From a virus (Duplodnaviria > Heunggongvirae > Uroviricota > Caudoviricetes), in the IMG/VR virus record IMGVR_UViG_2711768010_000018: a DNA stretch of 46,353 nt. The stretch is one strand, 5' to 3'. Shown here piece by piece: positions 1 to 46,353 of this stretch (positions within the stretch are counted from its first letter, which is position 1; each line of letters begins with the position of its first letter). A model generated the notes under the pieces. That model saw only the letters and a list, made by a program, of their open reading frames with translations. It was not told the DNA's origin and did not search any database. Both the position numbers and the translations under genes were made by a program.

Positions 1-1236
1 CTACGATAACCGCGCATTCAACATGGCTACCTGTTCGTCGTTCATGTCATCAATCCACATACCGTAAATTTCATACACCATCTGCGCAGTTTCATGCCCC
101 ATCTGGCTGGCTATAAACGCCGGGTTCGCTCCTGCCGTCAACAGCCAGCAGGCAAAAGTATGCCGCGTATGGTACGGATTACGGCGGCGAATACCAGCAC
201 GTTTTACTGCTGCATTCCATCTCGCACCCAAACTGCTTACCGAGTAATAAGGTTTCTGTTTTCCGTTACACACTCTGGGCATGAAAACAAAATGCAGTTT
301 TTGCTTTTCGGTTCTGCCGTACTCCCGATGATAAAAAGTGATTTCGCTTTTGCGATGATGCCCGGTCAGTTTGTATTGCTCCTTCAGTGCTTCAAGAGCA
401 GGCTGCAGTAGTGTTACCGTCCGGATCCCCGCATTTGTTTTTGGGGGACCGAACATATCCAGTATCGTCAGGTTTCTTCTGACATTCACAACTCCCTTCT
501 CGAAATCCACATCCTCCCACGCCAGAGCAGCCAGTTCCCCGTGACGAAGCCCGGAGTATACGGCAAATTTCCACAAGTTCTGGCTCTGTCCTTTTTCACT
601 TTCCATTAATGCATTGAATTCTGTTTTAGATAACGGGTCAGGCTTTATTCTGTTTCTCTGTAATTTCTTTACTCCTTCAAATGGTTTGGTTGATATAAAT
701 CCCGACTGATACGCAAAACGTAACAACGAACAGAGCAGGGCGATATAGTTATCAACTGTGCGCACGGTTCTTCCTTTTTTGTTGGATCTTGGATTATCCA
801 GGTAAAGCGTTTCTCCATGCAGCAGTTCATTCCGGTAGTTTAAGATATCGCTATAACGAATATGCGATATCGGAGTACTCTCACAAATTATTATCCTGAG
901 TGTTTTTAATTGTGATTTCGTTTTCTTCATTGTGTTTGTTGTTAACTCTGTTTCTTTAATTTTTGTCCAGATATCACAAAGCTCCCCGAACGTTTTTATG
1001 ACCCTCGTTGTCACCATTTTTGCCCCAGTGCTGGACTGGGGAAAACGTCTTAAATACTCAAACTCACCGGAATTGATTTCATGAACTATCAACGCTCTTA
1101 AATTCCCGGCTTTTTTAATGTTACTGTTAGTAACCTCCCAGCCTTTCAATGTTTCCCGACATCGTTTTCCTCGAAACATGAACCAGATGCGAATGTATTT
1201 ACCTCGAATCTCGACACCTGTTGGTAATTTAGACAT
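1..1236 (-). CDS. intR: Tyrosine-type site-specific integrase, 411 aa, complete; attL would lie left of the window
   Basis: Minus-strand ORF with ATG at 1234-1236 and stop at 1-3; C-terminal region has the phage-integrase-type R...H..R...Y catalytic region (HTRHTFACWLL...). Length and sequence match my recollection of Rac IntR; synteny with xis/recET. Confidence 0.92.
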   Translation of the reverse strand: MSKLPTGVEIRGKYIRIWFMFRGKRCRETLKGWEVTNSNIKKAGNLRALIVHEINSGEFEYLRRFPQSSTGAKMVTTRVIKTFGELCDIWTKIKETELTTNTMKKTKSQLKTLRIIICESTPISHIRYSDILNYRNELLHGETLYLDNPRSNKKGRTVRTVDNYIALLCSLLRFAYQSGFISTKPFEGVKKLQRNRIKPDPLSKTEFNALMESEKGQSQNLWKFAVYSGLRHGELAALAWEDVDFEKGVVNVRRNLTILDMFGPPKTNAGIRTVTLLQPALEALKEQYKLTGHHRKSEITFYHREYGRTEKQKLHFVFMPRVCNGKQKPYYSVSSLGARWNAAVKRAGIRRRNPYHTRHTFACWLLTAGANPAFIASQMGHETAQMVYEIYGMWIDDMNDEQVAMLNARLS

Positions 1237-1237
1237 A

Positions 1238-1453
1238 TCATGAGTCTTTGATAAACTGATTTATCTTTGGATAGTTATACCAGATAATCCCTCGCTTACT
1301 GTCTGGCTTCCCTAAAGGAGATACTCGTTTGAAGTGGAAGCCTTCCACCCAACAGTTCTGGCGGTATGCTTCAATTTGTCTGGCCCCCAGACCAGTGCGA
1401 AGCATCAGGCCGTATTCAACCATCCACTCTTCATTAAAGATTACTTGTGCCAT
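1238..1453 (-). CDS. xisR: Excisionase-like protein (about 71 aa from internal ATG MAQVIF...)
   Basis: Small ORF immediately upstream of int on the same strand; ORF track gives a 79 aa version, the internal Met at 1453 matches the recalled YdaQ/XisR N-terminus. Confidence 0.75.
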
Positions 1454-1552
1454 CGCATCACCTCTGGCAGGCGCCAATGTTAGACTTAAATTGACGCCCG
1501 ATGTTGATTATTAATAATCAGCTATGAAGTTTTAATTTGAATACAATGCAAT

Positions 1553-1741
1553 TCACGAGGACTGAAGTTTCTCGCAATTAAAATTTATCAGTTTTACTTT
1601 CTGCTCTCTGGAAACGCCTGCTTCTTTTTTACCTGAGAGCATTTTTTCGCATTCTGATTTCGTTAGTTTAGATTTTGAATATCTTGTCCAGTTAGTAGGA
1701 GTGCCACCTTCCTTTTCAATAGTGGCGGTAATTTTATACAT
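1553..1741 (-). CDS. ydaC: Small hypothetical protein (YdaC-like), start MYKITATIEKEGG...
   Basis: ORF 1553..1813 in track; the ATG at 1741-1739 overlaps the end of the ralR-like frame (ATGTATAA overlap), typical of a coupled phage early operon. Confidence 0.55.
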   Translation of the reverse strand: MYKITATIEKEGGTPTNWTRYSKSKLTKSECEKMLSGKKEAGVSREQKVKLINFNCEKLQSS

Positions 1742-1928
1742 GAACACCTCCATTATTATTTCCAGTGGTTCGTTTATTTCATCGTTCGAGTGCTTCTTTT
1801 TCACTTCCACCATAACCGGTTCGGGATTCGCATCCGTTACACTTCGCTCGGTAATATCCTGAAATGGCTTTCACCGTTACTGATGGACAACCACAAAATG
1901 GACATGGTTTAACATTGTCATATCTCAT
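1734..1928 (-). pseudogene. ralR: Restriction-alleviation protein Lar/RalR homologue interrupted by an in-frame TGA at 1779-1781 (49 codons, stop, then 14 more sense codons to TAA at 1734-1736)
   Basis: Hand translation of the minus strand from ATG 1928: MRYDNVKPCPFCGCPSVTVKAISGYYRAKCNGCESRTGYGGSEKEALER-stop-NKRTTGNNNGGVHV-stop. Cys-rich zinc-ribbon-like N-terminus and position between ydaC and recT match RalR. Confidence 0.55.
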
Positions 1929-1983
1929 AATTTTTCTCATAAAAATATTTCAAGTTGGCGGTGCATTACACCGCCAGGCTGAA

Positions 1984-2793
1984 TTATTCCTCTGAATTAT
2001 CGATTACACTGTATTCCCCGGTTAATACAGAGGAATCTGCAGGATCGATTGTCAGTGGTTCCTTTTCATCCATTGATACTGCACGCTGGATCTCAATTGA
2101 TACGGGCAGATATTTGAACAGGCGACGAATAGCCGTTTTCTTTGCCATTTCTTCCCAGTGAGTTACCCACGGCCCGTTATTACCAGCTTTACTCTGGCTG
2201 CGCACCAGCTCAATCTGTTTGCGCGTCATAACTTCAAACTGAGTACCTCCGTCTTTCAGTCTTGCGACAGCATAGACGTGGGTAACAGGGGCATCTTCGT
2301 TTTCTCCTGGGCGGTGTATTAACTTTTCATCAAGGCCAAATTCGAAATTAAACTCGTCACCTTCACGGACAACACGGGCTGACAGGCTGGCGATTTGACC
2401 TGAACGGCGAGCCAGATCAATCATGCCGCGATAGCCAATGATTAGCTGAACGTTTTTTTTACCGCTCTTTTCGTTTTTATTACCAAAAGGCAGTAAATAT
2501 GCATGACCGAGGGCGCTACCGGGCTCAAGTCCGAGCTGTGAACACTGTACGATTGCACTGACAAAACTCATAGTGTCACAGTTTCCTAACGCCGGAACTT
2601 TACGAATTTCTGTGGTGGCGATACGGATCATACGTTCAGCCGTCATATGGCGTGGAAGAGCTGCTGCCAGTTGCTCTTTCATTGATGGCTGGTTAATAAA
2701 ACTAATCACGTCGTTATTTTTAATTGCTGCTGGTGCACGGTTTCCCTGAGTTTTTTGCAGATCGGCTTTTGCGATTGGTGGTTGCTTAGTCAT
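1984..2793 (-). CDS. recT: RecT single-strand annealing recombinase, 269 aa
   Basis: ORF track 1984..2850; internal Met [13 protein letters not shown]... gives 269 aa matching recalled Rac RecT; overlaps the recE 3' end as in the recET operon. Confidence 0.92.
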
Positions 2794-5386
2794 TTGCATA
2801 TTCCTTAGCCCAGCGGGGCAGTGATAACGTCTTAATAGCTGGCCATTCATCGGTATTGAGGCAGTCAGCCAGGGTTCGCAGATTGCGGTGATATTCCAGC
2901 TGACCTGCCAGTTTTGCTTCTTCGCCCATCATGAAAATTTCAACCGGATAACGTCCGCATTCAATAGTTGTGCTGGCAACCAGAAAAACGAAAGTTGGCT
3001 GCACTCCAAACTGTGCTTCATAACCGTCACTGTAGAATGCATCCTGAACGTGATAGCGGTAGTCGTAATAAGCGGTTTTGAATCGTTGAATATCCGCCGT
3101 AGTTTTCACGTCCATGATCCAGTGAAATTCAGGGATAATTTTGTCCGGACGGCACCGACACAAAATTGCTGTTTCAGGATCTTCCCAGTAAATTGATGAT
3201 TCAGCGTGTCCGGCGCTTTCAACAAGCCATTGCCCCAGCGGCAAAGCCATAACGCTCTGATACATGAGTTCAATTTTCCGGCCTTCTTCGGCAGTGATAA
3301 CCGTTTTTCCTGTGCTTGCGCATTCCCTCAGAAACGCTTTCTCTTCTTCTTTTCCGGAGTTTGTCCGGCGGTTAAATTCAGGTGCTACGATAAAGCGGTT
3401 ACTGAATTCTTCCGGCTCAAGTACCCGGCAGTGGAAAGCGGTTCCTAAATCGAGCGTTTTTGTCTTTGTGGTGTCCACGGGGGCATTTTTACGCCACAAA
3501 TACAGTGCCGGAGTATCAGCAATGTCATCGAGCTGAGACTTACTGACACCGGGACCCGCGTGGTAATTCTCATTCGAAATTCCGTAATAAATACCTGGCT
3601 CTATGTCTTCTACGATTACGGGATCTGCGACTTCGCCAGTTTCATCACTGCAATCGCGATGCGGATCGCTGCCAGCATTCTCATTGTGCGGATGTTCAGC
3701 GCCTTCCATTTCCTCCGGATCATTTTCCTTAGCTTCAACCTGACTCTCTTCATCGAATGTTTCCTGGTATGTTGCGTCGCCCATCACCGCACCACAGTCA
3801 GGGCAGTTATCCCCGCCAGTCTGGCCGCAGGCATTGCAGGCTATTTCCGGTTCCTGTTGCACTACTGGCTCAGGTTGATTCATATCCGGGCTGGTTTTTT
3901 CCGTTTCTGGCTGGTTCTGGTACACACAATCGCGAGTCTGGATCCCCTTTACCCATTTCGGATCGTTCGGGTCGCTAATTCCGTCAACAAATTCACCACG
4001 TGATGCAGCAAGCAATTTATCGGCATCGACAGGATTTTTTGATGGAATGTTTTTCCGGGCTTCATGGAGTTCTGCCCGCAGTTCCTGATATTTCGCATCA
4101 ACAGAATTTACCTGTGACTGAGCATCCAGCGGCTGCGTGTCCTGATGATGTTCAGTTGCGTCCGGTTCCATTGTTTCAGCCTCTCCCTGTTCAACTGCCG
4201 TTGTTCCAGATGGTTGCGGTTTTTCTTCATCATCCTGTTTTCCTTCTTCTGTTACTCGCTGCGGCATCGGGGCAGAGGAGCGACCGCAGGCAATATCCAC
4301 GATTTCCGGATCAGGGTTGGCATGATCGGTTTCAGTCAGTACTTTGTTCAGATATTCAGTGACGTGCGCGGGGATGACCTCGATCCCAATTGGTGCTTCT
4401 TTTACGGACGCAACCACGATGGCGCGGGAATAATCCAGCCCGCCAGGCATGGTGATGAATTTGTCGCGGAAAACAGAAAAGGGCGGTTTATTTTCAGCGA
4501 TAATTTCCTCAATGCGTTTAGCGTGTGCCGGATGAAGGTTATAGATGTCCAGATCCATTGAACGGGCCAGTACGCCAGTGGCTACGTCCCGCGCCAGTGA
4601 CGTCAGATCGTGTACGAAACCTTCGCCGCGATCGGTGAGGTTTCCGCCGCCAGCATTAGCACCGGAAGCCGTGCGAGTGATGTGTGAAACACGATTACCC
4701 TTCATCCACTCTTTTGTCAGCAGTCCTCGATCGGTGTAGTCAGCGTTCAGGTATGCTTCGAAAAAAGCAGTTATCAGTCCCAGGTTTGAATTACCAGGAT
4801 TAGGGAAAACTTTGTCAGTGTCACGAACCAGTTTGTGGAGTTCGCGAATTTCCAGCGGGTCGAGCAGGCTGGTTTTGTGGGAAACAGCCAGGGCAGTAAC
4901 AGCCGGTAGTTCTTCAGCCCGAGCAATGTGTAATGCCTGGAGTCCGTCGCGTGAAACGTGCGTTACCGGTTTTTCGCTGCCGTGTTGAGCAAGCCAACGA
5001 ATGGGCAGTTCCTGGCCAGAAATTGGGAGTAGCATATTCTCCTCAATCTCAGGCATGTCTTCGCCGTTGACGTTGGTATTGCCTTGATAGTGAGCGTTGT
5101 CTGGTGCTGCTCCCGGTTTTAGTTCCCATGTCATGGAGTCTTTGCTGAGTTGATAGCGTTCACTCCAGGTAAAATCGATCTCACCTTCAGCGGGCAGGTC
5201 ATTAACGACAGGAAAATTCGTGGCAACAGCTTTAAAATAGCTGCTCAGTTTTTTACCTGACTTAACGATCAGGTAGTCCAGAGTGGCACAGGTCGATTCA
5301 AAATCGTTGCTTGCCCACAGGACGACGTCAGGTTCACCGGATGATTTTTTCGCTTTCCGTAACAGGAAGAGTGGTTTTGTGCTCAT
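2786..5386 (-). CDS. recE: RecE exonuclease VIII, 866 aa
   Basis: 866 aa ORF with ATG at 5384-5386, immediately upstream of recT on the same strand; length and C-terminal nuclease region consistent with RecE. Confidence 0.92.
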
Positions 5387-5487
5387 TGTTTTTTAACCTC
5401 AACTCAGATTAAAATTCGTTTTGTTCAGTGAATGATCTTGCCGGATACACACTGTTCATAGCCTGCGCCATACGCAGGCTATTTCTT

Positions 5488-5763
5488 TCAGATTTCACCT
5501 TTTAATTTCATTGCAATTAGAGTTGCCAGAAATTCGGCTTTTTTTTCTGCGGGCAGATTCTTTCCGATATGCACCAGGCACATTTTTTTGACACCTTCAT
5601 CAAGTGTTTTTACGTTGCCTGATGGACCATCGATATCAACCACAGTGAATGGGGTTTCTTTATTTTCTGTTTTAATTACGTAGCCAATGCGCTTTCCTTC
5701 CAGATTCACCTCGTGAACAATGTCATCGGTAGTTACAACAGTGGCTTCATAATTGGTAATCAT
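5488..5763 (-). CDS. racC: RacC-like small protein (91 aa from MITNYEATVV...)
   Basis: ORF track 5488..5811; internal ATG at 5763 is preceded on the minus strand by AAGGAG (RBS). Confidence 0.8.
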   Translation of the reverse strand: MITNYEATVVTTDDIVHEVNLEGKRIGYVIKTENKETPFTVVDIDGPSGNVKTLDEGVKKMCLVHIGKNLPAEKKAEFLATLIAMKLKGEI

Positions 5764-5837
5764 GTTTTTCTCCTTAATTAAGGTTGAGCGAATACCTGCC
5801 ATTTCTGGCATAAATTCAGTTTCGAATAGTCAATTAA

Positions 5838-6008
5838 TTAAAGTTCATGTGCCATCTGGTCTTTTTCGGCACAAGCTTCACTGCAATATTTTCTCGGTTC
5901 GTCTTTTGATAAAATCCCGTGCATGAAGTGAAGCATTCTTTCAATAGCTTTGCTTTCTTCAACGTCTTTTTTGCAAAGGTGGTAAGCACATTTTATTTTC
6001 TTAGTCAT
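5838..6008 (-). CDS. ydaE: Small Cys-containing protein YdaE-like, 56 aa ([56 protein letters not shown])
   Basis: Hand-translated minus-strand ORF below the 60 aa track cut-off; its ATG overlaps the kilR stop by 1 nt (TGATG). Confidence 0.65.
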   Translation of the reverse strand: MTKKIKCAYHLCKKDVEESKAIERMLHFMHGILSKDEPRKYCSEACAEKDQMAHEL

Positions 6009-6229
6009 CACCATGACTCCGCCTTTACAGGTAAACCATCACGACCGAGGAAGACTTTAATCATGCGGTCAGTAATGCATGTTTTTGTGGTCAGGTTACG
6101 AATATATAGTTTTCGCTTTTTAATATTGTTTGCCGAGGCAATATATGTCCGGCCTTCATGAAGAACATAATCGCCAGGAGTCACACACTGACGTGGTATT
6201 TCATCAGTTCCGAAGTGATGTGCAATCAT
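6008..6229 (-). CDS. kilR: KilR, FtsZ-directed cell-division inhibitor (73 aa from [14 protein letters not shown]...)
   Basis: ORF track 6008..6241; sequence matches recalled KilR; position upstream of ydaE/racC/recE in the leftward operon. Confidence 0.85.
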
Positions 6230-6670
6230 AATTATCTCCATTTTTACAAATGAACTTTGTTGATGCGGTGCCTGGTGCCTCCAGGTGACTGCAACCAGTT
6301 AACAATTACAGTCGGCTTTCCCACCCAAACCAATAAGGACTAACATGACTTTTAACTGTGCCACGTGCGCTTAGCCGCATTCACCGCATCACAAAATTCA
6401 CTTTAAAAAGGGCGGACATCAGCCGAACTTCAAGAAAAAAACTGATGCCGCCAGGACTACACACAGCAATGTCGTTATTTACAACCGGAGGCGCACTCCC
6501 ACCATTTAAATTTAACAGACAAGACCGACTCTTTATGGATATCGGAAATGCGCCTTCGTGTTGTGCCCGGTTTTATTTCACCACCTCCGGGCTTCGGTGG
6601 TCTCGGCTATACCCCTACAGCGAGAGCTTGTGTTAACATTTCAATACCCTTACAGTTGAGAGTTATTGAT

Positions 6671-7159
6671 ATGTTGGATGTATTTACTCCATTGTTGAAA
6701 CTTTTTGCTAACGAGCCACTCGAAATACTTATGTATACGATTATCATTTTTGGTCTCACTCTCTGGCTGATACCGAAAGAGTTTACTGTCGCATTCAATG
6801 CTTATACTGAAATACCTTGGCTCTTTCAGATTATCGTTTTTGCCTTTTCTTTCGTGGTCGCCATTTCCTTCTCAAGATTGCGAGCACATATTCAAAAGCA
6901 TTATTCATTACTACCAGAGCAACGAGTATTGCTTCGTTTATCTGAGAAAGAAATCGCTGTATTTAAAGATTTCCTTAAAACAGGAAATCTTATTATCACT
7001 TCTCCTTGCCGTAACCCGGTTATGAAAAAATTAGAACGGAAGGGCATCATTCAACATCAGAGTGATAGCGCAAACTGTTCTTATTATCTCGTCACCGAAA
7101 AATACTCCCATTTTATGAAGTTATTCTGGAACAGCAGGAGTAGACGTTTTAATCGTTAG
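6671..7159 (+). CDS. sieB: Superinfection exclusion protein SieB, 162 aa membrane protein
   Basis: ORF track 6548..7159; internal ATG at 6671 gives MLDVFTPLLKLF... with hydrophobic N-terminal segments, matching recalled SieB. Confidence 0.82.
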   Translation: MLDVFTPLLKLFANEPLEILMYTIIIFGLTLWLIPKEFTVAFNAYTEIPWLFQIIVFAFSFVVAISFSRLRAHIQKHYSLLPEQRVLLRLSEKEIAVFKDFLKTGNLIITSPCRNPVMKKLERKGIIQHQSDSANCSYYLVTEKYSHFMKLFWNSRSRRFNR

Positions 7160-7311
7160 CTTACTGTGTGCTTCTCCAACCATCGGCGCGCACCAGTTTC
7201 GGTTTTAAATGTTTTGCTTTTGGTATACGTCATGGCAGTGAACGTTCCATCCTGGTTGGGGAACACGCCGCACACCAGGGATTCGTTGTTGCCGAGGTCG
7301 ATTTTTTGCAT
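7156..7311 (-). CDS. ydaF: Small hypothetical protein, 51 aa (MQKIDLGNNESLVCGVFPNQDGTFTAMTYTKSKTFKTETGARRWLEKHTVS), likely YdaF
   Basis: Hand-translated minus-strand ORF below the track cut-off, located between sieB and ydaG; length equals the 51 aa I recall for YdaF. Confidence 0.45.
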   Translation of the reverse strand: MQKIDLGNNESLVCGVFPNQDGTFTAMTYTKSKTFKTETGARRWLEKHTVS

Positions 7312-7321
7312 TTTGCGAATC

Positions 7322-7456
7322 TCACATCTTGTTGCTGTGTATAGCGACTTCTGCCTGCCAGAGATCCCAGTCGTTGCTGCGTAAAGCCTGCACAGCCTGG
7401 TTGTAAGTGATACCGCAACAATCCATCAAATACTGAACTACTTCGTAATGCACCAT
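7322..7456 (-). CDS. ydaG: Small protein YdaG-like, 44 aa (MVHYEVVQYLMDCCGITYNQAVQALRSNDWDLWQAEVAIHSNKM)
   Basis: ORF track 7322..7504; the internal ATG at 7456 is preceded on the minus strand by AAGGGGAGAG (strong RBS). Confidence 0.65.
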   Translation of the reverse strand: MVHYEVVQYLMDCCGITYNQAVQALRSNDWDLWQAEVAIHSNKM

Positions 7457-7647
7457 CTTATCTCTCCCCTTAACGCCGGGTGGCGGAACTGAAACCTGCT
7501 GCACTGCAAAATCTGAACCCTGCCGTCATGTTCATACGCCTCGGGCTGGCTACTTAACCCCTGACCACTGCCTGGTAACTCGAAGTATTGCCCTGCGTTC
7601 TGTGGGGCGGGGTGGGTTGGTAGGTATATAATGTACTTTGTGTTCAT
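7438..7647 (-). CDS. Hypothetical 69 aa protein downstream of racR
   Basis: ORF track only; ATG at 7645-7647 but no convincing RBS. Could be non-coding. Confidence 0.3.
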   Translation of the reverse strand: MNTKYIIYLPTHPAPQNAGQYFELPGSGQGLSSQPEAYEHDGRVQILQCSRFQFRHPALRGEIRWCITK

Positions 7648-7746
7648 TGATGTAAAGTACTATAAGTACATTTTGTGTGTAAAAAAATGAGATGGGATAA
7701 AGTGAAGCACAAACCCGGAGGGGGACGCTACCGGATTTATGCTGGT

Positions 7747-8166
7747 TTAAGAGGCTTTTTGTTTTTTCTTTCGTGCTAGCTCTTCGTAAATTGCATTGTA
7801 CTTCTGTTTTTTCTCCTCAAGAGTTTTTAAAAGTTCATCTGTCTCACTGTCAGGGAGCTCGTCCAGAAGGTCAATGATGATTTTTTGTCTTGGATTTAAC
7901 TCCTGATAGAAACGTACCTGTCCACTTTCTTCTGTATCCTCTCCCAAAAGATAGGTTGGTGTTGTTCCAATGAGTGTTGCTAATTCCCTTAATTTCTCTC
8001 GGCGAGGAATTGTTTCGCCATTAAACCATTTGCTAACCGCTTTTGGTGTTAATTTCATTCGACGGGCAATTTCTGCCTGCCTTCCATGTTGTTCATAACC
8101 AGCGTTTTCACAGGCTAGCGCAAGCCTACTGGCGAACTCTTTACGCGCTTTATCTTCATGAACCAT
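7747..8166 (-). CDS. racR: Prophage repressor (cI-like, HTH XRE family), 139 aa from ATG (track uses an upstream GTG at 8184)
   Basis: ORF track 7747..8184; helix-turn-helix-like segment (QAEIARRMKLTPKAVSKWFNGE); divergent from the cro-like ydaS. Confidence 0.8.
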   Translation of the reverse strand: MVHEDKARKEFASRLALACENAGYEQHGRQAEIARRMKLTPKAVSKWFNGETIPRREKLRELATLIGTTPTYLLGEDTEESGQVRFYQELNPRQKIIIDLLDELPDSETDELLKTLEEKKQKYNAIYEELARKKKQKAS

Positions 8167-8245
8167 AAGTTCAATGATATTCACTCTTGAATGTACTGTC
8201 AGTTCTGTTATAGCATGTACTCAAAGTTCACATTGTGAGGGTGAT
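8167..8245. promoter_or_regulatory. Divergent racR/ydaS promoter-operator region (immunity switch)
   Basis: 79 bp between divergent repressor and cro-like genes; repeated motifs ATGTACT (x2) and AAGTTCA (x2) visible. Confidence 0.45.
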
Positions 8246-8500
8246 ATGAACCAGAAAACACTTGAAGATGTAATCAAAACTGTTCGCGTTTCTGTTGTGG
8301 CCGACGTTTGTGGTGTCAGCCAAAGAGCAATCTACAAATGGATGGATAACGGAAAATTGCCTCGCACAGAATATACCGGCGAAACAAATTACGCTGAAAA
8401 AATCGCTCATGCATCAAACGGATTATTTTCTGCTGATGTAATTTTAACTATTGGCAGAAATAAAACTACTACGAAAAAGCTGATGGGAGTTGATTCATGA
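8246..8500 (+). CDS. ydaS: Cro-like HTH regulator, 84 aa from MNQKTLEDV...
   Basis: ORF track 8174..8500; the internal ATG at 8246 has a GAGGGTGAT RBS; HTH-like segment (VADVCGVSQRAIYKWMDNGKLP); stop overlaps the ydaT start (ATGA). Confidence 0.75.
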   Translation: MNQKTLEDVIKTVRVSVVADVCGVSQRAIYKWMDNGKLPRTEYTGETNYAEKIAHASNGLFSADVILTIGRNKTTTKKLMGVDS

Positions 8501-8919
8501 AAATCAAGCATGAGCACATCGAGTCAGTGTTGTTAGCCCTGGCAGCCGAAAAAGGGCAGGCATGGGTAGCCAATGCCATTACTGAAGAATATCTGCGCCA
8601 GGGGGGCGGCGAATTGCCCCTGGTACCAGGCAAGGACTGGAATAATCAGCAGAATATCTATCACCGTTGGTTGAAAGGTGAAACGAAAACGCAAAGAGAA
8701 AAAATTCAGAAGCTGATCCCAGCAATTCTGGCAATCCTTCCGCGCGAGCTGCGTCACCGACTCTGCATCTTCGATACCCTGGAACGCCGTGCATTACTGG
8801 CGGCGCAGGAAGCGTTAAGTACGGCAATTGATGCGCATGATGATGCAGTCCAAGCCGTTTACCGGAAAGCGCATTTCAGCGGCGGCGGGTCTTCCGACGA
8901 TTCTGTCATTGTTCATTAA
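8497..8919 (+). CDS. ydaT: YdaT-like protein, 140 aa
   Basis: ORF translationally coupled to ydaS; position and length match Rac YdaT. Confidence 0.75.
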   Translation: MKIKHEHIESVLLALAAEKGQAWVANAITEEYLRQGGGELPLVPGKDWNNQQNIYHRWLKGETKTQREKIQKLIPAILAILPRELRHRLCIFDTLERRALLAAQEALSTAIDAHDDAVQAVYRKAHFSGGGSSDDSVIVH

Positions 8920-8931
8920 GCAAAAGTTTCC

Positions 8932-9789
8932 ATGCTGTTTGTGCTTATTCTAAGCCACCGGGCAGCATCATACGGGGCAATTATGGCCGCATTACCATAC
9001 ATGCAACTGTACATAGCTGATTACCTGGCTGACACCATGCATTTGTCAGCAGAGGAGCATGGTGCGTATTTGTTGCTGATGTTCAATTACTGGCAAACAG
9101 GAAAGCCAATACCTAAAAACAGGCTGGCAAAAATTGCCCGTCTGACTAACGAGCGATGGGCTGATGTTGAACCATCCTTGCAGGAGTTTTTTTGCGATAA
9201 CGGCGAGGAATGGGTGCATCTTCGGATTGAGGAAGATCTGGCATCAGTCAGGGAAAAATTAACCAAAAAATCAGCCGCAGGAAAAGCATCTGTTCAGGCC
9301 AGAAGAAGCAGAAAGGAAGCAGATGTTCAAACAAAACAAGAGAGAAATTTAACAGGTGTTCAAACAGATGTTGAAGTGGTGTTTGAACATGATGTCAACA
9401 CAAAGGCAACTAATAAAGATACAGATAAAGATCTAAAAACAGATCCCCCCCTAAATCCCCCCCGGGGGAATCGAGGTGTCAAAAAGTTTGACCCTCTGGA
9501 TATTGCTTTGCCGAACTGGATTTCTGTCTCGCTTTGGCGTGAGTGGGTTGAATTTCGCCAGGCATTGCGAAAACCGATTCGAACGGAGCAGGGCGCTAAC
9601 GGGGCGATACGGGAGCTGGAAAAATTCCGCCAGCAGGGTTTTTCACCTGAGCAGGTGATTCGACACAGCATCGCCAATGAATACCAGGGCTTGTTCGCGC
9701 CGAAAGGTGTTCGACCTGAGACGTTACTCCGACAGGTTAACACCGTCTCGTTACCGGATAGTGCGATCCCGCCAGGCTTCAGGGGGTAA
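8932..9789 (+). CDS. ydaU: Replication initiation protein (YdaU / DUF1376-type, lambda-O analogue), 285 aa
   Basis: ORF immediately upstream of the DnaC-like loader; contains two poly-C tracts (9445-9465). Confidence 0.75.
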   Translation: MLFVLILSHRAASYGAIMAALPYMQLYIADYLADTMHLSAEEHGAYLLLMFNYWQTGKPIPKNRLAKIARLTNERWADVEPSLQEFFCDNGEEWVHLRIEEDLASVREKLTKKSAAGKASVQARRSRKEADVQTKQERNLTGVQTDVEVVFEHDVNTKATNKDTDKDLKTDPPLNPPRGNRGVKKFDPLDIALPNWISVSLWREWVEFRQALRKPIRTEQGANGAIRELEKFRQQGFSPEQVIRHSIANEYQGLFAPKGVRPETLLRQVNTVSLPDSAIPPGFRG

Positions 9790-9795
9790 CTGACC

Positions 9796-10542
9796 ATGAA
9801 AAATATTGCGACAGGCGACGTTCTTGAACGTATCCGCAGACTGGCCCCGTCACATGTAACCGCGCCATTCAAGACGGTAGCGGAGTGGCGCGAGTGGCAA
9901 CTTTCCGAAGGCCAGAAACGTTGTGAGGAGATCAACCGTCAGAATCGTCAGTTGCGGGTGGAAAAAATTCTGAATCGCTCTGGCATCCAGCCATTGCACC
10001 GCAAATGCTCGTTTTCGAATTACCAGGTGCAGAACGAAGCGCAGCGATACGCGTTGAGTCAGGCGAAATCCATCGCTGATGAACTGATGACCGGGTGTAC
10101 AAATTTTGCGTTCAGCGGAAAACCTGGTACCGGGAAGAACCACTTAGCGGCAGCTATCGGGAATCGCCTGCTGAAAGACGGTCAGACAGTGATTGTGGTT
10201 ACCGTGGCTGATGTTATGAGTGCCCTGCACGCCAGCTATGACGATGGGCAGTCAGGCGAAAAATTTTTGCGGGAACTATGCGAAGTGGATCTGCTGGTTC
10301 TTGATGAAATTGGCATTCAGCGCGAGACGAAAAACGAGCAGGTGGTGCTGCACCAGATTGTTGATCGCCGGACAGCGTCGATGCGCAGCGTGGGGATGCT
10401 GACAAACCTGAACTATGAGGCCATGAAAACATTGCTCGGCGAGCGGATTATGGATCGCATGACCATGAACGGCGGGCGATGGGTGAATTTTAACTGGGAG
10501 AGCTGGCGTCCGAATGTCGTCCAGCCAGGAATTGAGAAGTAA
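9796..10542 (+). CDS. ydaV: DnaC/IstB-like AAA+ helicase loader, 248 aa
   Basis: Walker A motif [13 protein letters not shown] and Walker B LLVLDEIG visible in the translation. Confidence 0.85.
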
Positions 10543-10564
10543 TTTTTACCGGGAGGAAATTTTT

Positions 10565-11326
10565 ATGGAGACTGTTTTTGACGCACTGAAAGCAATGGGA
10601 AAAGCCACATCCATAGAACTTGCTGCGCGACTTGATATCAGTCGTGAAGAAGTGCTGAACGAACTATGGGAACTGAAAAAAGCTGGTTTCGTTGATAAAA
10701 GCGCGTACACCTGGCGTGTGGCTGATAACAACGTTCAGCAGGAACAGCCAATGCAGGCAGAACTGCCGGAAGAAACCACCACGGCAACTGTAGTGAAAAT
10801 CTCAGAGTGCGATTTAACCGCGACGATTGAACAACGCGGACCACAAACGGCGGATGAACTGGCTACGCTGTTCGGTACAACATCCCGCAAAGTTGCTTCA
10901 ACGCTGGCAATGGCAATCAGCAAAGGACGCCTGATTCGCGTAAACCAGAACAGTAAATTTCGTTACTGCATGCCGGGCGATAATTTACCAGCAGAGCCGA
11001 AAGCTGCATCGGTAGCGGAAACTGATGGTAAAGCCTTTCCTCAGCCAGCCGGTGTTGCGTTACCAGTACAGGAAGCGGCAACACAGGAAGATATTAAAAC
11101 AGAAACTGTGGCGGACATTGTGCAGTCGCTGCCATCGTTTACTGAAACGCAAGCGGATGACCTAGTTTTACCATCGCTGCATATGGCAAACCGCGAACTG
11201 CGTCGGGCGAAAAATCATGTCCAGAAGTGGGAGCGAGTCTGCGCCGCGCTGCGGGAGCTGAACAAGCACCGGGATATTGTCCGACAGATTGTCGATTCCT
11301 CCAGTCGTATTGTGTCGGAAAAGTGA
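10565..11326 (+). CDS. ydaW: YdaW-like protein with a putative winged-helix N-terminus, 253 aa from [12 protein letters not shown]...
   Basis: ORF track 10514..11326; the ATG at 10565 is preceded by GGGAGG. Intact here, whereas I recall ydaW as a remnant in K-12. Confidence 0.6.
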
Positions 11327-11341
11327 TTGCCGGAGGCGCTT

Positions 11342-11758
11342 ATGGCAAAAGTTTTTACACAGGAAGAGCGTGAAAAAATTAAGGAGCAGGTTGTTGAGTT
11401 GGTACGCCAGAGTGGGCGCGAGACGTTAAGGCAACTGGAGGCCAAGACAGGTGCGACAAGATATCTGATGAGCATTCTTGCCAGAGAGTTGGTTGCCAGT
11501 GGCGATGTATACAACTCTGGCTATGGGTTATTCCCGTCTGAACAGGCTCGTAAGGATTGGAAAAACGCCCGCAAAAAACTATCCAGGGCAAAGGTGAAAA
11601 AAACGGTTGTGGTTGATCCTGACCTTATCTGGTCATTACCAGACGGAGAAATACGCCGCTATGACAGGCGTCAGAACATAATCTGTCGCGAGTGCCGGAA
11701 GAGTGAAGTTATGAAACGTGTACTGGCATTTTATCAAGGAAATCTTCGGTATTTATAG
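11342..11758 (+). CDS. Hypothetical phage protein, 138 aa from MAKVFTQEERE...
   Basis: ORF track 11327..11758 starts at TTG; the ATG at 11342 is preceded by GGAGG. Confidence 0.55.
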   Translation: MAKVFTQEEREKIKEQVVELVRQSGRETLRQLEAKTGATRYLMSILARELVASGDVYNSGYGLFPSEQARKDWKNARKKLSRAKVKKTVVVDPDLIWSLPDGEIRRYDRRQNIICRECRKSEVMKRVLAFYQGNLRYL

Positions 11759-11915
11759 ACGTTACTAGATCAAAGAGCATTAGTTCATATGTAAATTGAC
11801 ATTTTTCTGGCACAGGGGAGAGCTAGCGTGGTTGTCCGCTTTGTGCCAATAGCGGACATTGCTGGCTCATGGTATGTTAGTTTAAGGAGGCAGGTTATGC
11901 CCTGTATTTCGCTGT

Positions 11916-11924
11916 GGTATAATA
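11916..11924 (+). promoter_or_regulatory. Extended -10 promoter element TGgTATAAT upstream of the cargo operon
   Basis: Exact TGGTATAAT at 11916-11924, about 30 bp upstream of the AAGGGAG RBS (11941-11947) and GTG at 11957; compositional shift to AT-rich DNA begins here. Confidence 0.45.
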
Positions 11925-11956
11925 GTTGCGCAATTGATACAAGGGAGCGTTACATC

Positions 11957-12919
11957 GTGAAAATTGTTTTCGAGGTTAATGGAAAGAAAGTTCCACTAAA
12001 ATCTTTAAAATACATAAGCAAAAAAGATCAACTCGAAGTAATGAAAAACTGGTTCTTTGAAAACTTTGAAGATCCGGCAAATGCTTGTCCGTATGAAAGT
12101 AGAGAAGGTGGCTATGCTTACATATATGGCGGGCCGTATGATGCGAGCGAAGAACTACAATCCATCTTCGGTCAATATGTTAAATCTGAGTATATTGAGG
12201 AATTAGTAGATGAATTACAAACACAATGTTTTGACTGGTCTGGAAACTCAAATAATATAGATGATTGGTACGATGATGATATCTACGACGCTGTAACGTC
12301 TTCCGGTAATCCGTATTTAAAATTCATTGATAATATCGATAAAATAAAAAAACTTGCAAAAGATAAAACTGAACAACAGCAAAAAAACCACTTGCTTAGT
12401 TTGCTCTACACGAATGTTATTACAGCTTTGGAAACGCTTTATGTTGAGCTATTCATTAATTCTATAGAGAAAGATGATGTCTACATAGCCAATTGTATAG
12501 AAAAAGGTAAGACTGAATTTAAAGTAAGCAAAGATATTGCTGCGTTGCCTTTCAAGGGTGAACCCATCGAGAAAATTAGGGGAGAGCTAATCAGGTCAAT
12601 CAAGGAACACTTGATCAGTGCAAGCTGGCATAGCACTAAAAAGGTAATCGACCGCTATGAAGCTACATTCGATATAAAAGTACAAAAAGACTGTCCGATA
12701 GAAGCTATTGAATTGGCAACCCTCAATCGAAATCACTTAGTGCATCGTGGTGGAAAGGATAAAGAAGGGAACCTCGTAGTGATTACAGACCAGGATCTTG
12801 AAACGCTGATTGAAAATGCATCGAACCTGGCAATTATGCTCTACAACAGTTTAAATGTAGCAACGAATAAAACCACCATTTTGCAACCAGATGACAAACC
12901 GTTCATTCATGAATTTTAA
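11957..12919 (+). CDS. Cargo protein A: unknown N-terminal region with a C-terminal HEPN-like Rx4H motif (NRNHLVHRGG); about 320 aa from GTG 11957 (alternative starts ATG 11897 or GTG 11828)
   Basis: AT-rich ORF (track 11828..12919); RBS AAGGGAG 9 nt before the in-frame GTG at 11957; the R-x4-H motif in a helical C-terminal half is typical of HEPN RNase domains. No family recognised with certainty. Confidence 0.6.
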   Translation: MKIVFEVNGKKVPLKSLKYISKKDQLEVMKNWFFENFEDPANACPYESREGGYAYIYGGPYDASEELQSIFGQYVKSEYIEELVDELQTQCFDWSGNSNNIDDWYDDDIYDAVTSSGNPYLKFIDNIDKIKKLAKDKTEQQQKNHLLSLLYTNVITALETLYVELFINSIEKDDVYIANCIEKGKTEFKVSKDIAALPFKGEPIEKIRGELIRSIKEHLISASWHSTKKVIDRYEATFDIKVQKDCPIEAIELATLNRNHLVHRGGKDKEGNLVVITDQDLETLIENASNLAIMLYNSLNVATNKTTILQPDDKPFIHEF

Positions 12920-12934
12920 TAGCGCAGGTCATAC

Positions 12935-13936
12935 ATGGATATTCGCACACGAAAGACAAAATTTTTAGAGTCGTTAGATTCAACTGAAGTGATACGCAAA
13001 GCAGTAAGTCTCGCTATAGATTGCATTATTGATAATCATAATAGTAATGAAGATACCCCCTTAGTTATTACCAGCTATGATGATCTCTGTAGAATCCAGG
13101 TGCTAAATTATGTACAGGAGTTTTGCGAAGCTGCATTCCCTGATATGGATGAATATTACTTTAGTCCTAACATACTTCGCATCAACGGCAAGACTAGTGA
13201 AGAAGCTTGTATTAACTTAATTAAACTCTTAAGAAGTACAAAAGGCATGCTATTCTGGTCCGATGCCCCATCGTGGTTCGCTAGCCTCCCCGACGGATTA
13301 TTCCATGTTGTTAACATTGATCAAAAAATCGTTACTCGCGGCCTTAATAAGAAAAACTCTAAGCCGACAATAATCAATAAAGATTACAGTGTAGATACAC
13401 TACTATCAGAGCTATTTTTGAATGGCGCACACATGGAGCAACCCAACGTACACAACGTTTCTGAGGGAAACATGAAGTTCTATGATGAATGCCATGCTGG
13501 ATTAATCAGACCAATACCCGCTCCAATAGGCGCGTCATACGATGAAGAGATCACAATTAATTCTCCAGATTGGCAAAAGCTCGCGTGTGTAGCTTTACGC
13601 CGCTATCAGTCGAAGGAATGTCATGACGGAATGCAATGGGATACAACCGATCATGGTTGGACTGATGTAATCGCGTATCCATTCGTCGAAGAAATACAAT
13701 CAATGGATAATAGTGGTTATCGACAATGTTTAGTTGGGCTGGTCACAATAAACAATTCAAATGCAAATTCTCCGTACCTATCTACCGTTTGGATACATCC
13801 ATTTTATCGCAGGAGAGGGTTATTAAGTAAGTTATGGCCAAAATTACAAGAGTTATATGGAAGTAACTTCGAAATTGAGCGACCTAATGAAAATATGAAA
13901 GCATTTCTGAAAAGTGCGAAACACGCAGATTACTAA
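12935..13936 (+). CDS. Cargo protein B: 333 aa with a C-terminal GNAT-like acetyltransferase signature (VWIHPFYRRRGLLSKLW)
   Basis: ATG at 12935 is 15 nt after the stop of protein A (same strand, likely operon); AT-rich; the C-terminal 120 aa resemble GNAT motif A (R-x-x-G-x-G/A-like) plus downstream motif; N-terminal 200 aa unrecognised. Confidence 0.65.
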   Translation: MDIRTRKTKFLESLDSTEVIRKAVSLAIDCIIDNHNSNEDTPLVITSYDDLCRIQVLNYVQEFCEAAFPDMDEYYFSPNILRINGKTSEEACINLIKLLRSTKGMLFWSDAPSWFASLPDGLFHVVNIDQKIVTRGLNKKNSKPTIINKDYSVDTLLSELFLNGAHMEQPNVHNVSEGNMKFYDECHAGLIRPIPAPIGASYDEEITINSPDWQKLACVALRRYQSKECHDGMQWDTTDHGWTDVIAYPFVEEIQSMDNSGYRQCLVGLVTINNSNANSPYLSTVWIHPFYRRRGLLSKLWPKLQELYGSNFEIERPNENMKAFLKSAKHADY

Positions 13937-14490
13937 TTTATGAATCAGTCTGTGGAGTTAGGGTTGGTGTGAACAAGTAGGGTAAGAGCCTCAACGTGAT
14001 GCTATGCCGACCTGCTCCCTGAGAATTCACACAGAAGGCTGCTAGCAATGTCTGCAGATCGCTCAAAGCGGACTAAAATGTTGGCTTGTTTCTGACTTAG
14101 AGCATTTAAGGAAGTGCTGGTGGTGACTGGTTGTTGTGTTCCATTTCTACAGAATAAAATCACAGAAACTATACCCAATAGTTGTATTGAATCACTGACG
14201 AGACAGCCTCATATTTATCAGGACTGGTGTGCGTCTAATACAGGGGGTTGTCGTGCTGGTTCTCAAATGTGCGCTGGCTATTGCGGCTGTAATGGCAATT
14301 TATTGTCTTGCTGTTGTTCTTATGGAGCGGCTTTCTGATTGATTACATACTGGCTAGAAAAAAGGTGTTACCTTGGTTTATCTTTGTCCGGCAAGGTGCG
14401 CTCATTAATCTTAAGTAAATTTATTGCTCAAGTATTCAGATTACTTCTTATGGTTGAAGTCTCCTGTCAATGTAGAACCAATATATTTAC

Positions 14491-14526
14491 AAAAATGAGA
14501 CCCGTCGGGGATAGCCCTGCCGGGTC
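14491..14526 (-). terminator. Putative rho-independent terminator downstream of the yeaR-like gene
   Basis: Stem GACCCG (14499-14504) / CGGGTC (14521-14526); on the minus strand the hairpin is followed by TCATTTTT. Confidence 0.4.
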
Positions 14527-14556
14527 TGACTGTTAAAGCATTTTTAATATGATCAT

Positions 14557-14895
14557 CTATTTTTTGGTGCTATAGACTTTTTCGCCCGAAAAGTCTGGAG
14601 CGACCCAAAAGTTAATATTAAACTGAGCATCATCGCTTAGTTCAACACGGTGCCAGTATTGTGGTGGGCTTGTTGCAAAAGCGCCAGCATTAATGACTAC
14701 TTTTATCTCCGGTTCAGTAGCATTCTCATCAGTAAAACCATAATATGTTACAGTGCCTTCCATTACGCACAACTGCCCAAAAACACCTGCTGCTGTATTA
14801 TGATGTGTTAATAACGCTGAAGGTACGTTCTCTTTTGTGAAGAACGGAGTTGAGCGTTTGATTACCCAATCTTTAGGAATTCTCTTGTGTGTCAT
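14557..14895 (-). CDS. YeaR-like DUF1971 protein, 112 aa from MTHKRIPKDW...
   Basis: ORF track 14557..14919; the internal ATG at 14895 is preceded on the minus strand by GGAGGAGG; sequence resembles chromosomal YeaR as I recall it (STPFF..., FNIDFFVAP-like C-terminus). Confidence 0.7.
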   Translation of the reverse strand: MTHKRIPKDWVIKRSTPFFTKENVPSALLTHHNTAAGVFGQLCVMEGTVTYYGFTDENATEPEIKVVINAGAFATSPPQYWHRVELSDDAQFNINFWVAPDFSGEKVYSTKK

Positions 14896-15708
14896 AACCA
14901 CCTCCTCCAAAACATGCATTAAAAATGCATCTTTTGGAGGGTTATGTCAAGCTGTTATGAAACACATAATTGATATGTTGATTAGAGGAGAAGATAGAAT
15001 AAATATGGTTGTTTTTCGTATAACTATTTGTTTTACTTTTAGTTTATGCATTCTGTGTGTTAGGAATAAGTTATTAAAGTTTAATCAAAAAATCTCGATG
15101 TAGTCCACATAGATTACTGTTACTGAACCTTATTGTGTGTATTAGTTGTGTTCTGAAATTTCAGCTTAATTATTTATGATGTATTTTTTAACGATAAATA
15201 TTTTCCCAGGATACCTTTACTGTGTATATAAATAAATTATATACGCATAAATAATGTAAAGGCGTCCTTTTAGATATATCTTATCAAATGTTAATGACTT
15301 GAGTGGGAAATATGATTCCAGCAACTTATCATGTGGCTACTTTATAAAAATAATGCCCATATAAAACAACAAGCGAAAAGGATTACGGATAAAAAAGGAG
15401 CGAGATGTGCGAACTTGTTATTTTCCATGTTTAACCACCTTAAATAATTGATGATGACGGGATGATTGCATCTGTAATGCTTTTATTGAAATGTTATGAT
15501 AAAAAAGAACTTTTGCATAACATTAAAATGTAATTTATCTAATCGTTTTTAATAATAAGTGTCGTATTTCTATCCTTGTACCAGCTATTTGATATGTAGT
15601 GTTTGTTCATGCTATGTGGGGCTTTACACCATAGCCAGTTTATTTATACTTTATTCGTCAGCCTGAACAACTGGCATCTGCTGCGCTGCGCCATCGAGAG
15701 ATTGAGAA

Positions 15709-16308
15709 ATGGCGCATATACAACTGGTCAAACAAACCTCTTCTGGTTTACTTCTCCCGGCGACGCCGGAGAGTTGCGATTTTCTGCATCAAATCAAAAT
15801 AGGTGAGTGGATACACGCAGACTTTAAGCGTGTGCGTAACTACGCATTCCACAAGCGTTTTTTCAAACTCCTGCAACTGGGATTCGATTACTGGACTCCG
15901 GTCGGTGGGGCGATCACGCCTCGCGAACGAGAACTGCTGTCTGGTTTCGTTGATTACCTGTGCGAATCAGTTGGTCGGGAACACACGCCAGCCCTGAGTG
16001 ATGCCGCAGAGCAATACCTTAACACCGTTGCGACTCGTAGAACCCGGGATACGGCGTTGCTAAAGTCGTTTGAGGCTTTCCGCGAGTGGGTAACCATTCA
16101 GGCCGGATTTTACACCGAGCATATTTATCCGGACGGTAGCCGTGGGCGTCGGGCAAAATCCATCGCTTTTGCGAATATGGACGAAGTCGAGTTTCAGCAG
16201 GTTTATAAATCTGTACTGAATGTGCTGTGGAACTGGATTCTGTTCCGTAAATTCTCCTCTCAGGAGGAAGTTGAAAATGTGGCCGCACAACTACTGGAGT
16301 TTGCGTAA
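15709..16308 (+). CDS. Nin-region hypothetical protein, 199 aa
   Basis: ORF with ATG at 15709; translationally coupled to the downstream YbcO-like gene (stop/start overlap at 16308). Confidence 0.6.
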   Translation: MAHIQLVKQTSSGLLLPATPESCDFLHQIKIGEWIHADFKRVRNYAFHKRFFKLLQLGFDYWTPVGGAITPRERELLSGFVDYLCESVGREHTPALSDAAEQYLNTVATRRTRDTALLKSFEAFREWVTIQAGFYTEHIYPDGSRGRRAKSIAFANMDEVEFQQVYKSVLNVLWNWILFRKFSSQEEVENVAAQLLEFA

Positions 16309-16598
16309 TGGTGAATTTACGTAAAGCGGCTAAAGGCCAGATGTGCCAGATCAGAATCCCTGGCTACTGCAATCACAATCCCGAAACCTCTGTGCTGGCG
16401 CATTACAGGCTGGCGGGGACGTGCGGAACAGCGACAAAACCACATGATATGCAGGCGGCGATAGCCTGTAGCTCATGCCACGATCTAATCGACGGGCGGG
16501 TAAAAACCAGCGATTACACCAAAGAAGAATTGCGCCTGATGCATGCTGAAGGGGTTTTTCGCACACAAGAAATCTGGAGAAAGAAAGGTCATTTATGA
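16308..16598 (+). CDS. YbcO-like (DUF1364) putative zinc-binding nuclease, 96 aa
   Basis: Sequence MVNLRKAAKGQMCQIRIPGYCNHNPETSVLAHYRL...CSSCHD closely resembles DLP12 YbcO as I recall it; conserved Cys/His cluster. Confidence 0.7.
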   Translation: MVNLRKAAKGQMCQIRIPGYCNHNPETSVLAHYRLAGTCGTATKPHDMQAAIACSSCHDLIDGRVKTSDYTKEELRLMHAEGVFRTQEIWRKKGHL

Positions 16599-17137
16599 TT
16601 TACCCAACGAATACAGGAAAAAGCGGAGAACACCTTCGCCTCACCACGCTGGAAAGTGTCTGGATTCAGGGAAAACTACGTATGTGGGGGCGCTGGTCGT
16701 ATATTGGCGGTGGCAGGTCAGGGAATATGTTCAATCAGTTGTTGGCATCCAAAAAACTGACGAAAACAGCCATTAATGAAGCCCTGCGCAGAATGAAAAA
16801 AGCGGGAATAGAGAAAGCTGAGCTGGAAGCGTTTTTGCGAGAGATGATCAACGGCAAGCAAAAGAGCTGGCTGGCGCATTGTACTGATGCAGAGGCGTTA
16901 TGTATTGATCGAGTCATAAGTGAGGTGCTGGCAGAGCATCCAGGATTGATTTGCATTCTCCGGCAACGCTATGAAGGGCGGGGGATGACTAAGCGCAAAA
17001 TGGCTGAATTGCTAAATGATGCACACCCAGAGTGGTGTTTTAGCACATGCGAAAAACGGATTGCTAATTGGTTAGCTGTTGCTGAGTATGCCCTATATAT
17101 TCCCATGCGTGAATCATTTGCTGAGAAAATGGCTTGA
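16595..17137 (+). CDS. Putative late-gene antiterminator Q (Cys-pair zinc-finger-like), 180 aa
   Basis: Last gene before the lysis region; overlapping start with the upstream gene; Cys pairs (HCTDAEALC and EWCFSTCEKR). Assignment is by position; the sequence is not recognised with certainty. Confidence 0.45.
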   Translation: MIYPTNTGKSGEHLRLTTLESVWIQGKLRMWGRWSYIGGGRSGNMFNQLLASKKLTKTAINEALRRMKKAGIEKAELEAFLREMINGKQKSWLAHCTDAEALCIDRVISEVLAEHPGLICILRQRYEGRGMTKRKMAELLNDAHPEWCFSTCEKRIANWLAVAEYALYIPMRESFAEKMA

Positions 17138-17217
17138 TTTCTTACGTATAAACTGCTTCAATTTTGCTATGCTTCGCAAAGCTGTATCGCGAGGCGGATT
17201 GCAGACATGGACATCGT

Positions 17218-17246
17218 AAAAAAACCGCTTAATGCGGTTTTTTTAC
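17218..17246 (+). terminator. Rho-independent terminator about 80 bp downstream of the putative Q gene (candidate tR' analogue)
   Basis: Stem AAACCGC (17222-17228), loop TTAAT, stem GCGGTTT (17234-17240), followed by a T-run; A-run upstream makes it potentially bidirectional. Confidence 0.6.
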
Positions 17247-17564
17247 GTCAGGAAAGCAGGGGAGAATGCTGCTAGTTGGGCAACTGGTCTTTCTGCTCCA
17301 AATTATAACAGAGACCAGTTATAGTTTCGGTGCTGTGTTTTTTTTACAATATTGTGATAACACATTGCTGGCGGGAGTTTTGATATTTCTTGGCAGGGGC
17401 TGATGATGCGTTATCCTGATGTCGTCAACTCATATAAAATGAGATGAGAGATCATTGCAGGGTGGTTTGTAATTCGCTGTTTAGCGGGACAATATGTTGT
17501 CTGATACAAGACACCCGACGCCTCAGATTACTATAATAAAGACGAAGCATCCTTTGTATTGACC

Positions 17565-17590
17565 AACCGCCTGTTTAGGCGGTTCTTTTT
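17565..17590 (+). terminator. Terminator-like hairpin in the Q-to-lysis intergenic region
   Basis: Stem AACCGCC (17565-17571) / GGCGGTT (17578-17584) followed by CTTTTT. Confidence 0.4.
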
Positions 17591-18122
17591 GGGCTGGTTT
17601 ATTGTATGCCAAATGATTATTAAAAAGGTTGTGTTAATAACAAGATCCGAAATAATATGCCTGCATATTTTTATCTTGCTTATATTCTGCATATTGTGCA
17701 TAGCAGGCTCATCCCTGCAATCAAAACTGTATGATGAGTATTTTTTGTTTTCCTTTTTTCCAGTCATCTGATGATGACCTGCTTCTTTTTAATCCGGATC
17801 GACATCAGTTTTTTAAGATAATTCCTGCGAGTTATATGCATAAATGCCACAAACTCCGCATTTTATGTGGTTGGGAGTTGCCGGGCGCGCAGTGAGTTTG
17901 CTAAGAAAACTCCTGCATGGTGAATCCCCCTGTGCGGTGGGGTGATACCATTAACCTTTTCTGTCGCCGACAGGTATCACGAACATTTTGTTCACCGGGA
18001 GGCACCCGGCACCATGCACTTCAATAGATTCTCTCCACATTATGGATATTCTTTCAGAATATCCCACGCAGACTTTGTGTAAATGTTAACAAATGTGCGT
18101 TTTATTTGATCTGATTCGCTGT

Positions 18123-18152
18123 TTGAGCGTCCAAAACAACGGTATATATAAT
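18123..18152 (+). promoter_or_regulatory. Sigma70-like promoter upstream of lipoprotein gene 1
   Basis: -35 TTGAGC (18123-18128), 18 bp spacer, -10 TATAAT (18147-18152), about 30 bp upstream of the RBS and ATG at 18182. Confidence 0.45.
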
Positions 18153-18181
18153 CCTTTACTATATGACATATGTGAGGAAAA

Positions 18182-18610
18182 ATGGGTTTTCGTAGCGCAT
18201 CAATTCTTACGTTGATTATTAGTGGGATTATTATCGGGTGCACTGATGCTGTATCGACAAATTATCATGACCGTACATCATATTACTCCGATAAAGCAAT
18301 AGAGACACAGTATGTGAGTTCATCTGAACGTACTTCTGATGTTAGTGAGGATATCCGTCTGTATGCCCATCAAATCAAGAGCGCCATCGAAAAACAGTTC
18401 GGGGATGCGAGTAAGTATTCAGGAAAAGAGTGTACACTGAGAATGCATATGGCCCCGAATGGCCTTCTACTGGAGGTTAAAAGAGAAAGTGGAGACCTCG
18501 ATTTATGTCGTGAAGCGATGAATGCGATAAAGAATGCTGATATACCTGCCCCCCCTTCGCCGGAAGTATATAAAGTATTTCAAAATGGGGTGCTGGATTT
18601 TAAACCCTGA
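18182..18610 (+). CDS. Lipoprotein with a TolA C-terminal (domain III)-like domain, 142 aa
   Basis: Signal peptide with lipobox IIGC; C-terminal 80 aa (IKSAIEKQFGDASKYSGKECTLRMHMAPNGLLLEVKRESGDLDLCREAMNAIKNADIPAPPSPEVYKVFQNGVLDFKP) closely resembles my recollection of E. coli TolA domain III (IKSAIESKFYDASSYAGKTCTLRIKLAPDGMLLDIKPEGGDPALCQAA...VYEVFKNAPLDFKP). Confidence 0.7.
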   Translation: MGFRSASILTLIISGIIIGCTDAVSTNYHDRTSYYSDKAIETQYVSSSERTSDVSEDIRLYAHQIKSAIEKQFGDASKYSGKECTLRMHMAPNGLLLEVKRESGDLDLCREAMNAIKNADIPAPPSPEVYKVFQNGVLDFKP

Positions 18611-18760
18611 TATTTATTGTTTTGTAATAAACGGTTTCGGCTTAGGTTTGTTCTGACACAGCTACGGCACTGAGCTAAATTTAGCGGATAGTCAGCTCTG
18701 AGCCAGTGGCGGACGTAACAACTACTATTGCTGAGATTTTAATGGATTGAGGAGCAAGAA

Positions 18761-19156
18761 GTGGGATTAAAGAAAATCGTTATGTTGACTTTTTGGGTCG
18801 GTTTTGTTGCGGGATGCACACCTTTACACCCTTCAGATTGCCACAAAACTACTGCTACAGGTAGTTGCAGTTCAGGACGCTGGGATGATCAGGATGAATG
18901 GGGGGCGCAAGCGCGGGGAATCAGAGCTGCAATTAATGCCAAACTTGATGAGCCGCATAACTGGAAAGGGAAAAAATGCAGGTTGCATATGGAATTCTCT
19001 CAGGATGGCACGGCGTTAAAAATATCTACCAGTAACGGTGATAAAGCCTATTGCGAAGCGATAAAGTCCGCAGCTCATAAAGCCAAATTTCCGGCCTTCA
19101 ACAATCCGGAAGTCTACAGAGATTTTCAGAAATCTGGCTTTGACATGCGAGGTTAG
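18761..19156 (+). CDS. Second, more divergent TolA-domain-III-like lipoprotein, 131 aa (GTG start)
   Basis: Lipobox VAGC; shares the K.CRLHMEF...G.AL...C.AIKSAA...PEVYRDFQ pattern with the upstream paralogue. Confidence 0.6.
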   Translation: MGLKKIVMLTFWVGFVAGCTPLHPSDCHKTTATGSCSSGRWDDQDEWGAQARGIRAAINAKLDEPHNWKGKKCRLHMEFSQDGTALKISTSNGDKAYCEAIKSAAHKAKFPAFNNPEVYRDFQKSGFDMRG

Positions 19157-19282
19157 CTCTTCAATTACTATATCTCATTCATAGCAAACTGACAGATTTG
19201 ATGATGTTCTATATACGAAACCTGTGATGTCAAGTCTGAGCTAATACAAATAAACATAATATCAGAGAAATACATTTTATTA

Positions 19283-19306
19283 GCTCGCTACGGCGAGCTT
19301 TTTATA
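19283..19306 (+). terminator. Rho-independent terminator about 100 bp upstream of the holin gene
   Basis: Stem AGCTCGC (19283-19289), loop TACG, stem GCGAGCT (19294-19300), then TTTTT. Confidence 0.55.
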
Positions 19307-19407
19307 TTGCATCGTCTCCAGCATATATATCAATTAAGGCTCTGATTGATGTGTCTGAAAGCCTACACATAATAACTATGCCATCCGTTCCGTGCGGAGG
19401 TGAGGCT

Positions 19408-19623
19408 ATGAAATCCATGGACAAAATTTCAACAGGCATTGCCTACGGCACCTCCGCAGGCAGTGCTGGCTACTGGTTTTTACAGTTGCTCGATAGAGTA
19501 ACTCCGTCACAGTGGGCTGCAATCGGTGTGCTGGGTAGTCTGGTATTTGGCCTGCTGACGTACCTGACAAACCTTTATTTCAAGATTAAAGAAGATAAGC
19601 GCAAGGCTGCGAGAGGTGAATAA
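19408..19623 (+). CDS. Phage-21-type pinholin S with dual-start motif (MKSM...), 71 aa
   Basis: ORF track 19351..19623 begins at GTG; the internal ATG at 19408 follows a GGAGGTGAGG RBS and gives a sequence nearly identical to S21 as I recall it ([26 protein letters not shown]...KAARGE); stop overlaps the endolysin start. Confidence 0.85.
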
Positions 19624-20170
19624 TGCCTCCATCATTACGAAAAGTCGTTGCTGCTGCTATTGGTGGCGGAGCAATTGCTATAGCATCAGTGTTAATCACT
19701 GGCCCAAGTGGTAACGATGGTCTGGAAGGTGTCAGCTACATACCATACAAAGATATTGTTGGTGTATGGACTGTATGTCACGGGCATACAGGAAAAGACA
19801 TCATGCTCGGTAAAACGTATACCGAAGCAGNNNNNNNNNNNNNNNNNNNNNNNNNNNNNNNNNNNNNNNNNNNNNNNNNNNATGCAAAACACTCTTGAAT
19901 AAAGACCTTGCCACTGTCGCCAGACAAATTAACCCGTACATCAAAGTCGATATACCGGAAACAACGCGCGGCGCTCTTTACTCATTCGTTTACAACGTGG
20001 GTGCTGGCAATTTCAGAACATCGACGCTTCTTCGCAAAATAAACCAGGGCGATATCAAAGGCGCATGTGACCAGCTACGTCGCTGGACATATGCTGGCGG
20101 TAAGCAATGGAAAGGTCTCATGACTCGTCGTGAGATTGAGCGTGAAATCTGTTTGTGGGGTCAGCAATGA
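19623..20170 (+). CDS. SAR endolysin (phage-21 R-type lysozyme), interrupted by a 51-N run at 19831-19881
   Basis: N-terminal SAR segment ([18 protein letters not shown]), then lysozyme-like sequence; the two track ORFs (19623..19898 and 19895..20170) are the two halves of one gene split by the N-run. Confidence 0.8.
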
Positions 20171-20631
20171 ACAGAGTAACCGCGATTATCTCCGCTCTGG
20201 TTATCTGCATCATCGTCTGCCTGTCATGGGCTGTTAATCATTACCGTGATAACGCCATTACCTACAAAGCCCAGCGCGACAAAAATGCCAGAGAACTGAA
20301 GCTGGCGAACGCGGCAATTACTGACATGCAGATGCGTCAGCGTGATGTTGCTGCGCTCGATGCAAAATACACGAAGGAGTTAGCTGATGCGAAAGCTGAA
20401 AATGATGCTCTGCGTGATGATGTTGCCGCTGGTCGTCGTCGGTTGCACATCAAAGCAGTCTGTCAGTCAGTGCGTGAAGCCACCACCGCCTCCGGCGTGG
20501 ATAATGCAGCCTCCCCCCGACTGGCAGACACCGCTGAACGGGATTATTTCACCCTCCGGGAACGACTGGTAATGATGCAGGCCCAACTTGAAGGTGCTCA
20601 GCAATACATAACCGAGCAGTGTTTAAAGTAA
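20167..20631 (+). CDS. rzpR: Rz i-spanin, 154 aa
   Basis: ATG at 20167 overlaps the endolysin stop; N-terminal TM segment, then coiled-coil-like periplasmic region; contains the embedded Rz1 gene. Confidence 0.8.
20387..20572 (+). CDS. rzoR: Rz1 o-spanin lipoprotein embedded in the +1 frame of Rz, 61 aa, proline-rich
   Basis: RBS AAGGAG at 20374-20379, ATG at 20387; lipobox VVGC; PPPPPAW proline-rich mature region. Confidence 0.75.
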
Positions 20632-20768
20632 AATCTTAACTACAATATGATTCATTTTGATGATTGTTTCATAAGGAACAGTGAAGTAAGATCTAAGAGG
20701 AGTTAAATTTTATACAGTATAATCATAATATTGCAGCAAGGTGGTTATAATTGAAAGAATATTTAGAT

Positions 20769-22226
20769 ATGAATACATCTCATGTAAGAGTTGTTACTCA
20801 TATGTGTGGGTTCCTGGTTTGGCTCTATAGTCTTTCAATGTTGCCACCAATGGTTGTAGCATTGTTTTATAAAGAAAAAAGCCTGTTCGTTTTCTTTATA
20901 ACTTTCGTTATATTTTTTTGCATTGGTGGCGGAGCGTGGTATACAACTAAGAAATCTGGCATTCAATTACGTACCCGTGATGGGTTTATTATAATTGTAA
21001 TGTTTTGGATTTTGTTTTCTGTTATTAGTGCATTCCCTTTATGGATTGACTCAGAACTTAATTTAACGTTCATTGATGCTCTGTTTGAAGGGGTTTCTGG
21101 AATAACAACAACAGGAGCAACTGTAATTGATGATGTTAGTTCATTACCTCGGGCATATTTGTACTATCGGTCACAGTTAAATTTTATAGGTGGTTTAGGA
21201 GTTATTGTTCTGGCGGTTGCAGTATTGCCATTATTGGGTATTGGTGGTGCAAAGCTTTATCAGTCAGAAATGCCGGGGCCATTTAAGGATGACAAACTCA
21301 CTCCCCGCCTGGCCGATACGTCACGGACACTGTGGATAACTTATTCTTTATTAGGTATTGCTTGTATTGTCTGTTATAGACTTGCAGGAATGCCTTTGTT
21401 TGATGCTATTTGTCACGGGATTTCCACAGTTTCGCTTGGTGGTTTCTCAACTCATAGCGAGAGTATCGGATATTTTAATAACTATTTGGTTGAGCTGGTG
21501 GCTGGTTCTTTTTCCCTGCTATCGGCTTTCAACTTCACTCTTTGGTATATTGTTATTAGCAGAAAAACGATAAAACCTTTAATCAGAGATATTGAACTTC
21601 GTTTCTTTCTGTTAATAGCCTTAGGGGTGATCATTGTTACCTCTTTCCAGGTCTGGCATATAGGTATGTATGACTTGCATGGAAGTTTTATTCATTCGTT
21701 TTTTCTTGCCAGCTCCATGCTCACTGATAATGGTTTAGCTACGCAGGATTATGCAAACTGGCCCACGCACACGATAGTGTTTTTGCTGTTGTCAAGTTTC
21801 TTTGGGGGATGTATAGGTTCAACCTGTGGTGGAATTAAGTCACTTCGATTTCTTATACTTTTCAAACAAAGCAAACACGAGATAAATCAGCTTTCTCATC
21901 CCAGAGCGTTGTTGAGTGTAAATGTAGGAGGGAAGATAGTTACAGATCGTGTAATGAGGTCTGTATGGAGTTTCTTTTTTCTTTATACTCTCTTCACGGT
22001 GTTTTTTATACTGGTGTTAAATGGTATGGGATATGATTTTCTTACATCATTTGCAACAGTGGCTGCATGTATTAATAATATGGGATTAGGTTTTGGGGCT
22101 ACTGCATCGTCATTCGGAGTGCTTAATGACATTGCAAAATATTTAATGTGCATAGCTATGATTCTTGGTCGCCTTGAAATTTATCCTGTTATTATATTGT
22201 TTTCAGGTTTTTTTTGGCGCTCCTAA
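20769..22226 (+). CDS. trkG: TrkG potassium uptake transmembrane protein (TrkH/TrkG family), about 485 aa from MNTSHVRVVTHM...
   Basis: Polytopic membrane protein; AT-rich moron between the lysis and packaging modules, as in Rac; ORF track 20751..22226 with the internal Met at 20769 matching the recalled TrkG N-terminus. Confidence 0.88.
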   Translation: MNTSHVRVVTHMCGFLVWLYSLSMLPPMVVALFYKEKSLFVFFITFVIFFCIGGGAWYTTKKSGIQLRTRDGFIIIVMFWILFSVISAFPLWIDSELNLTFIDALFEGVSGITTTGATVIDDVSSLPRAYLYYRSQLNFIGGLGVIVLAVAVLPLLGIGGAKLYQSEMPGPFKDDKLTPRLADTSRTLWITYSLLGIACIVCYRLAGMPLFDAICHGISTVSLGGFSTHSESIGYFNNYLVELVAGSFSLLSAFNFTLWYIVISRKTIKPLIRDIELRFFLLIALGVIIVTSFQVWHIGMYDLHGSFIHSFFLASSMLTDNGLATQDYANWPTHTIVFLLLSSFFGGCIGSTCGGIKSLRFLILFKQSKHEINQLSHPRALLSVNVGGKIVTDRVMRSVWSFFFLYTLFTVFFILVLNGMGYDFLTSFATVAACINNMGLGFGATASSFGVLNDIAKYLMCIAMILGRLEIYPVIILFSGFFWRS

Positions 22227-22363
22227 TATATGGCTGATTTATAATTGTGAGTTTAATATTATGTTGACTCACTCATTGATCCAATACCTAACTTTACCAG
22301 CAACACCTCCGCCCCCAGTAGCACTGGCTGCTGGGGTGCGTTTTATTCATAAAGCAAGGCTGT

Positions 22364-23152
22364 ATGAGCGAGAAATTAAAGATAGTCTATCGCCCATTAC
22401 AAGAATTGTCACCGTATGCGCACAACGCCAGGACGCACAGTACTGAGCAGGTGGCACAACTGGTAGAAAGTATTAAGCAATTCGGCTGGACTAATCCGGT
22501 GCTGATTGACGAAAAGGGCGAAATTATTGCGGGTCACGGTCGTGTTATGGCGGCTGAAATGCTCAAAATGGATTCTGTTCCGGTCATTGTTCTGTCTGGC
22601 CTGACGGATGAGCAGAAAAAGGCGTACCGCCTGGCAGATAATCGCCTGCCGATGAATGCTGGCTGGGATGAAGATCTGTTGCGGATGGAGCTGTCGGACC
22701 TAATCAATGCTGATTTTGATGTCTCCCTGACAGGCTTCATCCCGGCAGAAATTGATGAACTGTTGACGGATGTTTTGCCCGGTACAGGAAATGAGGAGGA
22801 GCCGTATACGACGAAAATTGATACGCCTGTTTATGAGCCGTCAGGCGGTAAACCGGATATCAGTGAACTGTACGACGATACGAAAACTCAGGAGCTGATC
22901 AGCCGGATACGTTCGGCGTCCCTTGATCCTGATATTGAGAAATTCCTCCTGTGTGCAGCAGAACGTCACACGGTGTTTAATTTCAGCAGAATTGCGGACT
23001 ATTACGCTCATGCCCCCGCTGAAATTCAGTGCCTTTTCGAGGAGTCGGCGCTGGTGATCATTGATTATCAGCAGGCTATTGAAAATGGATTTGTCCGAAT
23101 GACGCAGCGCATGGTGGAGATCATGCATGGCGGGGAGGAGGAATATGCGTGA
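22364..23152 (+). CDS. ParB-like nuclease domain protein, 262 aa
   Basis: N-terminal ParB/Srx-like motif (...NPVLIDEKGEIIAGHGRVMAA...) upstream of the terminase genes, a position commonly occupied by ParB-N proteins in siphophages. Confidence 0.7.
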   Translation: MSEKLKIVYRPLQELSPYAHNARTHSTEQVAQLVESIKQFGWTNPVLIDEKGEIIAGHGRVMAAEMLKMDSVPVIVLSGLTDEQKKAYRLADNRLPMNAGWDEDLLRMELSDLINADFDVSLTGFIPAEIDELLTDVLPGTGNEEEPYTTKIDTPVYEPSGGKPDISELYDDTKTQELISRIRSASLDPDIEKFLLCAAERHTVFNFSRIADYYAHAPAEIQCLFEESALVIIDYQQAIENGFVRMTQRMVEIMHGGEEEYA

Positions 23153-24077
23153 TGATTTTTGCGCCTTTATTCTGACTCACGGGCGACCGGACAAAGTTCT
23201 GACTTACCGGACGTTGCGTCGTGCTGGCTATACCGGGAAAATTTTTATCGTTGTTGATGATGAAGATAAGACACGGCATCAGTACATGGCTGAATTTGGT
23301 GAACAGGTGCTGGTATTTTCCAAAGCCGATATTGCTAGTCGTTTTGACGAAGCCGATAATTTTAGTGACCGCCGCTCAATTTTTTACGCCCGTAATGCCT
23401 GTTTCGACCAGGCAAAACTGGTCGGGTGTAAATACTTCATTCAGCTCGATGATGATTATCACGAGTTCCAGTTTCGGGTGGATCGCAACTATGACCAGGC
23501 CTATTTCCCGATAAGGAAACTGGATGAGATCCTTTCTGAAATGCTTGCGTACTACGAATCAATACCTGCTCTTTCCATCGCTATGTCGCAGGGCGGGGAT
23601 TTTCTTGGTGACAATGGCGGCCATGCTTCGTGGGTGAAACGCAAGGCAATGAACAGCTTTATCTGTTCGGTTGATCGACCGTTCTCATTCATGGGGCGCA
23701 TTAACGAGGATGTGAATACGTACACGAATCTCGGTCGCTGTGGTGAATTGTTTATGACGATCGGTGCTGTCCAGTTAGGGCAGAAACAGACGCAGAAAAA
23801 CAGCGGCGGAATGACCGAGCTGTATCTGGATTCCGGAACCTACGTTAAAAGTTTTTACTCCGTCATGTATGCGCCGTCGTGCGTAAAAATCTCACTTATG
23901 GGTGCCAGTCATAAACGCATTCACCATCAGGTCACCTGGAACAACGCTGCAGTAAAAATCCTTCACGAAAAATACAGGAAGAAGACACCCTGCATATCAA
24001 TGGGGGTGACAAATGATTCCGTATTCGAAAGTCGAGTCTCTGGCAGCGTGCCGGATGACTGCACAACAAATCGCTGA
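23145..24077 (+). CDS. Hypothetical protein, 310 aa, with acidic DxD-like motifs (possible GT-A-like fold, uncertain)
   Basis: ORF track 23127..24077; the ATG at 23145 is preceded by GGAGGAGG and overlaps the ParB-like stop; motifs VVDDEDK and QLDDDY; function not recognised. Confidence 0.5.
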   Translation: MRDDFCAFILTHGRPDKVLTYRTLRRAGYTGKIFIVVDDEDKTRHQYMAEFGEQVLVFSKADIASRFDEADNFSDRRSIFYARNACFDQAKLVGCKYFIQLDDDYHEFQFRVDRNYDQAYFPIRKLDEILSEMLAYYESIPALSIAMSQGGDFLGDNGGHASWVKRKAMNSFICSVDRPFSFMGRINEDVNTYTNLGRCGELFMTIGAVQLGQKQTQKNSGGMTELYLDSGTYVKSFYSVMYAPSCVKISLMGASHKRIHHQVTWNNAAVKILHEKYRKKTPCISMGVTNDSVFESRVSGSVPDDCTTNR

Positions 24078-24264
24078 CGTTCTGGATGTTGATCTGAACC
24101 GACTGAAAGAAAATCGGGAAGCAATGACAGATTTTTATGCGGCCATCCGTAAGGGCAGAGCGAAAGGTGAAGCCGAGTTACGAGCGGCATTGTTTAAGCT
24201 TGCCAGAAAAGGGGATGCCTTTGCTCTGCGCGAACTACTCAGGGTGGATAAAAATCAGGACTAA
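24052..24264 (+). CDS. Small putative HTH protein, about 70 aa
   Basis: ORF track 24013..24264 with internal Met MTAQQIADVLD...; immediately upstream of the terminase small subunit. Confidence 0.4.
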   Translation, partial: RMTAQQIADVLDVDLNRLKENREAMTDFYAAIRKGRAKGEAELRAALFKLARKGDAFALRELLRVDKNQD

Positions 24265-24267
24265 CTG

Positions 24268-25362
24268 ATGAGCAGACCGGACTGGGGGGCGTTGCAGCAG
24301 GAGTATATTGCTGAATACACCCGCTCCGGTATATCTCCGGTGGCATGGTGTGAAGCAAGGGGACTGAATTACGCAACAGCCCGTCGTTACATCAAAAAAA
24401 CTCCGAAAAATGCGCAGACAGAAATGTGCAAAACTGCGCAAAAAAGTGCGCAGAAAAAATCTGCGCAGACTGCACAAAAGCGGAACGAAAAATCTCAGGA
24501 AAAAAAGCCAGTATTCGATGCGGGCCTGAATGAGGGCGACGCGGAGGAATTTTCGTTCTGTCCCGATGAATTCGGCATTTCTGACCAGCAGGCTAAGTTT
24601 GCGATGCTTGTTGCTCAGGGTAAAAAGCCGACAGAGGCGTACCGACTAGCCGGTTATGAGGGGCAAGGTGCGACAGCTAACAGCAACGCCAGTCGTATGC
24701 TTAGAAATGCCAGGGTTTTTCGCGCTATCAGCTACTTCCGCAATCAGTACCAGAAACGCTATACCGCAGACCTGGATTTACTAGTGAGTCAGTTGATGGC
24801 TATTGTCCTGGCCGACCCCAATCAGCTTGCACAATTTCGCCGTGTTAACTGCCGTTATTGCTGGGGCGAGAATCATCTCTACCAGTGGCGCGATATAGCA
24901 GAATTCGACAAGGCAGCGGCGCAGGCTTCCAGAGATGGCAAACCCGAACCGGAATATGGAGGCCTCGGCTTTGTTGATAACGCCATACCCAATCCGGACT
25001 GCCCGAAGTGCTGCGGTGAGGGAACGGGACAGCTTTATATGGCTGATACCACTCTGCTTGATGGGGATGCGCGGCAATTATATGCAGGGGCAAAATTCGG
25101 AAAATTCGGCGTTGAGATCCTGCTGGAGGATAAGGCTGCCGCCCGGCGTGAATTGTTGCGTTTGTTTTCTGCTGGCGGGGCTTTATGTGCAGATAAGCGG
25201 CTACGGGAACTGGAAATTGAACGGCGCAGAATGGAAAACCAGAAGCTGCGCAAAGAGATCGAAACGGTGGAAGATAATGAACATCCCCAGCCTGTGGCGA
25301 TCAATATTAATGTGGTTGATGCCAGAGTAAGGAGTGATGAAGATGATCTCTCCGACGCTTAA
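24268..25362 (+). CDS. Terminase small subunit (N-terminal HTH, central Terminase_2-like region), 364 aa
   Basis: Position directly upstream of the large terminase; region ...FGISDQQAKFAMLVAQGKKPTEAYRLAGYEG... resembles small-terminase DNA-binding domains; contains the TGCGCA repeat cluster. Confidence 0.65.
   Translation: MSRPDWGALQQEYIAEYTRSGISPVAWCEARGLNYATARRYIKKTPKNAQTEMCKTAQKSAQKKSAQTAQKRNEKSQEKKPVFDAGLNEGDAEEFSFCPDEFGISDQQAKFAMLVAQGKKPTEAYRLAGYEGQGATANSNASRMLRNARVFRAISYFRNQYQKRYTADLDLLVSQLMAIVLADPNQLAQFRRVNCRYCWGENHLYQWRDIAEFDKAAAQASRDGKPEPEYGGLGFVDNAIPNPDCPKCCGEGTGQLYMADTTLLDGDARQLYAGAKFGKFGVEILLEDKAAARRELLRLFSAGGALCADKRLRELEIERRRMENQKLRKEIETVEDNEHPQPVAININVVDARVRSDEDDLSDA
24411..24476 (+). 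repeat. Cluster of TGCGCA(G) hexamer repeats inside the small terminase gene
   Basis: TGCGCAG at 24411, 24447 and 24463, TGCGCA at 24435, variants TGTGCA at 24426 and TGCACA at 24471, spaced 8-16 bp. Confidence 0.6.
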
Positions 25363-26644
25363 TGTGCCTCAGGCGCGATTTCTTTCAATGCCCCATAAAT
25401 TTAAAGCCTATATTGCTGGTTTTGGCTCGGGCAAAACATGGGTTGGGTGTGGCGGCATATGCAAGGGGATTTGGGAGCATCCAGGTATAAATCAGGGATA
25501 TTTTGCGCCAACGTATCCCCAAATTCGCGATATTTTTTACCCTACAGTGGAAGAAGTTGCTGCTGACTGGGGATTGAACGTAAAAATTAATGAGGGAAAT
25601 AAAGAGGTTCACTTTTATTACGGACGCCAGTATCGGGGAACCACTATCTGCAGATCGATGGAGAAGCCACAAACGATCGTCGGTTTCAAAATTGGTAATG
25701 CGTTGGTGGATGAACTGGACATTTTGCCGAAGGAAAAAGCCAGAACGGCGTGGCGCAAGATAATTGCACGTATGCGTTATAAGATTGATGGACTTCGCAA
25801 CGGTATTGACGTTACAACCACGCCGGAAGGATTCAAATTTGTCTACGAGCAGTTTGTTAAAGCCGTGCGTGAAAAAACAGAGCTGGCCTCACTGTATGGT
25901 CTGGTGCAGGCATCTACTTTCGATAATGAAAAGAACCTGCCAGCAGATTACATTCCTTCGCTTCTTGAATCATACCCTCCAGAGCTGATTAAAGCCTATC
26001 TTCGAGGACAGTTTACTAACCTGACAAGTGGTACTGTTTACCATCAGTTTGACCGGAAACTGAATAATTGCGAAGAAGTGGAGCAGCCAGGGGAGCCGAT
26101 TTATATTGGGATGGATTTTAACGTTGGAAAGATGGCGGGAATCGTCCATGTGCTGCGTTTGGGGCTTCCATGTGCGGTAACTGAAATCATCAATGCCTAC
26201 GATACGCCGGATATGATCCGCATCATTAAAGAACGCTTCTGGCTGTATGATGGGAATGATTACCGGAAAGTGAGGGAAATTTATATTTATCCAGATGCTT
26301 CCGGGGATTCCAGAAAATCAAGTAACGCAAGTACGACGGATATAGCCCAGCTTAAGCAGGCTGGTTTTAACGTTGTGGTGAACAGCTCGAACCCGCCAGT
26401 AAAAGATCGCGTTAACTCAATGAATGCAATGTTCTGCAATGCCAATGGTGAGCGTCGCTATAAAGTTAATGTGAAGCGTTGCCCGTTATATGCCGAATCT
26501 CTGGAGCAACAGGTCTGGGATGAGAAGGGGGAGCCTGATAAAAAATCTGGCAATGATCACCCGAATGATGCCGGAGGTTATTTCATCGTTAAGCAATTCC
26601 CTATTGTCAAACCGACCGGAAGAGTCACATCACTTCGGATTTAA
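25343..26644 (+). CDS. Terminase large subunit (ATPase/nuclease), about 433 aa
   Basis: Walker A-like GFGSGKTWVG near the N-terminus; ORF track 25334..26644 starts at GTG, the ATG at 25343 follows a TAAGGAG RBS. Confidence 0.88.
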   Translation: MISPTLNVPQARFLSMPHKFKAYIAGFGSGKTWVGCGGICKGIWEHPGINQGYFAPTYPQIRDIFYPTVEEVAADWGLNVKINEGNKEVHFYYGRQYRGTTICRSMEKPQTIVGFKIGNALVDELDILPKEKARTAWRKIIARMRYKIDGLRNGIDVTTTPEGFKFVYEQFVKAVREKTELASLYGLVQASTFDNEKNLPADYIPSLLESYPPELIKAYLRGQFTNLTSGTVYHQFDRKLNNCEEVEQPGEPIYIGMDFNVGKMAGIVHVLRLGLPCAVTEIINAYDTPDMIRIIKERFWLYDGNDYRKVREIYIYPDASGDSRKSSNASTTDIAQLKQAGFNVVVNSSNPPVKDRVNSMNAMFCNANGERRYKVNVKRCPLYAESLEQQVWDEKGEPDKKSGNDHPNDAGGYFIVKQFPIVKPTGRVTSLRI

Positions 26645-26646
26645 TT

Positions 26647-28053
26647 ATGGCTGATATATCAACACCCAACCTCGACTATAACGATATGCTGGAGGCGTGG
26701 GATATTAACGACGCACTGATGGGCGGTACGCTTGAAATGCGCAGGCAGGGGGAAAATTATCTCCCAAAATGGCCTAACGAAGATGAAGACGCTTATAAAA
26801 AACGCCTGTCTGTGGCTACGCTACTTCCTGTGTATGAAGAAAGCATCAAGCAAAATATTGGGCGCATATTTGCAGAGCCGACAGTATTGAGTGAGGAAAC
26901 GCCGGCAAAAATCAGGGAATATGCAGAAAATATCGACATGGAGGGGAGCCGACTGGATGTGTGGGCGCAGCAATTTTTCAGCCTCGCATTTCAGTATGGT
27001 GTGGCACATGCGCTGGTGGACTATCCACGAACGGATATGAAAGAGATTCGGACAAAAGCCGATGAAAACGCGACCGGTGGTCGTCCGTACGTTACGATGC
27101 TGAATCCACGCCAGGTTATTGGATGGAAATCGAAAGTTGAAAAAGGGAAAGTTGTTCTCACTGATTTGCGTATAAAAGAGGTCATCATTATTGATGGTGA
27201 TGATTTCGGGCAGAAGAAGGTGGAGCAGATCCGCCATATTATGCCCCGTCGAGTTGAAATTTATCGACGTAGCGAAGGCACTAATGGCGAATCTGTCTGG
27301 ACGCTTCATGAGTCATGGAATACCAGCCGTGATGATATTCCTCTGGTAACACTGTACACGAAGAAAACAGGATTTATGCGTGGTACACCGCCATTGCTTA
27401 ATCTTGGCTTGCTGAATATCAAGCACTGGCAAAGCCAGAGCGAGCAGGACAATATTCTTCATGTTGCCCGCGTTCCATTGCTGGTGGCCTACGGGCTGGA
27501 CAGGAATGAAGAACTGACGGTTGGTGCATCCACCGCTACGATTTTTGAGGACAGAACAAAAAATGGCCTCGAATATGTTGAACATAGTGGCGCAGCGATA
27601 GAATCTGGCGAAACATCACTTGAGAAGCTGGAAAATCAGATGCGTCATGCCGGCGCTAAACTTCTGCGTGCTGAAAATACATCCACCAAATCTGTTGATC
27701 AGACTAATGAAGAGCGAATGCAGGAAAACTCGCCGCTTTATACAATGGCGAACTCCCTCGAAGATGCCCTCGATAATATTCTCCAGATAATGGCGGAATG
27801 GATCGGAGAGAGTTGCGGTGGCAATGTGGATGTGCGCACTGAACTGGATGTATCTGCCCAGGTGTTTGACTCATCCTCCGCGCTGGCTGTTCAGTCATTG
27901 CGTCAGGGCGGTGATATACGTCAGATTGATGCGGTTCGGGTGTTGCAGGCGTTGAAATTTATCGATCAGGATTCCCGTCCAGAGGAAGTGATCGATGAAT
28001 TAAAAAATCAGAGTGTAATGCTGATGGAAATCAATGATGCAAACCGTGAATGA
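26647..28053 (+). CDS. Portal protein, 468 aa
   Basis: Large ORF immediately downstream of the large terminase; size and position typical of portal proteins. Confidence 0.8.
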   Translation: MADISTPNLDYNDMLEAWDINDALMGGTLEMRRQGENYLPKWPNEDEDAYKKRLSVATLLPVYEESIKQNIGRIFAEPTVLSEETPAKIREYAENIDMEGSRLDVWAQQFFSLAFQYGVAHALVDYPRTDMKEIRTKADENATGGRPYVTMLNPRQVIGWKSKVEKGKVVLTDLRIKEVIIIDGDDFGQKKVEQIRHIMPRRVEIYRRSEGTNGESVWTLHESWNTSRDDIPLVTLYTKKTGFMRGTPPLLNLGLLNIKHWQSQSEQDNILHVARVPLLVAYGLDRNEELTVGASTATIFEDRTKNGLEYVEHSGAAIESGETSLEKLENQMRHAGAKLLRAENTSTKSVDQTNEERMQENSPLYTMANSLEDALDNILQIMAEWIGESCGGNVDVRTELDVSAQVFDSSSALAVQSLRQGGDIRQIDAVRVLQALKFIDQDSRPEEVIDELKNQSVMLMEINDANRE

Positions 28054-29149
28054 ACGGCTGCGTGATGAATCAATTGCTCATGCAGTCTGGATATCCCGCT
28101 ATAGCACTGGCGTGGCTGCCAGAATGGTGAAAATACTGAATGACAGCGATGCGGAACTTACTGCTCGCCTGCTGATAGCACTGGACAGCCTCGATCCAGG
28201 TAGTTTTACCGTTAAGCGCCTGGAGTCACTTCTGGCGAGCGTCAGAGAGGTTAACCGCACTGCTATTAACAGCATGTTTACCAGTCTCTCCGGAGAGCTG
28301 AACGAGCTGGCAATTTATGAGGCTGGTTATCAGTTAAGTCTGTTTGATTCTATGCTACCTGATTTTGTTGCTGATGTTCACCCTCTGGTTGGTATCTCTC
28401 CTGATGCACTTTATGCCGCTGCAATGGCGCGACCATTCCAGGGACGACTGCTCAGTGAGTGGGCCTCAGATCTTGAGGCGGATCGGCTCAGACGCATAAC
28501 AAATACAGTGCGTCAGGGTTTTTTGCTGGGGGATACCAATGAGCAGATCGCAAGAAAAATTCGGGGACATGTCAGTAAGGGATTTCAGGATGGTGCATTG
28601 CAGATGAGCCGGGCTAATGCGGCCAGCATTGCAAAAACAGCGGTTGGACATCTTGCTGCTACTGCCCGTGAGAGTTTTGCCAGCGCGAATAATGATTTGA
28701 TTAAGGGTAAGCAATGGTTATCAACGCTTGATAATCGTACTACGCCACAATGTCGAATCAGGGATCGCCTCAAATATACGCTGAATAATAAACCTGTAGG
28801 TCACAGCGTGCCTTATTTGCAGGGGCCGGGAAAAATTCATTTCTGCTGCCGCTCAACGGAAACGTTCATTCTGAAATCAGCGAAGGAACTGGGTATTGAT
28901 GTTCGCGATATTTCCCCGGCTGAGCGGGCCAGCATGGATGGCGTGGTGGCCGGAGATACAACCTACAGGGAATGGTTTTTGCGTCAGCCTTACACCAGAC
29001 AAAAACAGATTGTGGGGGAAAGCCGAGCAAAGCTGATTCGGGATGGTGGTATGTCGCCAGATGAATTTTACACCGATAAAGGCGAATGGCTGACGCTGAA
29101 GCAGCTCCGTGAGCGTGATGCACAGGTATTCAGAAAAGCAGGGATTTAA
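28034..29149 (+). CDS. Head morphogenesis / minor head protein (SPP1 gp7 or Mu F-like), 371 aa
   Basis: Position after portal with overlapping start; typical module order. Confidence 0.65.
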   Translation: MMQTVNERLRDESIAHAVWISRYSTGVAARMVKILNDSDAELTARLLIALDSLDPGSFTVKRLESLLASVREVNRTAINSMFTSLSGELNELAIYEAGYQLSLFDSMLPDFVADVHPLVGISPDALYAAAMARPFQGRLLSEWASDLEADRLRRITNTVRQGFLLGDTNEQIARKIRGHVSKGFQDGALQMSRANAASIAKTAVGHLAATARESFASANNDLIKGKQWLSTLDNRTTPQCRIRDRLKYTLNNKPVGHSVPYLQGPGKIHFCCRSTETFILKSAKELGIDVRDISPAERASMDGVVAGDTTYREWFLRQPYTRQKQIVGESRAKLIRDGGMSPDEFYTDKGEWLTLKQLRERDAQVFRKAGI

Positions 29150-29168
29150 ATAAATCATTTATTACAAC

Positions 29169-29194
29169 AGGCTACCTTCGGGTGGCCTTTTTTA
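29169..29194 (+). terminator. Terminator-like hairpin after the head morphogenesis gene
   Basis: Stem GGCTACC / GGTGGCC (one G-U pair), loop TTCG, then TTTTTT. Confidence 0.45.
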
Positions 29195-29253
29195 TTGCTG
29201 CGATCCGGATGGTGAGCAGCGTAACTGTCGGAAGACTTAAACCAGGTACTAAT

Positions 29254-30018
29254 ATGAAACTGAAAACGGTCGAGATTAACGGAAAACAATACGCAGAAAT
29301 TGATACTGCTGGCCTGCCAGTTTATGTGCACGACGATGGTAAAGAAATTGGCTTCGATGCACCGCTGGCGACAAAAAAAATTACAGAGCTTAATGGCGAG
29401 GCAAAAAATCATCGCCTGGCTAAAGAAGCTGCAGAGGAAAAACTGGCTAAGTTTGCCGCTATCGAAGACCCGAAGAAGGCGATCGAGGCACTGGAAATGC
29501 TGTCAAAAATCGACCAGAAAAAGCTGCTCGATGCGGGACAGGTTGACCAGGTTAAGGCAGAAATTACGAAAAATTTTCAGCAGCAATTAGATGAAGAAAA
29601 GCAACGCTCTCAGATGCTGGAGAAGCAGCTTTACGATTCTATGATTGGCGGTAGTTTTGCGGGTTCAAAATATATTGCCGATAAAATTGCGATCCCGGCA
29701 GATTTATTACAAGCCCGCTTCGGGCAGGCATTCAAAGTGGAAGAAGGGAGGATCGTTGCTTATGACGCTTCCGGCAACAAAATTTATTCCCGCGCGAAGC
29801 CTGGCGAACTGGCGCAGTTTGATGAGGCGCTGGAGTTCCTTGTCGAAAATTACCCTCAGAAAGACTACATCCTGAAAGCCAGTGGCAACAATGGCGGCGG
29901 CTCCCGTCCGACACAGCATGATATTGGTCAGAAAACGATGAAACGCTCTGCTTTTGATGCACTGGATGTTGCAGGTAAGCAAAACGCATTGAAAGACGGT
30001 ATCACAATCGTTGATTAA
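29254..30018 (+). CDS. Putative scaffolding protein, about 254 aa from MKLKTVEINGK...
   Basis: ORF track 29182..30018; internal ATG at 29254; charged, helical, coiled-coil-like sequence immediately upstream of the major capsid gene. Confidence 0.55.
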   Translation: MKLKTVEINGKQYAEIDTAGLPVYVHDDGKEIGFDAPLATKKITELNGEAKNHRLAKEAAEEKLAKFAAIEDPKKAIEALEMLSKIDQKKLLDAGQVDQVKAEITKNFQQQLDEEKQRSQMLEKQLYDSMIGGSFAGSKYIADKIAIPADLLQARFGQAFKVEEGRIVAYDASGNKIYSRAKPGELAQFDEALEFLVENYPQKDYILKASGNNGGGSRPTQHDIGQKTMKRSAFDALDVAGKQNALKDGITIVD

Positions 30019-30116
30019 CACATTTGTCAGCTTCCGGATGGGAGCTGGTGTCAGGGCTGGATAGCTCATTACTCCATCTATTCACAATTACGCAAATTTT
30101 TAAGGAATATTTAATT

Positions 30117-31256
30117 ATGGCTGGAAATACCCTGACCGGGTTGATCCCGACTATTTATACCGCCCTGGATGTTGTATCCCGTGAGCAGGTAGGTTTTATC
30201 CCTGCGGTAGCAAAAAACGCAAAAGCTGACGCCGCAGCAAAAGATCAGACGGTAACCGCGCCAGTTGCGCCTGAGGCGAAAACCGAAGATATCGTACCGG
30301 GGCCGTCAGCTCCGAATACCGGTGATCAAAATATTGGCACTGTTGATGTAAAAATTACTAAATCCAAAATGGCACCGGTTAAATGGAATGGTGAAGAACA
30401 ACTGGCTCTTGGCCCTTCAGGGACTTACAACACCATTCTGGCTGATCAGTTCAAGCAGGCTTTTCGCGCCCTTGCAAACGAGGTTGAGGCTGATCTTGGT
30501 GCGTTGTATTTCGGTGCTTCCCGCGCCGTGGGAACCGCAGGGACAACGCCGTTTGGTGTTAAAGATGATCTTTCTGATGCTGCTCTGGCTCGTCAGGTTC
30601 TGGAGGATAACGGCGCACCGACAACCGATCTGCAGATGGTGCTTGGCTCCACTGCCATTGCTAATTTGCGCGGAAAACAGTCTGTATTGTTTAAAGTGAA
30701 TGAATCCGGCACTGAACAGCTACTGCGTGAGGGCGTGTTGGGGCGTCTGGAGGGATTCAATATTCACAGTTCGGCAGGTGTGAAACGAGCGCCAAAGGTT
30801 GCTGCAACTGGTTATCTCGTGAATGGAGAGAAAAAAGAAGGCGATGTTCTTATTTCCATTGATACTGGTTCGGGGAGTATTTCTGCAGGTCAGATTGTTA
30901 CGTTCGCTGGTGATCCGAATCAGTATGTTGTGGCAGCAGCGACCAGCAATCTGATTACTCTTGCAGCGCCCGGACTGCGTCAGGATCTGGCCGATGATAC
31001 TGCCATCACAGTTGTTGGGGCCTTTACTGCAAATATGGCGTTTGATCGCAACGCGTTTCTGCTGGCATCCCGTACTCCGGCAATGCCGGAAGGTGGCGAT
31101 AATGCTGATGATGTAATGAATGTTACGGACCCGATTTCAGGGATTACGTTCCAGATTGCACTGTATCGTCAGTATCGCCAGGTGCGCTATGAAGTTGGAC
31201 TGGCATGGGGTGTTTCATCAGTGAAGCCGGCACATGGTTGTCTGATTCTTGGTTAA
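30117..31256 (+). CDS. Major capsid protein, about 379 aa from MAGNTLTGLIP...
   Basis: ORF track 30024..31256; the ATG at 30117 follows a TAAGGAA RBS; followed by a strong terminator hairpin. Confidence 0.75.
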   Translation: MAGNTLTGLIPTIYTALDVVSREQVGFIPAVAKNAKADAAAKDQTVTAPVAPEAKTEDIVPGPSAPNTGDQNIGTVDVKITKSKMAPVKWNGEEQLALGPSGTYNTILADQFKQAFRALANEVEADLGALYFGASRAVGTAGTTPFGVKDDLSDAALARQVLEDNGAPTTDLQMVLGSTAIANLRGKQSVLFKVNESGTEQLLREGVLGRLEGFNIHSSAGVKRAPKVAATGYLVNGEKKEGDVLISIDTGSGSISAGQIVTFAGDPNQYVVAAATSNLITLAAPGLRQDLADDTAITVVGAFTANMAFDRNAFLLASRTPAMPEGGDNADDVMNVTDPISGITFQIALYRQYRQVRYEVGLAWGVSSVKPAHGCLILG

Positions 31257-31265
31257 ACATTCAAA

Positions 31266-31287
31266 CGGGGCTTCGGCCCCATTTTTA
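31266..31287 (+). terminator. Rho-independent terminator after the capsid gene
   Basis: Stem GGGGC, loop TTCG, stem GCCCC, then ATTTTT. Confidence 0.55.
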
Positions 31288-31298
31288 ATGGGGGGCAT

Positions 31299-31475
31299 AT
31301 GGCCGGATTAACTAAAGAGCAAAGAGCACAGCGTGAAGCCGCACAAAAAACGCAAATTGAGTTAGTGGTTATGGTGACCGATTATCAGATGTTTCCCGGC
31401 GCACCAACTATCGCTAATGTTCATCCTGATGAAGTTGACAACTGGAAGGCTATGGGCTGGAAAACTCAGGAGTAA
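31299..31475 (+). CDS. Small hypothetical protein, 58 aa
   Basis: Hand-translated ORF below the track cut-off (MAGLTKEQRAQREAAQKTQIELVVMVTDYQMF...KTQE), preceded by GGGGGG; fills the gap between capsid and head-tail genes. Confidence 0.35.
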   Translation: MAGLTKEQRAQREAAQKTQIELVVMVTDYQMFPGAPTIANVHPDEVDNWKAMGWKTQE

Positions 31476-31478
31476 CAC

Positions 31479-31874
31479 ATGATCACTTACGTGACCTGTG
31501 ATGACGTTGATAATGCGTTTGGGAACGCCTGGACGAGTGAGAACGCTAAAAATAAAGCTGTTTTAATGGCTAATGCCTGGCTTAATGGCTTCAACCTGAA
31601 AATTAACCCATCCCGTATTCCGGAAGAGGTAAAACTTGCGGGAGCATATGCAGCCAGAATTGCCTCATTCGGTAAGTTGTTTCAGCAGAAAAATGATTCT
31701 GGCGTTGTTATCAGTAAAGCCGTGTCGGCTGACGGGGTCAGTGTATCGAAATCATTTTCTGAGTTGCCAGCAAACAGCACTGCATTGCTTGAACCCGATT
31801 TACAGCTTGCGATAGCACTGCTGAAACCGTACGGACTTAGTCGCTCACAAGTCAGGGTTGTGAGGGGGGGATAA
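31479..31874 (+). CDS. Head-tail connector / head completion protein, 131 aa
   Basis: Position in a tightly packed series of four roughly 130 aa genes between capsid and major tail genes. Confidence 0.5.
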   Translation: MITYVTCDDVDNAFGNAWTSENAKNKAVLMANAWLNGFNLKINPSRIPEEVKLAGAYAARIASFGKLFQQKNDSGVVISKAVSADGVSVSKSFSELPANSTALLEPDLQLAIALLKPYGLSRSQVRVVRGG

Positions 31875-32257
31875 TGGGGCTTCGTGAAGAGATTCAGTCA
31901 GAGGTTGCCGCTGCTTTTGATGAGGATTTAGCGGACGCCGTGAGTGATTTTTCTGGTTCTTACGTTACGCACCGGCACTGGGATCCTGTGACGGAAACTG
32001 GCGGCGAATCAACCGCAATCTATACCGGGCGAGGCGTGTTGACACGTTATAAGCTGGGCAGAATTGATGGGATTAATATTTTGCATGGTGACCTTAAATT
32101 AACCGCTCTGGTATGCGAGGTTACGGATAAACCAGCTGTCGACCATATTATTGAGATTTATGATCCTGTATCAAGGCAGTTACAACGATACGAGGTAATT
32201 ACAGCAAGTGTAGATCCTTCCGCATCAGTTTACTCTATCCAGTTAAGGAGAGCGTAA
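31874..32257 (+). CDS. Head-tail joining protein, 127 aa
   Basis: Synteny; start overlaps the upstream stop. Confidence 0.5.
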   Translation: MGLREEIQSEVAAAFDEDLADAVSDFSGSYVTHRHWDPVTETGGESTAIYTGRGVLTRYKLGRIDGINILHGDLKLTALVCEVTDKPAVDHIIEIYDPVSRQLQRYEVITASVDPSASVYSIQLRRA

Positions 32258-32638
32258 ATGGCAAAGGCATGGGATATAGAACCGTCAATATTTGCCGGGA
32301 TGATTGAGGAAGATGTAGGGCTGAAGATTCGCTACATCGCTATGCAGATTCTTACTGCTATTGATATTGCTGCTCCGGTTGATACCGGACGTTTCAGAAA
32401 TAACAACCTGGTGTCGTTACAGCATCCCGATTTTGGTATATCTGATAACGTGGATCCGAACGGTACGATTGCTGTTCAGCGTGGGATCGGGGTTATTTCG
32501 AAAGCTGCAAATTACGGGGTTATTTATATCCAGAATAACCTTCCTTATGCAGAGGCTCTTGAAAACGGTCATTCACAACAAGCGCCAACTGGCGTGTATG
32601 CCAACGCTTTTCATGGTGTTTTACAGGCTTACAAATGA
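32258..32638 (+). CDS. Head-tail joining protein (HK97 gp10-like), 126 aa
   Basis: Synteny; VDTGRFR motif reminiscent of the HK97 gp10 family. Confidence 0.5.
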   Translation: MAKAWDIEPSIFAGMIEEDVGLKIRYIAMQILTAIDIAAPVDTGRFRNNNLVSLQHPDFGISDNVDPNGTIAVQRGIGVISKAANYGVIYIQNNLPYAEALENGHSQQAPTGVYANAFHGVLQAYK

Positions 32639-33027
32639 AGTTTACTGAAATCAGAAATACGGTTATTTCCAGAATGACGGCACAGACGATTATTGATGGA
32701 AAAGACGTATTGTATCCGAACGGGCCAACGTTCGATCCTTCCGGTAAGTTAATCTGGGCGCGGTTAAGTAATATTCCCGGGCAGGCTGGAGTTAATGAAA
32801 TTGGCGCGGGGCCGGTTGTTTATCGCACGGGGATAATCATTATTCAGTTATTTGTCCCCGCAGGTTCTGGTTCAAAACTCATTACTGAGACAGCCGATAA
32901 ATTGCGGGAACTGTTTGAGTTTCAGGATGACGATCGTCTCAGTTACCAGGCTGTTTCCTCAATAGCCGTTGGCGAAAAGAATGGCTGGTTCCAGCTTAAT
33001 CTTCAAATTCCATATCGCGCGCTCTAG
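32635..33027 (+). CDS. Tail completion / tail terminator-like protein, 130 aa
   Basis: Synteny, immediately upstream of the major tail gene. Confidence 0.45.
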   Translation: MKFTEIRNTVISRMTAQTIIDGKDVLYPNGPTFDPSGKLIWARLSNIPGQAGVNEIGAGPVVYRTGIIIIQLFVPAGSGSKLITETADKLRELFEFQDDDRLSYQAVSSIAVGEKNGWFQLNLQIPYRAL

Positions 33028-33053
33028 CGCAATTAATGACATAGGAGGCTCCT

Positions 33054-34016
33054 GTGAGTTCAGGTGCAAAGGTTATCTCGGCATTTATCCGGGAGACGGT
33101 TGCAGGCACTACGCCAGCAAGTGGTGACTGGAGTTTATTAAAACGCACAAGCTGGGGAGTAAAACCCACCCAGAATAAAGGCGAAAATAATGAGATTGGT
33201 GGCTCCCGGATGGCTCAGGGGGCGACGCCTGGCACTGTGGATGTCGGCGGTGATGTTGGTACCAAATTTCGCTGGGGTCAACATGATGATTTTCTTGCAT
33301 CCTGTTTCGGCGCGGAATGGTCAGGCGATTCTCTGACAATGGGGAATGAGCGAATAACATTTTCTCTGGCGACCTATGCGTCCGATGTCGGAATTGCCTC
33401 TGTCGTCAGAGGAGCGCAGGTTGGCTCATGGAAAATGCAGATCCCTAACGACGGCGATATTACAGCGACCGTAACCTTTGCCGGACTGGACTGGGAATCA
33501 AAGGCCGATGATACGAATTTTATCAAAGGCGAACCTGTGGATAGTGCAGGAAAGCTACGTTATTCGTTTAAGGAGGTTTCAGCAGTAAGCCTGAATGGTG
33601 TTGCCGGAGGTAACGGTTTTTGTATCGACAGTTTTGATATTCAGTTCGATAACAAACTCCAGACACAGCGTTGTATCGGGACTGGCTCGCCTTATGCAGG
33701 AGCAAATATTCCGACTACTTTTACACCGTCCGGTACGGTGACGCTTTCATGGTCTAAAGCCGCGTGGGAAATCTGGAGTAAAACACTGACTGGAGAAACA
33801 GTTCCGTTCAGCTTCACGCTTTCGAATGGAGAGGGGGCATACACTTTCAGTTTCCCGAAGGTTCAGGTGTCAGGTGAATGGCCTGATGGGGGTAATAGCG
33901 ACATTATCCAGGTTCAATTGAGCATTACCGCAGCAGATGAAGCACCTACGATAACCAGAAAAAAAAATTCCCCGGCTGCCGTGATCGCAAAAGCCAGTGC
34001 TGAGGCGATTAGTTGA
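33054..34016 (+). CDS. Major tail (tube) protein, 320 aa (GTG start with AGGAGG RBS)
   Basis: Position upstream of the G/GT chaperone pair and the tape measure gene. Confidence 0.65.
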   Translation: MSSGAKVISAFIRETVAGTTPASGDWSLLKRTSWGVKPTQNKGENNEIGGSRMAQGATPGTVDVGGDVGTKFRWGQHDDFLASCFGAEWSGDSLTMGNERITFSLATYASDVGIASVVRGAQVGSWKMQIPNDGDITATVTFAGLDWESKADDTNFIKGEPVDSAGKLRYSFKEVSAVSLNGVAGGNGFCIDSFDIQFDNKLQTQRCIGTGSPYAGANIPTTFTPSGTVTLSWSKAAWEIWSKTLTGETVPFSFTLSNGEGAYTFSFPKVQVSGEWPDGGNSDIIQVQLSITAADEAPTITRKKNSPAAVIAKASAEAIS

Positions 34017-34064
34017 TTTTCCGTTATTCCTCCTGTGGTACTGCCCTACAGGGGGACGCATTGA

Positions 34065-34526
34065 ATGAGGTTATGGATGTTTATTCTTAATCAGAAAATT
34101 ATCATTGGTGGAGAACGCTGGTTTACGCCAATGAAGGACTTAAAACCTGTAGACGGGTTAAAACTGTTGGTGGCAAGCAGCGATAACGATCAGTATCGCT
34201 CCCGTAATGCATTAATCCGTCGCCACATTGAGAAAATGGATGCCAGTTTGCACGTCGGAACGAAGGAGTTTGATATTTCAAAGGTTTCCGAGGTGGATTC
34301 TGTTGATGATTTACTCATTGATAATGCCGCTCGTTATCTGCTGAAAGACTGGAAAGGGGTTGGTGAACTGGTTAATGGTGTTGAGGTTGCACTGGAATAT
34401 ACGGCAGAACGAGGGATCGCGCTGCTTAAGCAGAATCCAGAGTTGTACTGGCAGATCCTTGCAGAAGCAGCCAGCATCGCCCAGGGTAAAGAGCAGCAGA
34501 AGCAGGATACGATAAAAAAGCCATAG
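34065..34526 (+). CDS. Tail assembly chaperone (lambda G analogue)
   Basis: Located directly upstream of the tape measure gene; ends just after an A-AAA-AAG slippery heptamer. Confidence 0.65.
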   Translation: MRLWMFILNQKIIIGGERWFTPMKDLKPVDGLKLLVASSDNDQYRSRNALIRRHIEKMDASLHVGTKEFDISKVSEVDSVDDLLIDNAARYLLKDWKGVGELVNGVEVALEYTAERGIALLKQNPELYWQILAEAASIAQGKEQQKQDTIKKP

Positions 34527-34834
34527 CTGCCCAGCGGTGGTTATCGGAGTTCGGGGGAGAAAGGGGGGAAAAGGCAAGATGGAAGCGAGAAAAACTCAGG
34601 TTGCCACCGATACCGGAACCAGAAATAGACCCGGTGCTTAAGGAGTTGTTGTACGCCTATTCGGTAATATCCCGTGCCCGACGTTATGCTGGAATGGCTG
34701 GGGTGCCTTTGCCTTTATCTCTGACAGAGATAAATGAATATTTAGCCACTCATCCGGTATTGATTGAGCGCGATGAATTTGAAGCAGTGATCTTTGCACT
34801 GGATGACCAGTATTTTCAGGAGCAGTGTGTGTAG
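34514..34834 (+). CDS. Frameshift extension of the tail assembly chaperone (lambda GT analogue), reached by -1 frameshift at A-AAA-AAG (34514-34520)
   Basis: The -1 frame is open from before the slippery site through 34834 (hand-translated KKAIAAQRWLSEFGGERGEKARWKREKLRLPPIPEP...). Confidence 0.6.
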   Translation, partial: KKAIAAQRWLSEFGGERGEKARWKREKLRLPPIPEPEIDPVLKELLYAYSVISRARRYAGMAGVPLPLSLTEINEYLATHPVLIERDEFEAVIFALDDQYFQEQCV

Positions 34835-34999
34835 TTGTTAATTACGTACACTCTGTTACAGAGATGTGATGGTGTCTTTAATTAAATCGATGATGCTCCT
34901 GGAGAAAAGCATTGCGTGGCCTCGTAATCGCTATATCTACTATTATGTCGCCTGAAACCCACTTCGCGGTGGGTTTTTTGTTGTCAGGAGTTTTAATAA

Positions 35000-37900
35000 A
35001 TGGCAGAGCAAACCTCGCGTCTCGCAATAATTATTGATAGCACTGGAGCGAAAAATAATGCTGACAATCTGACCTCCTCATTAGTCAAAATGACGCAGGC
35101 TGGGGAAACTGCTGCAAATAGCGCAGGGAAAGTGACTAAGGCAACAGAAGATGAGAAGAACGCGCTCGCAAAATTAAAAGCAGCTATTGATCCAGTTGGT
35201 GCCGCAATTGATACTGTCGGTCGACGCTATTCTGAATTAAAGAAATTTTTCGATAAAGGGCTTATTGATAAAGAAGAATATGAATTTCTTGTCCGTAAAC
35301 TTAATGAAACCACAGAGGAATTGAGCGGGGTTGCGCAAGCGCAGAGAGAAGCCGAGAAGGCCGGAAAACTTGCTGCCGCCCAGCAGGAAGCGCAGGCTCA
35401 GGCCTTTCAAAGAATGCTGGACAAGATCGACCCTCTGGCTGCGGCGCTAAGAAATCTTGAACAACAGCATGATGAACTTAATGCTGCGTTTGCATCCGGG
35501 AAAATAAATGGTTCTCAGTTTGAGAATTATAGCCGAAAAATACAGGAAACACGGCGAGAGCTTACCGGAGAGGCTCAGGCAGAGCGAGAAGCAGCAAAAG
35601 CGCATGATGAACAGGTTGTTGCTTTGCAACGTCTGATTGCTCAACTTGATCCTGTCGGAACTGCTTTTAATCGTCTGGTAGAACAACAGAAACAGCTCAA
35701 TGAAGCAAAAGCTAAGGGGATGCTTTCTCCTGAAATGTATGAGGAGCTTTCTGGAAAACTTCGTGCTATGCGGAGTGAGCTTGAGGTTACTCAATCACAA
35801 TTAAGCAAAACCGGAATGTCGGCAAAACAAACGGCTTTTGCTATGCGCATGTTGCCTGTACAAATGACGGATATTGTTGTTGGGTTGTCCACTGGTCAGT
35901 CGCCATTTATGGTGTTAATGCAGCAGGGCGGCCAGCTAAAAGATATGTTCGGTGGGATTGGCCCGGCGATCAAAGGTGTAGGTTCTTATGTGCTGGGATT
36001 AATTAATCCTTTTACCCTGGCCGCAGCAGCCGTTGGGGTCTTAGGACTGGCTTACTATAAAGGCTCTCAGGAGCAGGACGAATTTAATAAATCTCTTATT
36101 CTTACCGGAAATCAGTTGGGGACAACCAGCGGGCAATTGGGCGATATAGCTCAACGTGCCGGGAATGCGGCTGATTCGACAACTGGTGCTGCGGCGGCAG
36201 TATTAAATCAGCTTGTGCGTTCGGGAAAGGTAGCGAGCAGTTCGCTGGAGCAAGTGACGACAGCGATAGTAAAAACGAGCGAAGTAACAGGAATATCAAC
36301 CGAACAACTGGTTAATGACTTCAATGAAATTGCAAAGGATCCTGTCAGTGCCATATCAAAACTTAATGATCAGTACCATTTTCTGACACTTGCGACTTAT
36401 AACCAGATTAAGGCGCTACAGGATGAAGGGAACCAGCAGGAGGCCGCCCGCATTGCGACAGAAGAATACTCATCCTCAATGATCCAGCGCACCAACCAGA
36501 TTAAAGAAAATCTTGGTTATCTTGAGACTGCATGGAAAGCTGTCGCAGACTCCGCAAAATGGGCATGGGATTCCATGCTGGATATTGGCCGTGAGGCCTC
36601 CCTTGATCAAAAAATCTCAGATGTTCTCCGTCAAATTGATGAAATAGAAAAAAATACCCGACCCGGAGTTTTCGGGTTAGGTGGCATTGGAGATGGCGGA
36701 GCTCAAAATAAAAGGCTGGCACGATTAAAGCAGCAATTGGGCGTACTTCAAGCAGAAAAAATTGCTCAGGACGTACTAAATTCATCAATAAACGATTACA
36801 ACAAGCGACAACAGGAAGGAATTGAACTCAGACAGAGAGCAGATGCCTTTTCAAAACAATATCAGACCCGGGAGCAGCAGAGAGCTAGTGAACTTGCAAA
36901 ACTGGAAAAGCTAAAGAATCAGTATTCAAAGGAAGAATATAATAATCTTATCGCTCAAATAAATGAGCGTTATAAAGATCCAAAGCAACCAAAGGCGAAA
37001 GGTTATTCTGATGATGCAGCCCAACGAATGATTGATCATCTGAATCAACAGAATGCGTTACTAAGTTCACAAGCTGAGTTGACCGTTAAATTAAGTTCCT
37101 CTGAACAGGAACTGGTTAAGTGGCGTCAGCGGATTGCCGACCTAGAGTCACGACCATCATCGAAATTAACCCAGGATCAGAAATCGCTTCTCTTACACCG
37201 GGAAGAAATAACCACGTTGATGGAGAAAAATGTTGCGATTGAAAAAAATAACAGGCTAATCAAGGAATCCGCCGAAATAACAGCATGGCGTGATTCATTG
37301 CAGGCTTCGATTGATAATCGTCAGCAGGGGTATGATATTCAGATTGCTGGTTATGGGGTTGGCGATAAAAATCAGCAACGCCAGCAGGAATTACTGCGGA
37401 TTGAACATGGATATAACAATCAGCGTCTGCAACTTGAACGTGACTATGCAGATAAATCCCGTGGAATGTCAGATCATGTTTTTCAAGAGAAAATGCAGGC
37501 TCTGAATGATGCTCTGGAACGGGAAAAAGAAATTGTCAGACAGAAAAACGAGCAGCTCGATATTCAGGCAGGAGACTGGGTTAGTGGTGCCTCCCAGGGA
37601 TTCAATAACTGGCTGGATGACACTAAGGATATCAGTGAGCAGATAAAATCAACCACGACTCAGATGTTTGATGGGATGACCGATGCGCTGGGTGATTTTG
37701 TCACGACAGGCAAGGCAAATTTTCGTTCTTTCGCTACTTCCGTGATTTCGGATCTTAGTCGAATAGCATTAAAGGCTTCAATTACTGGGATTTTCGACAG
37801 CATTAGTAACAGTTCTTCTGGGGGGATTTTAGGAACTATCGGGAGTGCTATTAGTAAATTTATTCCGAATGCAAAGGGCGGTGTTTATGAGTCTCCGTCA

Positions 37901-38233
37901 TTGAGCACGTATTCGAACGGTATTTATGATTCCCCGCAATTTTTTGCTTTTGCAAAAGGGGCTGGTGTTTTTGGTGAGGCTGGACCGGAAGCCATTATGC
38001 CATTAACACGAACTTCCGATGGTTCTCTTGGTGTCAGAGCTATTAATAGTAAAAGTGGTAATGGAGGCGGAGATATTACCTATGCCCCTGTATACCAAAT
38101 CACTATTCAAAATGACGGCCAGAATGGAGAGATTGGCCCTCAGGCAATAAAAGCACTTATGGGGATGGTTGATCAGCGGGTGCAGGGCAATCTGTTAAAT
38201 ATGCGACGTGATGGGGGAATGTTAAGTGGCTAA
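35000..38233 (+). CDS. Tail tape measure protein, 1077 aa
   Basis: Very long, coiled-coil-rich ORF between the chaperone and M/L/K/I/J genes. Confidence 0.9.
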
Positions 38234-38564
38234 TACGGAAGAATTTCACTGGTTACCAGAGGATGGAATGAAAACAGAAAATAAACCATCGATAAAAACT
38301 GTAAGATTTGGTGATGGTTATGAGCAACGAAGTCCAAATGGACTTAATCATTCTCTGCGCGTTTTCACCTGTGATTTCAAAGTTGAGGCGAATGAACGTG
38401 ATTCATTTGAAAAATTTTTAGCCCGGCATGAAGGCTATAAATCTTTTTTTTGGCGCCCGCCGGGTATTAACAGAAAAATCAGAGTGGTGTGTCGAACGTG
38501 GTCAGCGACAGAACATATCACCTATACCGATTTTTCGTGTCAGTTTGACGAAGTGGTGATCTGA
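38226..38564 (+). CDS. Minor tail protein (lambda M-like), 112 aa
   Basis: Synteny and size. Confidence 0.8.
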
Positions 38565-39262
38565 TGCAGGACATACAACAGGAAACGCTGAATGAATGCA
38601 TTCGTGCGGAGCAGTCGGCCAGCGTGGTGCTCTGGGAAATCGACCTGACCGAGGTAGGCGGGGATCGCTACTTTTTCTGCAATGAGCAGAACGAGAAAGG
38701 AGAGTCTGTCACCTGGCAGAGTCGGCAGTATCAGGCCTATCCCATTCAGGGGAGTGGATTTGAGATGAACGGCAAAGGTGCCAGTGCAAGGCCAACGCTG
38801 AAAGTCTCTAATCTGCACGGCATGGTCACCGGGATGGCGGAAGACCTGCAGAGTCTGGTCGGCGGAACGGTGGTCAGGCGTAAGGTTTACGCCCGTTTTC
38901 TGGATGCGGTGAACTTCGTCAACGGAAACAGTGACGCCGATCCGGAGCAGGAGGTGATCAGCCGCTGGCGTATTGAGCAGTGCAGCGAACTGAGCGCGGT
39001 CAGTGCCTCCTTTGTACTGTCCACGCCGACGGAAACGGACGGCGCTGTTTTTCCGGGGCGCATCATGCTTGCTAATACCTGCACCTGGACCTATCGCGGT
39101 GATGAGTGCGGTTATCACGGTCCGGCTGTCGCGGATGAATATGACCAGCCAACGTCCGATATCACGAAGGATAAATGCAGCAAATGCCTGAGCGGTTGTA
39201 AGTTCCGCAATAACGTCGGCAACTTTGGCGGCTTCCTTTCCATTAACAAACTTTCGCAGTAA
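38564..39262 (+). CDS. Minor tail protein (lambda L-like), 232 aa
   Basis: Synteny; conserved Cys cluster near the C-terminus. Confidence 0.85.
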   Translation: MQDIQQETLNECIRAEQSASVVLWEIDLTEVGGDRYFFCNEQNEKGESVTWQSRQYQAYPIQGSGFEMNGKGASARPTLKVSNLHGMVTGMAEDLQSLVGGTVVRRKVYARFLDAVNFVNGNSDADPEQEVISRWRIEQCSELSAVSASFVLSTPTETDGAVFPGRIMLANTCTWTYRGDECGYHGPAVADEYDQPTSDITKDKCSKCLSGCKFRNNVGNFGGFLSINKLSQ

Positions 39263-39267
39263 ATCCC

Positions 39268-40011
39268 ATGACACAGACAGAATCAGCGATTCTGGCGCAC
39301 GCCCGGCGATGTGCGCCAGCGGAGTCGTGCGGCTTCGTGGTGAGAACACCGGAGGGGGAAAGATATTTTCCCTGCGTGAATATTTCCGGTGAGCCGGAGG
39401 AGTATTTCCGGATGGCTCCGGAGGACTGGCTGCAGGCCAAAATGCAGGGTGAGATTGTGGCGCTGGTCCACAGTCACCCCGGTGGTCTGCCCTGGCTGAG
39501 TGAGGCCGACCGGCGGCTGCAGGTGCAGAGTGATTTGCCGTGGTGGCTGGTCTGCCGGGGAGTGATTCATAAGTTCCGCTGTGTGCCGCATCTCACCGGG
39601 CGGCGCTTTGAGCACGGGGCGACGGACTGTTACACGCTGTTCCGGGACGCTTACCATCTGGCGGGAATTGAGATGCCAGATTTTCATCGTGAGGACGACT
39701 GGTGGCGTAATGGTCAGAATCTCTATCTGGATAATCTGGAGGCTACAGGGCTGTATCAGGTGCCGTTGTCAACGGCGCAGCCGGGCGATGTGCTGCTGTG
39801 CTGTTTTGGTTCATCGGTGCCGAATCATGCCGCCATTTACTGTGGTGACGGCGAGCTGCTGCACCATATTCCTGAACAACTGAGTAAACGAGAGAGGTAC
39901 ACCGACAAATGGCAGCGACGCACACACTCCCTCTGGCGTCACCGGGCATGGCACGCATCTGCCTTTACGGGGATTTGCAGCGATTTGGCCGCCGCATCGA
40001 CCTTCGTGTGA
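39268..40011 (+). CDS. Tail assembly protein (lambda K-like; JAB/MPN plus NlpC/P60-like), 247 aa
   Basis: Near-identity to lambda K as recalled (MTQTESAILAHARRCAPAESCGFVV...); HSHPGG JAMM-like motif. Confidence 0.88.
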   Translation: MTQTESAILAHARRCAPAESCGFVVRTPEGERYFPCVNISGEPEEYFRMAPEDWLQAKMQGEIVALVHSHPGGLPWLSEADRRLQVQSDLPWWLVCRGVIHKFRCVPHLTGRRFEHGATDCYTLFRDAYHLAGIEMPDFHREDDWWRNGQNLYLDNLEATGLYQVPLSTAQPGDVLLCCFGSSVPNHAAIYCGDGELLHHIPEQLSKRERYTDKWQRRTHSLWRHRAWHASAFTGICSDLAAASTFV

Positions 40012-40556
40012 AAACGGGGGCCGAAGCCATCCGGGCACTGGCCACACAGCTCCCGGCATTTCGTCAGAAACTGAGCGACGGCTGGTATCAGGTGCGCATT
40101 GCCGGGCGTGATGCAGGCGAAAATGAATTATCTGCCCGTCTTAATGAACCGCTGGCAAATGGTGCCGTGATCCACATCGTTCCGCGTCTGGCGGGTGCCA
40201 AAAGTGGCGGTGTGTTTCAGGCGGTGCTGGGTGCGGCGCTGATTGCGGTGGCATGGTGGAACCCTGTGGGCTGGCTGGGGGCCGCGGCTGTATCGGGTAT
40301 GTATGCAGCAGGGGCCAGTATGATCCTGGGTGGTGTGGCGCAGATGCTGGCACCGAAAGCCAGGACGCCCACGGCAGCCAGTACAGATAACGGCAAACAG
40401 AACACGTATTTCTCGTCACTGGATAACATGGTTGCTCAGGGCAATGTTCTGCCTGTTCTGTACGGTGAAATGCGTGTGGGGTCACGGGTGGTTTCTCAGG
40501 AGATCAGCACGGCAGACGAAGGGGACGGTGGTCAGGTTGTGGTGATTGGTCGCTGA
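39909..40556 (+). CDS. Tail assembly protein (lambda I-like), 215 aa; overlaps the K 3' end
   Basis: Near-identity to lambda I as recalled (MAATHTLPLASPGMARICLYGDLQRFGRRIDLRV...). Confidence 0.85.
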   Translation: MAATHTLPLASPGMARICLYGDLQRFGRRIDLRVKTGAEAIRALATQLPAFRQKLSDGWYQVRIAGRDAGENELSARLNEPLANGAVIHIVPRLAGAKSGGVFQAVLGAALIAVAWWNPVGWLGAAAVSGMYAAGASMILGGVAQMLAPKARTPTAASTDNGKQNTYFSSLDNMVAQGNVLPVLYGEMRVGSRVVSQEISTADEGDGGQVVVIGR

Positions 40557-40616
40557 TGCAAAATGTTTTATGAGAAACCGCCTGCGGGCGGTTTTGTCGT
40601 TTATGGAGCGTGAGGA

Positions 40617-43600
40617 ATGGGTAAAGGCAGCAGTAAGGGGCATACCNTGATCGATGCCATCAGTGAAGGGCCGGTTGAAGGTCCGGTGGATGGATTAAAA
40701 AGCGTGCTGCTGAACAGTACGCCGGTGCTGGACAATGAGGGGAATACCAACATCTCCGGCGTCACGGTGGTGTTCCGGGCAGGTGAGCAGGAGCAGTCAC
40801 CGCCGGAGGGGTTTGAATCCTCCGGCTCCGAGACGGTGCTGGGTACGGAAGTGAAATATGACACGCCGATCACCCGGACCATCACGTCGGCAAACATCGA
40901 CCGTCTGCGCTTTACCTTCGGTGTACAGGCACTGGTGGAAACCACCTCAAAGGGAGACAGGAATCCGTCGGAAGTCCGCCTGCTGGTTCAGATACAGCGT
41001 AACGGTGGCTGGGTGACGGAAAAAGACATCACCATTAAGGGCAAAACCACCTCGCAGTATCTGGTCTCGGTGGTGGTGGATAACCTGCCTCCGCGCCCGT
41101 TCAGTATCCGGATGCGCAGGATGACACCGGACAGCACCACAGACCAGCTGCAGAACAAAACGCTCTGGTCGTCATACACCGAAATCATCGATGTGAAACA
41201 GTGCTACCCGAACACTGCACTGGTCGGCGTACAGGTGGACTCGGAGCAGTTCGGCAGCCAGCAGGTGAGTCGTAATTATCATCTTCGCGGGCGCATTCTG
41301 CAGGTGCCGTCGAACTATAACCCGCAGACGCGACAATACAGCGGTATCTGGGACGGAACGTTAAAACCAGCATACAGCAACAACATGGCCTGGTGTCTGT
41401 GGGATATGCTGACCCACCCGCGCTACGGCATGGGGAAACGTCTTGGTGCGGCGGATGTGGACAAATGGGCGCTGTATGTCATCGGCCAGTACTGCGACCA
41501 GTCAGTGCCGGACGGCTTTGGCGGCACGGAGCCGCGCATCACCTGTAATGCGTACCTGACCACACAGCGCAAGGCGTGGGATGTGCTCAGTGATTTCTGC
41601 TCGGCGATGCGCTGTATGCCGGTATGGAACGGGCAGACGCTGACGTTCGTGCAGGACCGACCGTCGGATAAGGTGTGGACCTATAACCGCAGTAATGTGG
41701 TGATGCCGGATGATGGCGCGCCGTTCCGCTACAGCTTCAGCGCCCTGAAAGACCGCCATAATGCCGTTGAGGTGAACTGGATTGACCCGGATAACGGCTG
41801 GGAGACGGCGACAGAGCTTGTGGAGGACACGCAGGCCATTGCCCGTTACGGTCGTAACGTCACGAAGATGGATGCTTTTGGCTGTACCAGCCGGGGGCAG
41901 GCACACCGCGCCGGGCTGTGGCTGATTAAAACAGAACTGCTGGAAACGCAGACCGTGGACTTCAGCGTGGGCGCAGAAGGGCTTCGCCATGTGCCGGGCG
42001 ATGTCATTGAAATCTGTGATGATGACTATGCGGGTATCAGCATCGGCGGGCGCGTGCTGGCGGTAAACAGCCAGACCCGGACGCTGACGCTCGACCGTGA
42101 AATCACGCTGCCATCCTCCGGTACCATGCTGATAAGCCTGGTTGACGGGCAGGGGAGTCCGGTCAGCGTGGAGGTTCAGTCCGTCACCGACGGCGTGAAG
42201 GTGAAAGTGAGCCGTGTTCCTGACGGCGTTGCTGAATACAGCGTGTGGGGGCTGAAGCTGCCGACGTTGCGCCAGCGCCTGTTCCGCTGTGTGAGTATCC
42301 GTGAGAACGATGACGGCACGTATGCCATCACTGCCGTGCAGCATGTACCGGAAAAAGAAGCCATCGTGGATAACGGGGCGCACTTTGACGGCGACCAGAG
42401 CGGCACGGTGAATGGTGTCACGCCGCCAGCGGTGCAGCACCTGACTGCCGAAGTCACCGCAGACAGCGGGGAATATCAGGTGCTGGCGCGCTGGGACACG
42501 CCGAAGGTGGTGAAGGGGGTGAGCTTTATGCTTCGCCTGACCGTGGCAGCGGATGACGGCAGTGAGCGGCTGGTCAGCACGGCCCGGACGACGGAAACCA
42601 CATACCGCTTCACGCAACTGGCGCTGGGACGGTACACGCTGACAGTCCGGGCGGTAAATGCCTGGGGACAGCAGGGCGATCCGGCGTCGGTATCGTTCAG
42701 GATTGCCGCACCGGTAGCACCGTCGCGGATTGAGCTGACGCCGGGCTATTTTCAGATAACTGCCACGCCGCATCTTGCGGTTTATGATCCGACGGTACAG
42801 TTTGAGTTCTGGTTCTCGGAAACGCGGATTACCGATATCAGGCAGGTTGAAACCACAGCCCGCTACCTTGGCGCGGGGCTGTACTGGATAGCCGCCAGTA
42901 TCAATATCAAACCGGGCCATGATTATTACTTTTATATCCGCAGTGTGAACACCGTTGGCAAATCGGCATTCGTGGAGGCCGTCGGTCGGGCGAGCGATGA
43001 TGCGGAAGGTTACCTGGATTTTTTCAAAGGCAAGATAACCGAATCCCATCTCGGTAAAGAGCTGCTGGAAAAAGTTGATCTGACGGAGGATAACGCCAGC
43101 AGACTGGATGAGTTTTCGAAAGAGTGGAAGGACGCTAACGATAAATGGAATGCGATGTGGGGCGTCAAAATTGAGCAGACCAAAGACGGCAAACATTATG
43201 TCGCGGGTATTGACCCGGCAAACGGGAATGAAACGCCGATGTTTGTGGCGCAGGGCAACCAGATATTCATGAACGACGTGTTCCTGAAGCGCCTGACAGC
43301 CCCCGCCATTACCAGCGGTGGCAGTCCTCCGGTATTTTCCCTGACATCAGACGGAAAGCTGACCGCTAAAAATGCGGATATCAGTGGTAGTGTGAATGCG
43401 AACTCAGGAACGCTCAACAATGTCACGATTAACCAGAACTGTACGATTAAGGGCATGCTGGAGGCGACCCAGGTCAGAGGGGATTTCGTTAAAGCTGTAT
43501 CAAAAGCCTTCCCGAAAAAAGTCGGTACGTGGGGTAACACGGAAACACCAGACGGTACGGTTACAGTCACCATCAGCGATGATCATAACTTTGACCGCCA

Positions 43601-43910
43601 GATTATTATTCCGCCCATTATTTTTAACGGTATAGCGTATGACGATCCGGGGAGCGGAAATAACCCAGGAGGCACGCGATACACGGGTTATGGTTTTGAA
43701 GTTCGCAAAAACGGCGTATTAATCGCATCCAGAGAAACTAAAGGTGCCATTCCCGGTAGTTACAGTGCAGTTATTGATATGCCTAGTGGTGGTGGTAGCG
43801 TCACTCTGGAGTTTAAGATTTTCCAGAAAGGCAATCAGGGGGCAGGCAATATCACCGACTGTACGGTGATTGTGACCAAAAAAGCGGCTTCCGGCATCAG
43901 TATTCGTTGA
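40617..43910 (+). CDS. Host specificity / tail tip protein (lambda J-like), 1097 aa; one ambiguous base at 40647
   Basis: Long ORF following I; lambda J-like N-terminus; fibronectin-III-like central region. Confidence 0.9.
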
Positions 43911-43932
43911 AATATTTATAACCCCAATAAAT

Positions 43933-43958
43933 GGCGTCAGGAATGACGCCTTTTTTAT
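43933..43958 (+). terminator. Rho-independent terminator after J
   Basis: Stem GGCGTCA, loop GGAA, stem TGACGCC, then TTTTTT. Confidence 0.6.
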
Positions 43959-43980
43959 TGCAGAAAAGCGAGAGGTAATT

Positions 43981-44367
43981 ATGCGTAAAGTTTGTGCCGC
44001 CATTTTGTCCGCAGCCATTTGTCTGGCCGTATCCGGTGCGCCTGCATGGGCGTCTGAACATCAGTCCACGCTGAGCGCGGGGTATCTTCATGCCCGGACC
44101 AACGTTCCCGGCAGTGATGATCTGAACGGGATTAACGTGAAATACCGTTATGAGTTTACGGATACGCTGGGGCTGGTGACGTCATTCAGCTATGCAGGAG
44201 ACAAGAATCGCCAGCTGACCCGTTACAGCGATACCCGCTGGCATGAAGATTCCGTTCGTAACCGCTGGTTCAGCGTAATGGCGGGGCCGTCTGTGCGCGT
44301 GAATGAATGGTTCAGCGCGTATGCGATGGCGGGTGTGGCTTACAGCCGTGTGTCGACTTTCTCCGGG
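43981..44367 (+). CDS. lomR: Lom-like outer membrane beta-barrel protein (Ail/Lom family), 5' 129 codons only; 3' end lost in the N-run
   Basis: Signal peptide plus near-identity to lambda Lom as recalled (AAILSAAICLAVSGAPAWASEHQSTLSAGYLHA...); the ORF runs into the N-run at 44368. Confidence 0.85.
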
Positions 44368-44388
44368 NNNNNNNNNNNNNNNNNNNNN

Positions 44389-46353
44389 TGCTGCAGGCTC
44401 AGCGCGTGCAGCCAGCACGTCAGCCGGACAGGCCGCGACTTCGGCTCAGGAGGCGTCTTCCAGCGCAGGAACGGCATCAACAAAGGCCACTGAAGCATCA
44501 AAAAGTGCTGCCGCTGCAGAGTCCTCAAAAAGCGCGGCGGCCACCAGTGCCGGTGCGGCGAAAACGTCAGAAACGAATGCTGCAGCGTCACAAAAATCAG
44601 CAGCCACTTCTGCATCCACTGCGACAACGAAAGCGTCAGAAGCCGCCACTTCAGCCAGAGATGCGGCGGCCTCCAAAGAGGCGGCAAAATCATCAGAAAC
44701 GAACGCCTCCACAAGCGCCAGCAGTGCAGCCTCCTCGGCAACGGCGGCAGGAAATTCCGTGAAGGCGGCAAAAACGTCCGAGACGAATGCTAAGTCTTCT
44801 GAAACGGCAGCGGAACAGAGCGCCTCAGCTGCGGCAGACTCTGAGACAGCAGCTGCATCATCGGCCCGTGAGGCGTCCATTAAGGCAGAGGAGGCAGCAG
44901 TCAGTGCCACCGCCGCCGGAAAATCGGCAGAAAGCGCCGCATCATCCGCTTCAACAGCCACAACGAAGGCTGGCGAAGCCACTGAACAGGCCAGCGCAGC
45001 AGCGAGGTCTGCTTCCGCAGCGAAGACATCCGAAACGAACGCGAAAGCGTCGGAAACCAGCGCAGAATCCTCAAAAACGGCTGCCGCATCGTCCGCCAGT
45101 TCGGCGGCGTCATCGGCATCATCTGCGTCTGCTTCAAAAGATGAGGCGACCAGACAGGCGTCAGCAGCGAGGGGCAGCGCCACGACGGCATCCACGAAGG
45201 CGACAGAGGCTGCTGGCAGTGCGGCAGCGGCAGCACAGAGCAAAAGTACGGCGGAATCCGCGGCAACGCGCGCCGAGACAGCAGCAAAACGGGCAGAGGA
45301 TATTGCATCCGCCGTGGCGCTTGAGGATGCGAGCACGACGAAAAAGGGGATAGTACAGCTCAGCAGTGCGACCAACAGCACTTCCGAGTCACAGGCGGCA
45401 ACGCCAAAAGCCGTTAAGGCCGCGTATGACCTGGCTAACGGGAAATACACCGCACAGGATGCAACGACAGCACAGAAAGGGATAGTTCAGCTCAGCAGTG
45501 CGACTAACAGCACTTCCGAGTCACAGGCGGCAACGCCAAAAGCCGTTAAGGCCGCGTATGACCTGGCTAACGGGAAATACACCGCACAGGACGCTACGAC
45601 AGCACAAAAAGGAATTGTCCAGCTCAGTAGTGCAACCAACAGCACATCTGAANNNNNNNNNNNNNNNNNNNNNNNNNNNNNNNNNNNNNNNNNNNNNNNN
45701 NNNNNNNNNNNNNNNNNNNNNNNNNNNNNNNNNNNNNNNNNNNNNNNNNNNNNNNNNNNNNNNNNNNNNNNNNNNNNNNNNNNNNNNNNNNNNNNNNNNN
45801 NNNNNNNNNNNNNNNNNNNNNNNNNNNNNNNNNNNNNNNNNNNNNNNNNNNNNNNNNNNNNNNNNNNNNNNNNNNNNNNNNNNNNNNNNNNNNNNNNNNN
45901 NNNNNNNNNNNNNNNNNNNNNNNNNNNNNNNNNNNNNNNNNNNNNNCAAATTTTGCCTGGGTTAATACATCTGGTGATACTTACGATATTTACGTTGCAA
46001 TCGGAAATTATGCGACTGGTGTAAATATTCAATGGGATTATACCAGTAATGCCAGCGTGACGATTCATACGTCACCAGCATATTCTGCTAATAAGCCGGA
46101 AGGGTTAACGGACGGTACAGTTTATTCACTCTATACGCCATCAGAGCAGTTTTATCCGCCTGGCGCACCAATCCCGTGGCCATCAGATACCGTTCCGTCT
46201 GGCTATGCCCTGATGCAGGGGCAGGCTTTTGACAAATCTGCATACCCGAAACTTGCAGCGGCTTATCCGTCAGGCGTGATCCCTGATATGCGTGGCTGGA
46301 CGATTAAGGGCAAACCTGCCAGTGGTCGGGCCGTATTGTCTCAGGAACAGGAC
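44389..46353 (+). CDS. stfR: Side tail fibre protein (Stf family), partial at both ends: 5' end lost in the 21-N run, internal 294-N run (45653-45946), 3' end beyond the window
   Basis: Ala/Ser/Thr-rich repetitive region matching lambda Stf as recalled ([13 protein letters not shown]...KTSETNA...); after the second N-run the hand-translated frame ([15 protein letters not shown]...[64 protein letters not shown]) is open to the window end. Confidence 0.85.
45343..45652 (+). repeat. Tandem 132-bp (44-codon) repeats within stf, at least 2.3 copies, continuing into the N-run
   Basis: Units beginning near 45343, 45475 and 45607 encode [44 protein letters not shown] with a few synonymous differences. 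Confidence 0.85.

What the first reader, a model, noticed from the sequence alone, without database searches (positions are those of the whole stretch)
22364..24077. ParB-like nuclease gene coupled to an unrecognised 310 aa protein upstream of the terminase
The ParB-N gene and the downstream gene overlap (ATG 23145 inside the ParB stop region) and so are probably co-translated. The second protein has DxD-type acidic motifs (VVDDEDK, QLDDDY) that could indicate a nucleotide-sugar or metal-dependent transferase, raising the possibility of a DNA-modification or packaging-associated function. I recall only remnants of these genes in K-12 Rac.
Basis: inference. Interest (0 to 1): 0.4.

Follow-up and report, generated by a model that had tools for sequence, protein, structure and literature searches.

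The report
ParB-partnered phage glycosyltransferase cassette
Two overlapping late genes of a Rac-like E. coli prophage encode a sugar-transferring enzyme of the family that phages use to glycosylate their DNA and a ParB-like partner that nearly always accompanies it, but the phage makes none of the modified bases such enzymes normally decorate, so its target is unknown.

Summary
ORF 22364-23152 (262 aa) is a ParB-like protein. ORF 23145-24077 (310 aa) starts 8 nt before its stop (ATGCGTGA), just upstream of terS/terL in a Rac-like lambdoid prophage.

The ParB protein has three parts:
- An NTP-binding-type ParB N-domain, up to 55% identical to the N-domains of phage ParB-adenine-methyltransferase fusions, which occupy the same slot before the terminase.
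- A disordered but near-invariant Y-[T/S]-x-K-x3-P-x-Y-E-P motif.
- An undescribed helical C-domain.

The pair is a conserved cassette in viruses and prophages of more than 12 bacterial phyla and in a haloarchaeal virus. The C-domain gene lay upstream of the transferase in 76 of 77 evaluable genome loci. The transferase lay downstream in 80 of 80 reverse-search loci. The stop/start overlap was kept in 89 of 93 junctions.

Neither this prophage nor the 31.8-kb phage c5 encodes a hydroxymethyl-pyrimidine pathway.

Best reading (about 0.45): a late, ParB-assisted DNA glycosylation module with an unknown acceptor. Glycosylation of the partner protein is the main rival.

The parts
22313..22346 (+). 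Terminator-like GC-rich hairpin plus T-run between the trkG stop (22226) and the ParB start. It probably insulates the cassette from the trkG moron, so the cassette would be read only by antiterminated late transcription (inference).
   Evidence: 10-bp stem with 7 GC pairs, tail TGCGTTTTAT; a Q-like antiterminator at 16595-17137
22364..23152 (+). Gene for the ParB-like partner protein (262 aa; full-length form of K-12 ynaK). Strongly acidic: pI 4.5, net charge about -24.
22364..22771 (+). ParB/Srx N-terminal, NTP-binding-type domain (residues 1-136). Box II reads GHGR (G57, R60) and box III reads DN (D92, N93). There is no HTH DNA-binding domain.
   Evidence: Pfam ParB_N 8.7e-7; alignment to Noc/ParB GERR and EN boxes; Foldseek hits to Noc/ParB/KorB/PadC at E about 1e-6; R60 in 155 of 171 and N93 in 168 of 172 partner ORFs; PADLOC MTase_II N-domain 1.5e-38; 55% identity to ParB-MTase fusions
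22805..22855 (+). Conserved linear motif Y148-T149-x-K151-x3-P155-x-Y157-E-P-x-G-x2-P164, inside a predicted disordered acidic linker (residues 137-170).
   Evidence: pLDDT below 50 for residues 137-170; Y148, P155 and Y157 in 180 of 180 and T/S149 in 179 of 180 distinct partner ORFs; retained in stand-alone C-domain proteins
22874..23149 (+). Helical C-terminal domain (residues about 171-262) with invariant R201, A211, Y214, D234 and A238. It has no Pfam or PDB match and is the part that always accompanies the glycosyltransferase.
   Evidence: conservation; no known family or structure; 1195 representative proteins, nearly all with the domain at the C-terminus of 250-300-aa ParB_N proteins or as stand-alone proteins; stand-alone versions directly upstream of TAGT
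23134..23152 (+). Coupling junction: Shine-Dalgarno GGAGGAGG (23134-23141), ATG (23145-23147) and the ParB stop TGA (23150-23152), giving an 8-nt overlap.
   Evidence: conserved in 89 of 93 junctions
23145..24077 (+). Gene for the GT-A-fold glycosyltransferase of the TAGT family (310 aa). Residues 281-310 are an E. coli-specific, non-conserved tail.
23256..23267 (+). This is the position of the nucleotide/ribose-binding acidic residue in GT-A enzymes.
   Evidence: strand 32-38 in the model; D38 and D41 invariant; functional role inferred from the GT-A fold
23448..23456 (+).
   Evidence: strand 97-102; invariant; fits the R...DDD...ED motif described for phage GT-A DNA glycosyltransferases (bioRxiv 10.1101/2023.12.21.572611), together with R14 and N187-E188-D189 (nt 23703-23711)
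24055..24264 (+). Context: a small terS-like HTH protein (phrog_309). It overlaps the non-conserved tail of the glycosyltransferase.
24268..26644 (+). Context: terminase small subunit (24268-25362) and large subunit (25334-26644).
   Evidence: Terminase_2; Terminase_6N/6C

Best explanation
The two genes form one functional unit expressed at the start of the late (packaging) operon. Gene 2 encodes the catalytic subunit. It is a GT-A, DxD-dependent nucleotide-sugar transferase of the TET-associated glycosyltransferase (TAGT) family. Gene 1 encodes its obligate partner, whose undescribed C-terminal domain and Y-[T/S]-x-K-x3-P-x-Y-E-P motif bind or activate the transferase. The partner's N-terminal ParB-type NTP-binding domain is the same module that phages fuse to DNA adenine methyltransferases and that activates a phage DNA thymine dioxygenase. 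In this reading it gates or targets the enzyme on replicated double-stranded phage DNA. The 8-nt stop/start overlap couples translation of the two genes, which would favour co-production of the subunits. The proposed output is post-replicative glycosylation of progeny phage DNA just before packaging, protecting it from nucleases in the next host. This makes the cassette the sugar-adding counterpart of the ParB-methyltransferase fusions found in the same slot. Shown here: the family and fold of both proteins, the obligate pairing, the conserved overlap, the shared slot and shared ParB module, and the absence of a hydroxymethyl-base pathway. Inferred: physical interaction of the two proteins, late expression, DNA as the acceptor, and an anti-restriction role. 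The acceptor atom and the donor sugar are unknown.
For: - Transferase identity: Pfam TAGT 3.7e-34, GT-A fold, and invariant R14, DDD102-104 and NED187-189.
- Characterised phage members of PF20691 and of the GT-A DNA glycosyltransferases act on DNA (PMC13216743; bioRxiv 10.1101/2023.12.21.572611).
- Obligate pairing: the ParB N+C gene lies directly upstream in 82 of 84 close loci and 66 of 78 diverse viral loci; most of the other 12 diverse loci are contig-end truncations or have a C-domain-only gene.
- Pairing in genomes: the C-domain is upstream in 76 of 77 evaluable genome loci from more than 12 phyla.
- Reverse search: TAGT is downstream in 80 of 80 loci.
- The same arrangement is found in Lactobacillus, Nocardia, Porphyromonas and Haloarcula viruses.
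- The overlap is kept in 89 of 93 junctions.
- The ParB N-domain is up to 55% identical to the N-domains of phage adenine-MTase fusions. Two fusions examined lie directly upstream of terS-like, terL and portal genes.
- NTP-site residues are largely conserved: G57 in 171 of 171 and R60 in 155 of 171.
- Precedent: a ParB-like activator without an HTH is required by a phage DNA T-dioxygenase on dsDNA (PMC13229309). ParB was earlier hypothesised to direct modification enzymes during packaging (cited in PMC8256090).
- In Vibrio jumbo phage pv27 the C-domain protein and TAGT sit between exonuclease and helicase genes.
- Four loci carry a histidine-phosphatase + cytidylyltransferase gene inside the cassette, which fits NDP-sugar donor supply.
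Against: - No known DNA glycosyltransferase acts on canonical bases.
- This prophage and the complete 31.8-kb phage c5 genome encode no TET/JBP dioxygenase, no ThyS-like hydroxymethylase and no alpha- or beta-glucosyltransferase.
- No such genes appear among the top neighbour clusters of 85 diverse loci.
- The partner is very acidic (pI about 4.45, net charge about -25) and lacks an HTH, so DNA binding is not evident.
- The subfamily has no significant direct similarity to the only classical characterised member, T6 Ggt.
- A eukaryotic TAGT-domain protein, GREB1, glycosylates a protein rather than DNA (PMC7968844).
- In the held literature I found no report of modified DNA in any cassette-bearing phage.
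Confidence: 0.45

Rival explanations
1. Protein glycosylation. The transferase glycosylates its own partner at the conserved hydroxyl residues of the linker motif (Y148, T/S149, Y157), or glycosylates another phage or host protein. The glycosylated acidic ParB-like protein would be the functional product, for example a DNA mimic, a packaging factor or an injected protein.
For: - The most conserved feature of the partner is a predicted disordered motif with two invariant tyrosines and a Thr/Ser-only position (T 159, S 20, N 1). That pattern is typical of a functional hydroxyl.
- The motif is kept even when the ParB N-domain is absent.
- The TAGT domain of human GREB1 O-GlcNAcylates Thr/Ser of a protein (PMC7968844).
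- There is no DNA acceptor source, and the partner is strongly acidic.
Against: - A conserved linear motif can equally be a docking peptide.
- The ParB N-domain clade is otherwise attached to DNA methyltransferases.
- All characterised phage TAGT and GT-A relatives modify DNA.
- The replication-module context in a jumbo phage points to DNA.
Confidence: 0.2
2. Packaging accessory. The ParB-like protein acts as a nuclease or as a pac/cos-recognition helper for the terminase. The glycosyltransferase would have an unrelated or regulatory role.
For: - The cassette sits immediately before terS/terL in most loci, and right next to cos in phage c5.
- ParB_N proteins are often annotated as nucleases.
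Against: - The downstream terminases belong to unrelated types (Terminase_3/6N, T7-type and others) and to both cos and pac phages.
- In HHTV-2 terL lies about 3 kb downstream of the cassette, and in pv27 the pair lies in the replication module.
- In at least a dozen of the roughly 240 loci examined the ParB N-domain is missing while the C-domain and GT remain.
- This reading does not explain an obligate, catalytically intact GT partner.
Confidence: 0.1
3. Counter-defence or host manipulation through a non-DNA, non-partner acceptor. Candidates are a nucleotide-derived immune signal, tRNA, or an envelope precursor.
For: - The ParB/Srx fold also serves as an NTP-using enzyme module (SerK and sulfiredoxin hits; PMC12704722).
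- The GT-A fold is shared with nucleotidyltransferases.
- About 65% of phage GT contigs lack a recognisable DNA-modification pathway nearby.
Against: - The late-operon position is atypical for counter-defence genes (inference).
- The same cassette occurs in hosts with completely different envelopes, including archaea, which argues against an envelope target.
- There is no positive evidence for any particular small-molecule acceptor.
Confidence: 0.1
4. It is what the PHROG name says: a beta-glucosyl-HMC-alpha-glucosyltransferase that adds a second glucose to glucosyl-hydroxymethylcytosine, as in phages T2 and T6.
For: It falls in the same remote-homology PHROG (phrog_842) as T6 Ggt, and the T6 enzyme is assigned to the same Pfam family in PMC13216743.
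Against: - The prophage has no dCMP hydroxymethylase and no alpha- or beta-glucosyltransferase; in T6 these genes flank ggt.
- Direct comparison with T6 Ggt is not significant (hhalign probability 0.1; hmmsearch E 0.13).
- T6 Ggt has no ParB or C-domain partner gene next to it.
Confidence: 0.03
5. A plasmid-type ParB partition protein with an unrelated neighbouring gene.
For: Phage records annotate gene 1 as a 'chromosome (plasmid) partitioning protein', and there is a Pfam ParB_N hit.
Against: - It scores below the cutoff of the canonical ParB model (TIGR00180, 38 against 58 bits).
- It has no HTH or canonical dimerisation domain.
- No ParA is annotated in the prophage.
- The element is an integrated lambdoid prophage.
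- The pairing with the GT is near-universal.
Confidence: 0.02

Closest known systems
Phage GT-A DNA glycosyltransferases of Pfam PF20691 (TAGT): T2/T6 beta-glucosyl-HMC-alpha-glucosyltransferase and the 5mYOX-associated GTs (Pyle et al., Cell Rep 2024 / bioRxiv 10.1101/2023.12.21.572611; PMC13216743)
   Same: It matches the same Pfam family and PHROG, has a GT-A fold, and carries the R...DDD...ED active-site pattern. It is phage-encoded.
   Different: There is no hydroxymethyl-pyrimidine source and no primary alpha- or beta-GT in the genome. Direct similarity to T6 Ggt is not significant. It has an obligate C-domain/ParB partner gene with a conserved stop/start overlap. It lies in the late packaging slot of small temperate siphoviruses. 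It corresponds to the 'solitary TAGT' class whose function PMC13216743 calls undefined.
ParB-dependent phage thymine dioxygenases (5mYOX176 with ParB176; PMC13229309, PNAS 2026)
   Same: A DNA-modification-family enzyme is encoded next to a ParB-like protein that has the NTP-binding N-domain and a C-terminal domain but no HTH DNA-binding domain. In that system the ParB is a cognate-specific activator needed on dsDNA.
   Different: The effector here is a glycosyltransferase, not an Fe/2OG dioxygenase. The C-terminal domain here is a distinct, undescribed domain preceded by an invariant linear motif. In some loci the ParB N-domain is dispensable while the C-domain is not. Dependence has not been tested experimentally here.
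Phage ParB_N-DNA methyltransferase fusions (phrog_498, PADLOC MTase_II; surveyed in PMC12704722)
   Same: The ParB N-domains are closely related (up to 55% identity; 1.5e-38 to the MTase_II profile). In the two fusions examined the position is the same, immediately upstream of the terS-like, terL and portal genes.
   Different: The methyltransferase domain is replaced by the C-domain plus a separate, translationally coupled glycosyltransferase. The chemistry and acceptor are therefore different and unknown.
GREB1 (human TAGT-domain protein; O-GlcNAc transferase of ER-alpha, PMC7968844)
   Same: It shares the TAGT domain, which is the source of PGAP's product name 'GREB1-related protein'.
   Different: GREB1 is a large eukaryotic multidomain protein acting on a protein substrate. 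The relationship is at domain-family level only and was not compared directly here.
DpdA/DpdB 7-deazaguanine DNA modification system, in which DpdB is a ParB-like ATPase (from my own knowledge, not checked here)
   Same: A ParB-like NTPase is required by a separate enzyme that modifies DNA bases.
   Different: The effector (a transglycosylase that exchanges guanine) is unrelated, and it works as a bacterial defence island rather than a phage late gene.

Membership tests
Pfam PF20691 TET-associated glycosyltransferase (TAGT) | Sequence match above the family's curated threshold | tested here: met
   118.9 bits against a cutoff of 27.5, E 3.7e-34, residues 8-222. All 120 listed homologues also carry PF20691.
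Pfam PF20691 TET-associated glycosyltransferase (TAGT) | GT-A fold with a DxD motif and the R...DDD...ED active-site pattern | tested here: met
Pfam PF20691 TET-associated glycosyltransferase (TAGT) | Genomic association with a TET/JBP (5mYOX) dioxygenase or another hydroxymethyl-pyrimidine source (the association that named the family) | tested here: not met
   The prophage has none (PGAP annotation; Pfam scan of the unnamed early genes). Complete phage c5 has none. None appears among the top neighbour clusters of 85 loci.
Pfam PF20691 TET-associated glycosyltransferase (TAGT) | Transfer of a sugar to a modified base in DNA | not testable with these tools
   This needs nucleoside mass spectrometry or an in-vitro assay.
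T2/T6 beta-glucosyl-HMC-alpha-glucosyltransferase (Ggt) | Significant direct sequence similarity to T6 Ggt | tested here: not met
   hhalign probability 0.1 and hmmsearch E 0.13. The only link is shared membership of the remote-homology group phrog_842. The profile used was shallow (Neff 2), so a very distant relationship is not excluded.
T2/T6 beta-glucosyl-HMC-alpha-glucosyltransferase (Ggt) | Co-occurrence with dCMP hydroxymethylase and an alpha- or beta-glucosyltransferase that make the glucosyl-hmC substrate | tested here: not met
   These genes flank ggt in T6 and are absent from this prophage.
ParB/Srx N-terminal domain superfamily (PF02195) | Sequence and fold of the ParB N-domain, with the box II arginine and box III asparagine | tested here: met
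   Pfam 29.3 bits against a cutoff of 26.3. Foldseek hits to Noc, ParB, KorB and PadC at E about 1e-6. GHGR aligns with GERR and DN with EN. R60 is present in 155 of 171 and N93 in 168 of 172 partner ORFs. The box II glutamate needed for CTP hydrolysis in canonical ParB is His here.
Canonical chromosome/plasmid-partition ParB (TIGR00180) | HTH DNA-binding domain, C-terminal dimerisation domain, and a ParA partner with parS | tested here: not met
   TIGR00180 scores 38.1 bits against a cutoff of 58.45, and only over residues 11-94. No PDB or Pfam match lies beyond residue about 95. No ParA is annotated in the prophage. parS was not searched for.
ParB-like activators of phage DNA-modifying enzymes (as in PMC13229309) | ParB NTP-binding domain plus a C-terminal domain, no HTH, encoded next to its cognate enzyme | tested here: met
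   Architecture. Adjacency.
ParB-like activators of phage DNA-modifying enzymes (as in PMC13229309) | The enzyme's activity depends on the ParB protein | not testable with these tools
   This needs co-expression or in-vitro reconstitution. Obligate co-occurrence and the conserved overlap are only indirect support.
ParB_N-DNA methyltransferase fusions (phrog_498 / PADLOC MTase_II) | ParB N-domain of this clade | tested here: met
   phrog_498 6.1e-51 over residues 3-141. PADLOC MTase_II 1.5e-38 over residues 10-144. Up to 55% identity to annotated adenine methyltransferases. My parbN HMM hits the fusions at about 1e-45.
ParB_N-DNA methyltransferase fusions (phrog_498 / PADLOC MTase_II) | A fused SAM-dependent methyltransferase domain | tested here: not met
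   The matches stop at residue about 144, and the remainder is the undescribed C-domain.

The most novel reading that the evidence does not exclude
The cassette installs a previously unknown DNA modification: a sugar (or sugar-like group from an NDP donor) placed post-replicatively and probably sparsely or sequence-specifically on a canonical base or the backbone, with no hydroxymethyl-pyrimidine intermediate. A ParB-type NTP-binding partner would gate this through a new adaptor domain. If so, such a modification would be carried by prophages in a sixth to a third of complete E. coli genomes and in viruses of many bacterial phyla and of haloarchaea.
Probability: 0.25. Interest if true: 0.85.

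Novelty: new variant of a known kind. Interest (0 to 1): 0.58.

Why it matters
Phage DNA glycosylation is known only as decoration of hydroxymethyl- or hydroxy-pyrimidines made by dedicated enzymes. Here a member of that glycosyltransferase family is locked to a ParB-like partner in small temperate phages that cannot make those bases.

Either outcome would be new. If the pair glycosylates DNA by a new route, it affects restriction and defence evasion, sequencing artefacts and enzyme tools. If instead a 'DNA glycosyltransferase' family also carries out a conserved protein glycosylation, that is new as well.

It also gives the newly described 'ParB as activator of DNA-modifying enzymes' idea a second, very widespread and genetically tractable case in E. 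coli. It defines a new conserved domain and linear motif. It assigns a likely role to the 'solitary TAGT' genes reported in 288 of 753 TAGT-encoding phage genomes. It explains what the K-12 pseudogene remnant ynaK once was.

Tried and rejected
- **T6 comparison.** A profile-profile comparison of my 45-sequence TAGT alignment with T6 Ggt and an hmmsearch gave nothing significant. The profile is shallow, so this only shows distance.
- **AlphaFold database.** The afdb50 fold library was not available, so similarity to trypanosome JGT or GREB1 models could not be checked.
- **Iyer et al. 2013.** The paper that defined TAGT and the ParB association is not held. I cite it only through later papers.
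- **Literature.** Searches for ynaK, for 'glucosyl-HMC' with ParB, for LL-Ku with ParB, and for other ParB with glycosyltransferase combinations found no experimental study of this cassette. One early search was wasted on too loose a query.
- **C-domain identity.** Pfam at E up to 5 and a PDB profile search found only the ParB_N part of the full-length members.
- **Rosetta-stone fusions.** I looked for the C-domain fused to a GT or another enzyme. None was found; the longer proteins contain only ParB_N.
- **Defence systems.** PADLOC gave no hit for the GT, and NCBIfam gave none for the GT.
- **Complex prediction.** The monomer models are only moderately confident (pLDDT 70.8 and 66.6). The C-half of the GT and the C-domain fold should not be over-read.
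- **Rejected readings.** A partition ParB, T6-type second-glucose transferase, and O-antigen seroconversion. The last is rejected because the Pfam/PHROG scans gave no Gtr-family hit and the cassette occurs in archaeal and Gram-positive viruses.
Full report
**Observation.** The window is a Rac-like lambdoid prophage of E. coli: recET, kilR, sieB, ydaSTUV-like genes, a Q-like antiterminator, lysis genes, the trkG moron, then packaging, head and tail genes.
- ORF 22364-23152 (262 aa) and ORF 23145-24077 (310 aa) are both on the + strand.
- The second ATG (23145) lies 8 nt inside the first gene (ATGCGTGA, stop at 23150-23152), behind a GGAGGAGG Shine-Dalgarno run.
- Homologues start at the same MRDDF, so 23145 rather than the upstream ATG at 23127 is the start.
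- TerS and TerL follow.
- The 2.1-kb region occurs in 1610 of 5426 complete E. coli genomes, and at 80% coverage or more in 867. It is also present in ten sequenced phages.
- In K-12 Rac only an 87-aa stub of the first gene (ynaK) remains. The second gene and the packaging/head genes are deleted, and ydaY is a tail-region gene, not this one.

**Gene 2.** It is a recognised family.
- Pfam PF20691 'TET-associated glycosyltransferase' scores E 3.7e-34 and 118.9 bits against a cutoff of 27.5.
- phrog_842 scores 7.5e-104, and PGAP's product name is 'GREB1-related protein'.
- An AlphaFold2 model (mean pLDDT 70.8; above 90 over most of residues 1-150) has a GT-A fold.
DDED 38-41 follows strand 2, and DDD 102-104 is the DxD at the end of strand 4. 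Both are invariant.
- R14, QxGD 149-152, RKxMN 166-170, NEDV 187-190 and RxxH 258-261 are also invariant. This fits the R...DDD...ED pattern reported for phage GT-A DNA glycosyltransferases.
- The last 30 residues are E. coli-specific and overlap the next ORF.

**Gene 1.** It has three parts.
- *N-domain (residues 1-136).* This is a ParB/Srx N-domain (Pfam; Foldseek to Noc, ParB, KorB and PadC at about 1e-6). It aligns to the CTP-binding boxes: GHGR against GERR, and DN against EN. Among 182 distinct partner ORFs, the box II Gly is present in 171 of 171 and the Arg in 155 of 171.
- *What the N-domain lacks.* It fails the canonical ParB model (TIGR00180, 38 against 58 bits) and has no HTH.
- *Closest relatives outside the cassette.* These are the N-terminal domains of phage DNA adenine methyltransferases: PADLOC MTase_II 1.5e-38, phrog_498 6e-51, and up to 55% identity.
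- *Linker (residues 137-170).* It is predicted disordered yet holds the most conserved feature of the protein, Y148-[T/S]149-x-K-x3-P155-x-Y157-E-P-x-G-x2-P164. Y148, P155 and Y157 are present in 180 of 180 ORFs, and T/S149 in 179 of 180.
- *C-domain (residues about 171-262).* It is helical, with R201, Y214 and D234 invariant in 182 of 182 ORFs. It has no Pfam or PDB relative. An exhaustive phmmer search found it in 1195 representative proteins, nearly always at the C-terminus of 250-300-aa ParB_N proteins or as a stand-alone protein of 130-190 aa.
- *Charge.* The whole protein is strongly acidic (pI about 4.45, net charge about -25), while the transferase is mildly basic.

**The pair is a conserved cassette.**
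- *Isolated viruses.* ParB partner, overlapping GT and terminase are found in Lactobacillus phages phi jlb1 and c5 (next to cos), Nocardia phage NTR1 and a Porphyromonas phage. The pair is also found in the haloarchaeal virus HHTV-2. GT identity to the E. coli protein is 40-47% in most of these and 27% in the Porphyromonas phage.
- *IMG/VR loci.* The partner gene is directly upstream in 82 of 84 close loci and 66 of 78 diverse loci. The other 12 diverse loci are mostly contig-end truncations. Four diverse loci, plus one from the close set, have a stand-alone C-domain gene without ParB-N.
- *Reverse search.* Searching with the partner recovered 80 loci, all with the GT downstream.
- *Cellular genomes.* In 80 loci from more than 12 bacterial phyla, including candidate-phyla-radiation (CPR) lineages, the C-domain was upstream in 76 of 77 evaluable cases.
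- *Overlap.* The stop/start overlap is kept in 89 of 93 distinct junctions. Translational coupling is therefore a family trait.
- *Conclusion.* The minimal unit is C-domain protein plus GT. ParB-N is usual but dispensable.

**Context.**
- *Downstream genes.* Across diverse loci these are a small HTH/terS-like gene, then TerL of unrelated types (Terminase_3/6N, T7-type and others), then portal. The cassette is therefore tied to the start of the late module, not to one particular terminase.
- *Same slot as ParB-MTase fusions.* Two ParB-N-methyltransferase fusions that I examined occupy exactly this slot.
- *Jumbo phage.* In Vibrio phage pv27 the C-domain protein and GT lie between exonuclease and helicase genes.
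- *Inserted donor gene.* In four loci a histidine-phosphatase + cytidylyltransferase (TagD/RfaE-II-like) gene is inserted between the two genes. This fits supply of an NDP-activated donor.
- *In the window.* A terminator-like hairpin (22313-22336) separates trkG from the cassette.

**What does not fit the textbook.**
- Characterised TAGT and GT-A phage enzymes add sugars to 5-hydroxymethyl-cytosine or to its glucoside.
- This prophage has no TET/JBP dioxygenase, no ThyS-like hydroxymethylase and no alpha- or beta-GT. Nor does the complete 31.8-kb genome of phage c5.
- No such gene is among the common neighbours in 85 loci.
- The subfamily is also far from T6 Ggt, although both fall in phrog_842.
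- A 2026 survey noted 'solitary' TAGT homologues in 288 of 753 phage genomes with undefined function. This cassette is evidently a large part of that class.

**Mechanism.**
- I favour (about 0.45) a late-expressed, two-subunit DNA-glycosylating module.
- In this reading the GT is the catalyst, the motif and C-domain are the adaptor/activator, and ParB-N is an NTP-dependent gate or targeting module. This parallels the ParB-dependent phage thymine dioxygenase (PMC13229309) and the ParB-MTase fusions.
- It also matches the older hypothesis that ParB directs modification enzymes during packaging.
- The steps shown and the steps inferred are listed under the best explanation.
- The main rival (about 0.2) is protein glycosylation, with the partner's invariant Tyr and Thr/Ser motif as the acceptor. 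GREB1's TAGT domain is a protein O-GlcNAc transferase.
- Weaker rivals are a packaging-accessory role and a small-molecule target. The T6-type and partition-ParB readings are contradicted by gene content.

**Novelty.**
- Both protein families and the general ParB/modification-enzyme association are known.
- In the held literature I found no description of three things: the obligate ParB-C-domain/GT cassette with its new domain and motif; its independence from any hydroxymethyl-base pathway; and its equivalence in position and in ParB module to ParB-MTase fusions. I found no experimental study of the cassette either.
- I therefore rate it a new variant of a known kind. There is a real chance (about 0.25) that it hides a new DNA modification chemistry.

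**Limits.**
- No complex prediction was possible.
- The monomer models are only moderately confident in the GT C-half and the partner C-domain.
- Gene calling in the metagenomic loci was crude (stop-to-stop ORFs plus HMMs).
- Iyer et al. 2013 and the AlphaFold database library were unavailable.

Noticed in passing
window 22364-23152 (L001 20165-20422 and the unannotated stretch up to 20945): In genomes 100% identical to the window, RefSeq/PGAP annotates the intact 262-aa ParB-partner ORF only as a 258-nt 'ynaK' pseudogene 'missing C-terminus'. The likely cause is that the reference YnaK is the 87-aa K-12 remnant. About 520 nt of coding sequence, including the whole conserved C-domain, is left unannotated.
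   Followed up: partly
window 11828-12919 and 12935-13936: Two adjacent hypothetical genes (363 and 333 aa) lie in the nin-like region of the prophage. They have only sub-threshold hints (HEPN/RES N-terminal domain 2e-4; GNAT 9e-4) and no NCBIfam or PADLOC hit. They may be a cargo or defence pair.
   Followed up: partly
window 22313-22346: A strong terminator-like hairpin (10-bp stem, 7 GC pairs, T-rich tail) lies between the trkG moron and the ParB start. It suggests that trkG is a self-contained insertion into the late operon.
   Followed up: no
window 23985-24077 and 24013/24055-24264: The E. coli glycosyltransferase has a non-conserved 30-aa C-terminal tail; homologues end near residue 285-290. 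The tail overlaps the next ORF, a small terS-like HTH protein (phrog_309). That ORF precedes a second, 364-aa TerS (Terminase_2), so there are two terS-like genes in tandem.
   Followed up: partly
L195 4739-5732; also L207, L226, L234: In four metagenomic viral contigs a gene of about 320 aa sits between the ParB partner and the glycosyltransferase. It fuses a histidine phosphatase (His_Phos_1, 6e-36) to a cytidylyltransferase-like domain (similar to TagD and RfaE domain II). It is probably a dedicated NDP-sugar or NDP-alditol donor enzyme.
   Followed up: partly
L248 4459-5888 (Vibrio phage pv27, 191 kb): A jumbo Vibrio phage carries the minimal pair inside its replication module, between exonuclease and helicase genes. 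The pair is a stand-alone 139-aa C-domain protein with the YTRKIEIPIYEP motif, followed by the glycosyltransferase. It is not next to the terminase.
   Followed up: partly
L245 4477-5790; L246 4501-5667: ParB-N-adenine-methyltransferase fusion genes, with an N-domain up to 55% identical to the window's, lie immediately upstream of the terS-like, terL and portal genes in an uncultured phage and in Streptococcus phage Javan488. This is the same slot as the cassette.
   Followed up: yes
L003 5196-6858 (Haloarcula hispanica tailed virus 2): An archaeal tailed virus carries the same two-gene cassette with an 11-nt overlap. Identity to the E. coli proteins is 40-41%, which is unusually high for genes shared between bacterial and archaeal viruses.
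   Followed up: partly

Follow-up and report, generated by a model that had tools for sequence, protein, structure and literature searches.

The stretch of DNA analysed here – 46,353 nucleotides, hereafter the window, and recognisable as a Rac-like Escherichia coli prophage – carries on its plus strand a packaging module headed by terS (24268–25362), which encodes a small terminase subunit of 364 amino acids. It is followed by terL (25334–26644, plus strand), which encodes a 436-residue large terminase (nuclease/ATPase; Pfam Terminase_6N, E 3.7e-33, and Terminase_6C, E 3.4e-10), and by a portal protein gene (26647–28053, plus strand; PHROG phrog_145, E 3.5e-165; Pfam DUF4055). Upstream of terS lie a gene with a ParB/Srx domain, recognised by profile matches (22364–23152), and, directly upstream, a small open reading frame similar to a TerS PHROG (24013–24264). 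The identity of TerS itself is supported by a match to Pfam Terminase_2 (PF03592) over residues 122–321, at 34.5 bits against a family cut-off of 26.1, by PHROG phrog_51 (E 7e-75), and by the label ‘terminase small subunit’ on 100%-identical E. coli and phage records.

The Terminase_2-type core of the protein (residues 105–321, 24580–25230, plus strand), delimited by Pfam and AlphaFold2, contains a helix–turn–helix (HTH) of its own at about residues 106–146 and a CxxC...CxxC insert (C195, C198, C245 and C248); mean pLDDT per block is 76–90 over residues 101–160. Rather than standing at the start of the protein, as in the SPP1 G1P/SF6 type, this Terminase_2 HTH begins at about residue 106, behind an extra HTH and a low-confidence linker of about 50 residues. 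The extra N-terminal HTH (residues 1–44, MSRPDWGALQQEYIAEYTRSGISPVAWCEARGLNYATARRYIKK; 24268–24399, plus strand), the proposed reader of the repeats discussed below, has no Pfam model; it is matched by 190 cluster representatives (E ≤ 1e-3) and is modelled by AlphaFold2 as three helices (6–20, 24–30 and 35–38), with mean pLDDT of 70–81 in ten-residue blocks across residues 1–40. Between this domain and the core runs a K/A/Q-rich linker (residues 45–94, 24400–24549, plus strand), probably disordered, as pLDDT stays below 50 across residues 44–94. With a mean pLDDT of 48.9, the full-length model is poor; a Foldseek search with it against the PDB gave nothing significant (best E 0.77), the best partial match being the DNA-binding domain of the SF6 small terminase (4zc3; E 0.86, likewise not significant), and PDB sequence searches with TerS and TerL gave nothing useful.

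Within the linker-coding region lies an array of six palindromic TGCGCA-type hexamers (24411–24476, nucleotides 144–209 of terS; no strand assigned), found by reading the sequence and by motif search. Four copies are exact (24411–24416, 24435–24440, 24447–24452 and 24462–24467) and two carry one mismatch each (TGTGCA at 24425–24430 and TGCACA at 24471–24476). The original prediction – four exact and two variant copies in 66 bp, inside a small terminase gene, encoding a low-complexity AQK-rich linker – thus agrees with the re-read sequence, the Terminase_2 and phrog_51 matches and the low pLDDT of the encoded segment, in which the hexamers translate to TPKNAQTEMCKTAQKSAQKKSAQTAQK. The spacing of one helical turn, which was also proposed, holds only approximately: the start-to-start distances are 14, 10, 12, 15 and 9 nt (mean 12), but a strict helical phase is absent. 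The spacers are A-rich, with the flank consensus AAAcTGCGCArA, and the hexamers form a single block, the next TGCGCA within terS occurring only at 25247. Across the entire window TGCGCA is found at chance level, with 20 copies against 19.65 expected and no global enrichment, whereas the local cluster packs four copies into 57 bp, where 0.025 would be expected (Poisson probability about 5e-5); in 300 Markov-1-simulated windows, no such span held more than two. The array is real and non-random.

A cluster of this kind might simply be left behind by replication slippage in a low-complexity repeat in which only the K/A/Q-rich peptide is selected. Tandem Repeats Finder indeed describes the array as imperfect repeats with 12-nt and 36-nt periods, natural variants differ by indels of 9, 10, 12 and 27 nt between the hexamers, and what the region encodes is the probably disordered linker. 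The codons, however, are far from what codon usage would lead one to expect (GCG for alanine, preceded by a codon ending in T): with the peptide fixed and synonymous codons resampled, at least four TGCGCA copies arose in only 3 of 20,000 trials. A comparison of 96 distinct terS 5' ends, picked solely by the 44-residue N-terminal HTH, points the same way. The 180 nt after the HTH (nucleotides 121–300) hold 2–8 TGCGCA copies, with a mean of 4.93, against 1.54 in the following 1000 nt and 0.16 in the 1300 nt upstream. The hexamer occurs in all three reading frames (frame 2, n = 372; frame 1, n = 85; frame 0, n = 16), with different peptides (AQ, M/L-R-K and C-A), and is kept while spacers and peptide diverge.

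The same pattern is seen at closer range. Among 31 variants of the linker from the lineage of the window itself, all six positions of the hexamers are kept amid diverging spacers and peptide, and the two variant hexamers of the window are exact TGCGCA in most relatives. Over codons 43–84 of 42 related genes, amino-acid diversity (0.09–0.25) exceeds synonymous diversity (0.01–0.06), although the low synonymous diversity, which extends over nucleotides 1–250 of terS, may partly reflect the choice of relatives by HTH identity. A sliding window of synonymous diversity along terS was also considered as a pointer to a cut region and was set aside, as both the selection of relatives and mosaic recombination confound it; no cut site is claimed. 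The hexamers are retained across prophages of Escherichia, Klebsiella, Enterobacter, Serratia, Pantoea, Xenorhabdus and Aeromonas, and even a frameshifted terS pseudogene copy still carries seven of them. Searching in reverse through IMG/VR, 58 of the 81 arrays (at least three close TGCGCA copies) among the matches listed have an open reading frame of the HTH family no more than about 450 nt away, and the HTH-plus-array module is seen nowhere but at the start of TerS genes. Because the hexamer spans three frames, survives the divergence of spacers and peptide and exceeds what synonymous resampling yields, this comparative evidence indicates that the cluster is selected as DNA and not as peptide. 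The analysis of frames and synonymous sites largely refutes slippage, which we regard as very unlikely.

Selection on nucleotides could also act in the mRNA, where the self-complementary hexamers might pair with one another into hairpins and so adjust the translation of terS or the stability of its mRNA. The 106-nt RNA of the region does fold more strongly than shuffled sequences (−29.8 against −18.3 kcal/mol; z = −3.9), but strong folding is automatic for a repeated 6-nt palindrome. The copies share one sequence and show no compensatory changes, arrays with an odd number of copies (3, 5 or 7) are common, and the arrays of related genes with the Stx-type and pPE4-type HTH, described below, are direct repeats of other motifs. 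A role in RNA, to which we give scarcely any credence, finds no match in Rfam between 23800 and 25000 either.

In the related genes, the repeated motif changes with the HTH. An HTH ending in ..ARRYIKK is accompanied by TGCGCA in 96 of 96 genes, and also in Aeromonas phage phiARM81mr, which has seven copies. With an HTH ending in ..AKRYIK[IVA], 3–7 copies of TGCGAA/TTCGCA, often as the palindrome TGCGAATTCGCA, take the place of TGCGCA, which is essentially missing (16 of 16 genes, among them those of Klebsiella phage RothD and Yersinia phage vB_YenM_29.18). The HTH of the Stx/933W type (..ARTRIKM) goes with four GATCAT units in a 12-nt period, and the pPE4 type, in the same place, with two copies of GTTTCCAC and two of GTGGAAA. 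Such a substitution of one repeat by another, exactly where the HTH differs, is also hard to reconcile with slippage. The rest of the protein may change without affecting the motif: two genes with an AKR-type HTH on a Terminase_2-like core (L046 and L160) have TGCGAA, and six with an ARR-type HTH on short cores outside Terminase_2 (L010, L019, L022, L030, L037 and L043) have TGCGCA. Across these sequences, which are phylogenetically related and comprise about four HTH types and so few independent evolutionary events, the array is seen to follow the HTH type independently of the TerS core, TerL and the neighbouring genes. The ARRY/TGCGCA and AKRY/TGCGAA pairs suggest a natural switch in specificity. 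Residue 39 alone does not set the motif, because PacA of phage P1 has ARRY in its putative recognition helix yet TGATCA as its hexamer.

Co-variation of this kind also bears on whether the hexamers might be bound by some other protein – a host factor, a ParB/Srx-like protein or the 69–83-residue product of the upstream open reading frame. In the window, the ParB/Srx gene and the TerS-PHROG-like frame do stand directly upstream. Among 73 loci carrying HTH and array, however, the upstream neighbours (ParB, TAGT and orf83) occur in only 4–6, the same TerL family being present in 34; and with hosts ranging from Aeromonas to Xenorhabdus, the motif tracks the phage HTH and not the host. Another binder is, to our mind, the least probable of the alternatives considered here. 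We infer that the N-terminal HTH of TerS is itself the hexamer binder.

What such binding would achieve is best approached through phage P1, as the array mirrors the experimentally defined pacA/pac layout of that phage. In both, a palindromic TGNNCA hexamer is repeated in the 5' part of the gene for the recognition subunit, shortly after the part that encodes the HTH: P1 has four TGATCA at nucleotides 194–233 of pacA, where terS has its TGCGCA-type hexamers at nucleotides 144–209, and P1 pacA further contains the annotated cut (nucleotides 276–285) and additional hexamers (nucleotides 324–380). The P1 hexamers, too, are spread over several frames, and their translation is a low-complexity peptide (MIIDHSNDQHAGDH); synonymous disruption of these hexamers lowers genome packaging about 9-fold (PMC10028697). 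The N-terminal HTH domains of PacA and TerS have the pattern ..LNxxTARRY[IL][KR] in common and are probably homologous, as judged from a weak but reciprocal profile similarity. TerS of the window matches phrog_1711, the PHROG of PacA, over residues 6–80 (E 3.8e-5; its 53-residue N-terminus alone gives no match), as does the Stx-type N-terminus (E 1.4e-6), while PacA, which matches phrog_1711 with E 4e-202, also matches phrog_370 (E 1.9e-4). Direct alignment of the TerS HTH with the PacA N-terminus by hhalign gives a P-value of 1.2e-4 with a probability of only 55%, and hmmsearch with the HTH-family profile against PacA gives 2.7 bits, which is not significant; more diverse PacA relatives, sought for a sharper profile, did not turn up, all 21 of 21 matches being near-identical at the N-terminus.

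The two systems also differ. P1 has two blocks of hexamers (HEX4 and HEX3) around a cleavage region of about 90 bp with an IHF site, whereas there is one block of six here and no IHF consensus near it, the sole match in the window being at 28690. The P1 hexamers (TGATCA/G) include GATC, and Dam methylation governs them; TGCGCA contains no GATC, and none occurs between 24095 and 25115, which includes nucleotides 1–848 of terS. One E. coli record that shares a 373-bp terS 5' end with the window at 100% identity has no annotated methyltransferase within 20 kb on either side. The protein bodies are different as well – a Terminase_2 core here and the PacA body in P1 – and BLAST of TerL against P1 PacB shows no similarity.

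Taken with the conservation of the array at the DNA level, its co-variation with the HTH and the HTH-linked spread of the module, the P1 parallel lends strong, if indirect, support to the original prediction, which by analogy with P1 proposed these repeats as candidates for a pac site or a recognition site of the terminase. We consider it likely that the array is the part of a headful pac site recognised by TerS, in a variant of the P1 arrangement with a single array and neither GATC nor an IHF site. Headful packaging is plausible here because TerL is 43.5% identical to that of Jerseyvirus Kenya-K47, for which PhageTerm and pulsed-field gel electrophoresis indicate this mode (PMC10783031). The extra three-helix HTH (residues 1–44) precedes the Terminase_2 oligomerisation core on a flexible, lysine-rich linker of about 50 residues. 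In the proposed mechanism, several HTH domains of one TerS oligomer would bind adjacent hexamers on concatemeric or still-integrated phage DNA. Hexamer-bound TerS would then mark the phage genome and recruit TerL, which may make the first cut nearby, followed by headful packaging, most likely rightwards to terL and the head genes; stoichiometry, cut position and packaging direction are here extrapolated only. A literature search found no binding, cleavage or packaging-termini data for phages with this type of TerS, no paper tying TGCGCA to packaging and none mapping pac in Rac-type or Stx phages. The Gally prophage of E. coli LF82, in which a pac peak was mapped inside terS, was considered as evidence and rejected, its 140-residue TerS being unrelated.

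Even with TerS as the reader, or another HTH protein in its stead, binding might serve regulation – the array acting, for example, as an operator by which TerS restrains transcription or translation of its own late operon – with no cut nearby and the true pac elsewhere. The comparative data point to a sequence-specific, HTH-linked reader and not to the outcome of binding. Moreover, the Terminase_2 HTH is the DNA binder in TerS of the SF6/SPP1 type, and this second HTH, in the core of the present protein, could read another, separate pac. Yet the protein is a terminase subunit, the array lies far inside a coding sequence within a long late operon, a position at which a promoter would be unexpected, and no HTH-plus-array module has been met away from the start of TerS genes; in P1 PacA, the one system of this layout that has been studied by experiment, the hexamers serve packaging. 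A regulatory role thus seems unlikely, and recognition for packaging is the reading that we prefer.

If so, the HTH and the array in its own linker may – and we put this forward tentatively – form a portable, self-contained cassette of packaging specificity, in which the domain and its binding sites, being on the same stretch of genome, would be inherited and exchanged together. The cassette would have been joined to TerS bodies and TerL types of at least three unrelated kinds (in Enterobacterales, Aeromonas and P1-like phages, including Stx-converting ones), its targets – TGCGCA, TGCGAA, TGATCA/GATCAT and GTTTCCAC – diversifying with the recognition helix. Should this hold, sequence could reveal the pac sites of hundreds of uncharacterised prophages and the incompatibility groups into which their packaging falls, and packaging specificity could be re-programmed by swapping a module of about 250 bp. 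Pac sites set the start of lateral and generalised transduction of host genes; to our knowledge, they have been determined experimentally for only a handful of phages and are unknown for most temperate enterobacterial ones. For full-length Rac-type prophages, the present analysis offers a specific prediction of the pac site; the 5' segment of terS is found in 914 of 5,426 complete E. coli genomes, and in E. coli 7/2, FDAARGOS_448 and SEC470, for instance, its 373 bp, array included, match the window at 100% identity. The reasoning would extend to prophages of Klebsiella, Enterobacter, Citrobacter, Serratia, Pantoea, Xenorhabdus, Yersinia and Aeromonas and to Stx-converting phages, which resemble P1 in having a GATC-based array, and it would tie the long-isolated pac/PacA design of P1 to a wider class. 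As a working rule, we suggest inspecting the linker behind a ‘DW...ARRY’ HTH.

In the cosB region of phage lambda, the R sites are read by the N-terminal winged HTH of gpNu1 and position the large subunit for a nearby cut. Several short repeated sites and an N-terminal HTH of the small terminase are thus common to lambda and the window, but the lambda sites lie upstream of Nu1 and are IHF-assisted, and the cut at cos leaves cohesive ends, whereas the present array is intragenic. What is found here departs from a lambda-type cos: TerS belongs to Terminase_2, TerL – of a family probably related to headful packagers – to Terminase_6N/6C, and the array sits inside a gene with no IHF consensus nearby. 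With SPP1 and SF6, the likeness lies in the TerS core, which belongs to the same Pfam family (PF03592, G1P). Their pac (pacL–pacC–pacR) overlaps the 5' part of terS, with A-rich DNA around the binding sites; the Terminase_2 HTH makes largely sequence-independent, bend-dependent contacts, whereas here an extra HTH is fused to the protein and a strict hexamer is repeated.

Phage P22, too, has its pac inside the gene for the small terminase (gene 3), and synonymous ‘wobble’ mutants are an established test of that site (PMC11260489). It is, however, one asymmetric site of 22 bp, and gp3 has no HTH, in contrast to the array of short palindromes and the HTH described here. The TerS proteins of Stx-converting (933W-like) phages have an N-terminal HTH of the same family (51% identity) and a repeat array in the linker that follows; a search with the N-terminal HTH retrieved 253 phage records, mostly of Stx-converting or Escherichia phages. 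There, the TerS body differs, and the array consists of four P1-like GATCAT units in a 12-nt period, encoding the peptide IDHEIDHKTDHEIDH, followed by only two TGCGCA.

The original prediction had placed four exact and two variant copies of the hexamer TGCGCA within terS, and reading and searching the sequence located all of them: exact copies start at 24411, 24435, 24447 and 24462, and one-mismatch copies at 24425 (TGTGCA) and 24471 (TGCACA). The accompanying claim of one-helical-turn spacing held in part – the copies follow one another at 14, 10, 12, 15 and 9 nt, near the helical repeat but not in phase. As the window holds 20 copies of TGCGCA in total, the same as shuffled sequences give, the cluster in terS is therefore local; Markov-simulated windows never had more than two copies per 57 bp, and the Poisson estimate for the cluster is ~5e-5. 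The array encodes the peptide TPKNAQTEMCKTAQKSAQKKSAQTAQK, and when codons were resampled synonymously with this peptide kept, four hexamers were reached in 3 of 20,000 trials, so the codon choices of the array – GCG for Ala and a T ending the preceding codon – are unusual.

An AlphaFold2 model of TerS, built on 29 close homologues, has four regions: a small N-terminal domain of three helices (residues 6–20, 24–30 and 35–38; block mean pLDDT 70–81 over residues 1–40), a stretch modelled at low confidence (44–94), a confident helix-turn-helix (HTH) that is part of the Terminase_2 domain (106–146), and a poorly modelled remainder. The hexamers thus lie in DNA coding for a linker – of low complexity, as first described, and coinciding with the low-confidence residues 44–94 – that joins an extra N-terminal HTH, covered by no Pfam model, to a conventional TerS core. 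The core also carries an insert (24850–25014, residues 195–249) with two CxxC pairs (C195/C198 and C245/C248) plus C249, invariant in the 29 homologues and modelled at low confidence; the pairs suggest a zinc ribbon. Tandem matches to the N-terminal HTH, four to seven per protein, occur in members of our representative protein library (P0142, P0196, P0226, P0228, P0253 and P0268; for example, seven stretches in a 565-residue protein), whose architecture is quite unlike that of TerS.

Relatives were chosen by the 44-residue HTH alone, in one genome per GTDB species and in IMG/VR, with phage records added by tblastn, so as to keep the linker from influencing the selection. Every one of the 96 distinct terS 5′ ends with an HTH ending in ARRY has two to eight copies of TGCGCA in nt 121–300 (mean 4.93), the mean in these loci being 1.54 for the next 1000 nt and 0.16 for the 1300 nt upstream. 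Their hosts include Escherichia, Shigella, Klebsiella/Raoultella, Enterobacter, Citrobacter, Serratia, Pantoea, Pectobacterium and Xenorhabdus, and Aeromonas phage phiARM81mr has seven copies. The hexamer occurs in three reading frames (372, 85 and 16 cases), giving the peptides A-Q, M/L-R-K or C-A. Among 31 linker variants of the window's lineage, it persists at six common register positions while the spacers diverge, the window's two imperfect copies being exact in most of these relatives; units have been gained or lost by indels of 9, 10, 12 and 27 nt, and a frameshifted terS pseudogene retains seven. Linker diversity is higher for amino acids (0.09–0.25) than at synonymous sites (0.01–0.06), although the low synonymous value may partly reflect how relatives were selected. 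This sequence pattern is characteristic of a DNA element rather than of a peptide under selection. A binding site with regulation as its sole role is a weaker reading of such an element than a packaging site. Action as an mRNA structure, to which a fold z-score of –3.9 might point, is also weaker: repeated palindromes would be expected to give such a score, and the strict identity of every copy speaks against it, as do the odd copy numbers that are common among relatives. In phage Rac-SA53 (L002, 2912–3940), a deletion is annotated as having fused gene O to terS; the two join at the array's first hexamers, and three of the copies that remain are degraded (TTCGCA, TGCGCT and TGCCCA).

Across about four HTH types, the motif changes with the HTH. 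The 16 distinct genes with an HTH ending in AKRYIK[IVA], including those of Klebsiella phage RothD and Yersinia phage vB_YenM_29.18, have three to seven copies of TGCGAA/TTCGCA, often as the palindrome TGCGAATTCGCA (peptide ANSQK), and essentially no TGCGCA. Stx-converting 933W-like phages share this TerS HTH family (~51% identity; the HTH was matched in 253 phage records, mostly of Stx-converting or Escherichia phages) and have, at the array position, four GATCAT-containing units with a 12-nt period, then two TGCGCA, as in Escherichia phage vB_EcoP_phi346 (L158, 1633–1690; peptide IDHEIDHKTDHEIDH). The units thus hold Dam sites, like P1 pac, and the array is a candidate Dam-sensitive pac; a literature search found no published pac mapping for Stx phages. 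In the pPE4 type, the Terminase_2 core is 93% identical to the window's in nucleotides, the N-terminal HTH is different and the linker has two copies each of GTTTCCAC and GTGGAAA. An AKR-type HTH on a Terminase_2-like core goes with TGCGAA, and an ARR-type HTH on a short, unrelated core goes with TGCGCA. By these sequence comparisons, the motif tracks the HTH type and not the TerS body. Slippage of a low-complexity coding repeat is a weaker account of the array, contradicted by the reading frames, the synonymous sites and this co-variation.

In the reverse test, 58 of 81 arrays of three close TGCGCA copies in IMG/VR, among the matches listed, adjoin an ORF of this HTH family; in one of the others (L167), the array follows a more distant 'DW' HTH that starts another ORF. 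Further arrays not beside this HTH lie in viral contigs L214 (10006–10060) and L166 (4593 and 5463): two are promoter-proximal triplets 5′ of similar genes, and one directly follows a tRNA 3′-end-like sequence, which may mark where an integrated element ends.

The window is an E. coli prophage, lambdoid, of the Rac type and full-length, with recE/recT, kilR, sieB, ydaS/T-like immunity genes, a lysis cassette and trkG, followed by genes for a ParB/Srx-like protein, a TAGT/GREB1-like glycosyltransferase, TerS, TerL, the portal, a P22-type coat and lambda-like tail proteins; non-ACGT runs, either masked or unknown bases, occupy 19831–19881, 40647, 44368–44388 and 45653–45946. The terS gene (24268–25362; 364 residues; Pfam Terminase_2 and PHROG phrog_51) is directly followed by terL (25334–26644; Terminase_6N/6C type) and this by the portal gene (26647–28053). 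The potassium-uptake gene trkG (20766–22223) forms a moron flanked by the lysis genes on one side and the ParB-like gene on the other; K-12 Rac has the same arrangement and is known to lack the terS-to-head region found in the window. Directly 5′ of the packaging genes, a ParB/Srx N-terminal-domain gene (22364–23152) overlaps one matching Pfam TAGT (TET-associated glycosyltransferase; E 4e-34), whose product PGAP labels 'GREB1-related' (WP_001204032.1, strain AST215). Together they (22364–24077) may form a DNA-modification module. In E. coli strain 7/2, which matches the window at 100% identity over the 373-bp 5′ end of terS, the annotation within ±20 kb shows neither a TET/JBP enzyme nor a methyltransferase. 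Immediately 5′ of terS, a small ORF (24013–24264, 83 residues; 69 as annotated, from a PGAP start equivalent to 24055) matches the middle of another small-terminase family, phrog_309 (positions 145–218 of 319, E 8e-23), and is found in only 6 of 73 related loci. Among those loci, the ParB, TAGT and small-ORF genes recur in only 4–6, and the window's TerL family in 34. A protein other than TerS is an unlikely reader of the array, given that the genes around it are not conserved and that, over many hosts, the motif goes with the phage HTH.

TerL shares 85% identity with the TerL of a Klebsiella prophage, ~43% with those of Jerseyvirus and ~40% with those of Dhillonvirus. Jerseyvirus K47 packages by headful, according to PhageTerm and PFGE (PMC10783031), which makes headful packaging from a pac site plausible here. 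The literature searched gave no binding, cleavage or termini data for this TerS type.

A close parallel is phage P1, whose 161-bp pac has seven TGATCA/G hexamers with Dam sites, and whose packaging falls ~9-fold on synonymous hexamer disruption (PMC10028697). The start of P1 PacA is colinear with MSRPDWGALQQEYIAEYTRSGISPVAWCEARGLNYATARRYIKK of this TerS HTH, and the N-terminal modules show a weak, reciprocal similarity: phrog_1711, defined by PacA (E 4e-202), matches the window's TerS (E 3.8e-5, residues 6–80) and the Stx-type N-terminus (E 1.4e-6); PacA matches phrog_370, to which the TerS proteins of the Stx and AKR types belong (E 1.9e-4); hhalign of the HTH family with PacA gives P 1.2e-4 (probability 55%) and BLASTP of Stx TerS with PacA E 5e-4. 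An hmmsearch of the HTH family against PacA was not significant, so we treat homology as probable only. No similarity was detected between TerL and PacB. ARRY is present in P1 as well, yet the P1 hexamer is TGATCA; a single residue therefore does not make up the recognition code. In pacA, four TGATCA lie at nt 194–233, the annotated cleavage at nt 276–285 and more hexamers at nt 324–380; these hexamers, too, are spread over different frames, and the peptide they encode is of low complexity. P1 has two hexamer blocks, whereas the present array is one, with no GATC in its region and no IHF consensus nearby. The N-terminal HTHs of a TerS oligomer would bind the array and thereby mark phage DNA for TerL; the array would then be the part of pac that serves recognition. 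Array conservation, HTH co-variation and the P1 parallel make this the best-supported model, in line with the candidate pac or terminase recognition site first proposed: a putative single-block, methylation-independent variant of the P1 design.

What the first reader, a model, noticed from the sequence alone, without database searches (positions are those of the whole stretch)
34514..34520. Programmed -1 frameshift site (A-AAA-AAG) linking the tail assembly chaperone ORFs
The G-like ORF ends at TAG 34524-34526, immediately after the dnaX-type slippery heptamer A-AAA-AAG. The -1 frame is open across the site and continues to 34834, so a G/GT-type fusion is expected. This is the conserved arrangement in lambda-like tail modules and supports a functional tail assembly pathway.
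Basis: partly seen in the sequence, partly recalled or inferred. Interest (0 to 1): 0.35.

Follow-up and report, generated by a model that had tools for sequence, protein, structure and literature searches.

The report
Tail chaperone G/GT frameshift site
A Rac-like E. coli prophage carries the classic slippery sequence that lets ribosomes occasionally slip back one base and make a longer tail-assembly chaperone; the call is well supported but ordinary, and public records do not annotate it.

Summary
A AAA AAG lies at 34514-34520, in phase with ORF 34065/34077..34526 (AAA AAG CCA TAG). The -1 frame is open from 34491 to the TAG at 34832-34834, giving a 252/256-aa fusion.

The heptamer alone is not unusual (24 copies, about 15 expected). 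The arrangement is: the ORF pair sits between the tail tube and tape measure genes. In 175 of 176 related loci, down to 55% identity, the downstream ORF is in the -1 frame, with homology starting at the heptamer. No -1-frame start codon precedes the site.

Synonymous sites are near saturation, yet the slip AAG codon never varies. Two lineages carry G GGA AAG, lambda's heptamer, at the same position and phase, with the preceding wobble base changed A to G. The conceptual fusion aligns end to end with PHROG 313, "tail assembly chaperone" (E 6e-51).

No conserved RNA stimulator was found, so it is not a full dnaX-type cassette. There is no sequence similarity to lambda G or T.

Verdict: a lambda-style G/GT programmed -1 ribosomal frameshift, a new and unannotated member of a well-known kind. 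Efficiency and requirement are untested. Low to moderate interest.

The parts
34065..34526 (+). G-like tail assembly chaperone ORF. It is 153 aa from the ATG at 34065. The Met conserved in relatives is the ATG at 34077, which gives 149 aa. Stop is TAG 34524-34526.
   Evidence: ORF list and translation. PHROG 313 'tail assembly chaperone', E 4e-46. Homologue alignments start at M5, which is 34077. AF2 model pLDDT 77, with BFVD matches to annotated tail assembly or tape-measure chaperones. Public records call it 'YdaY'.
34514..34520 (+). Slippery heptamer A AAA AAG, phased X XXY YYZ in the G frame and followed by CC.
   Evidence: Read directly. Present at the same position and phase in 174 of 176 related loci, and replaced by G GGA AAG in the other 2. 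The AAG codon is invariant while the 4 other invariant-Lys columns mix AAA and AAG.
34491..34523 (+). Overlap window in which a -1 shift yields the long fusion. It is bounded upstream by the -1-frame stop TAA 34488-34490 and downstream by the zero-frame TAG.
   Evidence: Translations of both frames. The -1 frame has no ATG, GTG or TTG in this interval, here or in 12 representative relatives.
34520..34834 (+). T-like segment: 104 codons in the -1 frame plus the stop TAG 34832-34834. It would be expressed only as the C-terminal extension of G, giving a GT fusion of 256 aa (252 from the ATG at 34077).
   Evidence: Translation. Homologue in the -1 frame in 175 of 176 loci, with tblastn homology beginning at post-slip residues 1-4 in all but 1 of the 48 distinct sequences tabulated. 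pN/pS 0.14-0.39 in this frame, with third-position bias already in the first 27 codons. The fusion aligns at residues 5-253 to PHROG 313 positions 13-246 of 258, E 6.3e-51. Gene callers list it as 'hypothetical protein' with inconsistent starts.
34504..34507 (+). AGGA, a possible weak Shine-Dalgarno-like element 6 nt upstream of the heptamer. Its role is unproven.
   Evidence: Read directly. AGGA, AGGAG or AAGGAG occupy the same place in most relatives but not in L013, and Gln/Lys-Glu/Asp coding also explains them (alignment). PMC4066793 searched for SD-like stimulators 6-17 nt upstream, so this lies at the edge of that range.
33054..34016 (+). Tail tube (major tail) protein gene, the upstream neighbour. 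Context only.
   Evidence: PF18906 Phage_tube_2, E 9e-32.
35000..38233 (+). Tape measure protein gene, the downstream neighbour and presumed client of G/GT. Context only.
   Evidence: PF06791, PF09718 and PF24622. PHROG 24.

Best explanation
This is a programmed -1 ribosomal frameshift of the lambda G/GT type.

Most ribosomes translating the chaperone gene (34065/34077-34526) read AAA AAG CCA and stop at the TAG, making the short protein G. A small fraction slips instead. With the tRNA-Lys pair on AAA-AAG (34515-34520), they slip back one base onto A-AAA-AA and continue from G34520 in the -1 frame. This adds 104 residues (AIAAQRWLSEFGGE...) up to the TAG at 34832-34834, making GT.

By analogy with lambda (PMC5009743), the shared G part would coat the tape measure protein encoded just downstream. 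The T part would recruit the tail tube protein encoded just upstream. The slip frequency would fix a high G:GT ratio, and neither protein would end up in the virion.

Shown here: the anatomy, the coding status of both frames, the lack of an independent start for T, and selective conservation of a slip-competent heptamer. Inferred, not shown: that slippage occurs, its efficiency, and the protein-protein roles. The bare heptamer gave about 0.3% in an E. coli reporter and about 4% or more with stimulators (PMC4066793 supplement). The lambda G:GT ratio is about 30:1.
For: 1. Phase and open frame were read directly.

2. Synteny is tube - G - T(-1) - tape measure - M - L - K - I - J.

3. PHROG 313 'tail assembly chaperone' matches G at E 4e-46. 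The conceptual fusion matches in one stretch over profile positions 13-246 of 258 at E 6.3e-51. BFVD fold matches are weak to modest and go mostly to annotated tail assembly or tape-measure chaperones, several of them 230-270 aa long.

4. Among 176 loci from Escherichia, Shigella, Citrobacter, Klebsiella, Raoultella, Siccibacter, Scandinavium and Pantoea (G identity 55-100%), 175 have the T homologue in the -1 frame. Homology starts at the heptamer. The zero-frame stop wanders: 1, 7, 25 or 35 codons after AAG.

5. The coding frame switches at the site. pN/pS is 0.10-0.35 upstream in frame 0 and 0.14-0.39 downstream in frame -1. The first 27 post-slip codons vary 15/14/25 at -1-frame positions 1/2/3.

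6. No start codon exists in the -1 frame between its upstream stop and the site in any of 13 representatives. L083 and L015 have none before codon 58.

7. There is a nucleotide-level constraint. Pairwise pS is 0.65-0.89 against the 9 more distant of the 12 relatives. Of 62 columns with an invariant amino acid, only 4 have an invariant codon, and the slip AAG is one of them. The other 4 invariant-Lys columns all mix AAA and AAG.

8. The heptamer shows covariation. It is NTA-AAA-AAG in 11 representatives and GTG-GGA-AAG in 2. G GGA AAG is lambda's own heptamer. It has nearly the same measured efficiency as A AAA AAG (0.28 vs 0.29% bare, 3.8 vs 4.3% and 43 vs 39% with stimulators; PMC4066793 supplement).

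9. The 3' CC context was reported as the most shift-prone after A_AAA_AAG (PMC5009743).
Against: There is no experimental evidence for the fusion protein at this locus or in this family.

No conserved downstream stem-loop or pseudoknot was found. The window fold has z = 0.2, and the alignment consensus is -4.2 kcal/mol with negligible covariation. The local 9-bp hairpin at 34523-34544 starts only 2 nt after the heptamer and is not conserved. The bare heptamer gives only about 0.3% in a reporter, so the real efficiency could be well below lambda's.

Pfam-A and NCBIfam give no significant match for G. PDB gives none. There is no detectable similarity to lambda G or T.

No database record examined annotates a joined CDS here, not even in distant relatives named 'tail assembly chaperone'.
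Confidence: 0.88

Rival explanations
1. The fusion is made by transcriptional slippage, not ribosomal slippage. RNA polymerase would stutter on the A6 run (34514-34519) and add one A, so that standard translation of that mRNA subset reads K-K-A-I-A and produces the same GT protein.
For: A one-A insertion would give exactly the same product (sequence logic). Public assemblies contain run-length variants: A5-type reads through the other (+1) frame in P0002, P0004 and P0006, and a reading with G's ETVKK C-terminus and T in one frame in P0128. Homopolymers are slippage-prone in principle.
Against: Efficient bacterial transcriptional slippage is described for runs of about 9 A or T (PMC5009743), and this run is only 6. 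Raoultella (L012) and Pantoea (L014) have G GGA AAG at the same place, with no homopolymer longer than 3 but a classical ribosomal slip heptamer. The phase-specific X XXY YYZ covariation (GTA AAA AAG to GTG GGA AAG) has meaning only for tRNA re-pairing. The assembly variants are most simply sequencing errors.
Confidence: 0.04
2. There is no recoding. T would be an independent small gene, started for example at the TTG at 34601 as PGAP annotates (77 aa) or the TTG at 34649 as in the record of phage SPF_0923. The heptamer would be just a Lys-Lys coding accident near the end of G.
For: Gene callers annotate free-standing ORFs here. AAGGAG precedes the TTG at 34649, with a 3-nt spacer. The heptamer string itself is common in the window.
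Against: The candidate starts are not conserved. L083 and L015 have no start codon in the T frame before the internal Met58. The 27 codons upstream of the TTG at 34601 are conserved as protein in the -1 frame, starting right at the heptamer (A[IL]EAQKWLSEFGGE.GEKAKW). Called N-termini differ from record to record. The slip codons are frozen at synonymous sites. The fusion matches PHROG 313 in a single co-linear stretch.
Confidence: 0.04
3. The site is a decaying relic. The prophage tail module would no longer be functional, and the arrangement would persist only through recent common descent, without selection.
For: E. coli K-12 carries a truncated remnant of this very gene (ydaY), with the slip site and T ORF still present in a defective Rac prophage. 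Some relatives carry frame-breaking changes: L053, and the 35-nt deletion fusion in P0001. The window has masked N runs in the tail fibre region.
Against: All head and tail ORFs in the window are intact. The 1201-nt stretch 33900-35100, which includes the junction, is 100% identical to a deposited phage genome and 98% identical to nine vB_EcoS phage records. Conservation holds across genera whose synonymous sites are near saturation, with pN/pS far below 1 in both frames. That requires ongoing purifying selection.
Confidence: 0.03

Closest known systems
Bacteriophage lambda G / G-T programmed -1 frameshift (Levin, Hendrix & Casjens 1993; Xu, Hendrix & Duda 2004, 2013, 2014, as summarised in PMC5009743)
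   Same: Two overlapping ORFs lie between the major tail gene and the tape measure gene, followed by M-L-K-I-J homologues. [quoted passage not shown] An A-site AAG Lys codon is involved. Two relatives (L012, L014) use lambda's exact heptamer G GGA AAG.
   Different: The heptamer here is A AAA AAG, not G GGA AAG. The zero-frame stop is 1 codon after the site, against 5 in lambda. The T part is 104 aa against about 139 aa in lambda. There is no detectable sequence similarity to lambda G or T by BLASTP or hhalign. The head module is P22-like, not lambda-like.
E. coli dnaX gamma/tau -1 frameshift cassette
   Same: The slippery heptamer A AAA AAG is identical and is decoded by the single E. coli tRNA-Lys (PMC5009743).
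   Different: dnaX adds an SD-like AGGGAG 10 nt upstream and a stem-loop about 6 nt downstream to reach about 50%, and there the shift truncates the protein. Here no conserved downstream structure exists. Only a 4-nt AGGA lies 6 nt upstream. The shift extends the protein, presumably at a low rate.
PHROG 313 'tail assembly chaperone', with phrog_1189 for the orphan T ORFs and the newer Pfam entry PF27119 listed for YdaY-like proteins
   Same: Direct profile membership: G at E 4e-46, the fusion at E 6.3e-51 over profile positions 13-246 of 258, and T alone matches phrog_1189 at E 1.4e-36. All G homologues in the large protein database carry PF27119.
   Different: The PHROG label is an annotation, not an experiment. 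phrog_1189 is listed as 'unknown function' because T ORFs are called as separate genes. PF27119 is not in the local Pfam copy, so its description could not be read.
A_AAA_AAG_25 prophage cluster (ECs1801, 'tail assembly chaperone; [true]') in Sharma et al. 2014, PMC4066793 Table S4
   Same: It is an E. coli prophage tail assembly chaperone using A AAA AAG and producing a longer product by -1 frameshifting.
   Different: I could not retrieve the ECs1801 sequence, so whether it belongs to the same protein family as this locus is unknown.

Membership tests
G/GT-type tail assembly chaperone frameshift of long-tailed phages | A pair of overlapping ORFs located between the major tail (tube) gene and the tape measure gene | tested here: met
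   Tube gene 33054-34016 (PF18906), G 34065-34526, T to 34834, tape measure 35000-38233 (PF06791, PF09718). M, L, K, I and J follow.
G/GT-type tail assembly chaperone frameshift of long-tailed phages | A slippery sequence in the overlap, in the correct phase for the shift that joins the two ORFs | tested here: met
   A AAA AAG at 34514-34520 is phased X XXY YYZ. It is the only such heptamer in the 12-codon permissive window.
G/GT-type tail assembly chaperone frameshift of long-tailed phages | The downstream ORF lacks its own conserved start and is conserved as protein right from the shift site | tested here: met
   No start codon lies in the -1 frame before the site in 13 of 13 representatives. 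Later candidate starts are not conserved. Protein conservation and third-position bias begin at post-slip codon 1.
G/GT-type tail assembly chaperone frameshift of long-tailed phages | The frameshift arrangement is conserved among relatives despite sequence divergence | tested here: met
   175 of 176 loci have T in the -1 frame. The heptamer is A AAA AAG in 174 and G GGA AAG in 2. The slip AAG is invariant at near-saturated synonymous divergence. In phage relatives at 31-55% identity, the AAG codon at the homologous junction (Gungnir39, Pseudomonas phages) or in the in-phase heptamer (TCUAN1) is still kept.
G/GT-type tail assembly chaperone frameshift of long-tailed phages | The first ORF encodes a tail assembly (tape measure) chaperone | tested here: met
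   PHROG 313, E 4e-46 for G and 6e-51 for the fusion. BFVD fold hits to annotated chaperones, E 4e-4 to 1e-1, TM 0.4-0.55. This rests on annotation-level labels only. Pfam-A, NCBIfam and PDB gave nothing significant.
G/GT-type tail assembly chaperone frameshift of long-tailed phages | Both a short and a frameshift-extended protein are made, at a high short:long ratio, and both are needed for tail assembly | not testable with these tools
   This needs protein detection and genetics. Only literature values for the bare heptamer are available (about 0.3%).
Lambda gpG / gpT protein families (sequence homology) | Detectable sequence similarity to lambda G and T | tested here: not met
   BLASTP found no alignment at E <= 100 for G or T. 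hhalign of the G alignment against lambda G gave probability 0.1%.
dnaX-type three-element frameshift cassette | Heptamer A AAA AAG | tested here: met
dnaX-type three-element frameshift cassette | A stimulatory stem-loop a few nucleotides (about 5-9) downstream, conserved among relatives | tested here: not met
   The 100-nt downstream fold has z = 0.2. The local hairpin starts 2 nt after the heptamer. The RNAalifold consensus over 12 relatives is -4.2 kcal/mol with a covariation term of -0.14.
dnaX-type three-element frameshift cassette | An SD-like element about 10 nt upstream of the heptamer | tested here: inconclusive
   Only AGGA at 34504-34507, with a 6-nt spacer. AGGAG or AAGGAG occur in some relatives and nothing in L013. 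The pattern is confounded by Gln/Lys-Glu/Asp coding (alignment).

The most novel reading that the evidence does not exclude
The family may reach a lambda-like frameshift level with no RNA stimulator at all, relying only on an invariant A-site AAG plus local context (3' CC, a weak upstream AGGA, and in 154 of 176 loci a zero-frame stop one codon later). The P-site half of the motif would then be freely exchangeable. It reads A AAA AAG, G GGA AAG, G GAA AAG in Pseudomonas phages, and C GCA AAG-TAA in Erwinia phage Gungnir39. If so, this family would be a natural allelic series for dissecting how minimal a functional -1 site can be. A side possibility is that the K-12 Rac remnant (ydaY plus the T ORF) still makes a frameshifted product.
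Probability: 0.12. Interest if true: 0.45.

Novelty: new member of a known kind. Interest (0 to 1): 0.25.

Why it matters
The biology is textbook. G/GT frameshifting is conserved in nearly all long-tailed phages, so nothing here would surprise a specialist.

The practical value is in annotation. DNA matching this region occurs in 1075 of 5426 complete E. coli genomes, and 710 of them carry at least 80% of it. It is also found in many Citrobacter and Klebsiella prophages. In every record examined it is labelled 'protein YdaY' plus 'hypothetical protein', with no ribosomal slippage. The PGAP records examined give it a truncated start copied from the K-12 pseudogene fragment.

Recognising it assigns a function to the ydaY family and to PHROG 1189: tail assembly chaperone G and the T extension. 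The natural swap between A AAA AAG and G GGA AAG at one homologous position, with a compensating change in the preceding wobble base, is a clean evolutionary confirmation. It shows that the two heptamers found equally efficient in reporters are interchangeable in vivo.

Tried and rejected
- **Bare-heptamer statistics.** The string is not enriched enough to mean anything (24 copies against 14.7 expected). I dropped it as evidence in favour of phase and context tests.
- **Downstream stimulatory RNA.** The single-sequence fold has z = 0.2, and the 12-sequence consensus fold shows no conserved structure. Rfam has no family here; the only hits in the window are RalA and STnc100, both elsewhere.
- **Homology to lambda G and T.** BLASTP and hhalign found nothing.
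- **Curated libraries and solved structures.** Pfam-A and NCBIfam found nothing significant for G. The only hit was a sub-threshold Phage_TAC_18 match on the T part (E 0.003, 18 bits against a cutoff of 27). PDB found nothing by sequence or by fold (best E 1.3).
- **A second viral-contig scan with P0119.** It returned no confirmed relatives.
- **Literature.** No paper in the held library links ydaY or Rac to a tail chaperone frameshift.
- **Joined CDS in public records.** I looked in the window's match and in distant phage relatives (Aurca01, Gungnir39, phiPSA1, TCUAN1). None carried a join flag.
- **Not run.** I did not predict the T-domain structure or run the exhaustive protein search, because PHROG co-linearity already answered the membership question.

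Full report
**What is in the sequence**

The window reads ...CAG GAT ACG ATA AAA AAG CCA TAG... in the frame of ORF 34065-34526. The run AAAAAAG occupies 34514-34520 and is phased A AAA AAG, which is the phase needed for a tandem -1 slip.

The zero-frame stop is TAG 34524-34526, one codon after the heptamer.

The -1 frame is closed by a TAA at 34488-34490. It then stays open across the site until TAG 34832-34834. A slip at the heptamer would append 104 residues (AIAAQRWLSEFGGERGEKARWKREKL...) to the 152 residues already made.

The permissive overlap is only 12 codons, and this is its only XXXYYYZ heptamer. The heptamer string is not informative on its own: there are 24 copies in the window against 14.7 +/- 4.2 in shuffles.

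I then checked every in-phase XXXYYYZ heptamer in ORFs of 100 or more codons. Among those of the classes I listed (A AAA AAN, G GGA AAG and similar), the site at 34514 is the only one in a credible gene whose -1 frame runs past the zero-frame stop, by 308 nt. The one other case lies in a spurious ORF that overlaps a real gene.

**Context**

The window is a Rac-type E. coli prophage. It holds the RalA antitoxin sRNA. The gene here is what databases call ydaY.

E. coli K-12 retains only the part of the searched 33900-35100 stretch that lies from 34175 onward, next to ynaA and ynaK.

The structural module is complete:
- terminase, portal and a P22-like coat protein;
- tail terminator and tail tube (33054-34016, PF18906);
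- the ORF pair;
- tape measure (35000-38233);
- homologues of lambda M, L, K, I and J.

The 1201-nt stretch 33900-35100, which includes the junction, is 100% identical to the deposited genome of Salmonella phage SPF_0923. It is 98% identical to nine vB_EcoS phage records.

**Identity of the proteins**

The first ORF matches PHROG 313 'tail assembly chaperone' at E 4e-46. That profile is 258 positions long.

The conceptual G-T fusion aligns to it in one stretch, residues 5-253 to positions 13-246, with a better score (E 6.3e-51). The family model therefore spans both the G-like and T-like parts in the same order as the conceptual fusion.

T alone falls in phrog_1189, 'unknown function'. That is what happens when gene callers treat the -1 ORF as a separate gene.

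An AlphaFold model of G (pLDDT 77) gives weak to modest BFVD matches (E 4e-4 to 1e-1, TM 0.4-0.55). They go mostly to proteins annotated as tail assembly or tape-measure chaperones.

Several searches found nothing useful:
- PDB gave no match by sequence or by fold.
- Pfam-A gave no match for G, and only a sub-threshold Phage_TAC_18 match on the T part of the fusion.
- NCBIfam gave no match.
- No similarity to lambda G or T was found.

That last result is expected for this notoriously divergent class. It does mean the locus cannot be filed under the lambda gpG and gpT sequence families.

**Comparative test**

I collected 175 related loci from species-representative genomes and IMG/VR. With the window, that makes 176.

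- In 175 of them the T homologue lies in the -1 frame relative to G.
- The exception, L053, has a 1-nt shorter G run inside T.
- tblastn homology to T begins at post-slip residues 1-4 in all but 1 of the 48 distinct sequences tabulated.
- The heptamer is A AAA AAG in 174 loci and G GGA AAG in 2: Raoultella L012 and Pantoea L014. Position and phase are the same.
- The zero-frame stop wanders, at 1, 7, 25 or 35 codons after AAG.

Codon-aligned comparison of 13 representatives shows purifying selection in frame 0 upstream (pN/pS 0.10-0.35). It also shows purifying selection in frame -1 downstream (0.14-0.39). The first 27 post-slip codons already show the third-position bias of the -1 frame, at 15/14/25.

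None of the 13 has any ATG, GTG or TTG in the -1 frame between its upstream stop and the site. Later candidate starts are scattered. L083 and L015 have none before the internal conserved Met58. The conserved N-terminal half of T therefore cannot be made by independent initiation.

**Nucleotide-level constraint**

Pairwise synonymous divergence from the window is 0.65-0.89 for the 9 more distant of the 12 relatives.

Of 62 columns with an invariant amino acid, only 4 keep an invariant codon. One of those is the AAG of the heptamer. The other four invariant-Lys columns all mix AAA and AAG.

The three codons at the site are (A/G)TA-AAA-AAG in 11 representatives and GTG-GGA-AAG in 2. When the first Lys codon becomes GGA, the wobble base of the preceding Val codon changes from A to G. 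This restores X XXY YYZ.

G GGA AAG is lambda's own heptamer. In E. coli reporters the two heptamers are practically equivalent (PMC4066793 supplement):

| Heptamer | No stimulator | IS911 stimulators | IS3 pseudoknot |
|---|---|---|---|
| A AAA AAG | 0.29% | 4.3% | 39% |
| G GGA AAG | 0.28% | 3.8% | 43% |

This swap also argues against transcriptional slippage, because G GGA AAG has no homopolymer run.

More distant phage relatives (31-55% identity) still have G and T as two pieces in different frames. An AAG codon at the junction is kept, but the P-site half differs:
- G GAA AAG CC in Pseudomonas phages;
- C GCA AAG TAA in Erwinia phage Gungnir39;
- G GGA AAG, 29 codons before the stop, in Acinetobacter phage TCUAN1.

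These last readings are my inference from alignment of the junctions.

**Stimulators**

The 100 nt downstream fold no better than shuffles (z = 0.2). The local hairpin at 34523-34544 begins only 2 nt after the heptamer. It is not conserved: the RNAalifold consensus is -4.2 kcal/mol with essentially no covariation.

Upstream there is only AGGA, 6 nt before the site. It is partly conserved, but coding also explains it.

The 3' CC (34521-22) matches the context reported as most shift-prone after A_AAA_AAG (PMC5009743).

The site therefore shares dnaX's heptamer but not its cassette. Its efficiency is unknown. I expect something between the bare-heptamer value of about 0.3% and lambda's few percent.

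**Mechanism and comparison**

The best explanation is a lambda-type G/GT programmed -1 ribosomal frameshift, with confidence about 0.88.

By analogy with lambda (PMC5009743), G and the G part of GT would bind the tape measure protein. The T part would recruit the tube protein. The slip rate would set the ratio. This functional part is inferred, not tested.

The rivals each get a few percent, for the reasons above:
- transcriptional slippage on A6;
- an independently initiated T;
- a relic without selection.

**Novelty**

The phenomenon is well known. The instance is unannotated. Every public record examined, including PGAP RefSeq, GenBank phage records and distant relatives named 'tail assembly chaperone', lists separate CDSs without a join. 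No paper in the held library connects ydaY with it.

DNA matching this region occurs in 1075 of 5426 complete E. coli genomes.

I rate it a new member of a known kind, with interest about 0.25.

Noticed in passing
window 33959-33967: [quoted passage not shown] Close E. coli relatives carry A9, A7 (with a different following codon) or A8 (frame-broken). Citrobacter, Klebsiella and other relatives lack the run and end in a different, Ig-like C-terminus. Runs of 9 A are long enough for transcriptional slippage (PMC5009743), so C-terminal heterogeneity of the tube protein is conceivable, but the run is not conserved.
   Followed up: partly
window 34835-34999 (hairpin 34954-34977): The 165-nt spacer between T and the tape measure gene ends in a terminator-like hairpin plus a T run (GAAACCCAC-TTCG-CGGTGGGTTTT TTGTTG), just before the tape measure SD. 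Relatives with only a 29-39 nt spacer (L084, L014, L015) also have a hairpin plus T run there. Others have 485-1443 nt inserts, for example an Ail/Lom outer-membrane gene in L003. This looks like a moron insertion slot with a positionally conserved terminator inside the late operon.
   Followed up: partly
window 34167-34526, and K-12 Rac: The RefSeq (PGAP) records examined annotate the chaperone gene as 'protein YdaY', starting at the TTG at 34167 (119 aa). The model appears to be the 5'-truncated K-12 Rac remnant. K-12 strains match the searched 33900-35100 stretch only from 34175 onward, so the defective Rac prophage still carries the slip site, the T ORF and the tape measure 5' end (ynaA). 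The conserved start is the ATG at 34077 or 34065.
   Followed up: partly
window 34461-34470 and 34496-34505 (protein P0001): P0001 is an E. coli protein of 240 aa (5 member sequences). It reads ...YWQILAEA|GYDKKAIAAQ..., which is what a 35-nt deletion between the two 10-nt direct repeats GCAGAAGCAG would give. The deletion fuses G in frame to T and removes free G (repeat coordinates read). By analogy with lambda, such an allele should be defective in tail assembly.
   Followed up: partly
L003, L009, L070-L080 and others; equivalent to window 34484-34490: Seventeen relatives have a second in-phase heptamer, G GGA AAA, ten codons upstream of the main site. Their -1 frame is already open there. 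The window has GGT AAA instead, which creates the -1-frame stop TAA at 34488. This could be a minor alternative slip site in those phages.
   Followed up: partly
L178 (Erwinia phage Gungnir39), L177 and L179 (Pseudomonas phages Aurca01 and phiPSA1), L180 (Acinetobacter phage TCUAN1): Phage relatives at 31-55% identity to the query keep the G/-1 T arrangement, but at the homologous junction the motif is non-canonical or shifted. It is C GCA AAG followed directly by TAA in Gungnir39, G GAA AAG CC in the Pseudomonas phages, and G GGA AAG 29 codons before the stop in TCUAN1. None is annotated as a joined CDS.
   Followed up: partly
window 19831-19881, 40647, 44368-44388, 45653-45946: There are runs of N (masked or unresolved sequence), including inside the tail fibre region at the right end of the prophage. 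ORF calls there are unreliable.
   Followed up: no
window 1557-1735 and 17885-18071: Rfam gathering-score hits: the RalA antitoxin sRNA (225 bits), which marks the Rac-type RalR/RalA toxin-antitoxin system, and the sRNA STnc100 (87 bits).
   Followed up: no
window 34563-34568 (L053): The G6 run inside the T segment is one base shorter in IMG/VR locus L053, which puts the rest of T out of frame. Several Logan assemblies also show A5 variants of the slip site itself, reading into the +1 frame (P0002, P0004, P0006). These are probably homopolymer sequencing errors, which is a caution when using assemblies to judge recoding sites.
   Followed up: no
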